Positions 1-63,146 of a stretch of 63,146 nt of DNA are shown piece by piece. The notes below the pieces were generated by a model. It was given only the letters and a program-made list of their open reading frames with translations. It was not told where the DNA came from and did no database searches. Position 1 is the first letter of the stretch; each line of letters starts with the position of its first letter. The translations under genes and the position numbers were made by a program. This DNA comes from Octopus sinensis (lineage: Eukaryota), in NCBI RefSeq assembly GCF_006345805.1, contig NW_021831867.1, positions 1 to 63,146 of the forward strand, read 5' to 3'.

Positions 1-3
1 GTA

Positions 4-1056
4 CAGTCAACCCTCTCTATAATGAACAAAATGTCCACGGTCAAAACAATGTTCATATTGTCTATAGTGAACAAAAGGAATCGAAATAACAATAAACAAT
101 ATTAAAGTATAATTACAAAGATTATTAGAGATTTTATATGTAATCGGTGATTTTTTGAGAATGATTAGTTTGAAATTTCTTAAAATTTTTTGTATTTCGT
201 ATACTTTTCTCTTTGTTCATAATCATTCTCAAGAAACATAAATTCAAGCGCCTTCGCATATTCACTAGCTCATATAGTGTCGGAACATAAATTTTTTCAT
301 CTTCCTCTTCAACTTGGTCTTGCTGTTTTAGTTTTCTCGCAAAGTTTTGTATAAAGTTTTCGTCGTCATTTGATCATTTTCATGAATCAAAAAATTTTCA
401 TCATCTATTTCTTCTATTTCTGTCAGGTTCTGTATTAACGCATTTTCAAATGCTTTCTTGAAACAATTGTAATTGTTAATTACCGACACTTCTAACCAAG
501 CTTGATTTATGAATATCAAGCAATTCAATAGAGTGAATTTCTTCAACTTTTCCGTAACTTTTTCGTGATCTACATTGTCATCATTAGTATAAAATTCAAT
601 CAAGTGTGCACATAGGAGTTGTCTATACCTGTCTTTGAATGATTTTATTATTCCTTGATCAAGGGGTTGTAACTTCGATGTTGTATTTGGAGGGAAAAAG
701 AGTTCGATGTTACTGAACTCTAAATCACGTGAGTGTACAGTTGCATATCAAGTAGAATTAGAATTTTTCTTTTTGCAAAATCATTTTTTGTTCAATTCTA
801 TGAGCCATTCTGAGAAATAACCATATGTCTTTCATGCTTTTTTATTTGATTTGTATTCCACTTGTAAATTATTAATTAAATTTCTTCTTCTTTTAAAGCA
901 GCGTGGATTTTTGGCTTTTCCAATAACAAATGGATCAAGTTTTTCTCCCATCATACTAACGCAAAACATAACAGTTACTCTTTCTTTTATCGGTTATTAG
1001 ACAGATTTTTGTATCGTAGTCGAACTACAAAAAACTCGTGCATTAAACTCGTGCAT
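4..1056 (-). mobile_element. pogo/Tigger DNA transposon, 3' part (transposase DDE_1 fragment plus terminal inverted repeat)
   Basis: TA followed by TIR-like CAGTCAACCCTCTCTATAATG at 2-24. Minus-strand translation with frameshifts gives KERVTVMFCV, KILILLD, FPPNTTSKLQPLDQGIIKSFK and AWLEVS..NCFKKAF, all pogo/Tigger motifs. The element is truncated at about 1056, where it joins the CEPT copy. Confidence 0.85.
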
Positions 1057-1725
1057 TAGTGCAAGTTGTAGGAAACCAGTCCGAGGGCTGGAAGTGGCTG
1101 GAAAAGTGGAAGAACGGCCAAGAAAAGTGTCAGTCCCAGAAAAGTAGGATCGTAAGCCCAGGGAAGGAAGAGAGTGCCAGTAATGTATTCTCCCAATGTG
1201 AGAGATAAAACAAAGAGAGAACTGAGCCAAGATTGAAAACTAATCTCCCAAGTGACATCCCTCCACTGCCCCCGCAGACATAAAGGGAGGAGAAGACGAA
1301 CATGACCAACAAAAAGGCAGAAAAACTATCACAGCCGTGGTCGAGGAGTTCCCCCATGGCACTGCTGATCCCCAACTTCCTGGCCTGCATTCCGTCAGTT
1401 CCGTCGAGGGTGTGTGAGAGAAATGTGCAGAAAGAAGTGACAAGCCACGCCTAGCCAGGAATGGGAAGGAAGACGACAAGTAGGTTGAACCACAAAAATT
1501 ATGGTCGTATTGGTCAATGGCAAAATAGACTATGATGAGGACAGACAAATGAGGAGGGTTAGGACATTCGGGGATAGCCAGACCGGGCAGTAGGACTCGG
1601 CAATCCAACGCCAGAATGGCTTGGTTATGTATTTAGACACAGGACTGTTGTCTACAGCATTGTATTTGTATGCTTTTATTCTCTCCGCTTCGTTGCTATC
1701 AAGATACGATGTAAAAAAACGACAT
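1057..1725 (-). pseudogene. Choline/ethanolamine phosphotransferase (CEPT1/EPT1 family), 3'-truncated copy
   Basis: YKYNAVDNSPVSKY and the CDP-alcohol phosphotransferase motif LDGTDGMQARK..SSAMGELLDHGCDS are present. The gene is frameshifted and cut at 1057 by the pogo remnant. Confidence 0.85.
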
Positions 1726-1783
1726 TTATACAACAACCACGGCACACTTTGAATATTAAAAGTTTATTTAAAAATTGAGAAAA

Positions 1784-1864
1784 TACCGACAGTGGGATTC
1801 GAACCCACGAGGACATTGTCCAATGCATCTAAGTGCACCGCCTTAACCGCTCGGCCATATCGGT
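1784..1864 (-). tRNA. tRNA-Leu(UAA) copy with a 1-nt deletion in the anticodon loop
   Basis: Cloverleaf with acceptor ACCGATA/TGTCGGT, a long variable arm and T-loop TTCGAAT. The loop reads CTTAGA (6 nt) versus CTTAAGA in copy 2. Confidence 0.85.
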
Positions 1865-1915
1865 GTTTTTATAGTTTTATTACTTTTAAACTAATACATA
1901 TTACGTTATTTGTAT

Positions 1916-4044
1916 TTATTATTATAGCACTTTCACGAAAGCCATAATGTTTATAGCCCCGCATGTGCAACACTCAATGTAACGATATTTAAGGTTAGTT
2001 TTTTCCATTTTCCTCTGTCGTATGCGAGTGATCTTAATTCCTCCAGGTCGTCCCCCGTCTTTAGGTTTTTCCTCACTCGATTTAGGTCTTTGTTTAAGGC
2101 AGTTGGAAGTGTCGATCTAGGTCGTCCGCGGAAGGGTATGTCGCATCTGTCGAAGTAGTCTTCCATCGCTTTGTTAGCTGGTGCGTCCGGGTTCATTCTT
2201 AGTACATGCCCGAATAGCCTCCACCGGGCATCTACCACATCCCCGCTGATGCAGGAGCACATACACTTGTAGATACCATTGGTTGATATTCGACGTGGCC
2301 ACTCCATTCCGAGTAAGCTTCTTAGTTGCCTTCTATGGAATGAGTCCAGTTTCAGTAGATCGTTGAAGGAACATCCCCATGTCCCAGCGTTGTACAGCAG
2401 GATCGGTTTCACAAACGCGTTGTAGAGCCTGCATCTGATGCCAACTCCAAGTCCTTTGGCTCTTAGCCATCCTTTCTTCAGTTTCGCCAATGCCGAATTC
2501 GCCAGTGTTTTCCTCCTTAGTACATCTTCAGCGTCTCCCAGTAGGGATCCAAGCTTATTAGTGTGTCTCCATCTTTCATGGGTAGTATCATCTTCTCTTT
2601 GGATTTCCGTAATCTCAGTTTTGTTCACATTTACGCTGAGGACCCATTCCCAAGCTCCCAAGCTCCATAGGTGTTGGAGTGCGGTCACGTCCCGTGATAC
2701 GAAATCCACATCATCGGCATAGGATGTTTCTTTCTATGTCTCCCGTATAGCATTTACGGAGGTCGCGGAGTGCAGATTCAAGGTAGATGGTGAATAGTAG
2801 GGGGGAGAGAGAGTCACCCTGGAGTGTCCCAGTCGTTGTTTTGAAACTGCGGGAAGTTGCTCCTTCTGTCCTCACGAATAGTCTTGTGTTCGCAAGTAGT
2901 AGTCTGATTATTCTAACCGATGATTCATCCAGTATTTGCTCAAGCACATTCATCAGTTTCTGTATGTTATTGAGTCAAAGGCTCTGGAGAGATCTATTCC
3001 CAGCACGGTCGTTGTGCTCTTGAATCTTTGGTGCGTTGCGCAGCGCCATCTGTGGCTCCATACAATGTCTGCCGTAGACCTCCCATCTCGGAACCCACTT
3101 TGACTCGGTGATAGTATTGATCCGCCACACCCTTTATCCGCCTTAGTGCGACGTCTGCCAGCACCTTGCGTATCGAATTCAGGAGTATTATCGGGAGGAG
3201 ATTTTCTACGGGTCCTTTTGGTTTGTTGGATTTGTATGGGTATTAGTAATCCATTCCAAGTCCCAGATCGGTATTAGTTTCGAAAATTTCATTTAGGGTT
3301 TTTGCAATTGTGTCGCTGAGTTTTTTTGGCCCATATTTTAGGAGCTCGGGGCTTATGTTGTCCGGCCCAGCACTCTTGTTGTTCCTCAGTTTATTTATCG
3401 CTAGTTCCACTCTTCCGCTGTGATTGGGATTTTTAACGCTTTTGCATCTCCCTGGAAACAGGGAAAGTCCGTGTTTTCTATTCAGCAAGGTTTCGAAGTT
3501 TCGTGCGATCAGCTCTGCTTTTTCTTTTGGATTACCCACGAATTTTCCATCTTTGTCTTTAATGTGGAGGATGTTTTGTCCTTTCTTAGTAGTCCGCAGT
3601 AGTCGTAGGGCCGCATACATCCTTGAGTTGTCTTTTAGGCATTCCACATCTTTTAGTAGGGATGTAATGATTTCTCGTGAGTATTTTCGGTTCATCTTTT
3701 GGATTTTGCACTTTAGTTCCCTTGTTGGATGTTAAGCTCCTTTTTCTTAATCTCGTCTGCCGTGTTTGCGGCTTTTAGCCGTACCTCTCTGCGATGCTTT
3801 GCCATGTCTGGCACGTTCGGGTGGTGATCCAGTTTTAGGGCACAATGATTTCGGACTCCAAGGCATATACTGGCCGCCTTGGAGATTGCCCGCTTTGTTT
3901 GGTCCCACCGGGTTCGTAATGAAGTTCTGGTGTGGTTTTCTCCATAAGAGTCTCAATTGCTTGTGATAATTGTCTTTACAAGTGGGCTCCAGCCACAATT
4001 CTCTGCTGGAAGTGTATTTTGGCCTTTGTCTCGCCTTCTTCGCG
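1916..4044 (-). mobile_element. RTE-clade non-LTR retrotransposon, 5'-truncated, frameshifted RT
   Basis: GTLQGDSLSPLLF, YADDVDF, LDSFHRRQLR and RWRLFGHVLRM motifs; (TAA)n-like tail; 7-bp TSD TTTGTAT at 1909-1915 and 4045-4051; empty site in copy 2 near 30415. Confidence 0.92.
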
Positions 4045-4571
4045 TTTGTATATTTAGCTTCGTAATTTTTAATAGGTTTTTATCTCTTTTTTATTAGTAC
4101 TTTTTAATTTATCTCAAATCAATTTTCTTTCTCTTTCTAGATTGCCAATCTCTTAATAAGCATACTTATCCATCTCATAGGCCTGGCCTCTTTTGTTGTC
4201 GTTCTCATCTATCAAAGATTCTTCCGTTGCTCTATTTGTAAGCCGAGCCTTTCGGCGTTGCTCCGGCGGCATCATTCCAGCTTATGTCCCCATCCATACT
4301 CTCTAATGTTTTCCTGACAACCATCGACTGAATGTAAGCTCGTTTGGGTCCCTGAGACTGATTTAGTCGCAGTGATGTTTCTAGAATTTACTCACAACAT
4401 TTTAATGTTAGTAGAAATGGTGCTATAGTTACGCTGTGGATTACTCACAGTTCACAGATAGTAATCCATAAACCCTGCTTCCATACTATTGTAAAAAGGC
4501 AAGGCATTAAACAAATATGGGACACATAAATGCACTCAGTGGTTGCATGAGGTATAAAAAGGAAAAGCCTT

Positions 4572-4637
4572 GTCTGTCGATGTGGGTCACCTTCTCGCGG
4601 TGGCAGATAATAGTTCTATACTACGATAAGACTCACA
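4572..4637 (+). ncRNA. HDV-like self-cleaving ribozyme fold at the 5' end of the Ingi/Vingi-like LINE
   Basis: P1 GTCTGTC/GGCAGAT with a G1-U wobble, P2 TGTGGGTC/GACTCACA, P3 ACC/GGT around L3 TTCTCGC, P4 TAGT/ACTA, then C4624 leading J4/2. The elements occur in HDV order. Confidence 0.8.
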
Positions 4638-5450
4638 ACTACTCCCCTATCGAAGCCGTTGCTCCCAAAGGCCTCTTTGCTTATCAAACTCGCCCTTCTC
4701 CTTTCCGGAAACATTGAACCAAATCCTGTCCCCAGCAAGAAGACCCTATTACGTATCTTGCAGATCAACATCAATGGGATTGCTCCGAAGACTGCTGAAC
4801 TTTATTCCTTTCCTGGAGAAGCACGACATTCCTTTGTGCAAGAAACGAAGCTCTCGACCAAAAATCACTTTCCTGGATACTCATACGTCCGGCTGTGTAC
4901 TCCAATTCTGGCCCCTGTTACTTCTTTGAAGGTCATTTACGACCTAAATACTTTCCTCAAGGAATTATACAAAATTTCTCGCAAAGTTACAGCCACGAAG
5001 TAAACGCCCTTATAAAGACTCGTAACAAACTGAAACGGGAAAATGGATAGAACTGATGAATCTAAACAAACAAATCACTGCTGCCATACATCGCCCTCGA
5101 AATTATCGGTTATTTTCTTCCGACAATCAAACCTTCACCCGAAGTTATCTCTCTTTGGTTCTGACCTCCCACTATGCAAAAACCTACTATCCTCGGACTT
5201 ACTTTTGATCCAACTATGTCCTTCACATGTCTCTAACATTTCTGTCAAGGCAAACAGACGCAAAAACAAAGCAATAAGTGGTCACATTACAATAAGTTAT
5301 GCGAGTCCAAGCTGGGCGCCCTGCTTATCCATAAACTCGACAATGGCACTTCAATCAGTACAAAACAAGGCACAATATGTGGGTGTCTAAAATCAACCCC
5401 AATTGATAACCTCCACTGTGAAACAAACCTTTTGAAGATCATCTAATATG
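4572..5450 (+). mobile_element. Internally deleted Ingi/Vingi-like non-LTR retroelement (ribozyme, 2A-like peptide, APE and RT remnants)
   Basis: LLLSG(N/D)IEPNP(V/G)P, then LRILQININGI and VQETKL (APE), PTILGLTFDPTMSF and ISYASPSWAP..STPIDNLHCE (RT C-terminus). Total length is about 0.9 kb. The 3' end is approximate. Confidence 0.8.
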
Positions 5451-6125
5451 AGAGGAGTGCCATGCGCACAATATTTTATAAGCGTGATTGTGTTTATTCT
5501 CAGCCACTGACTGAACAGAGTAGATTTTTAAACTCATTGATTTCTTAATTACATTCTCCCTGCATGTACACATCTGCCTTGGTGAGTAGTCATTATTATT
5601 TGTAGATGATCAATGAACAGTTGGTGTATATGTAGCCATCATCTTGGTCATCCATCATAACTTTGGGTACTTTCACTGAGTGGATTCATTACAAATGCAA
5701 AGATTTGGAGTGACAAGAAATCACCCTGAGTATGTTTCTTTCCATTTTGATTTTCCAATCACGTTCTGGTTGGGGATTGGCTTAATTTCCAATTTGCGAC
5801 AAGGTCGGAGTGAGGGAGGCCGAGTTTGCAAGAAAGTCGTGATCAACCGAATGGAACGCTTTATCACATCAATCCAGATAAAAAACAAATTATTTCCGCT
5901 TTATTTGTGAATGGACTGATTAATTATTGCTCGTTCGACACCCTGGCACATTATCGGGTGATTATTGGCAAACACATAACGACACTCATGACTCGATTCA
6001 GGAAGGAAACATGACTTTGTTGTTTTGGATGATTAGGAGGAATAAAGTATAATTAAATGTAAAAAATAGAATAGAGTAGAAAAGTAAAAAATAAATAGTC
6101 GATTAGTTTTAGTGGTGTGGATAAG

Positions 6126-6951
6126 ATGGGCGACGAGAAAAGGTAGTAGATGAATGATAGAACTAGTAAACTTAATTAATTAGAAAATTATTTGTTGGTG
6201 GGTTAGCCTCAGAGACAAATAATGGTAATGGGTGTTAGAAATAGAAGAATCGATGAAGGCGTACTTTGGTCGGTTCGGTGAAGTGGAGGAGTGCATAGTG
6301 ATGACGAACGTGGAGACAGGGCAGTCGCGTGGATTTGGATTTGTGACATTCGAGTCTGCTTTGTCAGTGCAGAAAGTGATGGGTACATTGACGCACGTGG
6401 TGGATGGGAGGCAAGTGGACCCGAAGATGTGCAATCCGCGAGGGAAAGTAATAAGTTGGTGGAGTAGTGAAGGGTGGAGGAGATGGGTCGGACGGGAAGA
6501 TCTTCATAGGGGGACTGCCTGCGAACTGCACAGAGGAGACGATAAAGGCCTTTTTTTCGTACTACGGAAATGTGAGTGGTTGAATGACATGTGAGGTGAC
6601 GGACACTATTTTGATGATGGACCAGAACAGAGAACGCCACCGAGGGTTCGGATTCGTCACGTTCGATTCACAAGAGCCCGTCAACCGTCTGTGCATGGAG
6701 AGATACGTCGTCATTAGTGGCAAGAGAGTTGGCCCATCTTGTCAACGTAGGTCGAGTGCAAACTGGCTCAGCCACTCACTGGTCGTCGCACCACCCCTCG
6801 CTGGCCACGCCCATATCACATGCCTCTCTACCACTTTGGAGGGCTCACTGACTGGACTATGCAGGACTACTGGGACCAACAGTACCACTACGCACAACAG
6901 CAGTGGGCTGCACAACAAATGGGCTACCCTCCTCCCGACCAACCTAACTAG
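6126..6951 (+). CDS. Two-RRM RNA-binding protein (DAZAP1/Hrb27C/Musashi-like), 6 exons
   Basis: Spliced frame MGDEKRKLFVGGL..SRGFGFVTF..DGRQVDPK..KIFIGGLP..HRGFGFVTF..VECKLAQP followed by a Q/Y/W-rich tail. Five GT-AG introns of 41, 20, 25, 24 and 23 nt restore the frame. Confidence 0.9.
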
Positions 6952-7030
6952 TCCATTCTTTATTTGGCTTCTTGTTTGTTTTATTGTGGCCACCCTGTTC
7001 TAGTTGTCATGATAACCATCCTACTTTACA

Positions 7031-7683
7031 ATGTTCACTAATACTTTCCAAAGCGGCATGTTGTCCATTTTGTACAGCATTGGCAGTAAGCCACTCCAAA
7101 TATGGGACAAACAGGCACATCTCCTCTATCACCACCACAGGTCAAGAACGGACACATCAAGAGAATCACCGACAACGACATCCAGTCACTCGTCCTCGAG
7201 ATTGCCGGCACTAATGTCAGGTCCGCTCATTCCCCCCACTCCTTAGCACCACCTACATCACCTCACCACTATGGACGTCACTCTCGGCATCAAACTCCCC
7301 TTTCTTGTCATGATCATCAAAAACCTCAAAAAGTACTTCACCTTCGAAGTCCAAGTCCTCGACGACAAAAACGTCAAACGACGATTCCGTGCCAGCAACT
7401 ACCAAAGCACCACCCGAGTTAAGCCCTTCATCTGCACCATGCCCATGCGACTCGACGACGGGTGGAACCAAATACAGTTCAACCTGTCGGACTTCACCAG
7501 ACGTGCCTACGGGACTAATTACATCGAGACTTTGAGGGTCCAGGTCACTCCCTCTCCCCATTTTAGATCCATGCAAACTGCCGCATTCGACGAGTCTTTT
7601 TCTCCGAGAGGCTCTACTCCGAGGACGAACTCCCCGCAGAGTTCAAGTTGTATCTCCCCGTCCAGAACAAGGCTCGTTCTTAA
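7031..7683 (+). CDS. CFAP20: Cilia- and flagella-associated protein 20 (Bug22), copy 1; apparent 1-nt frameshift near 7265
   Basis: [83 protein letters not shown]. Introns are 26 nt (GC-AG), 26 nt and 23 nt. The segment after TYIT is 17 nt versus 18 nt in copy 2, so this is either an error or a lesion. Confidence 0.93.
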
Positions 7684-7862
7684 CACACTAATTCACTATT
7701 AACGCTAATATGTTCGGGTTATGATTGCTCATATCCTTTCCTTCAGACAAGTCCTGTTACATTAACTGAACTGCCATTATTCTATCCAGCATATTCGGGA
7801 GATCAATCAGTCCAAGATTTTGAATTTGACTGATTTTGTATCAAAAGTTCAAATGATAAATG

Positions 7863-9790
7863 GTAGTTTATAGAACGAATGCATTGTAGAGGCACAAACG
7901 AAGCGCAATCGTTACCGGCCTGTTAGCCACCCAATCCGTTTTTAGCCTGTTCAACGCGGCCGTCGATAGTACTTTCCTTCGGGTAATGTCCTCACTATCT
8001 CCGAGGAGTGTGCCCAGTTTTCTGGAATGTCTCCATTCATCATCTAGTCTTGAACTCATGCGTGCGACTTCCGTGATTTCCGTTTTGGTTGTGTTCACAG
8101 TGAGGAACCATTTTCCAAGCTCTGCTGGGGCAACATCAAGTAACCGCCTCAAGGCTGCTGTGTCGTGTGATACAAAATCCACATCGTCAGCGTATACAAT
8201 TTCGGTGATTTGTCCGTTATAAAAGAGCCTGAGATCACGCCTCCAGGTATATCACGAACAGCAAAGGGGAAAGGGAGTCTCCCTGAGGGGTACCCACTGT
8301 CGTCGAAAAATTCCTGGATGACGTACTCCCAATTTGTACTTTTAATTCCGTGTTCGACAATAGGACTTCTATCATCCTGACGCAATCCCCGTCGAGGAAT
8401 CCCCGCAAAACACTAATAAGTTTTCCTCGGCGAATTGTGTCGAAGGCTCTCGACATGTCGATCCCTAGAATTGTAGTCGCACTCTCGAATCTTTGGCAAG
8501 TAGCGCAACGCCATCTGTGTCCCCAGACCACATCAGCAGTAGATCTACCCGTCCTGAACCCACTGTGGTTCAAAGACAGGAATTCGTTCGCAGGCTCTTG
8601 TATACGGTCTAGAACCACGAGAGCAAGGACCTTTCTCAGCGTATTGAGTAGAATGACTGGTCGCAGGTTATCCACAGAGCCCATCTTCTTATTTGGTTTT
8701 TGAATCGGGACCAGAATTCCTTTGCCCAAAGGAAGAAGATCATTAGTTGTAAACATTTTGTTTAGTACTTTGGCCATGATTTCCATCAGTGTTTTAGGAC
8801 CTTATTTCAGTAACTCAGCACTTATACCATCCGGTCCCGGAGAGCGATTACTTTTCAGTCTATTCGTTGCTTTCATAACTTCTTCCACCGTGATTTCATT
8901 TATCAGGTTTGCCGGATTACTAATGATTAGGTCCACCTTTTCCCCGTCAACATTAAAAAGTCGCTCAAAATGAGTAGCAATAAGTTCTGCTTGTTCCGCA
9001 GCACCAAAATCATATTTCCGTTGTTGTCCTCGATCTTTAGTTTAATCTTTTGCTTCCTCCTCTTAAGCAACCTCATTGCTAAGAACATCTGTGCACAATC
9101 CTTTAGATTCTCCACTTCTTTTAGCCTGGCATCCAAAACGTTTGCAATGTGTTCGCTGTTTAACTTTTTGATCATTTTCTGTATCCTGGTGCGTTCCGAT
9201 TGTAAGAAAGTTTTCTGACCATATCCGTTGTGTTCTCTAGCGAGAGTCGGAGAGCCTTCTGTTTTGCAGCCATTGCAGGGACATCGGGATGGCATTGGTC
9301 TTTACAGCGTACATTGTACATTGTTCTATACAACTCCTCCTGTTGGGGGATCTCTGCTTCCGAAATTAAAAACCTTAACTCCTTCCACCGAAGACAACTG
9401 CGTATATTATGTGGGGTACAATGGCCGACCCGGATCAACAACGGGGCACTTTACCGTAAATGCTCAGCGCAACCTGTGATTCTGGATGTGATGGAAGCCC
9501 GATGGAGACTGTTCGGACATGTCCTACGGATGGACCAGACGTCACCCGCAAATTTGGCTATGGAAGAATATTTTGCCGCTAGTGGAAAGAAATTTTGGGG
9601 ACGCCCGCGCATTGCTCTACCGGAGGTGCTGGATGCTGACCTCAAATCAATCAACCGCAAGCTTAAAAATGGGATGATCTGGACGCAATGAGAAACTTAG
9701 CATGCAACAGGGGAGGTTGGACAAGGTATCAAGAAAATCGTTTCGTGGAAATATAACTATTATGTTTAAACTGGCGAATCAAACTAAACT
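7863..9790. mobile_element. RTE-clade retrotransposon with an inverted 5' part
   Basis: The minus strand from about 9315 to 7868 runs HPDVPAM..PQGDSLSPLLF..YADDVDF..LYNAFVL. The plus strand from about 9320 to 9750 continues IVLYNSSCWG..FHRRQLR..RWRLFGHVLRM. Absent from copy 2 (near 34361). Confidence 0.9.
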
Positions 9791-10089
9791 GGCGAGTAGG
9801 TAGACATCTCTGACTTAAAGGCGCTTCACTTTTCAGTAACTAATGTGCATGTCGAATGGTATCAAAAAAACTTTTACTGATACCATTAATCCCATCTCGC
9901 TACATATCCTTGTTGAATTCTGAATGTAACTCATTTTTGACAATGTAAACTAAATATTTATTGATTATTATAAAGAAGGAATCTGAATGTGACTGGTTTC
10001 TAAAATTTTGGATTGCCAAGGCAATAAATTTGAAAGATGCCTTCATCTCTCGTGAATTCGTGTGCGAATCGATTAGCGTTTGCAATGTC

Positions 10090-10360
10090 AGAGTCTTATC
10101 AAAAGAAAATTCCTAGATTTTAACTCAAACACATTTTTAATGTAGAGAAAAAAACAGTAAAATTCAGTAAGGGAAATATCATGGTATGGTGTGCCATATG
10201 GATTCAGTAATTTGGTTGGGAAAAGAAAAGATGGATGGAGCTTTGTATGTTAACATACAAACGAATAATCTTATCTCATTTCTGAACAAAATCGAAATTA
10301 ATTCCCAACAAGACAATGATCCGAAACATACTTCGGCAATACAAGGCGCTTTTTTCAAAT
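10090..10360 (+). mobile_element. Tc1 transposase remnant (also about 34650-34930)
   Basis: GNIMVWCA..MDGALYVNI..QQDNDPKHTS. A lone hAT-type end GTTGGCCACCCCTG follows at 10441-10454. Confidence 0.7.
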
Positions 10361-10499
10361 AAATAATATCTAATAAATAATATCGAATTACTAGTCTAAT
10401 TCATGCTTGTTCAGTTTTTATTTTTCTGACTGATCGACTGGTTGGCCACCCCTGGTTCACCGCCACTTTTTTGCACTGTTTTTTGATTTAGGGAAACTA

Positions 10500-11320
10500 T
10501 AAAAAGTAATTAAATTTGAAGATCACCAACCCAAAACGATTTGCTAGATAAATGTTCCCTTAATCCAATTGTTGACCAGTTCGAGATTGATAGAAAACTC
10601 GAGGTTGATCTAACATATGAATCAATTTATTTTGCGAAATACATGAATAGATAAAAGGGAATAAAATTGGATATTCATTATATAAATCACATGTGTTTAT
10701 GCATGTGGAATTGTTTTTGTTTCGAGAATCACACTTAAAATTTGTCTATATCACTAATACATTGTTATAGTAGTTCTTCGCCATGTAGAAAGGCATGTAT
10801 GTATCTCTTCAATTGAACTAACTGATTATTTTAAAATTAAACAGTGTCTGGCAGAAGTATTTCGACGATGTAGTCCGTGGAACAGTTGTCTGCATATAAA
10901 AGCCACTTATTCTCGAACATTCTCCACCCTGTCAAGTAGCCCCAGGTGATTTCAAGGGGAGTCACCAGGTGTTTTCAGAGTAACTATGATGAATACAGCA
11001 AGACAATACTTTCAGTACTCATTTCAATACTGTTGAATATTCCATTTACTTCGATGACTTTTGTGGAGATTATCCCCTGACTTTGGTCTGGGTCGGGTCG
11101 AAAATAAGGAAATACGAGTCTAAAAATGTGCTTTGATAAATATGATTCTACTTTTAACCGCAGATATAAGATCATCAAGTGTTGCCCCAACTTTCCTCAT
11201 TCTCCGGAAGAGCAGGATTTCTTCAAGCTTTATAAACCCGAAGTCGTCAGAAAGAAGTGCAAGATAGCCGTCAGCCATCATATTTGTGCTAATTTATGAT
11301 CAAAGTTTAGTTACTCTGAG
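10500..11320 (-). pseudogene. Tpt1/TRPT1 (RNA 2'-phosphotransferase)-like remnant
   Basis: Broken frames give DDFGFIKLEEILLFRRMRKVGATLDDLISAVKS, QLFHGLH..ILK..RYIHA and FYQSRTGQQL..GN. These follow the order of the Tpt1 DGFV, HGT, R-HIH and FFRSANG blocks. Many stops; recognised by eye only. Confidence 0.45.
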
Positions 11321-12479
11321 AGATAATATTCAAGTTGGTATTGAATTAAATAGGACCGGTCTTTGTTTGCAAGAAAGCGGAGTTTATGTTCATAATGAAT
11401 ATTGTATGGCTCCATTCTCGACAATTTCAAATGCATAGTTTGCGTTAATCTAGATTATATATCCCGTATTGAATACGTGAAATTTGCATGGTAGTAAGTC
11501 AAATTAAGTGTGCTTTAGTTCTGGATACTACTTTTATTCCCTAATCATTATAATTAGTGTTTTCTCATGCTCAGTTATTGGGGAGAAACTTACTTTTTTG
11601 AGAGTGGTATTCTTCAATCTATTTAATTTTGAATTATTCCAAATAATCGAATATGGATTACTTGTTATGTTTAATTGTATATATTAAATGTTGTGTAATT
11701 TAGATTTGAAAGTGTATTAATAATCATTTACATCTCTCAATTTAAATTATATTTATTGTTTTATTCAAATTATTTACATTGTCTGAGAATACAGTGGATA
11801 CAATCCAAACAAATCAATTCTAGATAAGTACCACTCAATTGTCTACTTAATCTATTAAATTTCTTCCCCCAAAATGTATATTATTTAATTCTACTGAGAC
11901 ATGACACAAATGACAGCGACCGAGATATTCACAAATAAGGCATGTGATTTTTGTTGACATTAAATATCAGGGTGTTTGTTTTAGTGACAGATTTTAAGTA
12001 TTGTGTTTATTTGAATGCCGGTATAAAACCGCATTGACACATACAATGGTTCGTTTAAACTCATTTGTAAATCAGCAGCTGAAAAAAGGTCAGAAAAGTT
12101 ATTTTTTCTACGATGATTTGTAATTGAGATTTATTTCAGCTAAGTATGCTTTTTCAATATTCCTGTTCTTTTATAAAATTGAATTACCAGTTTCAAATGT
12201 TGGCTATAATCCTTTGGGAAAAATCGAAATACAATGTAAAAAATTCACATTCTCAAATGAATGCTGCCTATAAGCCATAAAATGCGTTTTCCTCTCAGGA
12301 TAATTCCCTGAGTATAGTTTTCGCATAGTCATTTCACGCAAACAAACAATTTTTCTAGTTATTTGGTCAACTTGTAATTTCATCAATTTCTTTTCCATAA
12401 GAAAATTGTTCAATACCTTATGAAAGGTAAAATTAAAAATTATTAAATAAAGGGTAAATAAATATTAGGAAATTAAAAT

Positions 12480-13030
12480 CGGAATCTGTTTACGGCTGGG
12501 CATAGAGATTTGGCAGCCCGATCATTGCAGATGTAGACAACTCATCGACAGGATCCCGCTTAACGCCGCTGAATTCCCCTCAATGTTAGAACCGGTAGGA
12601 CTTGACCGTGGGGACGGAAAACGCCCTAATGGGTCGACTTTATTCCCGTTCAGGGAGAGAATGGCATTCGTGTGGAATGTTACCAGACTCATTTTCCTCA
12701 TCACCGTTGATGGACTCCGCTTCTCGTTCTGGATCTGCATCTGCCCTTGCCGAATTTAGAAAAACTGCAAAATATGGCTGTTTGATTGCTGCTTCATCTC
12801 TCTGACTTTCGAGACCAGTGGGATAATTGGACCCCAAGCTTCAAACTCCTCTCAGAGATTGGTTTAATCATCTCGAGGAGGAGTCACAACAGTGGTGAAA
12901 CGAGCTGGTTTTTCAGCGGACATCGTTCTCGATATTACGTTGAAATTGTCTGTCCATCGCTCGGCGACCCATCTAATTTGGTTAACTTCTTAATTTCTCC
13001 CCTGATATAGATTTTAATAAATTTGCTTCT
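12480..13030 (+). mobile_element. CRE-clade (RLE) non-LTR retrotransposon 3' fragment (also about 37050-37600)
   Basis: FPSMLEPVGLDRGDGKRPNGSTLFPF..VWNVT and C-terminal FQRTSFSILR.NCLSIARRPI. Confidence 0.75.
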
Positions 13031-13419
13031 TTTGCTTATTAAATTTAACATTGTAATTTCTGTTCTGATTATTTTGTACTTCAGCTGTTTTTTTGCCAGT
13101 TTCATCACTTAAAAAATGTGAAAGGATACATGTTTGTCAAATTTTCGGTTGAGTACTTTTATTTGTATGTCATTATTGTTTTAATCCAGAAGTTGTTTTT
13201 ATTGTTATAAATTATAAAGTATACAATTCATAGTCGAATAATCACTGGCTAGATTAGATATGTCGACTACGACCTCAGTTGTTTGCCTGAATGTCAGTCC
13301 TTAGAAATGTTGTATAGGATTTGTGTACGAGGGGAAAAATCAAAATTAATATCGAAAGTACAGATAAAAAACATTAGTGAACAATTAAAAGCCAATAATA
13401 TTTGGAAAAAAAAATAATG

Positions 13420-13491
13420 CCCGTGATAGCTCAGTGGTAGAGCGGAGGACTGTAGATCCTTAGGTCCCCGGTTCGAATCCGGGTCGCGGGA
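13420..13491 (+). tRNA. tRNA-Tyr(GUA), intronless
   Basis: 72-nt cloverleaf CCCGTGA..GAGGA-CTGTAGA-TCCTT..CCCGGTTCGAATCCGGG-TCGCGGG-A, followed by a TTTT terminator. Confidence 0.97.
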
Positions 13492-13544
13492 ATTTTATTT
13501 TACATCATCGATATAATTAAATTTACATTTTTGTTTGTTCTTTT

Positions 13545-14540
13545 TATTTAACCCAAGAATGTGTTAAAAGATTAATCAATGAAAAGGCATACGGCCTGAC
13601 GGATCGCCAAACTGTTCCCCTGGATAACGGCGATCAAGAACCGTTGGAAAAGCCAGTCCACCTTCCGAGGATCGTGAGTGCGCATTGAGATTTTGACCTT
13701 GAGCTTGAGAGAAATTTTTCCGTCTTTGGATCAAGAGCACCCGACGTCTCCACCGCTATCGACAACACGAAAAACTCATCCGAAATGCAGAATATTTGGT
13801 TAGCTTTAAATCTTCAACCTGCTTAGCAGCAGATTTAGCCTCTAGAGCACACAAAGTTAAATGTGAAGCAGAAAAAGTGTCCCAGCAAGTTGCATCCCAT
13901 ACGAAGACTTTTCCGCCCTCAAAAGGAAAAGGGTCATCCCAACAGAACGTTCCCGTCACCGCGGTCAAGACCCGGTGGTTCGAGGACCAAAGGAAATCCC
14001 GCCGAATCAAGGGCCCTCCGTATGATGTCATTCAAAGCAGAGTGTTTTGGAAACCATCCGGCACTCCTCCTGCACGATAAAGGATGCAAACCGAAAGGCT
14101 CAACAGGGCAGCCACAACGATACACGTGCGGGACACATTGCCTTAGCTCGAGGCGCAGAGAGATTCCAATTTTTACCGATTCATCGTCGAGGAGAGCGTT
14201 TGGGAATGCTCGAGCAGCAGATTGAAAGTTTGCTTGCATCCTATTCGATCCCAGTTTCGTTGAGACATTTGATCTTCCGGAAAGTCAAGACCTTGTTTCC
14301 TCCAGACTTTGCTGAAATGAACCACATTTGTGTCCAAGGAAAATCAGAAAAGGAGCGTAGAATTTCCATGACAAGTGTGTGAATCACCAGCAGTTAAAAA
14401 AACATAAACTCTCAGCCACGGCGGCGAATCACGTACAAGTATTGCAATGGATGTTGGGGCAATCAATAAGCGACTGAATGAAGGAAGTAGCCACCACGAG
14501 ACATCAGTGGAACTTGTCAAACACACGAAAGCTGTATCCT
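13545..14540 (-). mobile_element. CRE-clade non-LTR retrotransposon 3' fragment (also about 38125-39110)
   Basis: CCHC finger [61 protein letters not shown] and FQRFLIAVIQGN, which form the RLE domain. Confidence 0.85.
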
Positions 14541-14599
14541 GGCCTATGAATCTGGCAGAAGAGGCGGATCGACAGCAAAGAAGAGATAATGAAGTGGGA

Positions 14600-16146
14600 T
14601 GTGTTCAGCTTGTGAAATATTGAGTGAATATAAGAATGGGGGCCAACGGATATATTGTCCAGGATGAGTTTGGCAATGAAAATGGAGTGTTTGTTGTGGA
14701 GTACTCCTTTGGTGTCGCCACGGACTGTTCCGCCATTTCTATTGTCTTGTGAGCAGTGTTCCCTCTAAGCTGCACGCGTGCGCGGCCGCGCAGCAGTTTG
14801 CACCTTGCTGCGCAGCGAAATTTTTTTCTGCGCAGTAGAAAGTATAATATTAAAAATTGCTATTTTTTTTAATTTTTTTATGAATTTATATATTCTTATT
14901 TTCATTTCAAAACGAAAACGTGTCTATAATATTGATATGAGACTTAAGAAAAATTCTCCTTCTTTTAAGCAGGTTGAAGATGAAATGATCCGATTGCAAA
15001 ATATTGCTTAAAACAACTTCAAAATCCTCTTATTCATGTTGCTTTAACTGTCTTAAATGAAATTTTGGCTGAATTAGCAGATTTGTGCACAGTTTTCCAA
15101 GAAGCGTATATCGACCATAGAAGCTGTACAGTTTGCCAGAGCAAAAATTTCGAAGCTGAAATCTCAATATTGGATGGAATGAAATTTACTGGAGTGACAG
15201 TGTGAAGATGTGTTATCAACAACTGGTTATGGAGATACAAATACAGATGAAATCCTATGCTTTATCGAGCATGTTTATCTGCATTTACAAGAAAGATTTC
15301 CAGCTGACGAATTAAGAGAATGGTAGCATTTGACACTCAAGCAATTCAAAATCAGACAACTTTGAATTTGGAAAAGAGGAGAGATAATTAAATTAGCGAA
15401 AAAATATGAAAATTACTCTCTTCAGAAGTCCCACTCATAAAACTGCAGTCGGAATATACAGATCTCAAGTTTATTTTAAAAGAAAAAAATGCACTCTGGT
15501 GCTTTGAAAACATTTGAAGATGTAATTTATAGCGGAGAAAAAATTTTCAGCCACTGCAACATTTGTGGATATTTGTGGCACATTTCAAGCGTCGAGTGCT
15601 GATGCTGAACGTGGATTTAGTTTGATGAACTGTATCAAAACTAAACTACGTAATAGACTTGAGATTGACCATTTGGAGATGATCATGCAAATTAAGTTCT
15701 ATTTAACAAGTGGGAATACAGTGGATCTTGATCGAGTATACAAATTTTGGATACAAAATAAAAACAGAAGAATATCCAATTGACTAGACCTATTTTTTAA
15801 CCATTGTTTTTTAATTGTAAAATTTTCCCCCCCCAAAATTTTTTGCATACGTCACTTATAACGCTGCACAATGCAATGTGCCCAGCGCGCATAGCTACCA
15901 CTCGCTTAGAGGGAACACTGCTTGTGAGGCATCTCCTTCACTTCACAGTGAAAAACCGCCAAGTTGAAGAAAGGCCCTAGTCGGTTGAGGTTGTCGGGCT
16001 GCAGAGAGAACAGAGACAATTAATGTGCTTACGAATAGGCCTCTAAGATTTGTATCACCTCCTCTACACATGTAAAATGGGAGATTTTCTTGGTGGGGTC
16101 GACTATTTCCGTCTTGTAGCAGAGATGGTCGTCGACTGTTTTGTAG
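14600..16146 (-). pseudogene. Divergent 14-3-3-like gene, 3' half (interrupted by hAT in this copy; intact counterpart about 39200-39553)
   Basis: YYKTVDDHLCYKTE resembles FYLKMKGDYYRYLAE, PDNLNRLGPFFNLAVFHCEV resembles [20 protein letters not shown], and KHSIFIAKLILDNI resembles KDSTLIMQLLRDNL. One 34-nt GT-AG intron. Confidence 0.7.
14754..15920 (+). mobile_element. Non-autonomous hAT (Tip100-like) element, 1167 bp
   Basis: 16-bp TIR CAGTGTTCCCTCTAAG, 8-bp TSD CTTGTGAG, hATC remnant QASSADAERGFSLMNCIKTKLRNRL. Exact empty site in copy 2 near 39330. Confidence 0.95.
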
Positions 16147-16334
16147 TACAGTCCGACCTCGATTTGGAACAGACCTTGGGCTGGAATACCTCAGTTTTTG
16201 GAACAACCTCAGTTTTTGGAACACTTTGTAGGATCTCTGCCTAGATTCTAGGTTCCAAATCGAGGTTTTCATTTAAAATGACTTTTGGTTAACGGTGGTC
16301 TTTGGAATAAATTTTGATTTGATTTATTCTAGGC

Positions 16335-17760
16335 CAGGGGTGTCAAACTCATTTCGCTTTGAGGGCCGCATTTATAATATTTCTCATTAAGGGAAGATTA
16401 GTTCTGATATTTATTATGATGAATAACCAAAATAAGAGAAACTAAAATTTAGTTTTAGTTAATAATTTAGTTACTAAATTATTCAATTATCGCTTTTTAA
16501 TTTTGGTGAGAGTTGCTTCCAGAGGATTGACAACTTTTTAAGTTTTTAAACTTTCCAGGAAGATATGAAAAGAAAGCAGGTATTCTAACCTCCAAATATT
16601 TAGCTTTAAATATAGAATCTGAGTGGATTAGTTCCATTTGTAAACTTTCATCTGCATTAGAAACATTAAAAGAGAATGGTGATGCGAATAGTAAAAATTG
16701 TTGTTCAAAAGACGAAAAATCATTAAATCTTTCTTGAAATTCCTTTAACAACGATTCCATTTTTAATATCTTTGAGCACAAATATTGCTGATGAATAATA
16801 CAATAAAAATGAGCAAATGATGACCCGGGATAGACCTCATCAAGCGAGTCCCCTCTTGGTCTTCCAGGCTTCAGTATCGGCCTTATTAAGGCCTGTTTCC
16901 ATAAAGCCGGAATTACGTTGTTGTTAATAGAATGGTTGAAGATTGCTGTTAGAAATCTGACACCTTCGACGCCGAATCTTCCACCTCCTTTACCGAGAGG
17001 AGGAGCGGTTCAGCCCGTTTTTTTAGGCTTCTGTTGGAGGGGAGTGAGTCGGATTTCCTGTGATCTTTATGTGCATTTTTCGCATAGAAATTCATGAGGT
17101 TGTTCACGTCTTTTTTATCAAAATCTTCGAAAGGTTCGGGAGCGTCCCCCCTGACCACGTGCCGAATGCCTTTCCACACTTCACCCGTTGAACGATTGCG
17201 GTTCACGGTAGAAAGAATTCGATTCCATTTCAAATAGGTGTGTCTGAGTTCATTGGACTTCAGTTCCTTGTTTAAGTGTCAGAAGACATCGGTTTGACCT
17301 TTTGAGGCGATTTCTCTCCTTGGCCAGACCGGATATCCTTCGACTACAAGCAGCGAGAGGTGGACGTTTAGGAATAGCCATTGCTCTTGCTTCCAGAATG
17401 ATCTTCGAGAAGAAGCCAATGGCTTTGCCGAGAAAGCTAAAGTTGCAAAGATTGCAATTTTTTAGTCTCGTGTTCAATCTTCGTGTTACATATAAAACAA
17501 TGTATTTTTCCATCAACCATTGTGCAAAAATAGAGAAGTTCCCATTTATCTTGAAACACCCTCCGTTCATCTTTCAAGGAGCGTTTCTATTTTATTCCAG
17601 AAGAAGCACGTGACATTAACAAACACGATTTAAAAATACAATTAAAAATTTTAATTAAATGTAAAAAAATAAAAAATAATTTTTTGCATTTTATAGCCAT
17701 TAAATCAGACCTACTTATGTTTGGTAAAGTACGCTGAGGGCCGCATGTTTGACACCCCTG
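16335..17760 (-). mobile_element. hAT Buster/SPIN/Charlie-type element, internally deleted, containing a LINE fragment (copy 2: 39743-41280)
   Basis: TIR CAGGGGTGTCAAAC..GTTTGACACCCCTG and transposase remnant LLKEFQERFNDF..LFASPFSFNV..LQMELI. The flanking 8-mers differ (TTCTAGGC vs GTATAGAA). Confidence 0.8.
16820..17440 (-). mobile_element. Ingi/Vingi-like LINE fragment nested in the hAT element
   Basis: AIPKRPP..LAKERNRLK, KWNRILSTVNRNRSTGEVWKGIR. Copy 2 retains DGSDKIPVILLKNLG..WKQALIRPILKPG. Confidence 0.7.
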
Positions 17761-18014
17761 GTATAGAACAAGTTGTAGACGAATTGTTGGAAAATACGGA
17801 AAGCAGCGATAATGAAGAAATTTTTTACAGTGGTATGCAAAATAAACAGACTACGGTCAAAGAAGTAGTAACAAAAGTGAATGAATTGGAAGAATCAGTT
17901 TTAGACATAGCTCCAATTTTGTTAAATGATTTTTACTGTTTCAGACAAAATTTGTTCAAATCAAAATCAAATCCAAATTTATTCCAAAGACCACCGTTAA
18001 CCAAAAAAAACTAA

Positions 18015-19720
18015 CTAGGTGATCCTGACGAATTTGATCATTGCTCTCAGCTTCGCTCTGTGCTGCTCTCTTGAGCCCACACAAGATTGTTGAGGGCGGA
18101 TCGTTCCTTTATACCATTGATGCCCTTTTGTATTCTTCTCAATGAGAGTTTCGAAAGAGATTGGTGGTTTGATAGCTTCACCTGTATACCACCTTTCGGT
18201 AAGTGTGAAAGCTTCTTTCTGGGTTGCGGAGATTTTACGGATGTTTGTATTCGAAATCAGTGGCCCCCATGAGGCACAAACATATGAGATACATGGTTCG
18301 ATATACTGTGAGTAGAGTGTTTTAAGTATAGGGTGATTTCCCATTTTCCATAGACCAGTTAGGCATTTCAGGAGGTTGATTTTCTTTTCACATTTGTTCA
18401 GCACATTTGTGACATGTTTAGAGAAGTTCATGTGCGTGTCATAAGTTAATCCCAATATCTTTTGCCATTTGCTGAAAGGTAATACTCTTTCCTCCACAAC
18501 AACTTCGATTGAAGTTTTCGATAGTCTTTTGGCTGAGGAGTAGAGAGTTGTGACAGATTTTTCTGTGTTGATCGACATCCGGTTTACGTTAAACCACTCA
18601 ACTAGGTGATCCAGGTTTTGTTGTAATCTTCCTTTTGCTGTTTGGATGTTCTGGTCCCGTGATGCCAATACAATGTCATCTGCATAGGCCAGAAGCAGAT
18701 CGCCATTAGGCGTCGGAATATCGGCCGTAAACAATTTGAATAGGAGAGGTGATAATGGTGAGCCCTGGGGTACACCATTTGGGAATAGACGGGAAATGGA
18801 ACGAATGTTTCCAAAGCATACTTTTCCTCTTCGACCGCTGAGGAAGTTAGTCAACCAGAGCTTGAGGTCTTCAGGGATGTTTGATTGGTAGATTTTCCAT
18901 GCTAGGTTTTTTCTAGGCACAGCGTCGAAGGCTTTGTGGATATCCAGCGAACAAAGTACAGTTTTCTGATGTCTTGGCTTGCACGAAATGCCAGAACGGA
19001 TAAAGTTAGTCAAGGAGCTAAGGAAGCTTGCAGTGGAACAATCTTTTTTGAATCCATGCTGTTAATGATTCTGTGAGGATGAGTTTTTCCAGAGTTTTTG
19101 ACGTGGAACATAATAGGGAAATTGGCCTGAAGGAGGCCGGGTCTTGTTTTGGTTTTCCACTCTTCAAAATTGGGCGGATGTTCGCCAATTTCCAAATCGT
19201 TGGGATTGAGTTGTAGTTAATCGACCAATTGTAGATTTTGTGAGAACACTGATTCCCTCATTCCCTATGTTTTTCAGGAGAATTATAGGAATGCCGTCGG
19301 GACCATGTGAATATGTTACTTTTGTTTGGTGTAGGGATTCCAATACTTCTTTTTCAGTGAAATGAGTTGAATGTTTACTTTTTAGCTTCCTTAGCGGCGG
19401 TTTGGAAGGGGCAGTCTTCATACGATCCTTGTAAGAGATTTTCGCGTAGTATTTTATTAAGGCATTTAGGTCTTTTTGGCTGAATTCGTCGTCTCCAGGT
19501 GTTTCCTCATTAGCCTTCGAGATGTTCCGAATAGATTTCCAGATCTCGGATGTCGACCGATTACGGTTTAGGGACGTAAGTACTTTCCTCCATTTCGCTC
19601 TTTGAGTTTTGAATTTACTAGCTTTTATTTCGTCGTTCAACAGTTTCAAACAGATTTTTGCATCGGGGTTCGGATCCCTACTTTTTTAAGACGATTTCTT
19701 TCCTTGACAAGAGACTTCCT
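18015..19720 (-). mobile_element. Ingi/Vingi/I-like LINE RT region, truncated at both ends (copy 2 about 43225-44920)
   Basis: LDIHKAFDAV, GVPQGSPLSPLLF, YADDIVL and KILGLTYD motifs; frameshifts. Confidence 0.88.
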
Positions 19721-19847
19721 TCCATAGTTACATGTGTTTAGTAGTTTGAAGAAAAATTATGGTTATGGAAAAAGGATCGATGACTATTTTTCAATAAATA
19801 ATAATATTTAAGACTTTTTTGCATTAATTAAATTATTAAATTTATAT

Positions 19848-22800
19848 ATATATGGTTGTTGTGTTGTTGTGCATGTCCGTTTTTATCAATAAGAAGAAAA
19901 CGAATCCCATGGGCCTTTCTGCAGAATCAAATAATAAAAACAGTATAGTGGATGCAGGAGTGTTGTCTCTGGGGCTGGATAACGGCACAAGAACTAATAT
20001 TAACAATAATCCTACAGTTGGAAGTCGTGCTGCACCAACTAACTTTCATTCCCTGTCCGCCATTATTAAGGATGTCAAGTGTGTCTCTGAGACTGAATGG
20101 GTGTCACAGGTGTTCTATGCTATCAAAGAAAGATTTGGAAGGATGCCTAGAGGTGGCTGGGATCTCATTCTGAAAGAGTTCAATGAAAAATACTTAAAGT
20201 GCTCAAGTCTATATCAACTAAAAAAATGGTCAAACCACTAAATGGGAATCAAAATGTAGGGAAAAGAGGCGATTGTAGTGAAGGAAAATCTAACATGAAT
20301 ATTGAAATTTCTAACTTCAAGAATTGCCTAGAAGAACTCAAAGTCCAACTCGAAAGAATCAAATCTATTCCTAGAGAGTCTCGAAAACCTACCCCAAAAA
20401 TCCAAAAAAATAAAGTGAAAACTAATATTCTGTCTGGATTGAATTCTACAATTTATCGTATTACAGAAGATAATCCTCCACAAAATATGGATCAGATTAC
20501 AGACATATTATATGCTGCACAGTGTGCTTATTTGGCATTAACTATAAGACCAAAAACAAAAAGCACATGGTTGGAAAACACAGAAAACAAAATTTCGAAA
20601 TTAGCAGCTGAAATTAAATTAGTGAATTCCTTTTCGAGACAAGCATTACCTCAATCTGAAAAGAAAAATGTAATGGATATTCTTTGCCGCTACGGATATA
20701 AGAAATCTAAGAAGGGAGAGCTAATGAGAATTGAGGCTTTAATGAATGATCTAATCAGAATTAAAGATAAACAAATATCCATTTATAACTCGAGGAAAGA
20801 GTTCCGAAAAGACAATGCGTGCTTCGAATTAAACCGCAGAAGGTTTTACCGAAACTTATCGTCGAATAATGAAGTAACCTTATATGGCTTTGATGATAAT
20901 GAGTGTTTGTTATTCTGGGAGGACGTCTGGAGAAAGAGAAATATGGATCACGTTTCGTATAATTGTGTGGATGTGAGGTCTACCGGTGGTGAAGCTATAG
21001 AACCTCAATTCACAAATGAGTTGGTTAAAGATATGCTCAAATATGTGCCTGATTGGAAGGCGTGCGGATGCGATGGAACATATAACTTTTTCATCAAGAA
21101 AATGGAATCATTACATGAATTCTTGTGTAATGAAGTAATCCGGATAATCAAGGGTGAGTACATGCCCGAGAGTTGGTTTTACACGGGATTAACTTACTTG
21201 ATTCTGAAAAAGGATGATTGTGAGAATCCAAAGGATTTACGTCCTATAACGTGTATGCCAACTTTGTACAAGCTTGTAACGAAGTGTGTGAATGCTAAAC
21301 TCTTTGACTTTGTGGATGGATTTGGGCTGATTTCAGACAATCAACTCGAAACCAGAAAGCAATGTCAGGGTGCGAAAGAGCAAGCATTTATTAATCAATG
21401 CTTGAACAAGGAATATGGAAACAGTCTGTACTCTGCTTGGGTGGATGTAAAGAAAGCCTTTGACTCGGTTGATCACCAATTTTTATTTCACATAATGGAC
21501 AGCTCTGGAATTCCACTCTGGATTATTAACTTTGTGAAAAGTATAGTCAAGAAGTGGAAAGTAAATCTACACCTTGATGAAGAAAAATTGGTTCAATAAA
21601 GCTAACTCGAGGAATTTTACAAGAGATTCATTATCCCCATTGCTATTTGTTATGGTAATGGATCCCCTAAGCAGGATCCTGAACTCTAAATTTCCCAAAT
21701 TGCAAATTAATCAGGAGGATCTAAATATGCTGACATATTCTACCAATCACCTATTTTTTATTGACGATCTAAAGATATTTGCTCTCAAAGAAGACACTGT
21801 TATTAAAATGGTGGAAGCTGTTAAAGAATTTTTCGACATTGTTGGCCTGGAGATGAACTCTGAAAAATCGGCCTCTAATGTCAAATCTTTATCATGCTGT
21901 GAGACTTTGGAAGGAATCAATGGATATCGCTATTTGGGAGTATTTGAAGATGGAGGAAGTAATGTCCTCAAGAATAAAGTTATGGATTCAATAATGGAGA
22001 ATGTAAAAAAAATAACTATGTTGTCAAAAACAAAATTGAATTCGGTGAATTTATTCTATGCCATAAATGAATATGCATTGTCCCTATATAATTATTATAT
22101 TGGGCTAATTAATATCGAGCCATATGAATTTGATGACATTGATAAACAAATACGTCGACTGCTCATGACACTCAAGTTACATTTCCAGCCTGCAAATAAA
22201 GAAAGGCTGTATTTAGACCGCAAAACTTTTGGAAGAGGACTTGCCTCCATCTCGTTCAAGAGCGAATTAATACTCATGCAATTTCTTAAAAGCTTGGAAA
22301 GACAGTCGGCTGTGTGTTTGCGAAGGTCGGGGATTCTGCGAGTTATTAAAACAAAGAAATGGCATTTGACTACAATCGCAGGATTTCTTACCTCTAAATA
22401 CGCTATTGCTGACACAGAAAGCATAGATATTAATTTTCTCCAAGACATTCAGAAAAAATATTTGCTAAACAAAATAAAGTCCAAGTACTACACTCTGTTA
22501 TGTTCAAATGCTTGAATGAATCAAATGTCGATCTTTCTACTTCCTCAGAATGGTTAGCCAAAGGAAATAATGGCCCCCGAAGTGAAGCATTATACTGCCT
22601 TCTGCAAGATAGAAATTTGTTTTTTGCAAACACGAGGCCGTTATGCAATCATTGTAAAAAAAGTAAACAAACTGTTGATCATCTGGCCACACAGTGTGGT
22701 AAAATGCTCAATAGCGATTACCTCCGAAGACATGACGAGGTGGTTAAATGTGTCCATCTTCATATTTGTCGAATGTATGGAATCAAAAAGAACAGGAAAT

Positions 22801-23456
22801 TAAAGACTCATTCAGTTCAGTCGATATTGTCAACTCAAAATGTAGAAATTAAAGTTGACACGTCAATTATAACAGAAAATAAAGTCAACTTCAATAAACG
22901 GATATCTTTGTTTATGACAAGATTAAAAAGGAAATAACCTTAATCGAGGTGGGCATAACATCTCAGGACCGCTTAAAACAAGTGGAAGTTGAGAAACTTC
23001 AAAATATGATTTCCTTGCAAATGAACTGTCACTACTCTACGAATGCCAAGTTAAAATTATTCCTGTGGTTCTGACCTGGGATGGTGTTGTCACAAGATGC
23101 TTCAAAAATTATATGGATAAACTATATATTGAAAAATCTACAATGACATACATCCAATCGATTGTGCTCAAAAGGACGCTAGAGAGCATGATAATTGAAC
23201 ACAAGCATGGAATGAAGATAACTGGCGAGGAATATACCTCTGCGACCGATCAACTAGTAGAAATGGCATGCCGCCAGGAATTCATTCAAAGATAAAAGAC
23301 GCACAACAACCGACGCAGAGATAGAGAATGAAGAGGAACAAGCAGCAGACTCTTCTCCTAAAAGGAGAAGAGAGACTATCAATCAGGATTGAAAGTCCTA
23401 ATTAATTAAATATTTTAATCTTAATTAAATTTTGGTTTCGTAAATAAACGTCTTAA
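19848..23456 (+). mobile_element. R4/Dong-like RLE non-LTR retrotransposon, near full length (copy 2: 45050-48655)
   Basis: RT motifs LRPITC, VDVKKAFDSV, GILQGDSLSPLLF and FIDDLK; CCHC finger CNHC..VDHLATQC; RLE KPDI..LIEVGIT..EKL. Candidate 12-bp TSD TTAAATTTATAT at 19836-19847 and 23457-23468. Indels differ between the two copies. Confidence 0.9.
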
Positions 23457-23537
23457 TTAAATTTATATTGATATTAATTTTTTGACAAAACCTCAGTTTT
23501 TGGAACACTTAGTGTTCCAATTCAAGGTCGGACTGTA

Positions 23538-23800
23538 TTACACCCTAATCTCGGGTGAGTGAGATTGGTGGGGCAGTCCAACACTTGCTCACAGTACTGC
23601 AAACTTCTTCCCTCTCCTTCTCAATCATTCTATATATCAGACATCTCGTCAATCGATTTCAGCAGTCGGTGCGACGTAGGTGGCATCCAATCCGTGTTTT
23701 GTAGGTAATTGAAACCAGGCATTTCTCCTCTTGCTCAATTCTCTACAATTCCTTTGTTAATAATCTTGACTGCTTCCGAAACAGAAACCACTGCGACACC
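23538..23800 (-). pseudogene. Divergent 14-3-3-like gene, 5' half (copy 2 about 48737-49000)
   Basis: ELSKEEKCLVSITYK resembles ELSNEERNLLSVAYK, and YRMIEKEREEVC resembles YREKIETELRDIC. It joins the 3' half across the TA at 16147/23536 as EIRV*YYKTVD. Confidence 0.65.
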
Positions 23801-25145
23801 GAACTTGCCTAAAATTTTTCTATATGCTATCCGTGGATTAGCACTGCTTGGATGGACGTAAATAATACACAATCTCCCTCTGCTTAATAAATGTGGCATT
23901 CCAGTAAAAATATATGATTTAAACGACAATCATGAAAAAATAGTGTTCTATCTTTTTGTGAATAGGGACGGAGTAGGTTTAAAAGTATTACAAAGTGTTC
24001 TATCTCCTATATCGAAAGATTATTTGTTCAAGGCCAGACGAGAACATACATTCTGGCACTTGTAATGAAAAATAGAAAGCATCGTTCTGGAGCATAGGAA
24101 TGGGAATTATATGCCTAATAAAGAAGTCATCACGGCAGTTGTTTGCAATGACAAACTAATAATGCGAAAACCCCAGATGAAACAAATTGACAAATTATAA
24201 ATGACTCTGAGCATGAAAGTAAATGTGGAAATAATGAGTTATGGAGTCCCCTCAAGATGAGAAAAATTTCCAAAAACTAGGATCAATAATTACTTAATTT
24301 CTTATTATTTTCGGTTTTGGATTTAGTTAATAAAGTTTTTAATTTATTTGTTGTCTAACCAATGAGTTATTCGCAATAAAATATTAGCTTTAATTAGAAT
24401 GCTTTCACTTGTCCTACTTTTTGTTGACTTAGTGGTCCAAAGTGACTGTGACTTAACAAAACGGTTTTTGAAAAATTGCTTATTTGAATCAGAGTTTTGC
24501 AAAACTGTGAATTCAATGGAGCAAATGCTGCAGGAAATGACAAAATAACTACAATTTCTAGCAACGTTACATTTCCAAATGGAGAAATATTCTCGAATTT
24601 AACGAACTTGGTGCAATTGTAATCAACATTTTTTTAACACTAGTTACTGTCGTGGAGACTCGCTAAAGAGAATACTAAACAACTCATTTGACGGGTTGAT
24701 TCACCTACGTATTGTGTACATTCAAATATTTTGAATCATTAGAGAACTGCATTACTGTAGTAGCCTTCGTTACGTGAACGTAGATGCCTTTGCAAGTCTA
24801 TTCGGATTACCCTTTCTGTACAAATCTTATTCTAACATTAAAGTTACATGCCATTATATACCATTTTCCAGAGGCCAAAAATCAGTCGTCCCCTCTACAT
24901 GAAGTATTTTAACTTACTGACTTTGTAGTATTATTGACGGCCAGAAAATGTGCATATTCACAAATGGGTCCCAACCCATAATGTATACTTATATATTCAA
25001 ATATAAGGATTACGACAGTGACAGATGAGCTAAATATCAAATTAACTGATAAAAGTGTAGAAATGGATCCATTTACAAGTCCAGACGCAACACTAATCAC
25101 TGAGGAAGCCTACGGTGTGTTATTTTACTCACAATAGATTGCAAC

Positions 25146-25493
25146 CAGTGTTCCCTCTAAGCGAGTGGTAGCTATGCGCGCTGGGCACATTGCATTGTGC
25201 AGCGTTATAAAGTGACGTGTGCAAAAAATTTTTGGGGGGGGGAAAATTTTACAATTAAAAACCAATGGTTAAAAAATAGGTCTAGTCAATTGGATATTCT
25301 CTTCTGTTTTATTTTGTATCCAAAATTTGTATACTCGATCAAGATCCACTGTATTCCCACTTGTTAAATAGAATTTGATTCGCATGATCATCTCCAAATG
25401 GTCAATCTCTACTGCGCAGAAAAAAATTTCGCTGCGCAGCAAGGTGCAAACTGCTGCGCGGCCGCGCACGCGCGCAGCTTAGAGGGAACACTG
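25146..25493 (-). mobile_element. 348-bp MITE derived from the 14754-15920 hAT element
   Basis: Same 16-bp TIRs, 8-bp TSD ATTGCAAC, internal deletion. Exact empty site in copy 2 near 50350. Confidence 0.95.
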
Positions 25494-25759
25494 ATTGCAA
25501 CCTCTGCCGATATCCCGGATCAAGCAATCTTCTATGCTGGAAGGATTGCTTTTGACCTACATTTCGGATGTTACTAATTGACTAACCTAATTATTTGCTT
25601 TAATATTCCTTGTTCCTCTTTTGCGACACCACTTGCCAAAAATTCTTTTTAGATGCTATTCATGGATTAGCACAGCTTGGATGGATGTGAAATAAAAACA
25701 CAATCTTCCCCTGCTTAATAAGTGTGGCATTCCTGTAAAAATGTAATTTAATGCGCTCT

Positions 25760-27240
25760 ACGCCCTGCTTTCCCGAACAAGAATACTTATTTCGCCTCGA
25801 TAATCTGGTTTCCAAAGCCCTTGTGCAGTTTTAATGATATTTACTTGTGATAAAATTCAAATCTGATGATATTCTGCGTGCTAATTTGCCCATCCGTTAT
25901 GGGGGCATCGGTATTCGCTCTTGCCGTGATTTATCCCTTCCGTGTTACCTATCATCGTTGTCCGCCTCCACTAATTTCGTCAACTCTGTTCTTTTTCCCT
26001 CTTCTGAACAGTGCGAGTTGTTGGAATATGCGGCTGGTGTCAGCGTGTTGGTTTCTCGGGGGCTTAAAGTCCCGGACATTCCGTCGGCTCAAAGGAACTG
26101 GGACAACATATATTGTTCGCATGTAATTGAAGATATCCGTAAATATTTTTACAATCCTGATTAAATATATTATTGTCATCATGCCTCGGAATATATTGAA
26201 TTATTTAGTTAAGAATCCAGATCGTCAGTGATTTCTCTTCTTTGCTTGGAAGAAGAGTTTGGCCCAAACTTCCCTTAATTTTCCATTTTTGCGTAGTTGT
26301 TCAGCTGAGTGTCCTCGCAACATGCTAGCTTAGCAAGTTGATTGGCAGCCGATGCGTACTCTTCATTAGCTACCCTCATTCCGTGTCTGTGTTCAATGAG
26401 CTACTCTACAGCGTCCTCTTCAGCACAACCGATTAGATGTATGTACAAGTTCCATCTTCAATGGATAACTTATTATGAATTTTAAAGAACTTTGAGACAA
26501 CTCCACTCCATGTAAGACAATCGGAATAACCTTTAAAAAAGAATACACGACTTGATGATAAAAGTTGTAAAAAATAGTGATCATTATAAATCCGATTATT
26601 CATCTCTCTTACACGTGCTCATCGAATCTTTTATTTGGGAAAAAAGGTTCACCAAGGGGATCCACTCTCCTATTTGCCCTCGCAGTGGACCATATTGCCC
26701 GCTCAATTTGTGGTATCTTGATGATATCCCCTTTGGTGGTTCGTTTAAATCACAATGTCGTCGATATTATTTGGTCTATCCCTCAAAATGGGAGTTCACT
26801 CTGCTTTCCCCAACCATTCCCTATTTGATCAGGCCTCCTTTCTGGCTGTCGGTCTCAGATCTGGTTGTCCTTGGTTCGCCACTCTCCGATGGAACACTCC
26901 TATCACAAATAAAAAACGTGAGCTTGTTGCCTCTATGATTCGGTGGTATTGCTCGGGCATGTTCGGTTTTGGAGACCACTCTTCCCTGTCGGTTAAACGA
27001 AACATTTCAATATAAACAACGTCGTCAAACGGGGCTTTAATGGCCTCCCTTCGGTTGGAGCCTACTGGTCTTGATTGAGGAGACGGCAAACGTCCGCATG
27101 GAATGACGGCCTTCTCATTCAACAAGGGAATGTGCCCCGTATGGAAAGTAAACTATGTCCTGCCTTCGCTCTCGCCAGGCCGAGGATATCAAACGGTGTA
27201 GGCGTCGCTTACTTACTCCGTTCATCCTAATATGACTCCT
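25760..27240 (+). mobile_element. Cluster of CRE-clade LINE fragments (thumb, RT core, RLE), not in normal order
   Basis: LPIRYGGIGIR at 25847-26164, QGDP..LFALAV..WYLDD at about 26640-26730, and DGKRPHGMT at about 27080. Confidence 0.7.
26180..26540 (-). mobile_element. 3' fragment of a second R4/Dong-like subfamily
   Basis: VIPIVLTWSGVVSKFF..SVVLKRTL..IEHRHGMRVANEEYASAANQL aligns with the C-terminus of the 19848-23456 element. Confidence 0.75.
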
Positions 27241-28329
27241 CCTAAGCAGTGACAATAATTAATGTTATAAATTAGGACTGTTCAGGAATGCCACATTTCC
27301 TGCCAAATGTGACCTGAGTGCAATAATCAGGCGACCACTCGAATGGAAACAACCCTTCCTCTGACAAATACAGTCAACACGTCATACCCATAAAAAAGCC
27401 GGCCGAACACTGCTGGGTTGCCACCCTAGCATTGCTGTCATACACAAGCGAGGTTGTGCACTTTACATCCTTCTAATTCACATAATACAAACTACCCCAT
27501 TTACAAATTCCACACGAGAAGGTTTTTCAGTATTTTCAAACTAAATTTTGATTAATAAAAATACTTTAATGTTGGGGGAAACATTCTTTGGTTGAATCGA
27601 CGTGGTGATCTCCAACTCAATGTCAGACAAATCGGAAACATCAAAGGATAACTCATCTCTACACAACATCAAATCATTACACCCAACATTTCCCGTTTTC
27701 TGAGTCTATAAGCCTCAGGAACAACATATTCTCCCTCCTCTCTCCTATTTGATGGGGTAAATACGAGTCCATCGAGCTTAAATATATCCACGCAGTCACC
27801 TTAGTGTCGTCATCTCCTCTTTTTTGTCTGATTTGAGTATTTTTTGACATTTGTTTGGTAGGCGGGGGTCTCTGAGAGGTCACATGAACTACTTTCGAAG
27901 GCACGTGCTCTGATTGAGGTCCACTTGTGGGCTTGGATTTCTTTTTTCCGTATTCTTGCCATTGTGTCTGATCAGGTAAGAGGAACTTGGCCTACAGTGC
28001 CCTCTCTGATGGAGGATATGGCTTTGGAGACCATTTGTTGGTTGTCCTTGAGGGAGGTTATTGCTGTCGTTTCTGAGCATCCAGTTTGATTCATTATTTG
28101 TTTAACTTGTTCGGAGAAAGCAGAGCTGTCCATTTGTCAGTTAAAGTCTATTTTGATTGTAATAAATAACTACAGCACAAATCAATATTACACGTTATTG
28201 ATAATGTATTTATTTGTAAATTAAAAATATATTTTAATAATAATTAAATATATTTGAACTAAAATTACTGGCTGTTGATCTAAAAATAGTCTAATGTACA
28301 CTAAAGCACATAAAAACGGTAATTATTTT

Positions 28330-28423
28330 AATGCTGGCAACAAATCAGAAATCTCCAAAATTAGCTTAGAAAGGTCGCAGCGCGTCTTCGCTGGACTGAC
28401 CCTTAAGTCAGCGACATTATTTC
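28330..28423 (-). ncRNA. Candidate Sm-class small RNA (spliced-leader-like architecture)
   Basis: GC-rich island containing hairpin CTGAC-TTAAGG-GTCAG (with donor-like AGG|GTCAGT), hairpin CAGCG-AAGACG-CGCTG, and Sm-like AATTTTGGAG at 28362-28353. Identity is not established. Confidence 0.4.
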
Positions 28424-29020
28424 TTTTTTTAAAAAAACTTATTTATCGACAAAAAAGAGTATAATGATATTTTAATAACTAATGCCTCACGAGACGTTCG
28501 GCCGGCCTCGCGAATAGCAAAGCCATTCCCACGAATCACGGCGATCGACAGACCATCCAAGAGCCAGGATGACTCTCCTGAATCGTGTCTTACTCTTCAC
28601 ATTCGTCGGCCGAGAGAGCGAAGAAAGCGGAGTGTCTTAAGGCCGAAGATCTCCGAAGACTCCAAACGATTAGAGTTAAATAAACTAATTCTTAAAAAAG
28701 TCTCCCAATATGTATTGACTCGTCCTTAGCTTTAACAAAATAAATAATTCATTATTTTAAACTCTGGCATATAACACGGCCAGGCAGTTCAATCGGAAAA
28801 AATCATCTTTTACAAAGAGTTTCGCTCCCGGCAATGTTGGACGGGCAGAGAGTGTCCACACAGGTTGCGTCCCAGGGGTTTCCCCTCTTCAAATGGGAAA
28901 ATTGTGATCCCATCAGGACGTTTTCCATCTCCTCGGTCAAGCTCGGCCGGTTCAAGTACGGCTGGGTATCCTGCAGACTCCAGGGCTCGCTTGAAAATTG
29001 ACGCCAGTATGAGAAAAGGA
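28424..29020 (-). mobile_element. CRE-clade LINE 3' fragment with short A-tail
   Basis: AGYPAVLEPAELDRGDGKRPDGITIFPF, WDATCVDTL and LSIAVIRGNGFAIR; A7 tail at 28424-28430. Confidence 0.8.
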
Positions 29021-29039
29021 AATAAACTAGGCAGATTTG

Positions 29040-30218
29040 GGTGGAGGGACAGTGAAAAACGTCACACCAAGAACACACTTCATTTGATAAATCACGCTGG
29101 CAAAATAATAAAAATGTGCAAATGTCATTCCTCCTACAAAAACCCTCAAAAAACAGTCCTCCACGACCAAAATAATGTCAGAGGAATAAAATAATCAAAT
29201 GTGGTGATCCCCAAAAGTCCAATCAGTGGCAGCAAAAAAGGATTGGTGACGGGAGCCAATAAACTGCAAATTTGTGCCACAATAAGCCGCAACACAATAT
29301 TTGAAGACACCACTCCATAAAGCCATAAAACACATTTTGGCTGAGAAAGCATCATTTGAGACGGAAAAATGAAAAATCCAGTAAAAATCAAATTGAAGCC
29401 CAAAATAGGCCAGAGAGGCCGAAACGAGTCCTTAAACGAGCCCGTCCTCCCTTTCCCCAGAACATACGCTGAATGAACGTTATATAAACAAGCAGGGACA
29501 GATATACACCAGATAGTGATCTGATAAATTATCTCCGCCAATTCGTAGTAGTGCAAGTTGTAGGAAACCAGTCCGAGGGCTGGAAGTGGCTGGAAAAGTG
29601 GAAGAACGGCCAAGAAAAGTGTCAGTCCCAGAAAAGTAGGATCGTAAGCCCAGGGAAGGAAGAGAGTGCCAGTAATGTATTTCTCCCAATGTGAGAGATA
29701 AAACAAAGAGAGAATTGAGCCAAGATTGAAAACTAATCTCCCAAGTGACATCCCTCCACTGCCCCCGCAGACATAAAGGGAGGAGAAGACGAACATGACC
29801 AACAAAAAGGCAGAAAAACTATCACAGCCGTGGTCGAGGAGTTCCCCCATGGCACTGCTGATCTCCAACTTCCTGGCCTGCATTCCGTCAGTTCCGTCGA
29901 GGGTGTGTGAGAGAAATGTGCAGAGGGAAGTGACAAGCCACGCCTAGCCAGGAATGGGAAGGAAGACGACAAGTAGGTTGAACCACAAAAATTATGGTCG
30001 TATTGGTCAATGGCAAAATAGACTATGATGAGGACAGACAAACTGAGGAGGGTTAGGACATTCGGGGATAGCCAGACCGGGCAGTAGGACTCGGCAATCC
30101 AACGCCAGAATGGCTTGGTTATGTATTTAGACACAGGACTGTTGTCTACAGCATTGTATTTGTATGCTTTTATTCTCTCCGCTTCGTTGCTATCAAGATA
30201 CGATGTTAAAAACGACAT
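29040..30218 (-). pseudogene. CEPT1/EPT1-family phosphotransferase, full-length but disrupted copy
   Basis: MSFLTSYL..YKYNAVDNS, LDGTDGMQARK..GELLDHGCD, HWEKYITGTLFLPW and LRLIVAQIC motifs. Frameshift plus TAG near 29945 and another frameshift near 29150. The 3' end is approximate. Confidence 0.85.
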
Positions 30219-30276
30219 TTATACAACAACCACGGCACACTTTAAATATTAAAAGTTTATTTAAAAATTGAGAAAA

Positions 30277-30358
30277 TACCGACAGTGGGATTCGAACCCA
30301 CGAGGACATTGTCCAATGCATCTTAAGTGCACCGCCTTAACCGCTCGGCCATATCGGT
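30277..30358 (-). tRNA. tRNA-Leu(UAA)
   Basis: 82-nt type II cloverleaf with anticodon arm GTGCA-CTTAAGA-TGCAT. Confidence 0.96.
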
Positions 30359-30926
30359 GTTTATTTCATTTTATTACTTTTAAAAACTAACTTCATATTT
30401 ACGCTATTTGTATATTTAGCTTCGTAATTTTTAATAAATTTTTATCTCTTTTTTATTTGTACTTTTTAATTTATCTCAAATCAATTTTTTTTCTCTTTTT
30501 AGATTGCCAATCTCTAAATAAGCATACTTATCCATCTCATAGGCCTGGCCTCTTTTGTTGTCGTTATCAAAGATTCTTCCGTTGCTCTATTTGTAAGGCG
30601 AGTCTTTCGGCGTTGCTTCGGCGGCATCATTCCAGCTTATGTCCTCATCCATACTCTCTAATGTTTTCCTGACAACCATCGACTGAATGTAAGCTCGTTT
30701 GGGTCCCTGAGACTGATTTAGTCGCAGTGATGTTTCTAGAATTTACTCACAACATTTTCATGTTAGTACAAATGGTGCTATAGTTACGCTGTGGATTACT
30801 CACAGTTCACAGATAGTAATCCATAAACCCTGCTTCCATACTATTGTAAAAAGGCAGGACATTAAACAAATATGGGACACATAAATGCACTCAGTGGTTG
30901 CATGAGGCATAAAAAGGAAAACCCTT

Positions 30927-30992
30927 GTCTGTCGATGTGGGCCACCTTCTTGCGGTGGAAGATGATAGTTCTATACTACGAAAAGACTTACA
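30927..30992 (+). ncRNA. HDV-like ribozyme fold, copy 2
   Basis: Same fold as 4572-4637. P1.1 is intact here (L3 TC pairs with GA at 30964-30965), but there is one P1 mismatch and one P2 mismatch. Confidence 0.7.
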
Positions 30993-31995
30993 ACTACTCC
31001 CCTATCGAAGCCGTTGCTCCCAAAGGCCTCTTTGCTTATCAAACTCGCCCTTCTCCTTTCCGGAGACATTGAACCAAATCCTGGCCCCAGCAAGAAGACC
31101 CTATTACGTATCTTGCAGATCAACATCAATGGGATTGCTCCGAAGACTGCTGAACTTTATTCCTTTCCTGGAGAAGCACGACATTCCTTTGGTGCAAGAA
31201 ACGAAGCTCTCGACCAAAAATCACTTTCCCTGGATACTCATACATCCGGCTGTGTACTCCAATTCTGGCCCCTGTTATCTCTTGGAAGATCATTTACGAC
31301 CTAAATTCTGACCACAACCCGATTATTATTGAGAATGCCCTAAAATCAAACATCGACATTCAACGGCGTTGTTATACGAATTACAAAAGAGATTCCTGGG
31401 ACGACTACTGTCTCGCTCTAGAAAAATCATTGAATGATTTCGACATTATCAACTTTCGTCTGACTGACGCAGCAGTCAATTATGCACTTCCCACTTCCAA
31501 AAAATTCATTCCTCAAGGAATTATACAAAAATCTCCCAAAGTTACAGCCAAGGAGTAAACGCCCAAAGACCCGTAACAAACTGAAACGGGAAAATGGATA
31601 GAACTGATGAATCTAAACAAACAAATCACTGCTGCCATAAATCGCCCTCGAAATTATCGGTTATTTTCTTCCGACAATCAAACCTTCACCCGAAGTTATC
31701 TCTCTTTGGTTCTGACCTCCCACTATGCAAAAACCCTACTATCCTCGGACTTACTTTTGATCCAACTATGTCTTTCACATGTCTCTAACATTTCTGTCAA
31801 GGCAAACAGACGCAAAAACAAAGCAATAAGTGGTCACATTACAATAAGTTATGCGAGTCCAAGCTGGGCGCCCTGCCTATCCATAAACTCGACAATGGCA
31901 CTTCAATCAGTAAAAAACAAGGCACAATATGTGGGTGTCTAAAATCAACCCCAATTGATAACCTCCACTGTGAAACAAACCTTTTGATGATCATC
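30927..31995 (+). mobile_element. Internally deleted Ingi/Vingi-like LINE, copy 2, with intact 2A motif
   Basis: GDIEPNPGP at 31062-31088; APE start LRILQININGI and APE end SDHNPII; RT C-terminal remnants. Confidence 0.82.
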
Positions 31996-32664
31996 TAAAT
32001 ATGAGAGGAGTGCCATGCGCACAATATTTTTATAAGCGTGATTGTGTTTATTCTCAGCCACTGACTGAACAGAGTAGATTTTTAAACTCATTGATTTCTT
32101 AATTACATTCTCCCTGCATGTACACATCTGCCTTGGTGAGTAGTCATTATTATTTGTAGATGATCAATGAACAGTTGGTGTATATGTAGCCATCATCTTG
32201 GTCATCCATCATAACTTTTGGGTACTTTCACTGAGTGGATTCATTACAAATGCAAAGATTTGGAGTGACAAGAAATCACCCTGAGTATGTTTCTTTCCAT
32301 TTTGATTTTCCAATCACGTTCTGGTTGGGGATTGGCTTAATTCTCCAATTTGCGACAAGGTTCGGAGTGAGGGGGCCGAGTTTGCAAGAAAGTCGTGATC
32401 AACCGAATGGAACGCTTTATCACATCAATCCAGATAGAAAACAAATTATTTCCGCTTTATTTGTGAATGCACTGATTAATTATTGCTCGTTCGGGTTGAT
32501 TATTGGCAAACACATAAACGACACTCATGACTCGATTCAGGAAGGAAACATGACTTTGTTGTTTTGGATGATTAGGAGGAATAAAGTATAATTAAATGTA
32601 AAAAATAGAATATAGTAGAAAAGTAAAAAATAAATAGTCGATTAGTTTTAGTGGTGTGGATAAG

Positions 32665-33492
32665 ATGGGCGACGAGAAAAGGTAGTAGATGAATGATAGA
32701 ACTAGTAAACTTAATTAATTAGAAAATTATTTGTTGGTGGGTTAGCCTCAGAGACAAATAATGGTAATGTGGGTGTTAGAAATAGAAGAATCGATGAAGG
32801 CGTACTTTGGTCGGTTCGGTGAAGTGGAGGAGTGCATAGTGATGACGAACGTGGAGACAGGGCAGTCGCGTGGATTTGGATTTGTGACATTCGAGTCTGC
32901 TTTGTCAGTGCAGAAAGTGATGGGTACATTGACGCACGTGGTGGATGGGAGGCAAGTGGACCCGAAGATGTGCAATCCGCGAGGGAAAGTAATAAGTTGG
33001 TGGAGTAGTGAAGGGTGGAGGAGATGGGTCGGACGGGAAGATCTTCATAGGGGGACTGCCTGCGAACTGCACAGAGGAGACGATAAAGGCCTTTTTTTCG
33101 TACTACGGAAATGTGAGTGGTTGAATGACATGTGAGGTGACGGACACTATTTTGATGATGGACCAGAACAGAGAACGCCACCGAGGGTTCGGATTCGTCA
33201 CGTTCGATTCACAAGAGCCCGTCAACCGTCTGTGCATGGAGAGATACGTCGTCATTAGTGGCAAGAGAGTTGGCCCATCTTGTCAACGTAGGTCGAGTGC
33301 AAACTGGCTCAGCCACTCACTGGTCGTCGCACCACCCCTCGCTGGCCACGCCCATATCACATGCCTCTCTACCACTTTGGAGGACTCACTGACTGGACTA
33401 TGCAGGACTACTGGGACCAACAATACCACTACGCACAACAGCAGTGGGCTGCACAACAAATGGGCTACCCTCCTCCCGACCAACCTAACTAG
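32665..33492 (+). CDS. Two-RRM RNA-binding protein, copy 2
   Basis: Same exon structure as 6126-6951, with intron 2 of 22 nt; frame open to TAG. Confidence 0.9.
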
Positions 33493-33572
33493 TCCATTCT
33501 TTATTTGGCTTTCTTGTTTGTTTTATTGTGGCCACCCTGTTCTAGTTGTCATGATAACCATCCTACTTTACA

Positions 33573-34226
33573 ATGTTCACTAATACTTTCCAAAGCGGCA
33601 TGTTGTCCATTTTGTACAGCATTGGCAGTAAGCCACTCCAAATATGGGACAAACAGGCACATCTCCTCTATCACTACCACAGGTCAAGAACGGACACATC
33701 AAGAGAATCACCGACAACGACATCCAGTCACTCGTCCTCGAGATTGCCGGCACTAATGTCAGGTCCGCTCATTCCCCCCACTCCTTAGCACCACCTACAT
33801 CACCTGTCCTATGGACTTGTCCACTCTCGGCATCAAACTCCCCTTTCTTGTCATGATCATCAAAAACCTCAAAAAATACTTCACCTTCGAAGTCCAAGTC
33901 CTCGACGACAAAAACGTCAAACGACGATTCCGTGCCAGCAACTACCAAAGCACCACCCGAGTTAAGCCCTTCATCTGCACCATGCCCATGCGACTCGACG
34001 ACGGGTGGAACCAAATACAGTTCAACCTGTCGGACTTCACCAGACGTGCCTACGGGACTAATTATATCGAGACTTTGAGGGTCCAGGTCACTCCCTCTCC
34101 CCATTCTAGATCCATGCAAACTGCCGCATTCGACGAGTCTTTTTCTCCGAGAGGCTCTACTCCGAGGACGAACTCCCCGCAGAGTTCAAGTTGTATCTCC
34201 CCGTCCAGAACAAGGCTCGTTCTTAA
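33573..34226 (+). CDS. CFAP20: CFAP20 (Bug22), copy 2, frame intact
   Basis: Spliced frame reads [19 protein letters not shown] through to NKARS*. Three tiny introns, the first GC-AG. Confidence 0.95.
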
Positions 34227-35049
34227 CACACTAATTCACTATTAACGCTAATATGTTCGGGTTATGATTGCTCATATCCTTTCCTTCAGACAAGTCCTGT
34301 CACATTAACTGAACTGCCATTATTCTATCCAGCATATTTGGGAGATCAATCAGTCCAAGATGTAGGTAGACATCTCTGACTTAAAGGCGCTTCACTTTTC
34401 AGTAACTAATGTGCGATGTCAAATGGTATCAAAAAAACTTTCACTGATACCATAATCCTATGTCGCTACATATCCTTGTTGAATTCTGAATGTAACTCAT
34501 TTTTGACAATGTAAACTAAATATTTATTGATTATTATAAAGAAGGAATCTGAATGTGACTGGTTTCTAAAATTTTGGATTGCCAAGGCAATACATTCGAA
34601 AGATGCCTTCATCTCTCGTGAATTCGTGTGCGAATCGATTAGCGTTTGCAATGTCAGAGTCTTATCAAAAGAAAATTCCTAGATTTTAACTCAAACACAT
34701 TTTTAATGTAGAGAGAAAAACAGTAAAATTCAGTAAGGGAAATATCATGGTATGGTGTGCCATATGGATTCAGTAATTTGGTTGGGATAAAAGAAAAGAT
34801 GGATGGAGCTTTGTATGTTAACATACAAACGAATAATCTTATCTCATTTCTGAGCAAAATCGAAATTAAATTCCCAACAAGACAATGATCCGAAACATAC
34901 TTCGGCAATAACAAGGCGCTTTTTTCAAATAAATAATATCTAATAAATAATATCGAATTACTAGTCTAATTCATGCTTGTTCAGTTTTTATTTTTCTGAC
35001 TGATCGACTGGTTGGCCACCCCTGGTTCACCGCCACTTTTTTGCACTGT

Positions 35050-35890
35050 TTTTTGATTGAGGGAAACTATAAAAAGTATTTAAATTTGAAGACCACTAAC
35101 TCAAAACGATTTGCTAGATTAATGTTCCCTCTACCCAATTGTTGACCAGTTCGAGGTTGATAGAAGACCCGAGGTTGATCTAACATATCAATTTATTTTG
35201 TTAAATACATGAATAGATAAAGGGGAATAAAATTGGATATTCATTATATGAATCATACGCCCTTATGGATGTGAAATTGTTTTCATTTTTAGATTCACTC
35301 TTAAAATATGTAAATATCACTGATACAGTGCTATAGTAGTTATTCGCCATGTTTAGAGGCATGTATGTATATCTCCAATTAAACTAACTTATTATTTTAA
35401 AATTAAACAGTGTCTGGCGGGAGTATTTCGACGATGTAGTCCGTGGAACAGTTGTCAGCATATAAAAGCCACTTATCCTCGAACATTCTCCACCCAGTCA
35501 AGTAGCCCCGGGTAATTCCAAAGGGAGTCAGCAGGTGTTTCCAGAGTAACTATAATGAGTACTCAAGACAATACTTCTTCACTAGTCATTTCAATACCGT
35601 TGAATAGTCCTTTCACTTCGATAACTCGTGTGGTGATTATCCCCCTGACTTTGGTCTGGGTCGGGTCGAAAATAAGGAAATACGAGTCTAAAAATGTGCT
35701 TTGATAAATATGATTCTACTTTTAACCGCAGATATAAGATCATCAAGTGTTGCCCCAACTTTCCTCATTCTCCGGAAGAGCAGGATTTCTTCAAGCTTTA
35801 TAAACCCGAAGTCGTCAGAAAGAAGTGCAAGATAGCCGTCAGCCATCATATTTGTGCTAATTTATGATCAAAGTTTAGTTACTCTGAGAG
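35050..35890 (-). pseudogene. Tpt1-like remnant, copy 2
   Basis: Homologous to 10500-11320; PRVFYQPRTGQQLGRGNINLANRF region is visible. Confidence 0.45.
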
Positions 35891-38001
35891 ATAATATTCA
35901 AGTTGGTATTGAATTAAATAGGACCGGTCTTTGTTTGCAAGAAAGCGGAGTTTATGTTCATAATGAATATTGTATGGCTCCATTCTCGACAATTTCAAAT
36001 GCATAGTTTGCGTTAATCTAGATTATATATCCCGTATTGAATACGTGAAATTTGCATGGTAGTAAGTCAAATTAAGTGTGCTTTAGTTCTGGATACTACT
36101 TTTATTCCCTAATCATTATAATTAGTGTTTTCTCATGCTCAGTTATTGGGGAGAAACTTACTTTTTTGAGAGTGGTATTCTTCAATCTATTTAATTTTGA
36201 ATTATTCCAAATAATCGAATATGGATTACTTGTTATGTTTAATTGTATATATTAAATGTTGTGTAATTTAGATTTGAAAGTGTATTAATAATCATTTACA
36301 TCTCTCAATTTAAATTATATTTATTGTTTTATTCAAATTATTTACATTGTCTGAGAATACAGTGGATACAATCCAAACAAATCAATTCTAGATAAGTACC
36401 ACTCAATTGTCTACTTAATCTATTAAATTTCTTCCCCCAAAATGTATATTATTTAATTCTACTGAGACATGACACAAATGACAGCGACCGAGATATTCAC
36501 AAATAAGGCATGTGATTTTTGTTGACATTAAATATCAGGGTGTTTGTTTTAGTGACAGATTTTAAGTATTGTTGTTTATTTGAATGCCGGTATAAAACCG
36601 CATTGACACATACAATGGTTCGTTTAAACTCATTTGTAAATCAGCAGCTGAAAAAAGGTCAGAAAAGTTATTTTTTCTACGATGATTTGTAATTGAGATT
36701 TATTTCAGCTAAGTATGCTTTTTCAATATTCCTGTTCTTTTATAAAATTGAATTACCAGTTTCAAATGTTGGCTATAATCCTTTGGGAAAAATCGAAATA
36801 CAATGTAAAAAATTCACATTCTCAAATGAATGCTGCCTATAAGCCATAAAATGCGTTTTCCTCTCAGGATAATTCCCTGAGTATAGTTTTCGCATAGTCA
36901 TTTCACGCAAACAAACAATTTTTCTAGTTATTTGGTCAACTTGTAATTTCATCAATTTCTTTTCCATAAGAAAATTGTTCAATACCTTATGAAAGGTAAA
37001 ATTAAAAATTATTAAATAAAGGGTAAATAAATATTAGGAAATTAAAATCGGAATCTGTTTACGGCTGGGCATAGAGATTTGGCAGCCCGATCATTGCAGA
37101 TGTAGACAACTCATCGACAGGATCCCGCTTAACGCCGCTGAATTCCCCTCAATGTTAGAACCGGTAGGACTTGACCGTGGGGACGGAAAACGCCCTAATG
37201 GGTCGACTTTATTCCCGTTCAGGGAGAGAATGGCATTCGTGTGGAATGTTACCAGACTCATTTTCCTCATCACCGTTGATGGACTCCGCTTCTCGTTCTG
37301 GATCTGCATCTGCCCTTGCCGAATTTAGAAAAACTGCAAAATATGGCTGTTTGATTGCTGCTTCATCTCTCTGACTTTCGAGACCAGTGGGATAATTGGA
37401 CCCCAAGCTTCAAACTCCTCTCAGAGATTGGTTTAATCATCTCGAGGAGGAGTCACAACAGTGGTGAAACGAGCTGGTTTTTCAGCGGACATCGTTCTCG
37501 ATATTACGTTGAAATTGTCTGTCCATCCGCTCGGCGACCCATCTAATCCAGTTAACTTCTTAATTTCGCCCCTGATATAGAATTTAAATAAGTTTGCTTC
37601 TTTTGTTTATTAAATTTAACATTGTAATTTCTGTTCTGATTATTTTTTACTTCAGCTGTTTTTTTGCCAGTTTCATCACTTAAAAAATGTGAAAGGATAC
37701 ATGTTTGTCAAATTTTCGGTTGAGTACTTTTATTTGTATGTCATTATTGTTTTAATCGAGAAGTTGTTTTTATTGTTACAAATTATAAAGTATACAATCC
37801 ATAGTCGAATAATCACTGGCCAGATTAGATATGTCGACTACGACCTCAGTTGTTTGCCTGAATGTCAGTTCTTAGAAATGTTGTATAGGATTTGTGTACG
37901 AGGGGAAAAATCAAAATTAATATCGAAAGTAAAGTATGTACAGATAATAAAACATTAGTGAACAATTAAAAGCCAATAATATTTGGAAAAAAAAATAAAT
38001 G

Positions 38002-38073
38002 CCCGTGATAGCTCAGTGGTAGAGCGGAGGACTGTAGATCCTTAGGTCCCCGGTTCGAATCCGGGTCGCGGGA
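38002..38073 (+). tRNA. tRNA-Tyr(GUA), intronless, copy 2
   Basis: Identical to 13420-13491. Confidence 0.97.
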
Positions 38074-41000
38074 ATTTTATTTTACATCATCGGTATAATT
38101 AAATTTACATTTTGTTTGTTCTTTTTATTTAACCCAAGAATGTGTTAAAAGATTAATCAATGAAAAGGCCTACGGCCTGACGGATCGCCAAACTGTTCCC
38201 CTGGATAACGGCGATCAAGAACCGTTGGAAAAGCCAGTCCACCTTCCGAGGATCGTGAGTGCGCATTGAGATTTTGACCTTGAGAGAAATTTTTCCGTCT
38301 TTGGATCAAGAGCACCCGACGTCTCCACCGCTATCGACAACACGAAAAACTCATCCGAAATGGCAGAATATTTGGTTAGCTTTAAATCTTCAACCTGCTT
38401 AGCAGCAGATTTAGCCTCTAGAGCACACGAAGTTAAATGTGAAGCAGAAAAAGTGTCCCAGCAGGTTGCATCCCATACGAAGACTTTTCCGCCCTCAAAA
38501 GGGAAAAGGGTCATCCCAACAGAACGTTCCCGTCACCGCGGTCAAGACCCGGTGGTTCGAGGACCGAAGGGAATCCCGCCGAATCAAGGGCCCTCCGTAT
38601 GATGTCATTCAAAGCAGAGTGTTTTGGAAACCATCCGGCACTCCTCCTGCACGATAAAGGATGCAAACCGAAAGGCTCAACAGGGCAGCCACAACGATAC
38701 ACGTGCGGGACACATTGCCTTAGCTCGAGGCGCAGAGAGATTCAAATTTTTACCGATTCATCGTCGAGGAGAGCGTTCGGGAATGCTCGAGCTGCAGATT
38801 GAAAATTTGCTTGCATCCTATTCGATCCCAGTTTCGTTGACATTTGATCTTCCGGAAAGTCAAGACCTTGTTTCCTCCAGACTTTGCTGAAATGAACCAC
38901 ATTTGTGTCCAAAGAAAAATTCAGAAAAGGTGCGTAGAATTTCCATGACAAGTGTGTGAATCACCAGCAGTTAAAAAAACATAAACTCTCAGCCACGGCG
39001 GCGAATCACGTAACAAGTATTGCAATGGATGTTGGGGCAATCAATAAGCGACTGAATGAAGGAAGTAGCCACCACGAGACATCAGTGGAACTTGTCAAAC
39101 ACACGAAAGCTGTATCCTGGCCCATGAATCTGGCAGAAAGAGGCGGATCGACAGCAAAGAAGAGATCATGAAGTTGAAATGTGTGTCAGCTTGTGGAATA
39201 TTGAGTGAATATAAGAATGGGGGGCCAACGGATATATTGTCCAGGATGAGTTTGGCAATGAAAATGGAGTGTTTGTTGTGGAGTACTCCTTTGGTGTCGC
39301 CACGGACTGTTCCGCCATTTCTATTGTCTTGTGAGCCATCTCCTTCACTTCGCAGTGAAAAACTGCCAAGTTGAAGAAAGGCCCTAGTCGGTTGAGGTTG
39401 TCGGGCTGCAGAGAGAACAGAGACAATTAATGTGCTTACGAATAGGCCTCTAAGATTTGTATCACCTCCTCTACACATGTAAAATGGGAGATTTTCTTGG
39501 TGGGGTCGACTATTTCCGTCTTGTAGCAGAGATGGTCGTCGACTGTTTTGTAGTACAGTCCGACCTCGATTTGGAACAGACCTTGGGGCTGGAATACTTC
39601 AGTTTTTGGAACAACCTCAGTTTTTGGAACACTTTGTAGGATCTCTGCCTAGATTCTAGGTTCCAAATCGAGGTTTTCATTTAAAATGACTTTTGGTTAA
39701 CGGTGGTCTTTGGAATAAATTTTGATTTGATTTATTCTAGGCCAGGGGTGTCAAACTCATTTCGCTTTGAGGGCCGCATTTATAATAATTTCTCATTAAG
39801 GGAAGATTAGTTCTGATATTTATTATGATGAATAACCAAAATAAGAGAAACTAAAATTTAGTTTTAGTTAATAATTTAGTTACTAAATTATTCAATTATC
39901 GCTTTTTAATTTTGGTGAGAGTTGCTTCCAGAGGATTGACAACTTTTTAAGTTTTTAAACTTTCCAGGAAGATATGAAAAGAAAGCAGGTATTCTAACCT
40001 CCAAATATTTAGCTTTAAGTATAGAATCTGAGTGGATTAGTTCCATTTGTAAACTTTCATCTGCATTAGAAACATTAAAAGAGAATGGTGATGCGAATAG
40101 TAAAAATTGTTGTTCAAAAGACGAAAAATCATTAAATCTTTCTTGAAATTCCTTTAACACCGATTCCATTTTTAATATCTTTGAGCACAAATATTGCTGA
40201 TAAATAATACAATGAAAATGAGCAAATGATGACCCGGGATAGACCTCATCAAGCGAGTCCCCTCTTGGTCTTCCAGGCTTCAGTATCGGCCTTATTAAGG
40301 CCTGTTTCCATAAAGCCGGAATCACGTTGTTGTTAATAGAATGGTTGAAGATTGCTGTTAGAAATCTGACACCTTCGACGCCGAGGTTTTTTAATAGGAT
40401 CACCGGGATTTTGTCCGAGCCGTCAGAGTAAAAAGGTTTTGTTGAGTGCAAGGTATCTTCCACCTCCTTTACCGAGAGGAGGAGCGGTTCAGCCCGTTTT
40501 TTTAGGCTTCTGTTGGAGGGGAGTGAGTCGGATTTCCTGTGATCTTTATGTGCATTTTTCGCATAGAAATTCATGAGGTTGTTCACGTCTTTTTTATCAA
40601 AATCTTCGAAAGGTTCGGGAGCGTCCCCCCTGACCACGTGCCGAATGGCTTTCCACACTTCACCCGTTGAACGATTGCGGTTCACGGTAGAAAGAATTCG
40701 ATTCCATTTCAAATAGGTGTGTCTGAGTTCATTGGACTTCAGTTCCTTGTTTAAGTGTCAGAAGACATCCGGTTTGACCTTTTGAGGCGATTTCTCTCCT
40801 TGGCCAGACCGGATATCCTTCGACTACAAGCAGCGAGAGGTGGACGTTTAGGAATAGCCATTGCTCTTGCTTCCAGAATGATCTTCGAGAAGAAGCCAAT
40901 GGCTTTGCCGAGAAAGCTAAAGTTGCAAAGATTGCAATTTTTTAGTCTCGTGTTCAATGTTCGTGTTACATATAAAACAATGTATTTTTCCATCAACCAT

Positions 41001-41538
41001 TGTGCAAAAATAGAGAAGTTCCCATTTATCTTGAAACACCCTCCGTTCATCTTTCAAGGAGCGTTTCTATTTTATTCCAGAAGAAGCACGTGACATTAAC
41101 AAACACGATTTAAAAATACAATTAAAATTTTAATTAAATGTAAAAAAATAAAAAATAATTTTTTGCATTTTATAGCCATTAAATCAGACCGCACTTATGT
41201 TTGGTAAAGTACGCTGAGGGTCGCACCTATGTCTTTCGAGGGCCATATGCGGCCCGCGGGCCGCATGTTTGACACCCCTGTTATAGAACAAGTTGTAGAC
41301 GAAGTGTTGGAAAATACGGAAAACAGCGATAATGAAGAAATTTTTTACAGTGGTATGCAAAATAAACAGACTACGGTCAAAGAAGTAGTAACAAAAGTGA
41401 ATGAATTGGAAGAATCAGTTCTAGACATAGCTCCAATTTTGTTAAATGATTTTTACTGTTTCAGACAAAATTTGTTCAAATCAAAATCAAATCCAAATTT
41501 ATTCCAAAGACCACCGTTAACCAAAAAAAAATTAACTA

Positions 41539-43222
41539 TACCATTTACAAGTCAATTTTGCTGCTGAGAACATCATTTTTGCAATCTGGAAATTAAATTT
41601 GCAGCCAAGAATGTCAATTTTGCATGTAAGAAATCCGGTTTGCGGTTAGGAAAATCATTTTTGCAAATAGTAAATGAATTTTGCGGCTGGGAAAATCGAT
41701 TTTCCAATCAAGAAATTAAATTTGCGGTCATGAAAACCAATTTTGCAAGTGAGAAATTCTATTTTGCAAGAAATTTTTATTACAAAAAAGAATTGTCAGT
41801 TAAATCTTCACATCGAATAACTGAGGGGTAATATCTCTCCACATGATTCGAGAATTCCATTAACTTTTGTGGAGTTAATACTTCTTTTGCCTCAATTACA
41901 ATCCTTTCCAAGATTCTCATTCTGAATTCGGTTATTGACAGTCCCTCTGCAGTTTTTTTATAATTTATAATTATATCCATATTTTCACGAATTCTTTTTT
42001 TTACATCAGCTTTGAATGAACTCCAAGCAAGTTCTATTGGGTTGATTAAATTAAAATATGGCGCTAGTCTTAATAATTCACTTTTTTCTCCTGAATTTAT
42101 TACAGACTCAAGTTGACTGTGAATAGGAGCATTATCAATTACGAATGTTGGATGTGTAGCTCTTGATTCATCACATTCATTAATAAGTTGCTTAAACCAT
42201 GTTTTACAGGACTCCCCTGTATATGAGCCTCTTCTGCACTTAAAATTATATATTTGTGACGATGACATTGCAGCTATACAATGTAAATTTGATCCTCTGC
42301 TACTAGATGCAAGAACAATAGACCGACATCCAATTTTTGAACGTCCTTCTTTACAACGACAAAATAAATTAAAATTTGACTCATCTATCTAAATTATAGT
42401 TCTTCCTTTAGATCTCGCATTCAAAAGACGTGTTAAATACTCCATTCTTTTTATTTTCCTCTGTATTCATGTTAATTGTGATTGGCTGAATTGATTTCAA
42501 TGAAATTAATTGTCCATCAAGCCAATTTTTTACTGTATTTAAACAAACAGTAACATTGAATTGAGTTGAATTTTTTCAGTACACTTGACCAGTGAGATCT
42601 GTCAATCACATTCAATCCAACTTAATAGAGCAGATATAATTTCTTCACTTTTTTTACTCCAAATCTTTCCTCCTTTAGGAAGTAATTCAATTTTTTTATT
42701 TTTAATCCAATAATATGCGGTTCTTTCTTTCACTCCCAAAGACCTGCATAAAGAGCGCCAATCTCCATCTCTATCGTGTGTGTCTATGATCAATTTCCGT
42801 TTTTCCATTGAATATTTTTCGTAATGTCCTCTTCCTTGTCTGTTTATGCAAATGTCTTCTGTACCATTTTCTTGTGAATTTTCGGAGGCTTCTCGATTTT
42901 GTGCCATTTTTAATTTAATTTTAAACGTAAAAATACTTGATATATATTGTTTAAACGCATTAATGTTTCGTCAAGGTTATACAAAATGAATTTGCAAAAT
43001 TAAATTTCCTACTTGCTAAATTAATATTCCTACTAGCAAAATTGATTTTCCTAGCCGCAAATTAAATTTCCCACTTGCAAAACCGATTTTCATGACCGCA
43101 AATTAATTTTCTTGATTGCAAAATTGACTTTCTTAACCGCAAAAATCATTTCTTACTTGCAGAAATGAGTTTACTGACCGCAAATTAAATTTCGTACATG
43201 CAAAATAGAGTTGTAAATGGTA
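41539..43222 (-). mobile_element. IS630/Tc1-mariner superfamily transposon with subterminal 21-bp repeat arrays; transposase disrupted
   Basis: TIR TACCATTTACAA..TTGTAAATGGTA with TA TSD; HTH ORF at 42602-42907; IDESNFNLF, VIDNAPIH and NPIE catalytic motifs; in-frame stops. Empty site in copy 1 near 18015. Confidence 0.92.
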
Positions 43223-46200
43223 TAGGTGATCCTGACGAATTTTATTTATTGCTCTCAGCTTCGCTCTGTGCTGCTCTCTTGAGCCCACACAAGATCGTTG
43301 AGGGCGGATCGTTCCTTTATACCATTGATGCCCTTTTGTATTCTTCTCAATGAGAGTTTCGAAAGAGATTGGTGGTTTGATAGCTTCACCTGTATACCAC
43401 CTTTCGGTAAGTGTGAAAGCTTCTTTCTGGGTTGCGGAGATTTTACGGATGTTTGTATTCGAAATCAGTGGCCCCCATGAGGCACAAACATATGAGATAC
43501 ATGGTTCGATATACTGTGAGTAGAGTGTTTTAAGTATAGGGTGATTTCCTATTTTCAATAGACCAGTTAGGCATTTCAGGAGGTTGATTTTCTTTTCACA
43601 TTTGTTCAGCACATTTGTGACATGTTTAGAGAAGTTCATGTGCGTGTCATAAGTTAATCCCAATATCTTTTGCTGAAAGGTAATACTCTTCCCTCCACAA
43701 CAACTTTGATTGAAGTTTTCGATAGTCTTTTGGCTGAGGAGTAGAGAGTTGTGACAGATTTTTCTGTGTTGATCGACATCCGGTTTACGTTAAACCACTC
43801 AACTAGGTGATCCAGGTTTTGTTGTAATCTTCCTTTTGCTGTTTGGATGTTCTGGTCCCGTGATGCCAATACAATGTCATCTGCATAGGCCAGAAGCAGA
43901 TCGCCATTAGGCGTCGGAATATCGGCCGTAAACAATTTGAATAGGAGAGGTGATAATGGTGAGCCCTGGGGTACACCATTTGGGAATAGACGGGAAATGG
44001 AACGAATGTTTCCAAAGCATACTTTTCCTCTTCGACCGCTGAGGAAGTTAGTCAACCAGAGCTTGAGGTCTTCAGGGATGTTTGATTGGTAGATTTTCCA
44101 TGCTAGGTTTTTTCTAGGCACAGCGTCGAAGGCTTTGTGGATATCCAGCGAACAAAGTACAGTTTTCTGATGTCTTGGCTTGCACGAAATGCCAGAACGG
44201 ATAAAGTTAGTCAAGGAGCTAAGGAAGCTTGCAGTGGAACAATCTTTTTTGAATCCATGCTGTTAATGATTCTCGTGAGGATGAGTTTTTCCAGAGTTTT
44301 TGACATGGAACATAATAGGGAAATTGGCCTGAAGGAGGCCGGGTCTTGTTTTGGTTTTCCACTCTTCAAAATTGGGCGGATGTTCGCCAATTTCCAAATC
44401 GTTGGGATTGAGTTGTAGTTAATCGACCAATTGTAGATTTTGTGAGAACACTGATTCCCTCATTCCCTATGTTTTTCAGGAGAATTATAGGAATGCCGTC
44501 GGGACCATGTGAATATGTTACTTTTGTTTGGTGTAGGGATTCCAATACTTCTTTTTCAGTGAAATGAGTTGAATGTTTACTTTTCAGCTTCCTTAGCGGC
44601 GGTTTGGAAAGGTCAGTCTTCATACGATCCTTGTAAGAGATTTTCGCGTAGTATTTTATTAAGGCATTTAGGTCTTTTTGGCTGAATTCGTCATCTCCAG
44701 GTGTTTCCTCATTAGCCTTCGAGATGTTCCGAATAGATTTCCAGATCTCGGATGTCGACCGATTACGGTTTAGGGACGTAAGTACTTTCCTTTATTTCGC
44801 TCTTTGAGTTTTGAATTCACTAGCTTTTATTTTGTCGTTCAACAGTTTCAAACAGATTTTTGCATCGGGGTTCGGATCCCTACTTTTTTAAGACGATTTC
44901 TTTCCTTGACAAGAGACTTCCTTCCATAGTTACATGTGTTTAGTAGTTTGAAGAAAAATTATGGTTATGGAAAAAGGATCGATGACTATTTTTTAATAAA
45001 TAATAATATTTAAGACTTTTTTGCATTAATTAAATTATTAAATTTATATATATATGGTTGTTGTGGTGTTGTGCATGTCCGTTTTTATCAATAAGAAGAA
45101 AACGAATCCCATGGGCCTTTCTGCAGAATCAAATAATAAAAACAGTATAGTGGATGCAGGAGTGTTGTCTCTGTGGCTGGATAACGGCACAAGAACTAAT
45201 ATTAACAATAATCCTACAGTTGGAAGTCGTGCTGCACCAACTAACTTTCATTCCCTGTCCGCCATTATTAAGGATGTCAAGTGTGTCTCTGAGACTGAAT
45301 GGGTGTCTCAGGTGTTCTATGCTATCAAAGAAAGATTTGGAAGGATGCCTAGAGGTGGCTGGGATCTCATTCTGAAAGAGTTCAATGAAAAATACTTAAA
45401 GTGCTCAAGTCTATGACAACTAAAAAAATGGTCAAACCACTAAATGGGAATCAAAATGTAGGGAAAAGAGGCGATTGTAGTGAAGGAAAATCTAACATGA
45501 ATATTGAAATTTCTAACTTCAAGAATTGTCTAGAAGAACTCAAAGTCCAACTCGAAAGAATCAAATCTATTCCTAGAGAGTCTCGAAAACCTACCCCAAA
45601 AATCCAAAAAAATAAAGTGAAAACTAATATTCTGTCGGGATTGAATTCTGCAATTTATCGTATTACAGAAGATAATCCTCCACAAAATATGGATCAGATT
45701 ACAGACATATTATATGCTGCACAGTGTGCTTATTTGGCCTTAACTATAAGGCCAAAACAAAAAGCACATGGTTGGAAAACACAGAAAACAAAATTTCGAA
45801 ATTAGCAGCTGAAATTAAATTAGTGAATTCCTTTTCGAGACAAGCATTACCTCAATCTGAAAAGAAAAATGTAATGGATATTCTTTGCCGCTACGGATAT
45901 AAGAAATCTAAGAAGGGAGAGCTAATGAGAATTGAGGCTTTAATGATGATCTAATCAGAATTAAAGATAAACAAATATCCATTTATAACTCGAGGAAAGA
46001 GTTCCGAAAAGACAATGCGTGCTTCGAATTAAACCGCAGAAGGTTTTACCGAAACTTATCGTCGAATAATGAAGTAACCTTATATGGCTTTGATGATAAT
46101 GAGTGTTTGTTATTCTGGGAGGACGTCTGGAGAAAGAGAAATATGGATCACGTTTCGTATAATTGTGTGGATGTGAGGTCTACCGGTGGTGAAGCTATAG

Positions 46201-49200
46201 AACCTCAATTCACAAATGAGTTGGTTAAAGATATGCTCAAATATGTGCCTGATTGGAAGGCGTGCGGATGCGATGGAACATATAACTTTTTCATCAAGAA
46301 AATGGAATCATTACATGAATTCTTGTGTAATGAAGTAATCCGGATAATCAAGGGTGAGTACATGCCCGAGAGTTGGTTTTACACGGGATTAACTTACTTG
46401 ATTCCAAAAAGGATGATTGTGAGAATCCAAAGGATTTACGTCCTATAACGTGTATGCCAACTTTGTACAAGCTTGTAACGAAGTGTGTGAATGCTAAACT
46501 CTTTGACTTTGTGGATGGATTTGGGCTGATTTCAGACAATCAACTCGAAACCAGAAAGCAATGTCAGGGTGCGAAAGAGCAAGCATTTATTAATCAATGC
46601 TTGAACAAGGAATATGGAAACAGTCTGTACTCTGCTTGGGTGGATGTAAAGAAAGCCTTTGACTCGGTTGATCACCAATTTTTATTTCACATAATGGACA
46701 GCTCTGGAATTCCACTCTGGATTATTAACTTTGTGAAAAGTATAGTCAAGAAGTGGAAAGTAAATCTACACCTTGATGGAAGAAAAATTGGTTCAATAAA
46801 GCTAACTCGAGGAATTTTACAAGGAGATTCATTATCCCCATTGCTATTTGTTATGGTAATGGATCCCCTAAGCAGGATCCTGAACTCTAAATTTCCCAAA
46901 TTGCAAATTAATCAGGAGGATCTAAATATGCTGACATATTCTACCAATCACCTATTTTTTATTGACGATCTAAAGATATTTGCTCTCAAAGAAGACACTG
47001 TTATTAAAATGGTGGAAGCTGTTAAAGAATTTTTCGACATTGTTGGCCTGGAGATGAACTCTGAAAAATCGGCCTCTAATGTCAAATCTTTATCATGCTG
47101 TGAGACTTTGGAAGGAATCAATGGATATCGCTATTTGGGAGTATTTGAAGATGGAGGAAGTAATGTCCTCAAGAATAAAGTTATGGATTCAATAATGGAG
47201 AATGTAAAAAAATAACTATGTTGTCAAAAACAAAATTGAATTCGGTGAATTTATTCTATGCCATAAATGAATATGCATTGTCCCTATATAATTATTATAT
47301 TGGGCTAATTAATATCGAGCCATATGAATTTGATGACATTGATAAACAAATACGTCGACTGCTCATGACACTCAAGTTACATTCCAGCCTGCAAATAAAG
47401 AAAGGCTGTATTTAGACCGCAAAACTTTTGGAAGAGGACTTGCCTCCATCTCGTTCAAGAGCGAATTAATACTCATGCAATTTCTTAAAAGCTTGGAAAG
47501 ACAGTCGGCTGTGTGTTTGCGAAGGTCGGGGATTCTGCGAGTTATTAAAACAAAGAAATGGCATTTGACTACAATCGCAGGATTTCTTACCTCTAAATAC
47601 GCTATTGCTGACACAGAAAGCATAGATATTAATTTTCTCCAAGACATTCAGAAAAAATATTTGCTAAACAAAATAAAGTCCAAGTACTACACTCTGTTAT
47701 GTTCAAATGCTTGAATGAATCAAATGTCGATCTTTCTACTTCCTCAGAATGGTTAGCCAAAGGAAATAATGGCCCCCGAAGTGAAGCATTATACTGCCTT
47801 CTGCAAGATAGAAATTTGTTTTTTGCAAACACGAGGCCGTTATGCAATCATTGTAAAAAAAGTAAACAAACTGTTGATCATCTGGCCACACAGTGTGGTA
47901 AAATGCTCAATAGCGATTACCTCCGAAGACATGACGAGGTGGTTAAATGTGTCCATCTTCATATTTGTCGAATGTATGGAATCAAAAAGAACAGGAAATT
48001 AAAGACTCATTCAGTTCAGTCGATATTGTCAACTCAAAATGTAGAAATTAAAGTTGACACGTCAATTATAACAGAAAATAAAGTCAACTTCAATAAACCG
48101 GATATCTTTGTTTATGACAAGATTAAAAAGGAAATAACCTTAATCGAGGTGGGCATAACATCTCAGGACCGCTTAAAACAAGTGGAAGTTGAGAAACTTC
48201 AAAATATGATTTCCTTGCAAATGAACTGTCACTACTCTACGAATGCCAAGTTAAAATTATTCCTGTGGTTCTGACCTGGGATGGTGTTGTCACAAGATGC
48301 TTCAAAAATTATATGGATAAACTATATATTGAAAAATCTACAATGACATACATCCAATCGATTGTGCTCAAAAGGACGCTAGAGAGCATGATAATTGAAC
48401 ACAAGCATGGAATGAAGATAACTGGCGAGGAATATACCTCTGCGACCGATCAACTAGTAGAAATGGCATGCCGCCAGGAATTCATTCAAAGATAAAAGAC
48501 GCACAACAACCGACGCAGAGATAGAGAATGAAGAGGAACAAGCAGCAGACTCTTCTCCTAAAAGGAGAAGAGAGACTATCAATCAGGATTGAAAGTCCTA
48601 ATTAATTAAATATTTTAATCTTAATTAATTTTGGTTTCGTAAATAAACGTCTTAATTAAATTTATATTGATATTAATTTTTTGACAAAACCTCAGTTTTT
48701 GGAACACTTAGTGTTCCAATTCAAGGTCGGACTGTATTACACCCTAATCTCGGGTGAGTGAGATTGGTGGGGCAGTCCAACACTTGCTCACAGTACTGCA
48801 AACTTCTTCCCTCTCCTTCTCAATCATTCTATATTATCAGACATCTCGTCAATCGATTTCAGCAGTCGGTGCGACGTAGGTGGCATCCAATCCGTGTTTT
48901 GTAGGTAATTGAAACCAGGCATTTCTCCTCTTGCTCAATTCTCTACAATTCCTTTGTTAATCATCTTGACTGCTTCCGAAACAGAAACCACTGCGACACC
49001 GCTTGCCTAAAATTTTTTCTTATATGCTATCCGTGGATTAGCACTGCATGGATGGACGTAAATAATACACAATCTCTCTCTGCTTTAATAAATGTGGCAT
49101 TCCAGTAAAAATATATGATTTAAACGACAGTAATGAAAAAAATAGTGTTCTATCTTTTTGTGAATAGGGACGGAGTAGGTTTAAAAGTATTACAAAGTGT

Positions 49201-51222
49201 TCAATCTCCTATATCGAAAGATTATTTATTCAAGGCCCGACAAGAACATACATTCTGGCATTTGTAATGAAAAAGACACTAGAAAGCATCGTTCTGGAGC
49301 ATAGGAATGGGAATTAATATGCCTAATAAAGAAGTCATTACGGCAGTTGTTTGCAATGACAAACTAATAATGCGAAAACCCCAGATGAAACAAATTGACA
49401 AGTTATAAATGACTCTGAGCATGAAAGTAAATGTGGAAATAATGAGTTATGGAGTCCCCTCAAGATGAGAAAAATTTCCAAAAACTAGGATCAATAATTA
49501 CTTAATTTCTTATTATTTTCGGTTTTGGATTTAGTTAATAAAGTTTTTAATTTATTTGTTGTCTAACCAATGAGTTATTCGCAATAAAATATTAGCCTTA
49601 ATTAGAATGCTTTCACTTGTCCTACTTTTGGTTGACTTAGTGGTCCAAAGAGACTGTGATTTAACACAACAGTTTTTGAAAAATTTCTTATTTGAATCAG
49701 AGTTTTGCAAAACTGTGAATTCAATGGAGCAAATGCTGCAGAACATAACACAATAATTGCAATTTCTAGCAACGTTCTATTTCCAAATGGAGAAATATTC
49801 TCGAATTTAACGTACTTGGAGCAATTGTAATCAACATTTTATTAACACTAGTCACTGTCGTGGAGACTCGCTAAAGAGAATACTAAACAACTCATTTGAC
49901 GGGTTGATTCACCTACGCCATATGTACATTCAAATATTTTGAATCATTAGAGAACTGCAATCCTGTAGTGACCTTCGTTACGTGAACGTAGATGCCTTTG
50001 CAAGTCTAGTCGGATCATTAAGCCTGTACAAATCTTATTCTAACATTAAAGTGACATGCCATTAAATACCATTTTCCTGAGGCCAAAAATCAGTCTTCCC
50101 CTCTACATGAGGTATTTTAACTTACTGACTTTGTAGTATTATTGACGGCCAGAAAATGTGCATATTCACAAATGGGTCCCAACCCATAATGTATACTTAT
50201 ATATTCAAATATAAGGATTACAACAGTGACAAATCAGCTAGATATCAAATTAACTGATAAAAGTGTAGAAATGGATCCATTTGCAACAACAGACGCAACA
50301 CTAATAATCACTGAGGAAGCCTATGGTGTGTTAGTTTACTCACAATAGATTGCAACCTCTGCCGATATCCCGCATCAAGCAATCTTCTATGCTGGAAGGA
50401 TTGCTTTTGACCTACATTTCGGATGTTACTAATTGACTAACCTAATTATTTGCTTTAATATTTCCTTGTTCCTCTTTTGCGACACCACTTGCCAAAAATT
50501 CTTTTTTAGATGCTATTAATGGATTAGCACAGCTTAGATAGATGTGAAATAAAACACAATCTTCCCCTGCTTAATAAGTCTGGCATTCCTGTAAAAATGT
50601 AATTTACACAACAATCATGCAAACAATTTAGTGTTCATATCCCTCATGAATAAACTAGTCGATAATGACGTGACAGAAGAAGAATTTGTCAACTTGGACT
50701 TTTAACTACCCACTGAAAATCTCAATGAATAGGAATCATTCCCCGTTGGCCAATACAAACAGTCTCAGCTTCTGAAGATAATGACGATGACTCAGATAAG
50801 CAAACAGGCCAGAAAATATAGAGAAATTACTACGCACAAATGTTCAAAAAATGCTAAATCTACCACTTTGTTTGCATTCAAGACCCTGCATTACTCGATC
50901 CCGTCGACAGACTGATCTATCCAAAAATAAAACGATTGCTAAATCGAGGCTAAAAACGAGCCAATCCTTATTGACAAATTTTTATTAATATCACTTTGTC
51001 GTTATAAGTAAATTTGATGTGCAATATACCGGTCTCCTCTCTATAGGAATCGGTTTAGAGTGATTTGATTGTATATAATAAAATTATTTGTCACCCTTCG
51101 TCCCCTTTGTCGTATATTTATTTTGAAGGAATAATAATTAAGTAATAATGAAATGACATAAAAATAAAGGAATTGTTGTTTGGTTGTGTGGTATGCCCAA
51201 TAAGTGATCTCTGTTTAGTAGG

Positions 51223-51479
51223 ATGGCGGAGTCGGGAAACAAGTCAGAAATGGACATAAACGAGGAAACTCGAAAGGCAATGGAGGAGTCGAACGAGATC
51301 CAGAATCTGTTGGAACAACTGCAGAGCAAATTCGAGAGCATGTCCGAGGATATAATGGCCAAAAGTATTGTCGTGGCTGACTCGCAGTCGACCAAATGGG
51401 CGGACGGATTGACGAAATGGAGAATTCCATCAACGAAATGATCGAGCAGACTCAGTCCGAGATTGATGCCTCCAACTAA
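51223..51479 (+). CDS. HSBP1: Heat shock factor-binding protein 1
   Basis: IQNLLEQLQSKFESMSEDIMAK|IDQMGGRIDEMENSINEMI after removing a 23-nt intron at 51365-51387. Confidence 0.9.
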
Positions 51480-51599
51480 TTTTCTTTTTTTGATAATAAA
51501 TTTGGTTGTTAGTTAATTTTGGTTGTGTGTGATTGTCCTGTGCGACAATAAGTACTTCTCTGGAAGGGATTAGACTGCCTTTGTGATTATAATTTGAAT

Positions 51600-52290
51600 T
51601 CCCTGGAAGAGTACGCCTTCTATGAGTTACTCCACAAACACATAAAAGACAATTCAACCTAAACCCAGTCCTCAATGTGGCCGGCGAAATAATTCCTGTC
51701 ATAAAAAACCCGAAAATCCTTGGAGTCGTATTCGATCAATGCCTATCTTTCACGCAACACGTGGAGCTCATTTTCACCAAAGCCAAACGAAAACTGAATG
51801 CACTACGTGCCTTATCTGGGCAAACTTAAGGCCAAGCCAAAGAATGCCTCACTTTGGTTTACAAACAATTTGTCAGAACATCTATGAACTATGCTAGTCC
51901 AGCATGGTCATGGAACTTGTCTCATTCAAACCTCCAAAAACTCTAAAGAATCCAAAACTCAGGGCTACGCACAATAACTGGCTGCCTTGCATCCACTCCC
52001 ATCGATCATCTTCATTGGGAGTCCTGTATTCTTCCGGTCGATGACCATTTGACGATGAGAGGACTCCAATTCCTACAGGAAATACAAGACTCTTCTGATC
52101 CAAGTCACAAAATCTCTATTCCAGAAAACAAAAGACACATCATTTTTACTCTGGCCGATCAATGTAGATGTCTATCAAAAATACTCTCAACCAACAATGG
52201 GAAAACTGCGAATAAACTAATCCATGACTACATCTCCACTCGTGCTATCAGGATGCTCAAAAACAACAAACTTCTTAACAGCCATCCATT
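51600..52290 (+). mobile_element. Vingi-like LINE RT C-terminal fragment
   Basis: PKILGVVFDQCLSF..MNYASPAWS..RIQNSGLRTITGCLASTPIDHLHWE, with in-frame stops. Confidence 0.85.
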
Positions 52291-52481
52291 GGCACACTCA
52301 CAATTTACTTGTTTGCGGGGTTCCATTATTCTTGATGTGGTAGACACAGCCTTCCACTGGTTGAGAAAGAAGTGGTATTCAAAATTGGTCCCAAATAGTA
52401 AAACGGTTATTGATACAAAAACGAATAGAAATATTATAGGAATAAAAATGTGAACATTAAGAACTGCGGTAAAGTGATATA

Positions 52482-55400
52482 ATGGAGACAGTCAACCACA
52501 TTTCGACCTGCCTGAAACAACTATTGACAACCAGTTCCCAGTTGTACGAGAGGGGGTGTTACTCGGCGGATAGAATACGACACAGCCTGACACACCATTT
52601 GACAGCACTGCAGGAGGTGATGTCATCAAGAGAGGAAGGGAAGGTGACACAACTGCTGAGGCGGATGGACTACCTGCGTCCCAAGAACACATCATTCTGC
52701 CTCCTTGTTGACTACAAAGTGAAGTCGTGCCTTATTGGTAGAGTCAACTCAAGGAGGGAGATCGAGTGCAGTTTATGGAGATGGATGGACTCGACGACTA
52801 CTTGGTTGCCTCCCTAATGTCATTGCAGGTGGAGACTGCGAAGGGGGACAGAATCTCCATTCCGTGGCTGTTTGTCCAAGACGAGAGTCTAAGCGAGTGA
52901 GTGCTTAAGGCAACATGCTTAATCGATCGAGACTGATTTGTTTATAATTATTCGCAGAATCAAACGAGAACTGATGGAGTTTTACGAAAAGATAACCTTC
53001 AGGAAGAACAGCAATGAGGGCACTCATAACATGACCACTGGATATGTCCAAATCACCTCCACCAACACACAGTACGCCTCCAAGTCATACATCTGGACAA
53101 AGTGAGGGTCCTCCTTATTCCAGTCCACATTCAGTCCTGTCCATTTCCGAGAGGCCCGAAAGGATGTTCCGAGAGAGATTGGTCGTGGAGGTGAGACTGG
53201 ATGCACTCCCTGCCCCAATCGACCTCACGTGTGCTATAGACAGAGGGCATTTGGCCATTCTTGGACAAGACCTGTTTGCGGTCAAACAACCAAATGACTC
53301 GTATTCCCTCACCACCACCACCGAATTGGTTTCCCAGAGGAGACTCCGCTTGGTCGTCCTCCCACCAAACACACAACCCCCACAACCAAACTTTGGTCTT
53401 GTCTTCTCAACCCTTTCGGAGAATTGTTCCCAAATGTCCTGGGAGACACTGAATCCCCAAATCACTCCACTGGAAGGACACAGTCCCCCGCCCTTGGAGG
53501 ACTGCGATGACTATCAAGTGAGAGGGGACTTGTTTGTATTTGTGGACCATCGACAACACGGACGGGTTTGCTCAGTGCAGGAAGCTTTCGGGGAAGAAAG
53601 ACTGTCATTGGAGCACGTCCACTCTCTTGTGAAGACATTCTTCGACAACAGCCTGTCGCCCCCCGTCTACCACGCACATTGGAAGTGCCTCTGCTCACTC
53701 CCACTGCCTGCCTGTCAGAATGACTTTGTGCTGAGGGATGTGTGTTCCCCCCACCTCCTCATCACACAATGCCTCACTCTCGCATTGACCAGACCATTGT
53801 GGGACTATCCTCTGTCCAGGTCAATCACGCTGAAGGAAGCACTCCTCACGTTTCTGATAAACATGACCTGGTTTTCCTTCCGCTGTGGGATAAAGGAAAC
53901 ATTCGAGTCATTCTATAAAGTATACACCTGTCCCCGTGGGTGGTGGAACAAACGAACTCTCCGATTGTTCTTTGATTTGGTTACTCCCACGTTCTTCCCA
54001 CCCTCCCCCCTCTGTCCCCACACAACATACTGTCTGAGGAATCAACAAATGGGCACGTTGACTGCATTCGCCCAGGGACTCACCAACAAGTCTCCTCAAC
54101 AAGTCATTCATGAACTCAGTCTGTCCCTCCCAACAAGACCTGCCTTTGCTAAGGGCAGTGTCGGGGAAATTACTAAATTTAATATATTCGGGCAGGACTT
54201 TGTACTCTCAGAGTCCCTCATTTCGCGGAATGTGGTCTCCTTTATGGTGAGACAGGAATGTGAATTGTTGTATGACTTCAATTCGGGGGTGGCATACTTT
54301 CTGGGCAGCCAACTGATCGTGCAGTATTTGACTGAGTTGTTAGTCAAGTTGGCCGACGAGTGGGGCATCCAATCATGGGACTGCAAAGTAATCATTTGAG
54401 TGATTGGACAAAGAGGGAGACCGAGTCACTCATTCGAGACATGGACATGTACCGGCGGGCAGTCATTACATATAGTCCTCACCCCCCTCCTTCCAATTTA
54501 ATTCACACTCTCCAAAAGGTCGGCCAACTCATTCAAATTAGACATTGGACTACTTCCACGCTGGGAAGGAAGCCTTGGACTACACAGACTGGTCGTGCGA
54601 GGTGTTCAGAGGACTGGTTGAGGATTGTGAGGCACTCCTGTCGTCCATCGAGAAAGAGGCGGGCAACGTGTCTTCAGTCAAGGATTTGGAGAATAAAATG
54701 AAAAATGGAAAGCGAGAGTTCATTTTGAAAGTGGAGCAAGTTCAAAATAAATATCGGGTAAAGTATATATTATTAATTTAAAATTGTCTCTTTGGCAATA
54801 ACCCATCCTTAGGACACAATCACGTCCAGTTGGCCCAACAACAAAATCGCGGAAAACTGCATGAGTCACATTTATCTTCCCTCAACGACCAGTTCAGCCA
54901 AGTCGATTCTCCACCGCTTCGAAGAATTGGCGGATTGTTTAGAACAAATTACCCGCCGGGCAGACACACTATGTCGAGAAAAGGAAGGCGAGTTGGAACG
55001 GATAAAAAACAAGTTCATTCTCTTCCGGACTGATCTGTCTGCTCTGTCTTCGAGGATTGACAGCCAATCAGACGACGTGGTCACAGAAATCGCAGAAATA
55101 GGCAAACAAGTGAGGGAGGAGTGGCAAGTGGCAGAAAGACTAAAAAATGAGATCGAGGACATGATTAAAGTAGTTTAAGAACTGCTGATTGTGACAGTCC
55201 GATCCTTCTCTCGGAGATTTGCTGAATAATGCGCTCGCCGTGTTGGCCAATGCAGTCGCCTTGAAGGGCGTGGTGGCAGACTTGTCGAGTCTGGCAGGAA
55301 AGCACTCAACCAAGTATTGACTGTGTTGGTGACTGTCCCAGACTGGAGCCACTCGAAAGAATTATCAAGGAAACTGCCGACTTGTTTCAGACTGGTTTAA

Positions 55401-58400
55401 ACGAATCATTGGAAGAACAACTGAGACGACTGTCCTCTGCGCGGGACCGTGTGGATAAAGTGAGGATTGGGTGACCATTCAGGCTGTGGTGGATCTGTCG
55501 GACTGCATTGGATGTGGGGAGTTATTGGAGCGTTGGAAAGTCGTGCGAGAAAATGTGTTAGTGCGAGTAGTCAATAAAGTATGAAACAAGTACGACAAAT
55601 AGGTCCAATCGGGCATGAGCAATCTGCTGGCGTGGATGGACAAGACCGACTCCCAACTAGAACAGAACGAGGGGACTATGATGACTGTATATTCCACTCT
55701 GACCACGACAGACTATCGAGGCTGCAATGTCGGACAAAATGAGGGAGGTGACACAACTCTTGAGAATATTCACAACCCTCGCATCCTTTCGAGTCACCGA
55801 GAACGGGGGATTACTTTTATTGAGAAATAAATTGGCCACCCGAAGCCTCGCTGTCCTCCAGTCCATGACTAAAAAGTATTAACATTGCACTAAATGTAGG
55901 TTTGGTGACTTTAGGGAGGCAGTGAATATTATCAATCGAATTAATCCAGTCCTTCAGGAGTTGAGGGACACTGAGGGAGAGGACATTCTACAAGTATTCC
56001 CCAATTTGAACTGCCCAGTCTCACTACATTCTGAGAAACATTTCCCTCAGTCAGTTATATATCGCCCGAATTGGCAAACTGAGCACACACAGTGAATGCG
56101 CTCATGTTCTTCAACGACAACTCGACCACATCAGGCAGGCCAAAGACACAAGTCAATTCGACTGTTGTGGAGATGTACACGTTACTATTCAGAAAATACA
56201 CGATTTGTGCAAAGAGGCAGTCGAGAGTGACATTCCAATCGACCCCGACCTGTTGAGACATGAACAGAATATAAACAATGTAAGTCCACGCCCACACTGT
56301 CACAGAACTTGCTGGCAGTCCTCACACAACTCACTCATTCAGACATTCTTAATTTGACTGACAAAGCACAACACAGGGCACGAATACTCGCCCACGTGTA
56401 TAAAGAGACCGCCCACGTGTGGGACATTATTTCCGCATTTTTTGAATTTGTCAAGTCCAGTATTTGCACCTTCAATGAGCACATGACACAATCCGTGGAG
56501 AGTGTCCCCCAACAGGCAGTCCCCTCTAACATATGCACAGATTATATTTTCCCAATTCGAGTCCCAAAGAAGGGGGATGGAGCAAGTGATGAGAGTTCTC
56601 AACTCGGTGGAGGAGTATTTGGGAGAGTCGGCATTGAGGATTGTTCGGAGAGTGGAAATGAGGTATCAAGTAGCCCTCCAGGAATTCGAACGGAGTCACG
56701 CGACTTTGTCTCGACACTGTCAAGTGATTGAGTCGAGGACTGAGGCAATGAGGGAAATGGAATCAGTTTTCATCATTCCCCTCATTTCTGCAGACTTTGG
56801 AAAGGAAAATGAGAGAATTGAAGTGTGCCTTGGCAAATGAGCAGTCCAAAGTGGACTACCAGGACTTGCTTGATGACTCGATCGCCATATCAGCCATGTT
56901 ACTAAACTATGAACGACTACTGGACTCGGTGAGTCCTTTCCAATGCGACTCGCGGTTTGAAGAAATGGTCTTTTCGTGGGCGGACATTTGTCAAGAATTG
57001 AGCAAACTGAGAGTGATGAGTATTCCCGATTGTGTAGAGCAATGTGGAATACACTCGAGTACTCCTCAGTCGGGAATGTGTGTGGCAGTCTGACACTGAT
57101 TTGGAACGTCTGTACAATGTGTATTACTCTCTCCAAGTTGAATATTATTCTGACCAGTAGGCCGAGTTGGAAGAACTGGCCCAACACAGAGCATTGCAAA
57201 GCACAGTAAGGGAGATTGATGCACGGTCCTCTCAGCTCTCAGTGTACTCCAACAGGGTGGAGTCCAATATTATGAGAGTATATTCTCCCATCAATGTCCT
57301 CAGATCAACCACGTGTTGTCCTATAGGAGACACTTGGAATGGGTGGAGAACAGTCTTTGTGCGTGCATACACATTCAACCACTTTCGACGGATGAGGACA
57401 CACTGAGGACTCAGATTGAAGGATTCGAGGTATGAGCAGGTCTAATGGTAGAGGGAATGTGAGAAATTGAACGAGGACGATTACCGGAGATGTGTGGCGG
57501 TAGCAAAAGAGGTGGTAAAGGATGGAGGGGATGGTGGTTTGGTGGATGAAATAGAGAGGGGATGGGGGAGGGCGATGGAATATTGTGAATACATTCGAGT
57601 AGTGAGTGTGGGTGAAGAATAGAATCGAGTGGAGTGGCACAAGAGTGGAGTGAGGGAGGATGGAGGAGAGATATTCCGAGGAGAGTGTTTGGAGGAGACG
57701 TGGTTGTGTGAAGTGGAGGAGTATCTGTTGTCGAACGGGAATGTGTTTGGGGACATGAAGACAGTGGGAATGTTGTTAGAACAGCACAAAGTATGGGTGT
57801 GTGAGTAAAAGGGAGGAGATGGGACGGGAGTTGGCAAGTAGAGTGGGGAGTGAGTGGGGGCGAGTGGGTGAACTGATGGCCGAGAGGGGGAGGAACCTTG
57901 GGCGAGCAGTGGAATTGGTGTGAGTGGTGTGTAATGTGGAGGCAGAGGACATGGAGAAGGGAGTGGAATACGCCCGAAAGGTGATCAAAGTGGCAGAACA
58001 AGTGCTGAGAGTGCGTCCGTCCTGCGAGGACAAGAACCAACTGCTGTCGGCCATTGACAAGCACGAAGTAAGAGGGGACAGTTCATTGCAGACTTTCCTG
58101 GAGTGTTTGGCGGAAGATGAGAAGAGAATAGACCGACTGAAGGAGACCATCGACACAATAATGAGTCGAGTCCACCCAAACGCAGTCCGCTTCGTCCGCT
58201 ACGACTACACCATCAGTTGTGCCAGTTGGGAACAGGTCGTCCAACCACCACATTCCCAGATTGTCAAGAAGGCACAACTGAGAACTGAGCACTTGAATGG
58301 TCTCTTTCTCCGGGCCAAACAGGACGCCCTCCACGCTGACCAAACATTGCAGTGGTTGACCGACGCCAGACATTTCCTGGCTGACAAGATGAGATATCCG

Positions 58401-59338
58401 TTGCCCGAGGACATTACCATGCTCACTCAACTCATGCAAGACCACCAAGTCCAGTCATTCTCTATTTCAGGAATTCGAGCACAGTCTGAGGGACAAATAC
58501 GACCAACTATCCACTCCACAATTATCCCACCTGTGGAAGGCCCTCAACACCACCTCCGCCCAATACTCACAAACTCTCCAACACTCCATCGACCAGTACG
58601 GCAGAGTATTCTATTCCCTCACACCAGTTCGAACATGTCGACTTTGCCCGCTGGCGAACCAACTACTTGTCCTGGATTAAGGCCAACAAACTCAGAATAA
58701 CCGACTTTTTCCGCAAAAACCAACAGGAAGGCCGCATCACCAGGGAACGTTTTGTCACCGGACTCGTCAAGGCAGGTCACACCACTCCATCACTCACCAG
58801 GCCTCGACAGTCCACGTCCTCAACTCAATGCCGTCTTCTCCCTCTTCGCTGGGCCACACTCGGACGACATGGACTACACTCTCCTAATCGACGCACTCAC
58901 TCAGAAGGTCCCCACTCAGACAAACACCCCTCCCTCCCTAGAACGGGCTATCCAACACGAGTTGACCAACTGCACGTGTCACAGACCACTCAGAGTTAAT
59001 TATATTTCCGATGGACGATATCAAGTATTCTTCCCCACGACCTGTAGATTGGGTCGTCCATCAGGTATGTCCACATCACACACACTGGAGTCTTTGTCCG
59101 AGTAGGCGGGGGGTGGCAATCCCTCTCTCAATTCATCCGGGCGGTCGACCCCTGTCGTGCCACTCACTTCACACGGCCTACGAGTAGTCCTCACTCCAGT
59201 TCTCCAAATGGCCTACCCACACTACTCCGCTATAAGGACACGACCAGTGATGGACATTCCTTTCCTCAGTACTCTTCCCTGGACTTCCAGGACACGACGA
59301 CCGACCTCAGTCCATTCTCCCGCAGATACAACTTATAA
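52482..59338 (+). CDS. Spectraplakin-like protein (MACF1/dystonin/Shot family): plakin SH3, long central exon, spectrin-like repeats, EF-hand, GAR; multi-exon, 5' end uncertain
   Basis: LRPKNT..LVDYK..EGDRV..VETAKGDRISIP (plakin SH3), FARWRTNYLSWIKANKLRITDFFR (EF region) and VFVRVGGGWQSLSQFIRAVDPCR (GAR). Introns of 22-28 nt connect the frames at 52.7-53.1 kb and 54.4-55.6 kb; not every exon was traced. Confidence 0.85.
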
Positions 59339-59506
59339 AACTTTTCTTTAATTCTGTGGTCATTTTGGTTAAGGCTTAGTCCAGTACATTCAATTGTAGG
59401 CATAAATCTACAAATATTCCCAAATTACTTTTTTTTGACAAGTTTTTATTTAATACTAAAACATATTTTGTTTGAAATAGATAATTTAAATTTATATCCT
59501 TCCTGC

Positions 59507-60220
59507 ATGGGTATGTTGTGGGTTATATCGATTACTAAATTGAATATTTTGATAAATATAGACAACCATTTTATTGGACTCAGCAGATCATCCGACGACG
59601 AAGAAGACGAATCATTCGACTGGCTGGTTGTTAATCGTAATAACCCAAGGCCGACCCCGAGACCAACAAAAAGTCAGCCGAGAAGACGAAAGAACCCCGA
59701 AACAATCGGGCGAAGAAAGTATCAAATCGAATCGAAATGGCGGTGTTGGAGGAGACGGGGAGGGAAGCAGAGGAGAGAATACGAGCGGAGGAAATGGCGT
59801 CGGAAATGTGGTTGATGGAGGATCTGATTGGTGGAATGAGTGTGTCGGGTGCGTTGTCGTCCAGACTGAAGTGTCTGCCGTTGAAAGAAGTGGTGGAGAG
59901 TGCGGTGGCGTACATCGACGAGGGCAAAGTAGAGTGAGTGAGTGATGGCAGGGCAACCCGCTGTACTGCACGTTCGTGGAGACGTTCGTGGTGTCCCTCT
60001 GCCAAACAAGTAGATTGGTGTGTTGAGTGTAGTCAAGAGGGAGGACACGCTCACTAAAATAATCACCAACTTGACTGCCCTCACCAACACTCCCAACACA
60101 GTCGAACAGGTCACACAACAGAAAAAGAAGAAGAAAAAGGCCAAACCAAAACTCAACCTCCGCGACGAGATTCCCTTCCATGACGAATTGCCACACGACT
60201 CCCCCGACGATTTTATGTAG
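59507..60220 (+). CDS. EIF3J: Translation initiation factor eIF3 subunit J
   Basis: Acidic DW N-terminus, GNPLYCTFVETFV..TKIITNLTALTN, KKKKKAKPKL and terminal DDFM*. Introns of about 51, 23, 23 and 23 nt. Confidence 0.85.
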
Positions 60221-60440
60221 TGTATTTGTCATTACTTGTACTCTTATTAATACTCAATTGAATCATCCAGTGCATTTCAAAGCTGCAAGATTATATTGCA
60301 GATATCGACTAGGATTAATAACACAGTGAGCGAACACTTTTGGTCATCCTTGAGAGGTCATTTTATTGTCTATGAAGAACGGGTATTCTCGGAGTCACAC
60401 AAGTATGGCCTCAATCGTAGAATACCTTGGCAATTTGTTT

Positions 60441-60505
60441 TTTTGTCCTGTTTAGACTGCAGGGAGTACTTTCCTCTGATAACACCTACTTCATTTAACG
60501 TACGC
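60441..60505 (+). repeat. Short dispersed direct repeat, paired with 61907-61990
   Basis: Shared TTTTGTCC..GACTGCAGGGAGT..CCTCTGAT(A/G)ACACCTAC.TCATTTAACGTA.GC; this copy lacks 19 nt. Confidence 0.8.
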
Positions 60506-60607
60506 TGGAGGTTAAAAATCGCCCTATTGATATCCCTGGAGTTAAATGCTACCAACTGTTGAGTTTGAGGGTAAGAAAAGCACACTGTGAATGAATGGAG
60601 TGAATTA

Positions 60608-61161
60608 TTAAAAGTGAAAATCGAGTTGTGAATTGCTGGTGATTTTATGGAGGAGACCCATTTCCCACAATCTGAGCTGTTTGTTGGCGAGGAAGCGGGC
60701 ATTCATGATCTGCTGCTCCTCAAAGTTGAGATTGTCCAATTTGTTGGTCCTCGTTTGTTCGGGAGAGGAGGAACTCATAATAATGGAGAACCTGGAAATG
60801 AATGCCTGGAAATAATATTGGGGGGCACATTAATAAGGAATATTCGCACATTTTCATAATCGGGCAAATGGAAGGATCTGAGATGAAGACCCACGTGGTA
60901 GTAGAATCGACTAATTAGATTGACGACGGTGGCATCGGCGGCGAGAATGTGTCTGTGGAGGTGTCTGTAGTGATATGGGAGGTCGGCGGGCTGGACGATC
61001 TGGTTGGAGGAATTGGCGAGAGTGATGACCATCCAAATGGGCAATTCGTGGAGTGTTGAGGCCACGTCTTTGATGGGTCGTAGTATTCTGCAGGGAATGG
61101 ACTCCTGGGTGGCCAGAATGTCACTTATGTTGAAATAGTTCGTGTCCAACAACGAATACAT
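60608..61161 (-). CDS. GINS3: GINS complex subunit Psf3
   Basis: YFNISDILATQESIPC, ELPIWM, ILAADATVVNL, FYYHVG; after one 23-nt intron, AFISRFSIIM..LRLWEMG. Confidence 0.88.
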
Positions 61162-61240
61162 GTTCAATTAATATTATTACTAAAATAAGGACATTGACGA
61201 GGGCGATTGATTATAAGCCAATGCCGAGGCAGTGGACGAC

Positions 61241-61876
61241 ATGAGCATTTCTCTGAATGGCATAATCAAGTTCAAAATATATGTAATGGGGTACAAGAAC
61301 ACAGGCAAGACTACACTCATCTCCAATTATTTGTGGGGAAAGAAACTCATCACCTACGAACCCACCATCGGCGACGTCTACGAAGCTCAACTCAATCACA
61401 CGGCCACCTTCCAAATCGTCGACACGTGTGGCACCTTCTGCAGTCCCGCTATGCTCAAAATCGCCATAATCGAGGCGGACATAATCATCCTCGTCTATAA
61501 ATACAAGGACAAGTACTCCTTCCAAAAAGTGAAGGACATTTTCAACCAAATCCTCTTTTTGAGGAACAAGTCCATGCCCCTCACTGCCTTCGTCGACAAT
61601 CACTCCGACAGTACAGTCTACGAGGTCACCACCCACTCACAATTCTTTTCCCATGTCTACCACCTGTCCGTCATTAATGACTGCTCTGTCAAAAACTTTT
61701 TTCAGGCACTCCTTATGCAATACTTCCAAGTTAAGACCGGCAGTCCTACCCTCTATGATGTCCGCAAGGCCTCACAACCCTCACACACCCTTGCCAGACA
61801 TTTGTTCTGTCGTGCAAAGTCACACAACGTCCTCCATTTGTTCAAGAAAATGTTCAAAATTAAGCCCGACAATTAA
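61241..61876 (+). CDS. Ras-family small GTPase (DIRAS/RASD-like), intronless
   Basis: G1 GYKNTGKT, effector YEPTIGDVY, G3 DTCG followed by PAM. First in-frame ATG is at 61241. Confidence 0.85.
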   Translation: MSISLNGIIKFKIYVMGYKNTGKTTLISNYLWGKKLITYEPTIGDVYEAQLNHTATFQIVDTCGTFCSPAMLKIAIIEADIIILVYKYKDKYSFQKVKDIFNQILFLRNKSMPLTAFVDNHSDSTVYEVTTHSQFFSHVYHLSVINDCSVKNFFQALLMQYFQVKTGSPTLYDVRKASQPSHTLARHLFCRAKSHNVLHLFKKMFKIKPDN

Positions 61877-61906
61877 CTTTAATTACTTTCACTAACAATT
61901 CACTCC

Positions 61907-61990
61907 TTTTGTCCACTTTCGACTGCAGGGAGTGCCTTTAAACTGAAGGACTACTCTCCTCTGATGACACCTACGTCATTTAACGTATGC
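61907..61990 (+). repeat. Short dispersed direct repeat, paired with 60441-60505
   Basis: See partner feature. Confidence 0.8.
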
Positions 61991-62140
61991 TTTATTGCGA
62001 ATGGGATATGCAATCATAGCCTTATTGAGTTATTTTCATTACATTTAGAGATGAAAATAATATACATTGAATAAATCGTAATAAACCAATAAAATATGTC
62101 ATTTAGGGAAACCTTCGTTGTGGGATGAACTACGATTCGG

Positions 62141-63012
62141 ATGACAATGGCAATGGGGGAAATGGAGAGAGGGGAACAGCCCCCACAGGTAATAGTGACA
62201 ACTACTTTTAATATTATAGGAAATGAGAAGGCCTACTTTGGTAATCCCTCCAAATCGATCTCCTCCCGCATAACAGTCGGCGTGAGGACAATTACTGGCA
62301 CTAAATACGAAATCACAATTTCCTATTTCAAATCAGTTTTCGACCTAAAAGAGAAAATTTATAAATTCGAAAGTAATCGGGCATTAAATATGAGATATCC
62401 CCACGGATTCCCAAGTTCTGCTTTTTAAGGGCAAAAAACTGAACGATTCAAATTCCCTGCTCGAATTAGGAATCCTCCACGGCTCCAACCTCGTTTTGGT
62501 GGTCGAAATGCAGTCCGGTCCATTCGGCCACTCAATTGGTTGGCTTGTTCGCTCACTTTAAACAGTCGAAAATGTCTTTGAAATTGAAAAGTTCACTTTG
62601 ACTAAGGAAAACAGCAAATTCGACAAATTAATCGACCAAATGCTCAAAACTGAACAAAGTCCGACCAAAATTTATTTGTTGTCGAAAAGAACCGAATTGA
62701 GTGAGTTGTCTTCTTGGTTATCCCCCGGGAAGAATAGTCCGAAAGTGAGGAGTGTCTGGCAATGTTTGTAGATGTCTCCTGCCAACAAATGCCGGAATCG
62801 TCGTTGTTTTGTGTGTCGGAGGAAAGTGGGGATGTTGGGGGAGTACACCTGCAGGTCGGTGGGAGTGTCTATTTAGGTGTGGGAGACAGTTTTGTAGTAT
62901 CCACCGATATGCGGAAGCACACGACTGTCCCTACGACTACAAGACCCCCGGGAAGCGAGACATTGCCCGTCGCAACCCACAAATCACGGGACTTAAATTA
63001 CCCCCCATTTGA
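62141..63012 (+). CDS. ZFAND4: Ubiquitin-like plus AN1 zinc-finger protein
   Basis: VRTITGTKYEI..LKEKI..IPTDSQVLLF..LVLVVEMQSGP (UBL) and RCFVCRRKVG..CRCGRQFCSIHRYAEAHDCPYDYK..KLPPI* (AN1). Five introns of 22-31 nt; start codon approximate. Confidence 0.88.
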
Positions 63013-63146
63013 CTAACACATTCACATATTCCCCACTAGTAGTCCTACTGCATATTCTATTATACTTTCAGAGCGCTTATCTTCTTTCCATCGTTTGAAC
63101 TATTAGTTGATTAACCCCGACTTCACTAACTTAAGTTGGTATCGAC

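Follow-up and report, generated by a model that had tools for sequence, protein, structure and literature searches.

In a 63,146-nt stretch of the Octopus sinensis genome (the window), we identified an HDV-like fold which is probably the decayed 5′ ribozyme of a LINE that encoded a 2A peptide, an endonuclease and a reverse transcriptase (RT) and that resembles the CR1/L2/Jockey group; in the living element, it would have cleaved itself. Release from host transcripts by an HDV-like ribozyme is well established for promoter-less LINEs. With this candidate, the mechanism would reach a cephalopod as well as a 2A-bearing group of CR1/L2/Jockey-like LINEs; the literature that we searched has no account of HDV-like ribozymes from cephalopods or other molluscs, from CR1-clade LINEs or from 2A-bearing CR1/L2/Jockey-like LINEs.

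The fold (copy 1) is a nested double pseudoknot with the HDV order P1-J1/2-P2-P3-L3-P3′-P1′-(P1.1)-P4-J4/2-P2′, in which all helices are fully paired (Table 1). A pair table made by script recovered every pairing that an earlier note on this DNA had listed, at the same coordinates, and bore out its remark that J4/2 is longer than the canonical form, as CGATAA has 6 nt compared with 4-5 nt in two other LINE families described below (CCAA in L003 and CAAAT in L009). A G.U wobble at +1 closes P1 (G4572.U4608), likewise in L003-L005 and L009. Active R2 HDV-like ribozymes have a P1 of 6-7 bp with mismatches, and once of 4 bp, a P2 of at least 5 bp that is often mismatched, a variable P4, a J1/4 of 0-2 nt and few invariant bases (PMC3774820), and the deviations of the window fold fall in this published range. 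The C and G of L3, which are conserved in the R2 survey, are both present in copy 1. A TATAAAA sequence lies at 4553-4559, 13-19 nt upstream of G4572 (CATAAAA at 30908-30914 in the second copy), which is too near for this base to be the transcription start of a canonical TATA box.

Table 1. Positions of the HDV-like fold, its parts and the associated features (window coordinates unless a locus is named; differences of copy 2 are in copy-1 coordinates)
Feature	Position	Strand	Description
HDV-like fold, copy 1	4572-4637	+	GTCTGTC-GA-TGTGGGTC-ACC-TTCTCGC-GGT-GGCAGAT-AA-TAGT-TCTAT-ACTA-CGATAA-GACTCACA; from sequence, pair table, strict descriptor and shuffles
P1, copy 1	4572-4578 / 4602-4608		GTCTGTC / GGCAGAT; 7 pairs, including G4572.U4608 and U4577.G4603
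J1/2, copy 1	4579-4580		2 nt
P2, copy 1	4581-4588 / 4630-4637		TGTGGGTC / GACTCACA; 8 pairs, one of them G.U
P3, copy 1	4589-4591 / 4599-4601		ACC / GGT
L3, copy 1	4592-4598		TTCTCGC
J1/4, copy 1	4609-4610		P1.1 of 1 bp, U4593-A4610
P4, copy 1	4611-4614 / 4620-4623		TAGT / ACTA; 4 bp, 3 of them A-U
J4/2, copy 1	4624-4629		CGATAA, 6 nt; candidate catalytic C4624 directly 3′ of P4
ATG in J1/2-P2	4580-4582	+	matches the position of the L003-family ATG
2A-like codons, copy 1	4677-4733	+	LLIKLALLLSGNIEPNPVP; broken by D>N at 4710 and G>V at 4729 (SGNIEPNPVP)
AP-endonuclease, N-terminal part	4734-4904	+	ILQININGI...QETKL...GYSYVR; frameshifted
RT, C-terminal segment	5168-5372	+	ILGLTFD...YASPSWAP...QNKA; P0003 aa 701-791
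Segmental duplication, half with copy 1	1057-25750		partner 29549-50606; self-blastn
HDV-like fold, copy 2	30927-30992	+	duplication paralogue; fails the strict descriptor
2A-like codons, copy 2	31032-31088	+	LLIKLALLLSGDIEPNPGP; D(V/I)ExNPGP intact
Endonuclease C-terminal end and linker	31157-31519	+	SDHNPI; P0003 aa 221-338
Copy 2 difference, T>C	4587		C.A mismatch in P2
Copy 2 difference, C>T	4596		L3 CG becomes TG
Copy 2 difference, C>A	4604		G.A mismatch in P1
Copy 2 difference, A>G	4609		P1.1 becomes 2 bp
Copy 2 difference, T>A	4627		J4/2 becomes CGAAAA
Copy 2 difference, C>T	4634		P2 pair kept as G.U
L003-family folds	L003:1495-1560; L004:1609-1674; L005:1550-1615
L009 fold	848-917		third family, with 2A, PHD and endonuclease; textbook fold

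The HDV-family models of Rfam (HDV ribozyme, CPEB3, drz-Agam and HDV-F-prausnitzii) share the topology of the hand-drawn fold but gave no match in 600-nt pieces around either copy, at the gathering score or at E<=10, and none to the relative L003, even at E<=10; in the window, Rfam found four tRNA genes and nothing else. Since these models cover narrow sequence families, we wrote descriptors of our own. The strict descriptor asked for a G1.U, at least 6 contiguous pairs in P1, at least 6 perfect pairs in P2, a P3 of 3 bp, an L3 of the form ....CG. and a J4/2 of the form C..A.A. The fold was its sole match on both strands of the window (126 kb), and 200 dinucleotide shuffles gave a mean of 0.24 matches per shuffled window, so that the strict descriptor alone is not decisive. 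When the thresholds were raised to the observed quality (P1 7/7, P2 at least 8 pairs, P4 at least 4 bp abutting the C), none of 1000 dinucleotide-shuffled windows had a match on either strand, a statistic that is generous to the candidate because descriptors and thresholds were tuned post hoc, after it had been seen.

An A/T-rich window of 63 kb that is scanned by eye could yield one drawable HDV fold by chance. Loose descriptors, which were far too permissive, indeed gave about 18 starts in the window, the strict one retains its background in shuffled sequence, and the nested MFE of the fold was unremarkable (z = -1.4), which we take as neutral evidence in itself; it also predicts a competitor hairpin in which the 5′ strand of P2 pairs with L3/P3′. 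We consider coincidence highly unlikely all the same, in view of the empty shuffles at the observed quality, the location of the fold and the recurrence of the same architecture, in the same place, in two more LINE families. Only ~6e-4 strict matches would be expected in the 300 nt that precede the 2A codons on the sense strand (0.24 x 300/126,292), and the best fold in this interval scored 59, whereas 60 shuffles reached at most 46. A second loose match with the same spacing, at 28012-28077, was dismissed as a chance match, with four of its seven P2 pairs being G.U, no CG in L3 and no P4.

The fold lies on the sense strand of a LINE remnant, ~100 nt upstream of the 2A/endonuclease reading frame and 40 nt before the 2A codons. 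The codons equivalent to NPGP occupy 4722-4733 in copy 1, directly followed by the N-terminus of the endonuclease, and copy 2 has the motif SGDIEPNPGP at 31062-31088, D(V/I)ExNPGP being the definition of the 2A motif (PMC3708506). The segment at 4734-4904 was assigned by tblastn with P0003 aa 40-112 and P0001 aa 19-89, and also by phmmer matches. With the full-length relative P0003 (889 aa) as reference for the retained parts, the RT core (aa ~339-700) and the middle of the endonuclease domain are deleted from the window element, and frameshifts are present. Copy 1 further lacks ~196 nt matching 31306-31502 of copy 2, at the end of the endonuclease and in the linker, and the equivalent of the RT C-terminal segment in copy 2 is located at 31717-31924. 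We searched for a target-site duplication, a 3′ tail and a tandem repeat of the element and recognised none.

A search for homologous proteins with the 80-aa N-terminus gave no match, and we therefore conducted an exhaustive phmmer search followed by profile searches. The phmmer search returned 140 relatives at ~40% identity, many of which start with LLLLxSGD(V/I)xxNPGP followed by the endonuclease domain, and a profile of the 2A/endonuclease N-terminus collected 251 proteins. None of the relatives found exceeded ~45% protein identity, so there was no independent copy of the octopus family to compare. The best full-length relatives (P0003, P0021, P0028 and P0099) carry endonuclease and RT without RNase H, together with the CR1/L2-type C-terminal motif YASPxW, which the window element retains as YASPSWAP. 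LINEs of the Ingi clade also have RNase H. Because its best relatives lack this domain, the window LINE looks CR1/L2/Jockey-group-like, and the Ingi/Vingi affiliation proposed earlier is not shown, given this lack, the CR1/L2-type motif and the deletion of the RT core. The 2A peptide alone is not clade-specific, since it occurs in the Rex1, Crack, L2, L2A, CR1 and Ingi clades, molluscs included (PMC3708506). RT fragments of the RTE/I/Ingi type at 1916-4044 and 7819-9796 do not belong to this element; they are separate insertions, found in the copy 1 half only.

The window contains a tandem segmental duplication of ~25 kb, with 96-99% identity and several indels between its halves (self-blastn of the window), and both halves carry paired tRNA-Leu and tRNA-Tyr genes. 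An ORF of the window (53044-54399) has exact matches on two contigs of the O. sinensis assembly GCA_006345805.1. The two copies of the fold are paralogues created by this duplication and not independent family members. As the earlier note had it, copy 2 restores a 2-bp P1.1 and has one mismatch each in P1 and P2; the change at 4596, which that note did not mention, removes the L3 C (TTCTTGC) at a position among the few conserved ones in a survey of 26 R2 ribozymes (PMC3774820). The consensus of the two copies is fully paired as claimed, and it cannot count as covariation because the copies are duplication paralogues; it probably means only that the pre-duplication sequence was intact. Six of the 66 positions of the motif differ between the copies, compared with 23/527 upstream (16 substitutions and a 7-bp indel) and 9/312 downstream, that is, ~3-4% in the flanks, and no compensatory change was found among the six differences. 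This pattern indicates no constraint since the duplication. Both window copies are dead, decayed relics with no obvious consequence for the host locus; judged by their lesions, copy 2 is probably inactive and copy 1 might have some residual activity.

Homology between the two copies extends upstream past 4572, to 4045/30407, so the 5′ end of the element is unreadable from these duplication paralogues, and the claim that the fold marks the true 5′ end could not be sustained within the window, where the boundary is hidden. When 4045-4571 was compared with the remaining window by sensitive blastn, no further copy appeared, and the upstream flank is thus not identifiable as another repeat.

We therefore turn to relatives elsewhere, where the HDV-like fold has counterparts in two other families of 2A-bearing LINEs, once at a mapped 5′ boundary. 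These folds were drawn from the ENA assemblies ERZ26859072 and ERZ26222911. One abundant family, with hundreds of copies in its genome, contributed three independent insertions from a single ENA assembly, L003, L004 and L005. Their homology begins at the G of GTCCGAATGG (blastn starts at 1491-1495, 1608-1609 and 1546-1549), with no common sequence before the G of GTCCGAATGGAAGTTGCCTCTTCGCGGCCGGAT, and this shared first G is, give or take a few nt, G1 of the 66-nt fold in all three. G1 is thus the first base of the insertions, as 5′ self-cleavage predicts. The fold of this family has P1 GTCCG/CGGAT (5 bp with a G.U at the base), P2 GGAAGTT/AACTTCT, P3 GCC/GGC, L3 TCTTCGC, a P4 of 8 positions, one of them mismatched, and J4/2 CCAA. 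Since P1 is short and P1.1 is absent, the L003 family is a weaker example, with scores of 45-49 against shuffle maxima of 41-47.

The third family, represented by L009, has P1 GGTTCC/GGAACT (6 bp, G.U), a perfect 7-bp P2 GATCTCG/CGAGATC, a 3-bp P3 GCC/GGT, L3 TACTCGT, a P1.1 of 2 bp, a P4 of 7 bp and J4/2 CAAAT, and its score of 61 exceeds the shuffle maximum of 43. A structure-guided alignment, covering three lineages only, showed that the sequences of P1, P2 and P4 differ between the families and yet are paired in each, and that L3 keeps T..TCG(C/T). The MAFFT alignment of the six folds was not in structural register, and pair tables were therefore made by script. For L006, L007, L008, L012 and L013, some of which are short contigs, the descriptor found no fold, and inspection by eye gave a common GCCAAAC-like motif with no convincing parse. 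L010 and L011 are 5′-truncated copies and were unusable for mapping the 5′ end. With no fold recovered by the descriptor at five related loci and two others truncated, the association is frequent and not shown to be universal.

In several members of the L003 family, the ORF runs from the ATG embedded in the fold in frame into 2A (P0141, P0143, P0162 and P0167). The frame opened by the window ATG (MWVTFSRW...) stops at ~4715 and, judging from the reading frames, would be one frameshift away from the 2A frame; the leader would be ~51 aa in the window, compared with 57 aa in the L003 family. This arrangement suggests a module consisting of a ribozyme with an embedded AUG, a leader, 2A and the endonuclease-RT protein, in which 2A would release the leader.

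The likeness between the window and the L003 family might instead reflect conservation of the leader peptide (MWVTFSRW and MEVASSRP) and not of an RNA structure, as both peptides are in frame with the shared ATG and have M, V, S and R in common. We regard this as very improbable indeed: the window frame stops before 2A, third codon positions are among the identical bases (TCG CGG), the ORF of L009 starts 84 nt downstream of its fold, and helix partners that are far apart co-vary between the families.

A conserved and HDV-shaped 5′ module of 2A LINEs could also serve another purpose, for instance as an internal promoter, as a site where translation starts without a cap or as a site of protein binding, and not cleave itself efficiently. 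Both the window fold and that of the L003 family contain the ATG, from which the L003-family ORF continues into 2A, and this would suit such a role, as would the 5-bp P1 and missing P1.1 of the L003-family fold and the failure of the Rfam HDV-family models to match. In addition, the 77 nt of Pr77 of L1Tc act as both promoter and ribozyme (PMC3383444), and the two functions therefore need not be exclusive. What has been retained is nevertheless the catalytic core of HDV, namely the G.U at the first base, the CG of L3, the C 3′ of P4 and the A-rich J4/2, and the first base of the insertions is G1, as cleavage predicts. A module without efficient cleavage thus appears unlikely to us, and we prefer a 5′ ribozyme.

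If the preferred ribozyme reading is right, the living element would have been transcribed within a longer host transcript, and the ribozyme would have cut directly 5′ of G1 (G4572), leaving the exact 5′ end of the template with a 5′-OH and no cap. Translation would have started at or near the AUG in J1/2-P2 (4580-4582). The LINE would have been a single ORF with an N-terminal 2A, the fold forming its first ~66 nt, and ribosome skipping at 2A would have freed a short leader, derived from the ribozyme and the 5′ region, from the endonuclease-RT protein. Decay removed the RT core and most of the endonuclease domain from the window copy and brought in frameshifts, and the remnant was then passively copied along with the segmental duplication. 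The paralogues have drifted since: copy 1 retains P1, P2, P3, L3 and C4624, with P1.1 weakened and 2A broken, and copy 2 retains P1.1 and 2A, with lesions in P1, P2 and L3.

By architecture, one close likeness is to L1Tc/NARTc of Trypanosoma cruzi (PMC3185411, PMC3383444, PMC5814959), where an HDV-like fold occupies the first ~70 nt of a single-ORF LINE of the endonuclease type, as is proposed for the window LINE. The first 77 nt of L1Tc are a promoter and an HDV-like ribozyme, followed by 2A (PMC3383444, PMC5814959), so that 2A comes closely after the fold, at the N-terminus of the endonuclease-RT protein, as in the window. NARTc is an internally deleted derivative that keeps the 5′ module, and the window element does so too. 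In contrast to L1Tc, the window host is a metazoan, a cephalopod, and the best relatives of the window LINE lack RNase H and have the CR1/L2-type C-terminal motif. The R2, R4, R6, SART, Baggins and RTE elements reportedly also have HDV-like ribozymes at their 5′ ends (Eickbush & Eickbush 2010; Ruminski et al. 2011). The window candidate shares with them the fold, the proposed place at the extreme 5′ end and the proposed role, which is release from a co-transcript and possibly cap-independent translation. A short P1, a variable P4 and few invariant bases are tolerated there as well (PMC3774820). Unlike those elements, the window LINE bears 2A, is not site-specific, is CR1/L2/Jockey-like and comes from the phylum Mollusca, and its fold is compact, with 66 nt, a 2-nt J1/2 and an embedded AUG.

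Metazoan endonuclease-type LINEs with 2A (Odon et al. 2013, PMC3708506) carry the same D(V/I)ExNPGP motif N-terminally in their long ORF, and the endonuclease follows either directly or after a PHD finger. Their hosts include the molluscs oyster, limpet and sea hare, with cephalopods absent from the list, and that paper contains no mention of ribozymes. A ribozyme at the exact 5′ end, an AUG in J1/2-P2, a leader and 2A might form a module that heads many metazoan 2A LINEs, as one heads L1Tc of trypanosomes, with 2A discarding the leader that the ribozyme and 5′ region would necessarily encode when translation begins on an uncapped, self-cleaved RNA; we offer this broader reading tentatively, as possible and short of probable. 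If true, it would link the 5′ ribozymes and the N-terminal 2A of metazoan LINEs, so far described separately, and ribozyme-terminated LINEs would then be known from molluscs and from the CR1/L2/Jockey group as well. The recurrence of 5′ ribozyme, embedded AUG, leader and 2A in three LINE families suggests a testable reason for the presence of an N-terminal 2A in single-ORF LINEs.

We also observed other elements in the window. In its second half, the duplication carries an intact tRNA-Leu(UAA) gene on the minus strand (30277-30358). The paralogue of this gene at 1784-1864 (minus strand), reported as 'tRNA-???' by ARAGORN, has lost a base in the anticodon loop and is therefore probably a pseudogene. 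The two tRNA-Tyr(GUA) genes (13420-13491 and 38002-38073) lack introns and have the same sequence. The insertion at 1916-4044 (minus strand) is a 5′-truncated LINE that lies ~50 bp from the tRNA-Leu paralogue. It has a target-site duplication of 7 bp (TTTGTAT), and its tail, on the 1916 side, is A/T-rich and resembles a microsatellite. The C-terminus of its RT is of the LLYNAGTWG type, as in the RTE/I/Ingi-like group, and since it is present in copy 1 only, the insertion is younger than the duplication. The second insert confined to copy 1, at 7819-9796, has pieces of RT in both orientations, with Pfam RVT_1 at 8235-8786 (minus strand) and an RT C-terminus at 9230-9691 (plus strand), and may represent a LINE insertion that was inverted or twin-primed.

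On the strand of the LINE remnant and just 3′ of it, fragments of an RRM protein (6232-7003) and of CFAP20 (7271-7702), both without introns, adjoin each other, with counterparts at 32761-33583 and 33811-34245; the CFAP20 fragment covers positions 68-165 of 185 of Pfam CFA20_dom (E = 2.7e-44). The pair could be chimeric retrocopies that arose via template switching by a LINE. Two further LINEs are located inside the duplication, at 19852-22937 (plus strand) and 18015-19649 (minus strand), and the strict descriptor found no HDV-like fold at either. One of them has an RT followed by a C-terminal CCHC-type motif, without an AP-endonuclease (R2/NeSL-like), and the other is CR1-like. Finally, inverted repeat pairs with 95-99% identity lie ~10 kb apart, at 14754-14839/25408-25493 and 15661-15924/25142-25409.
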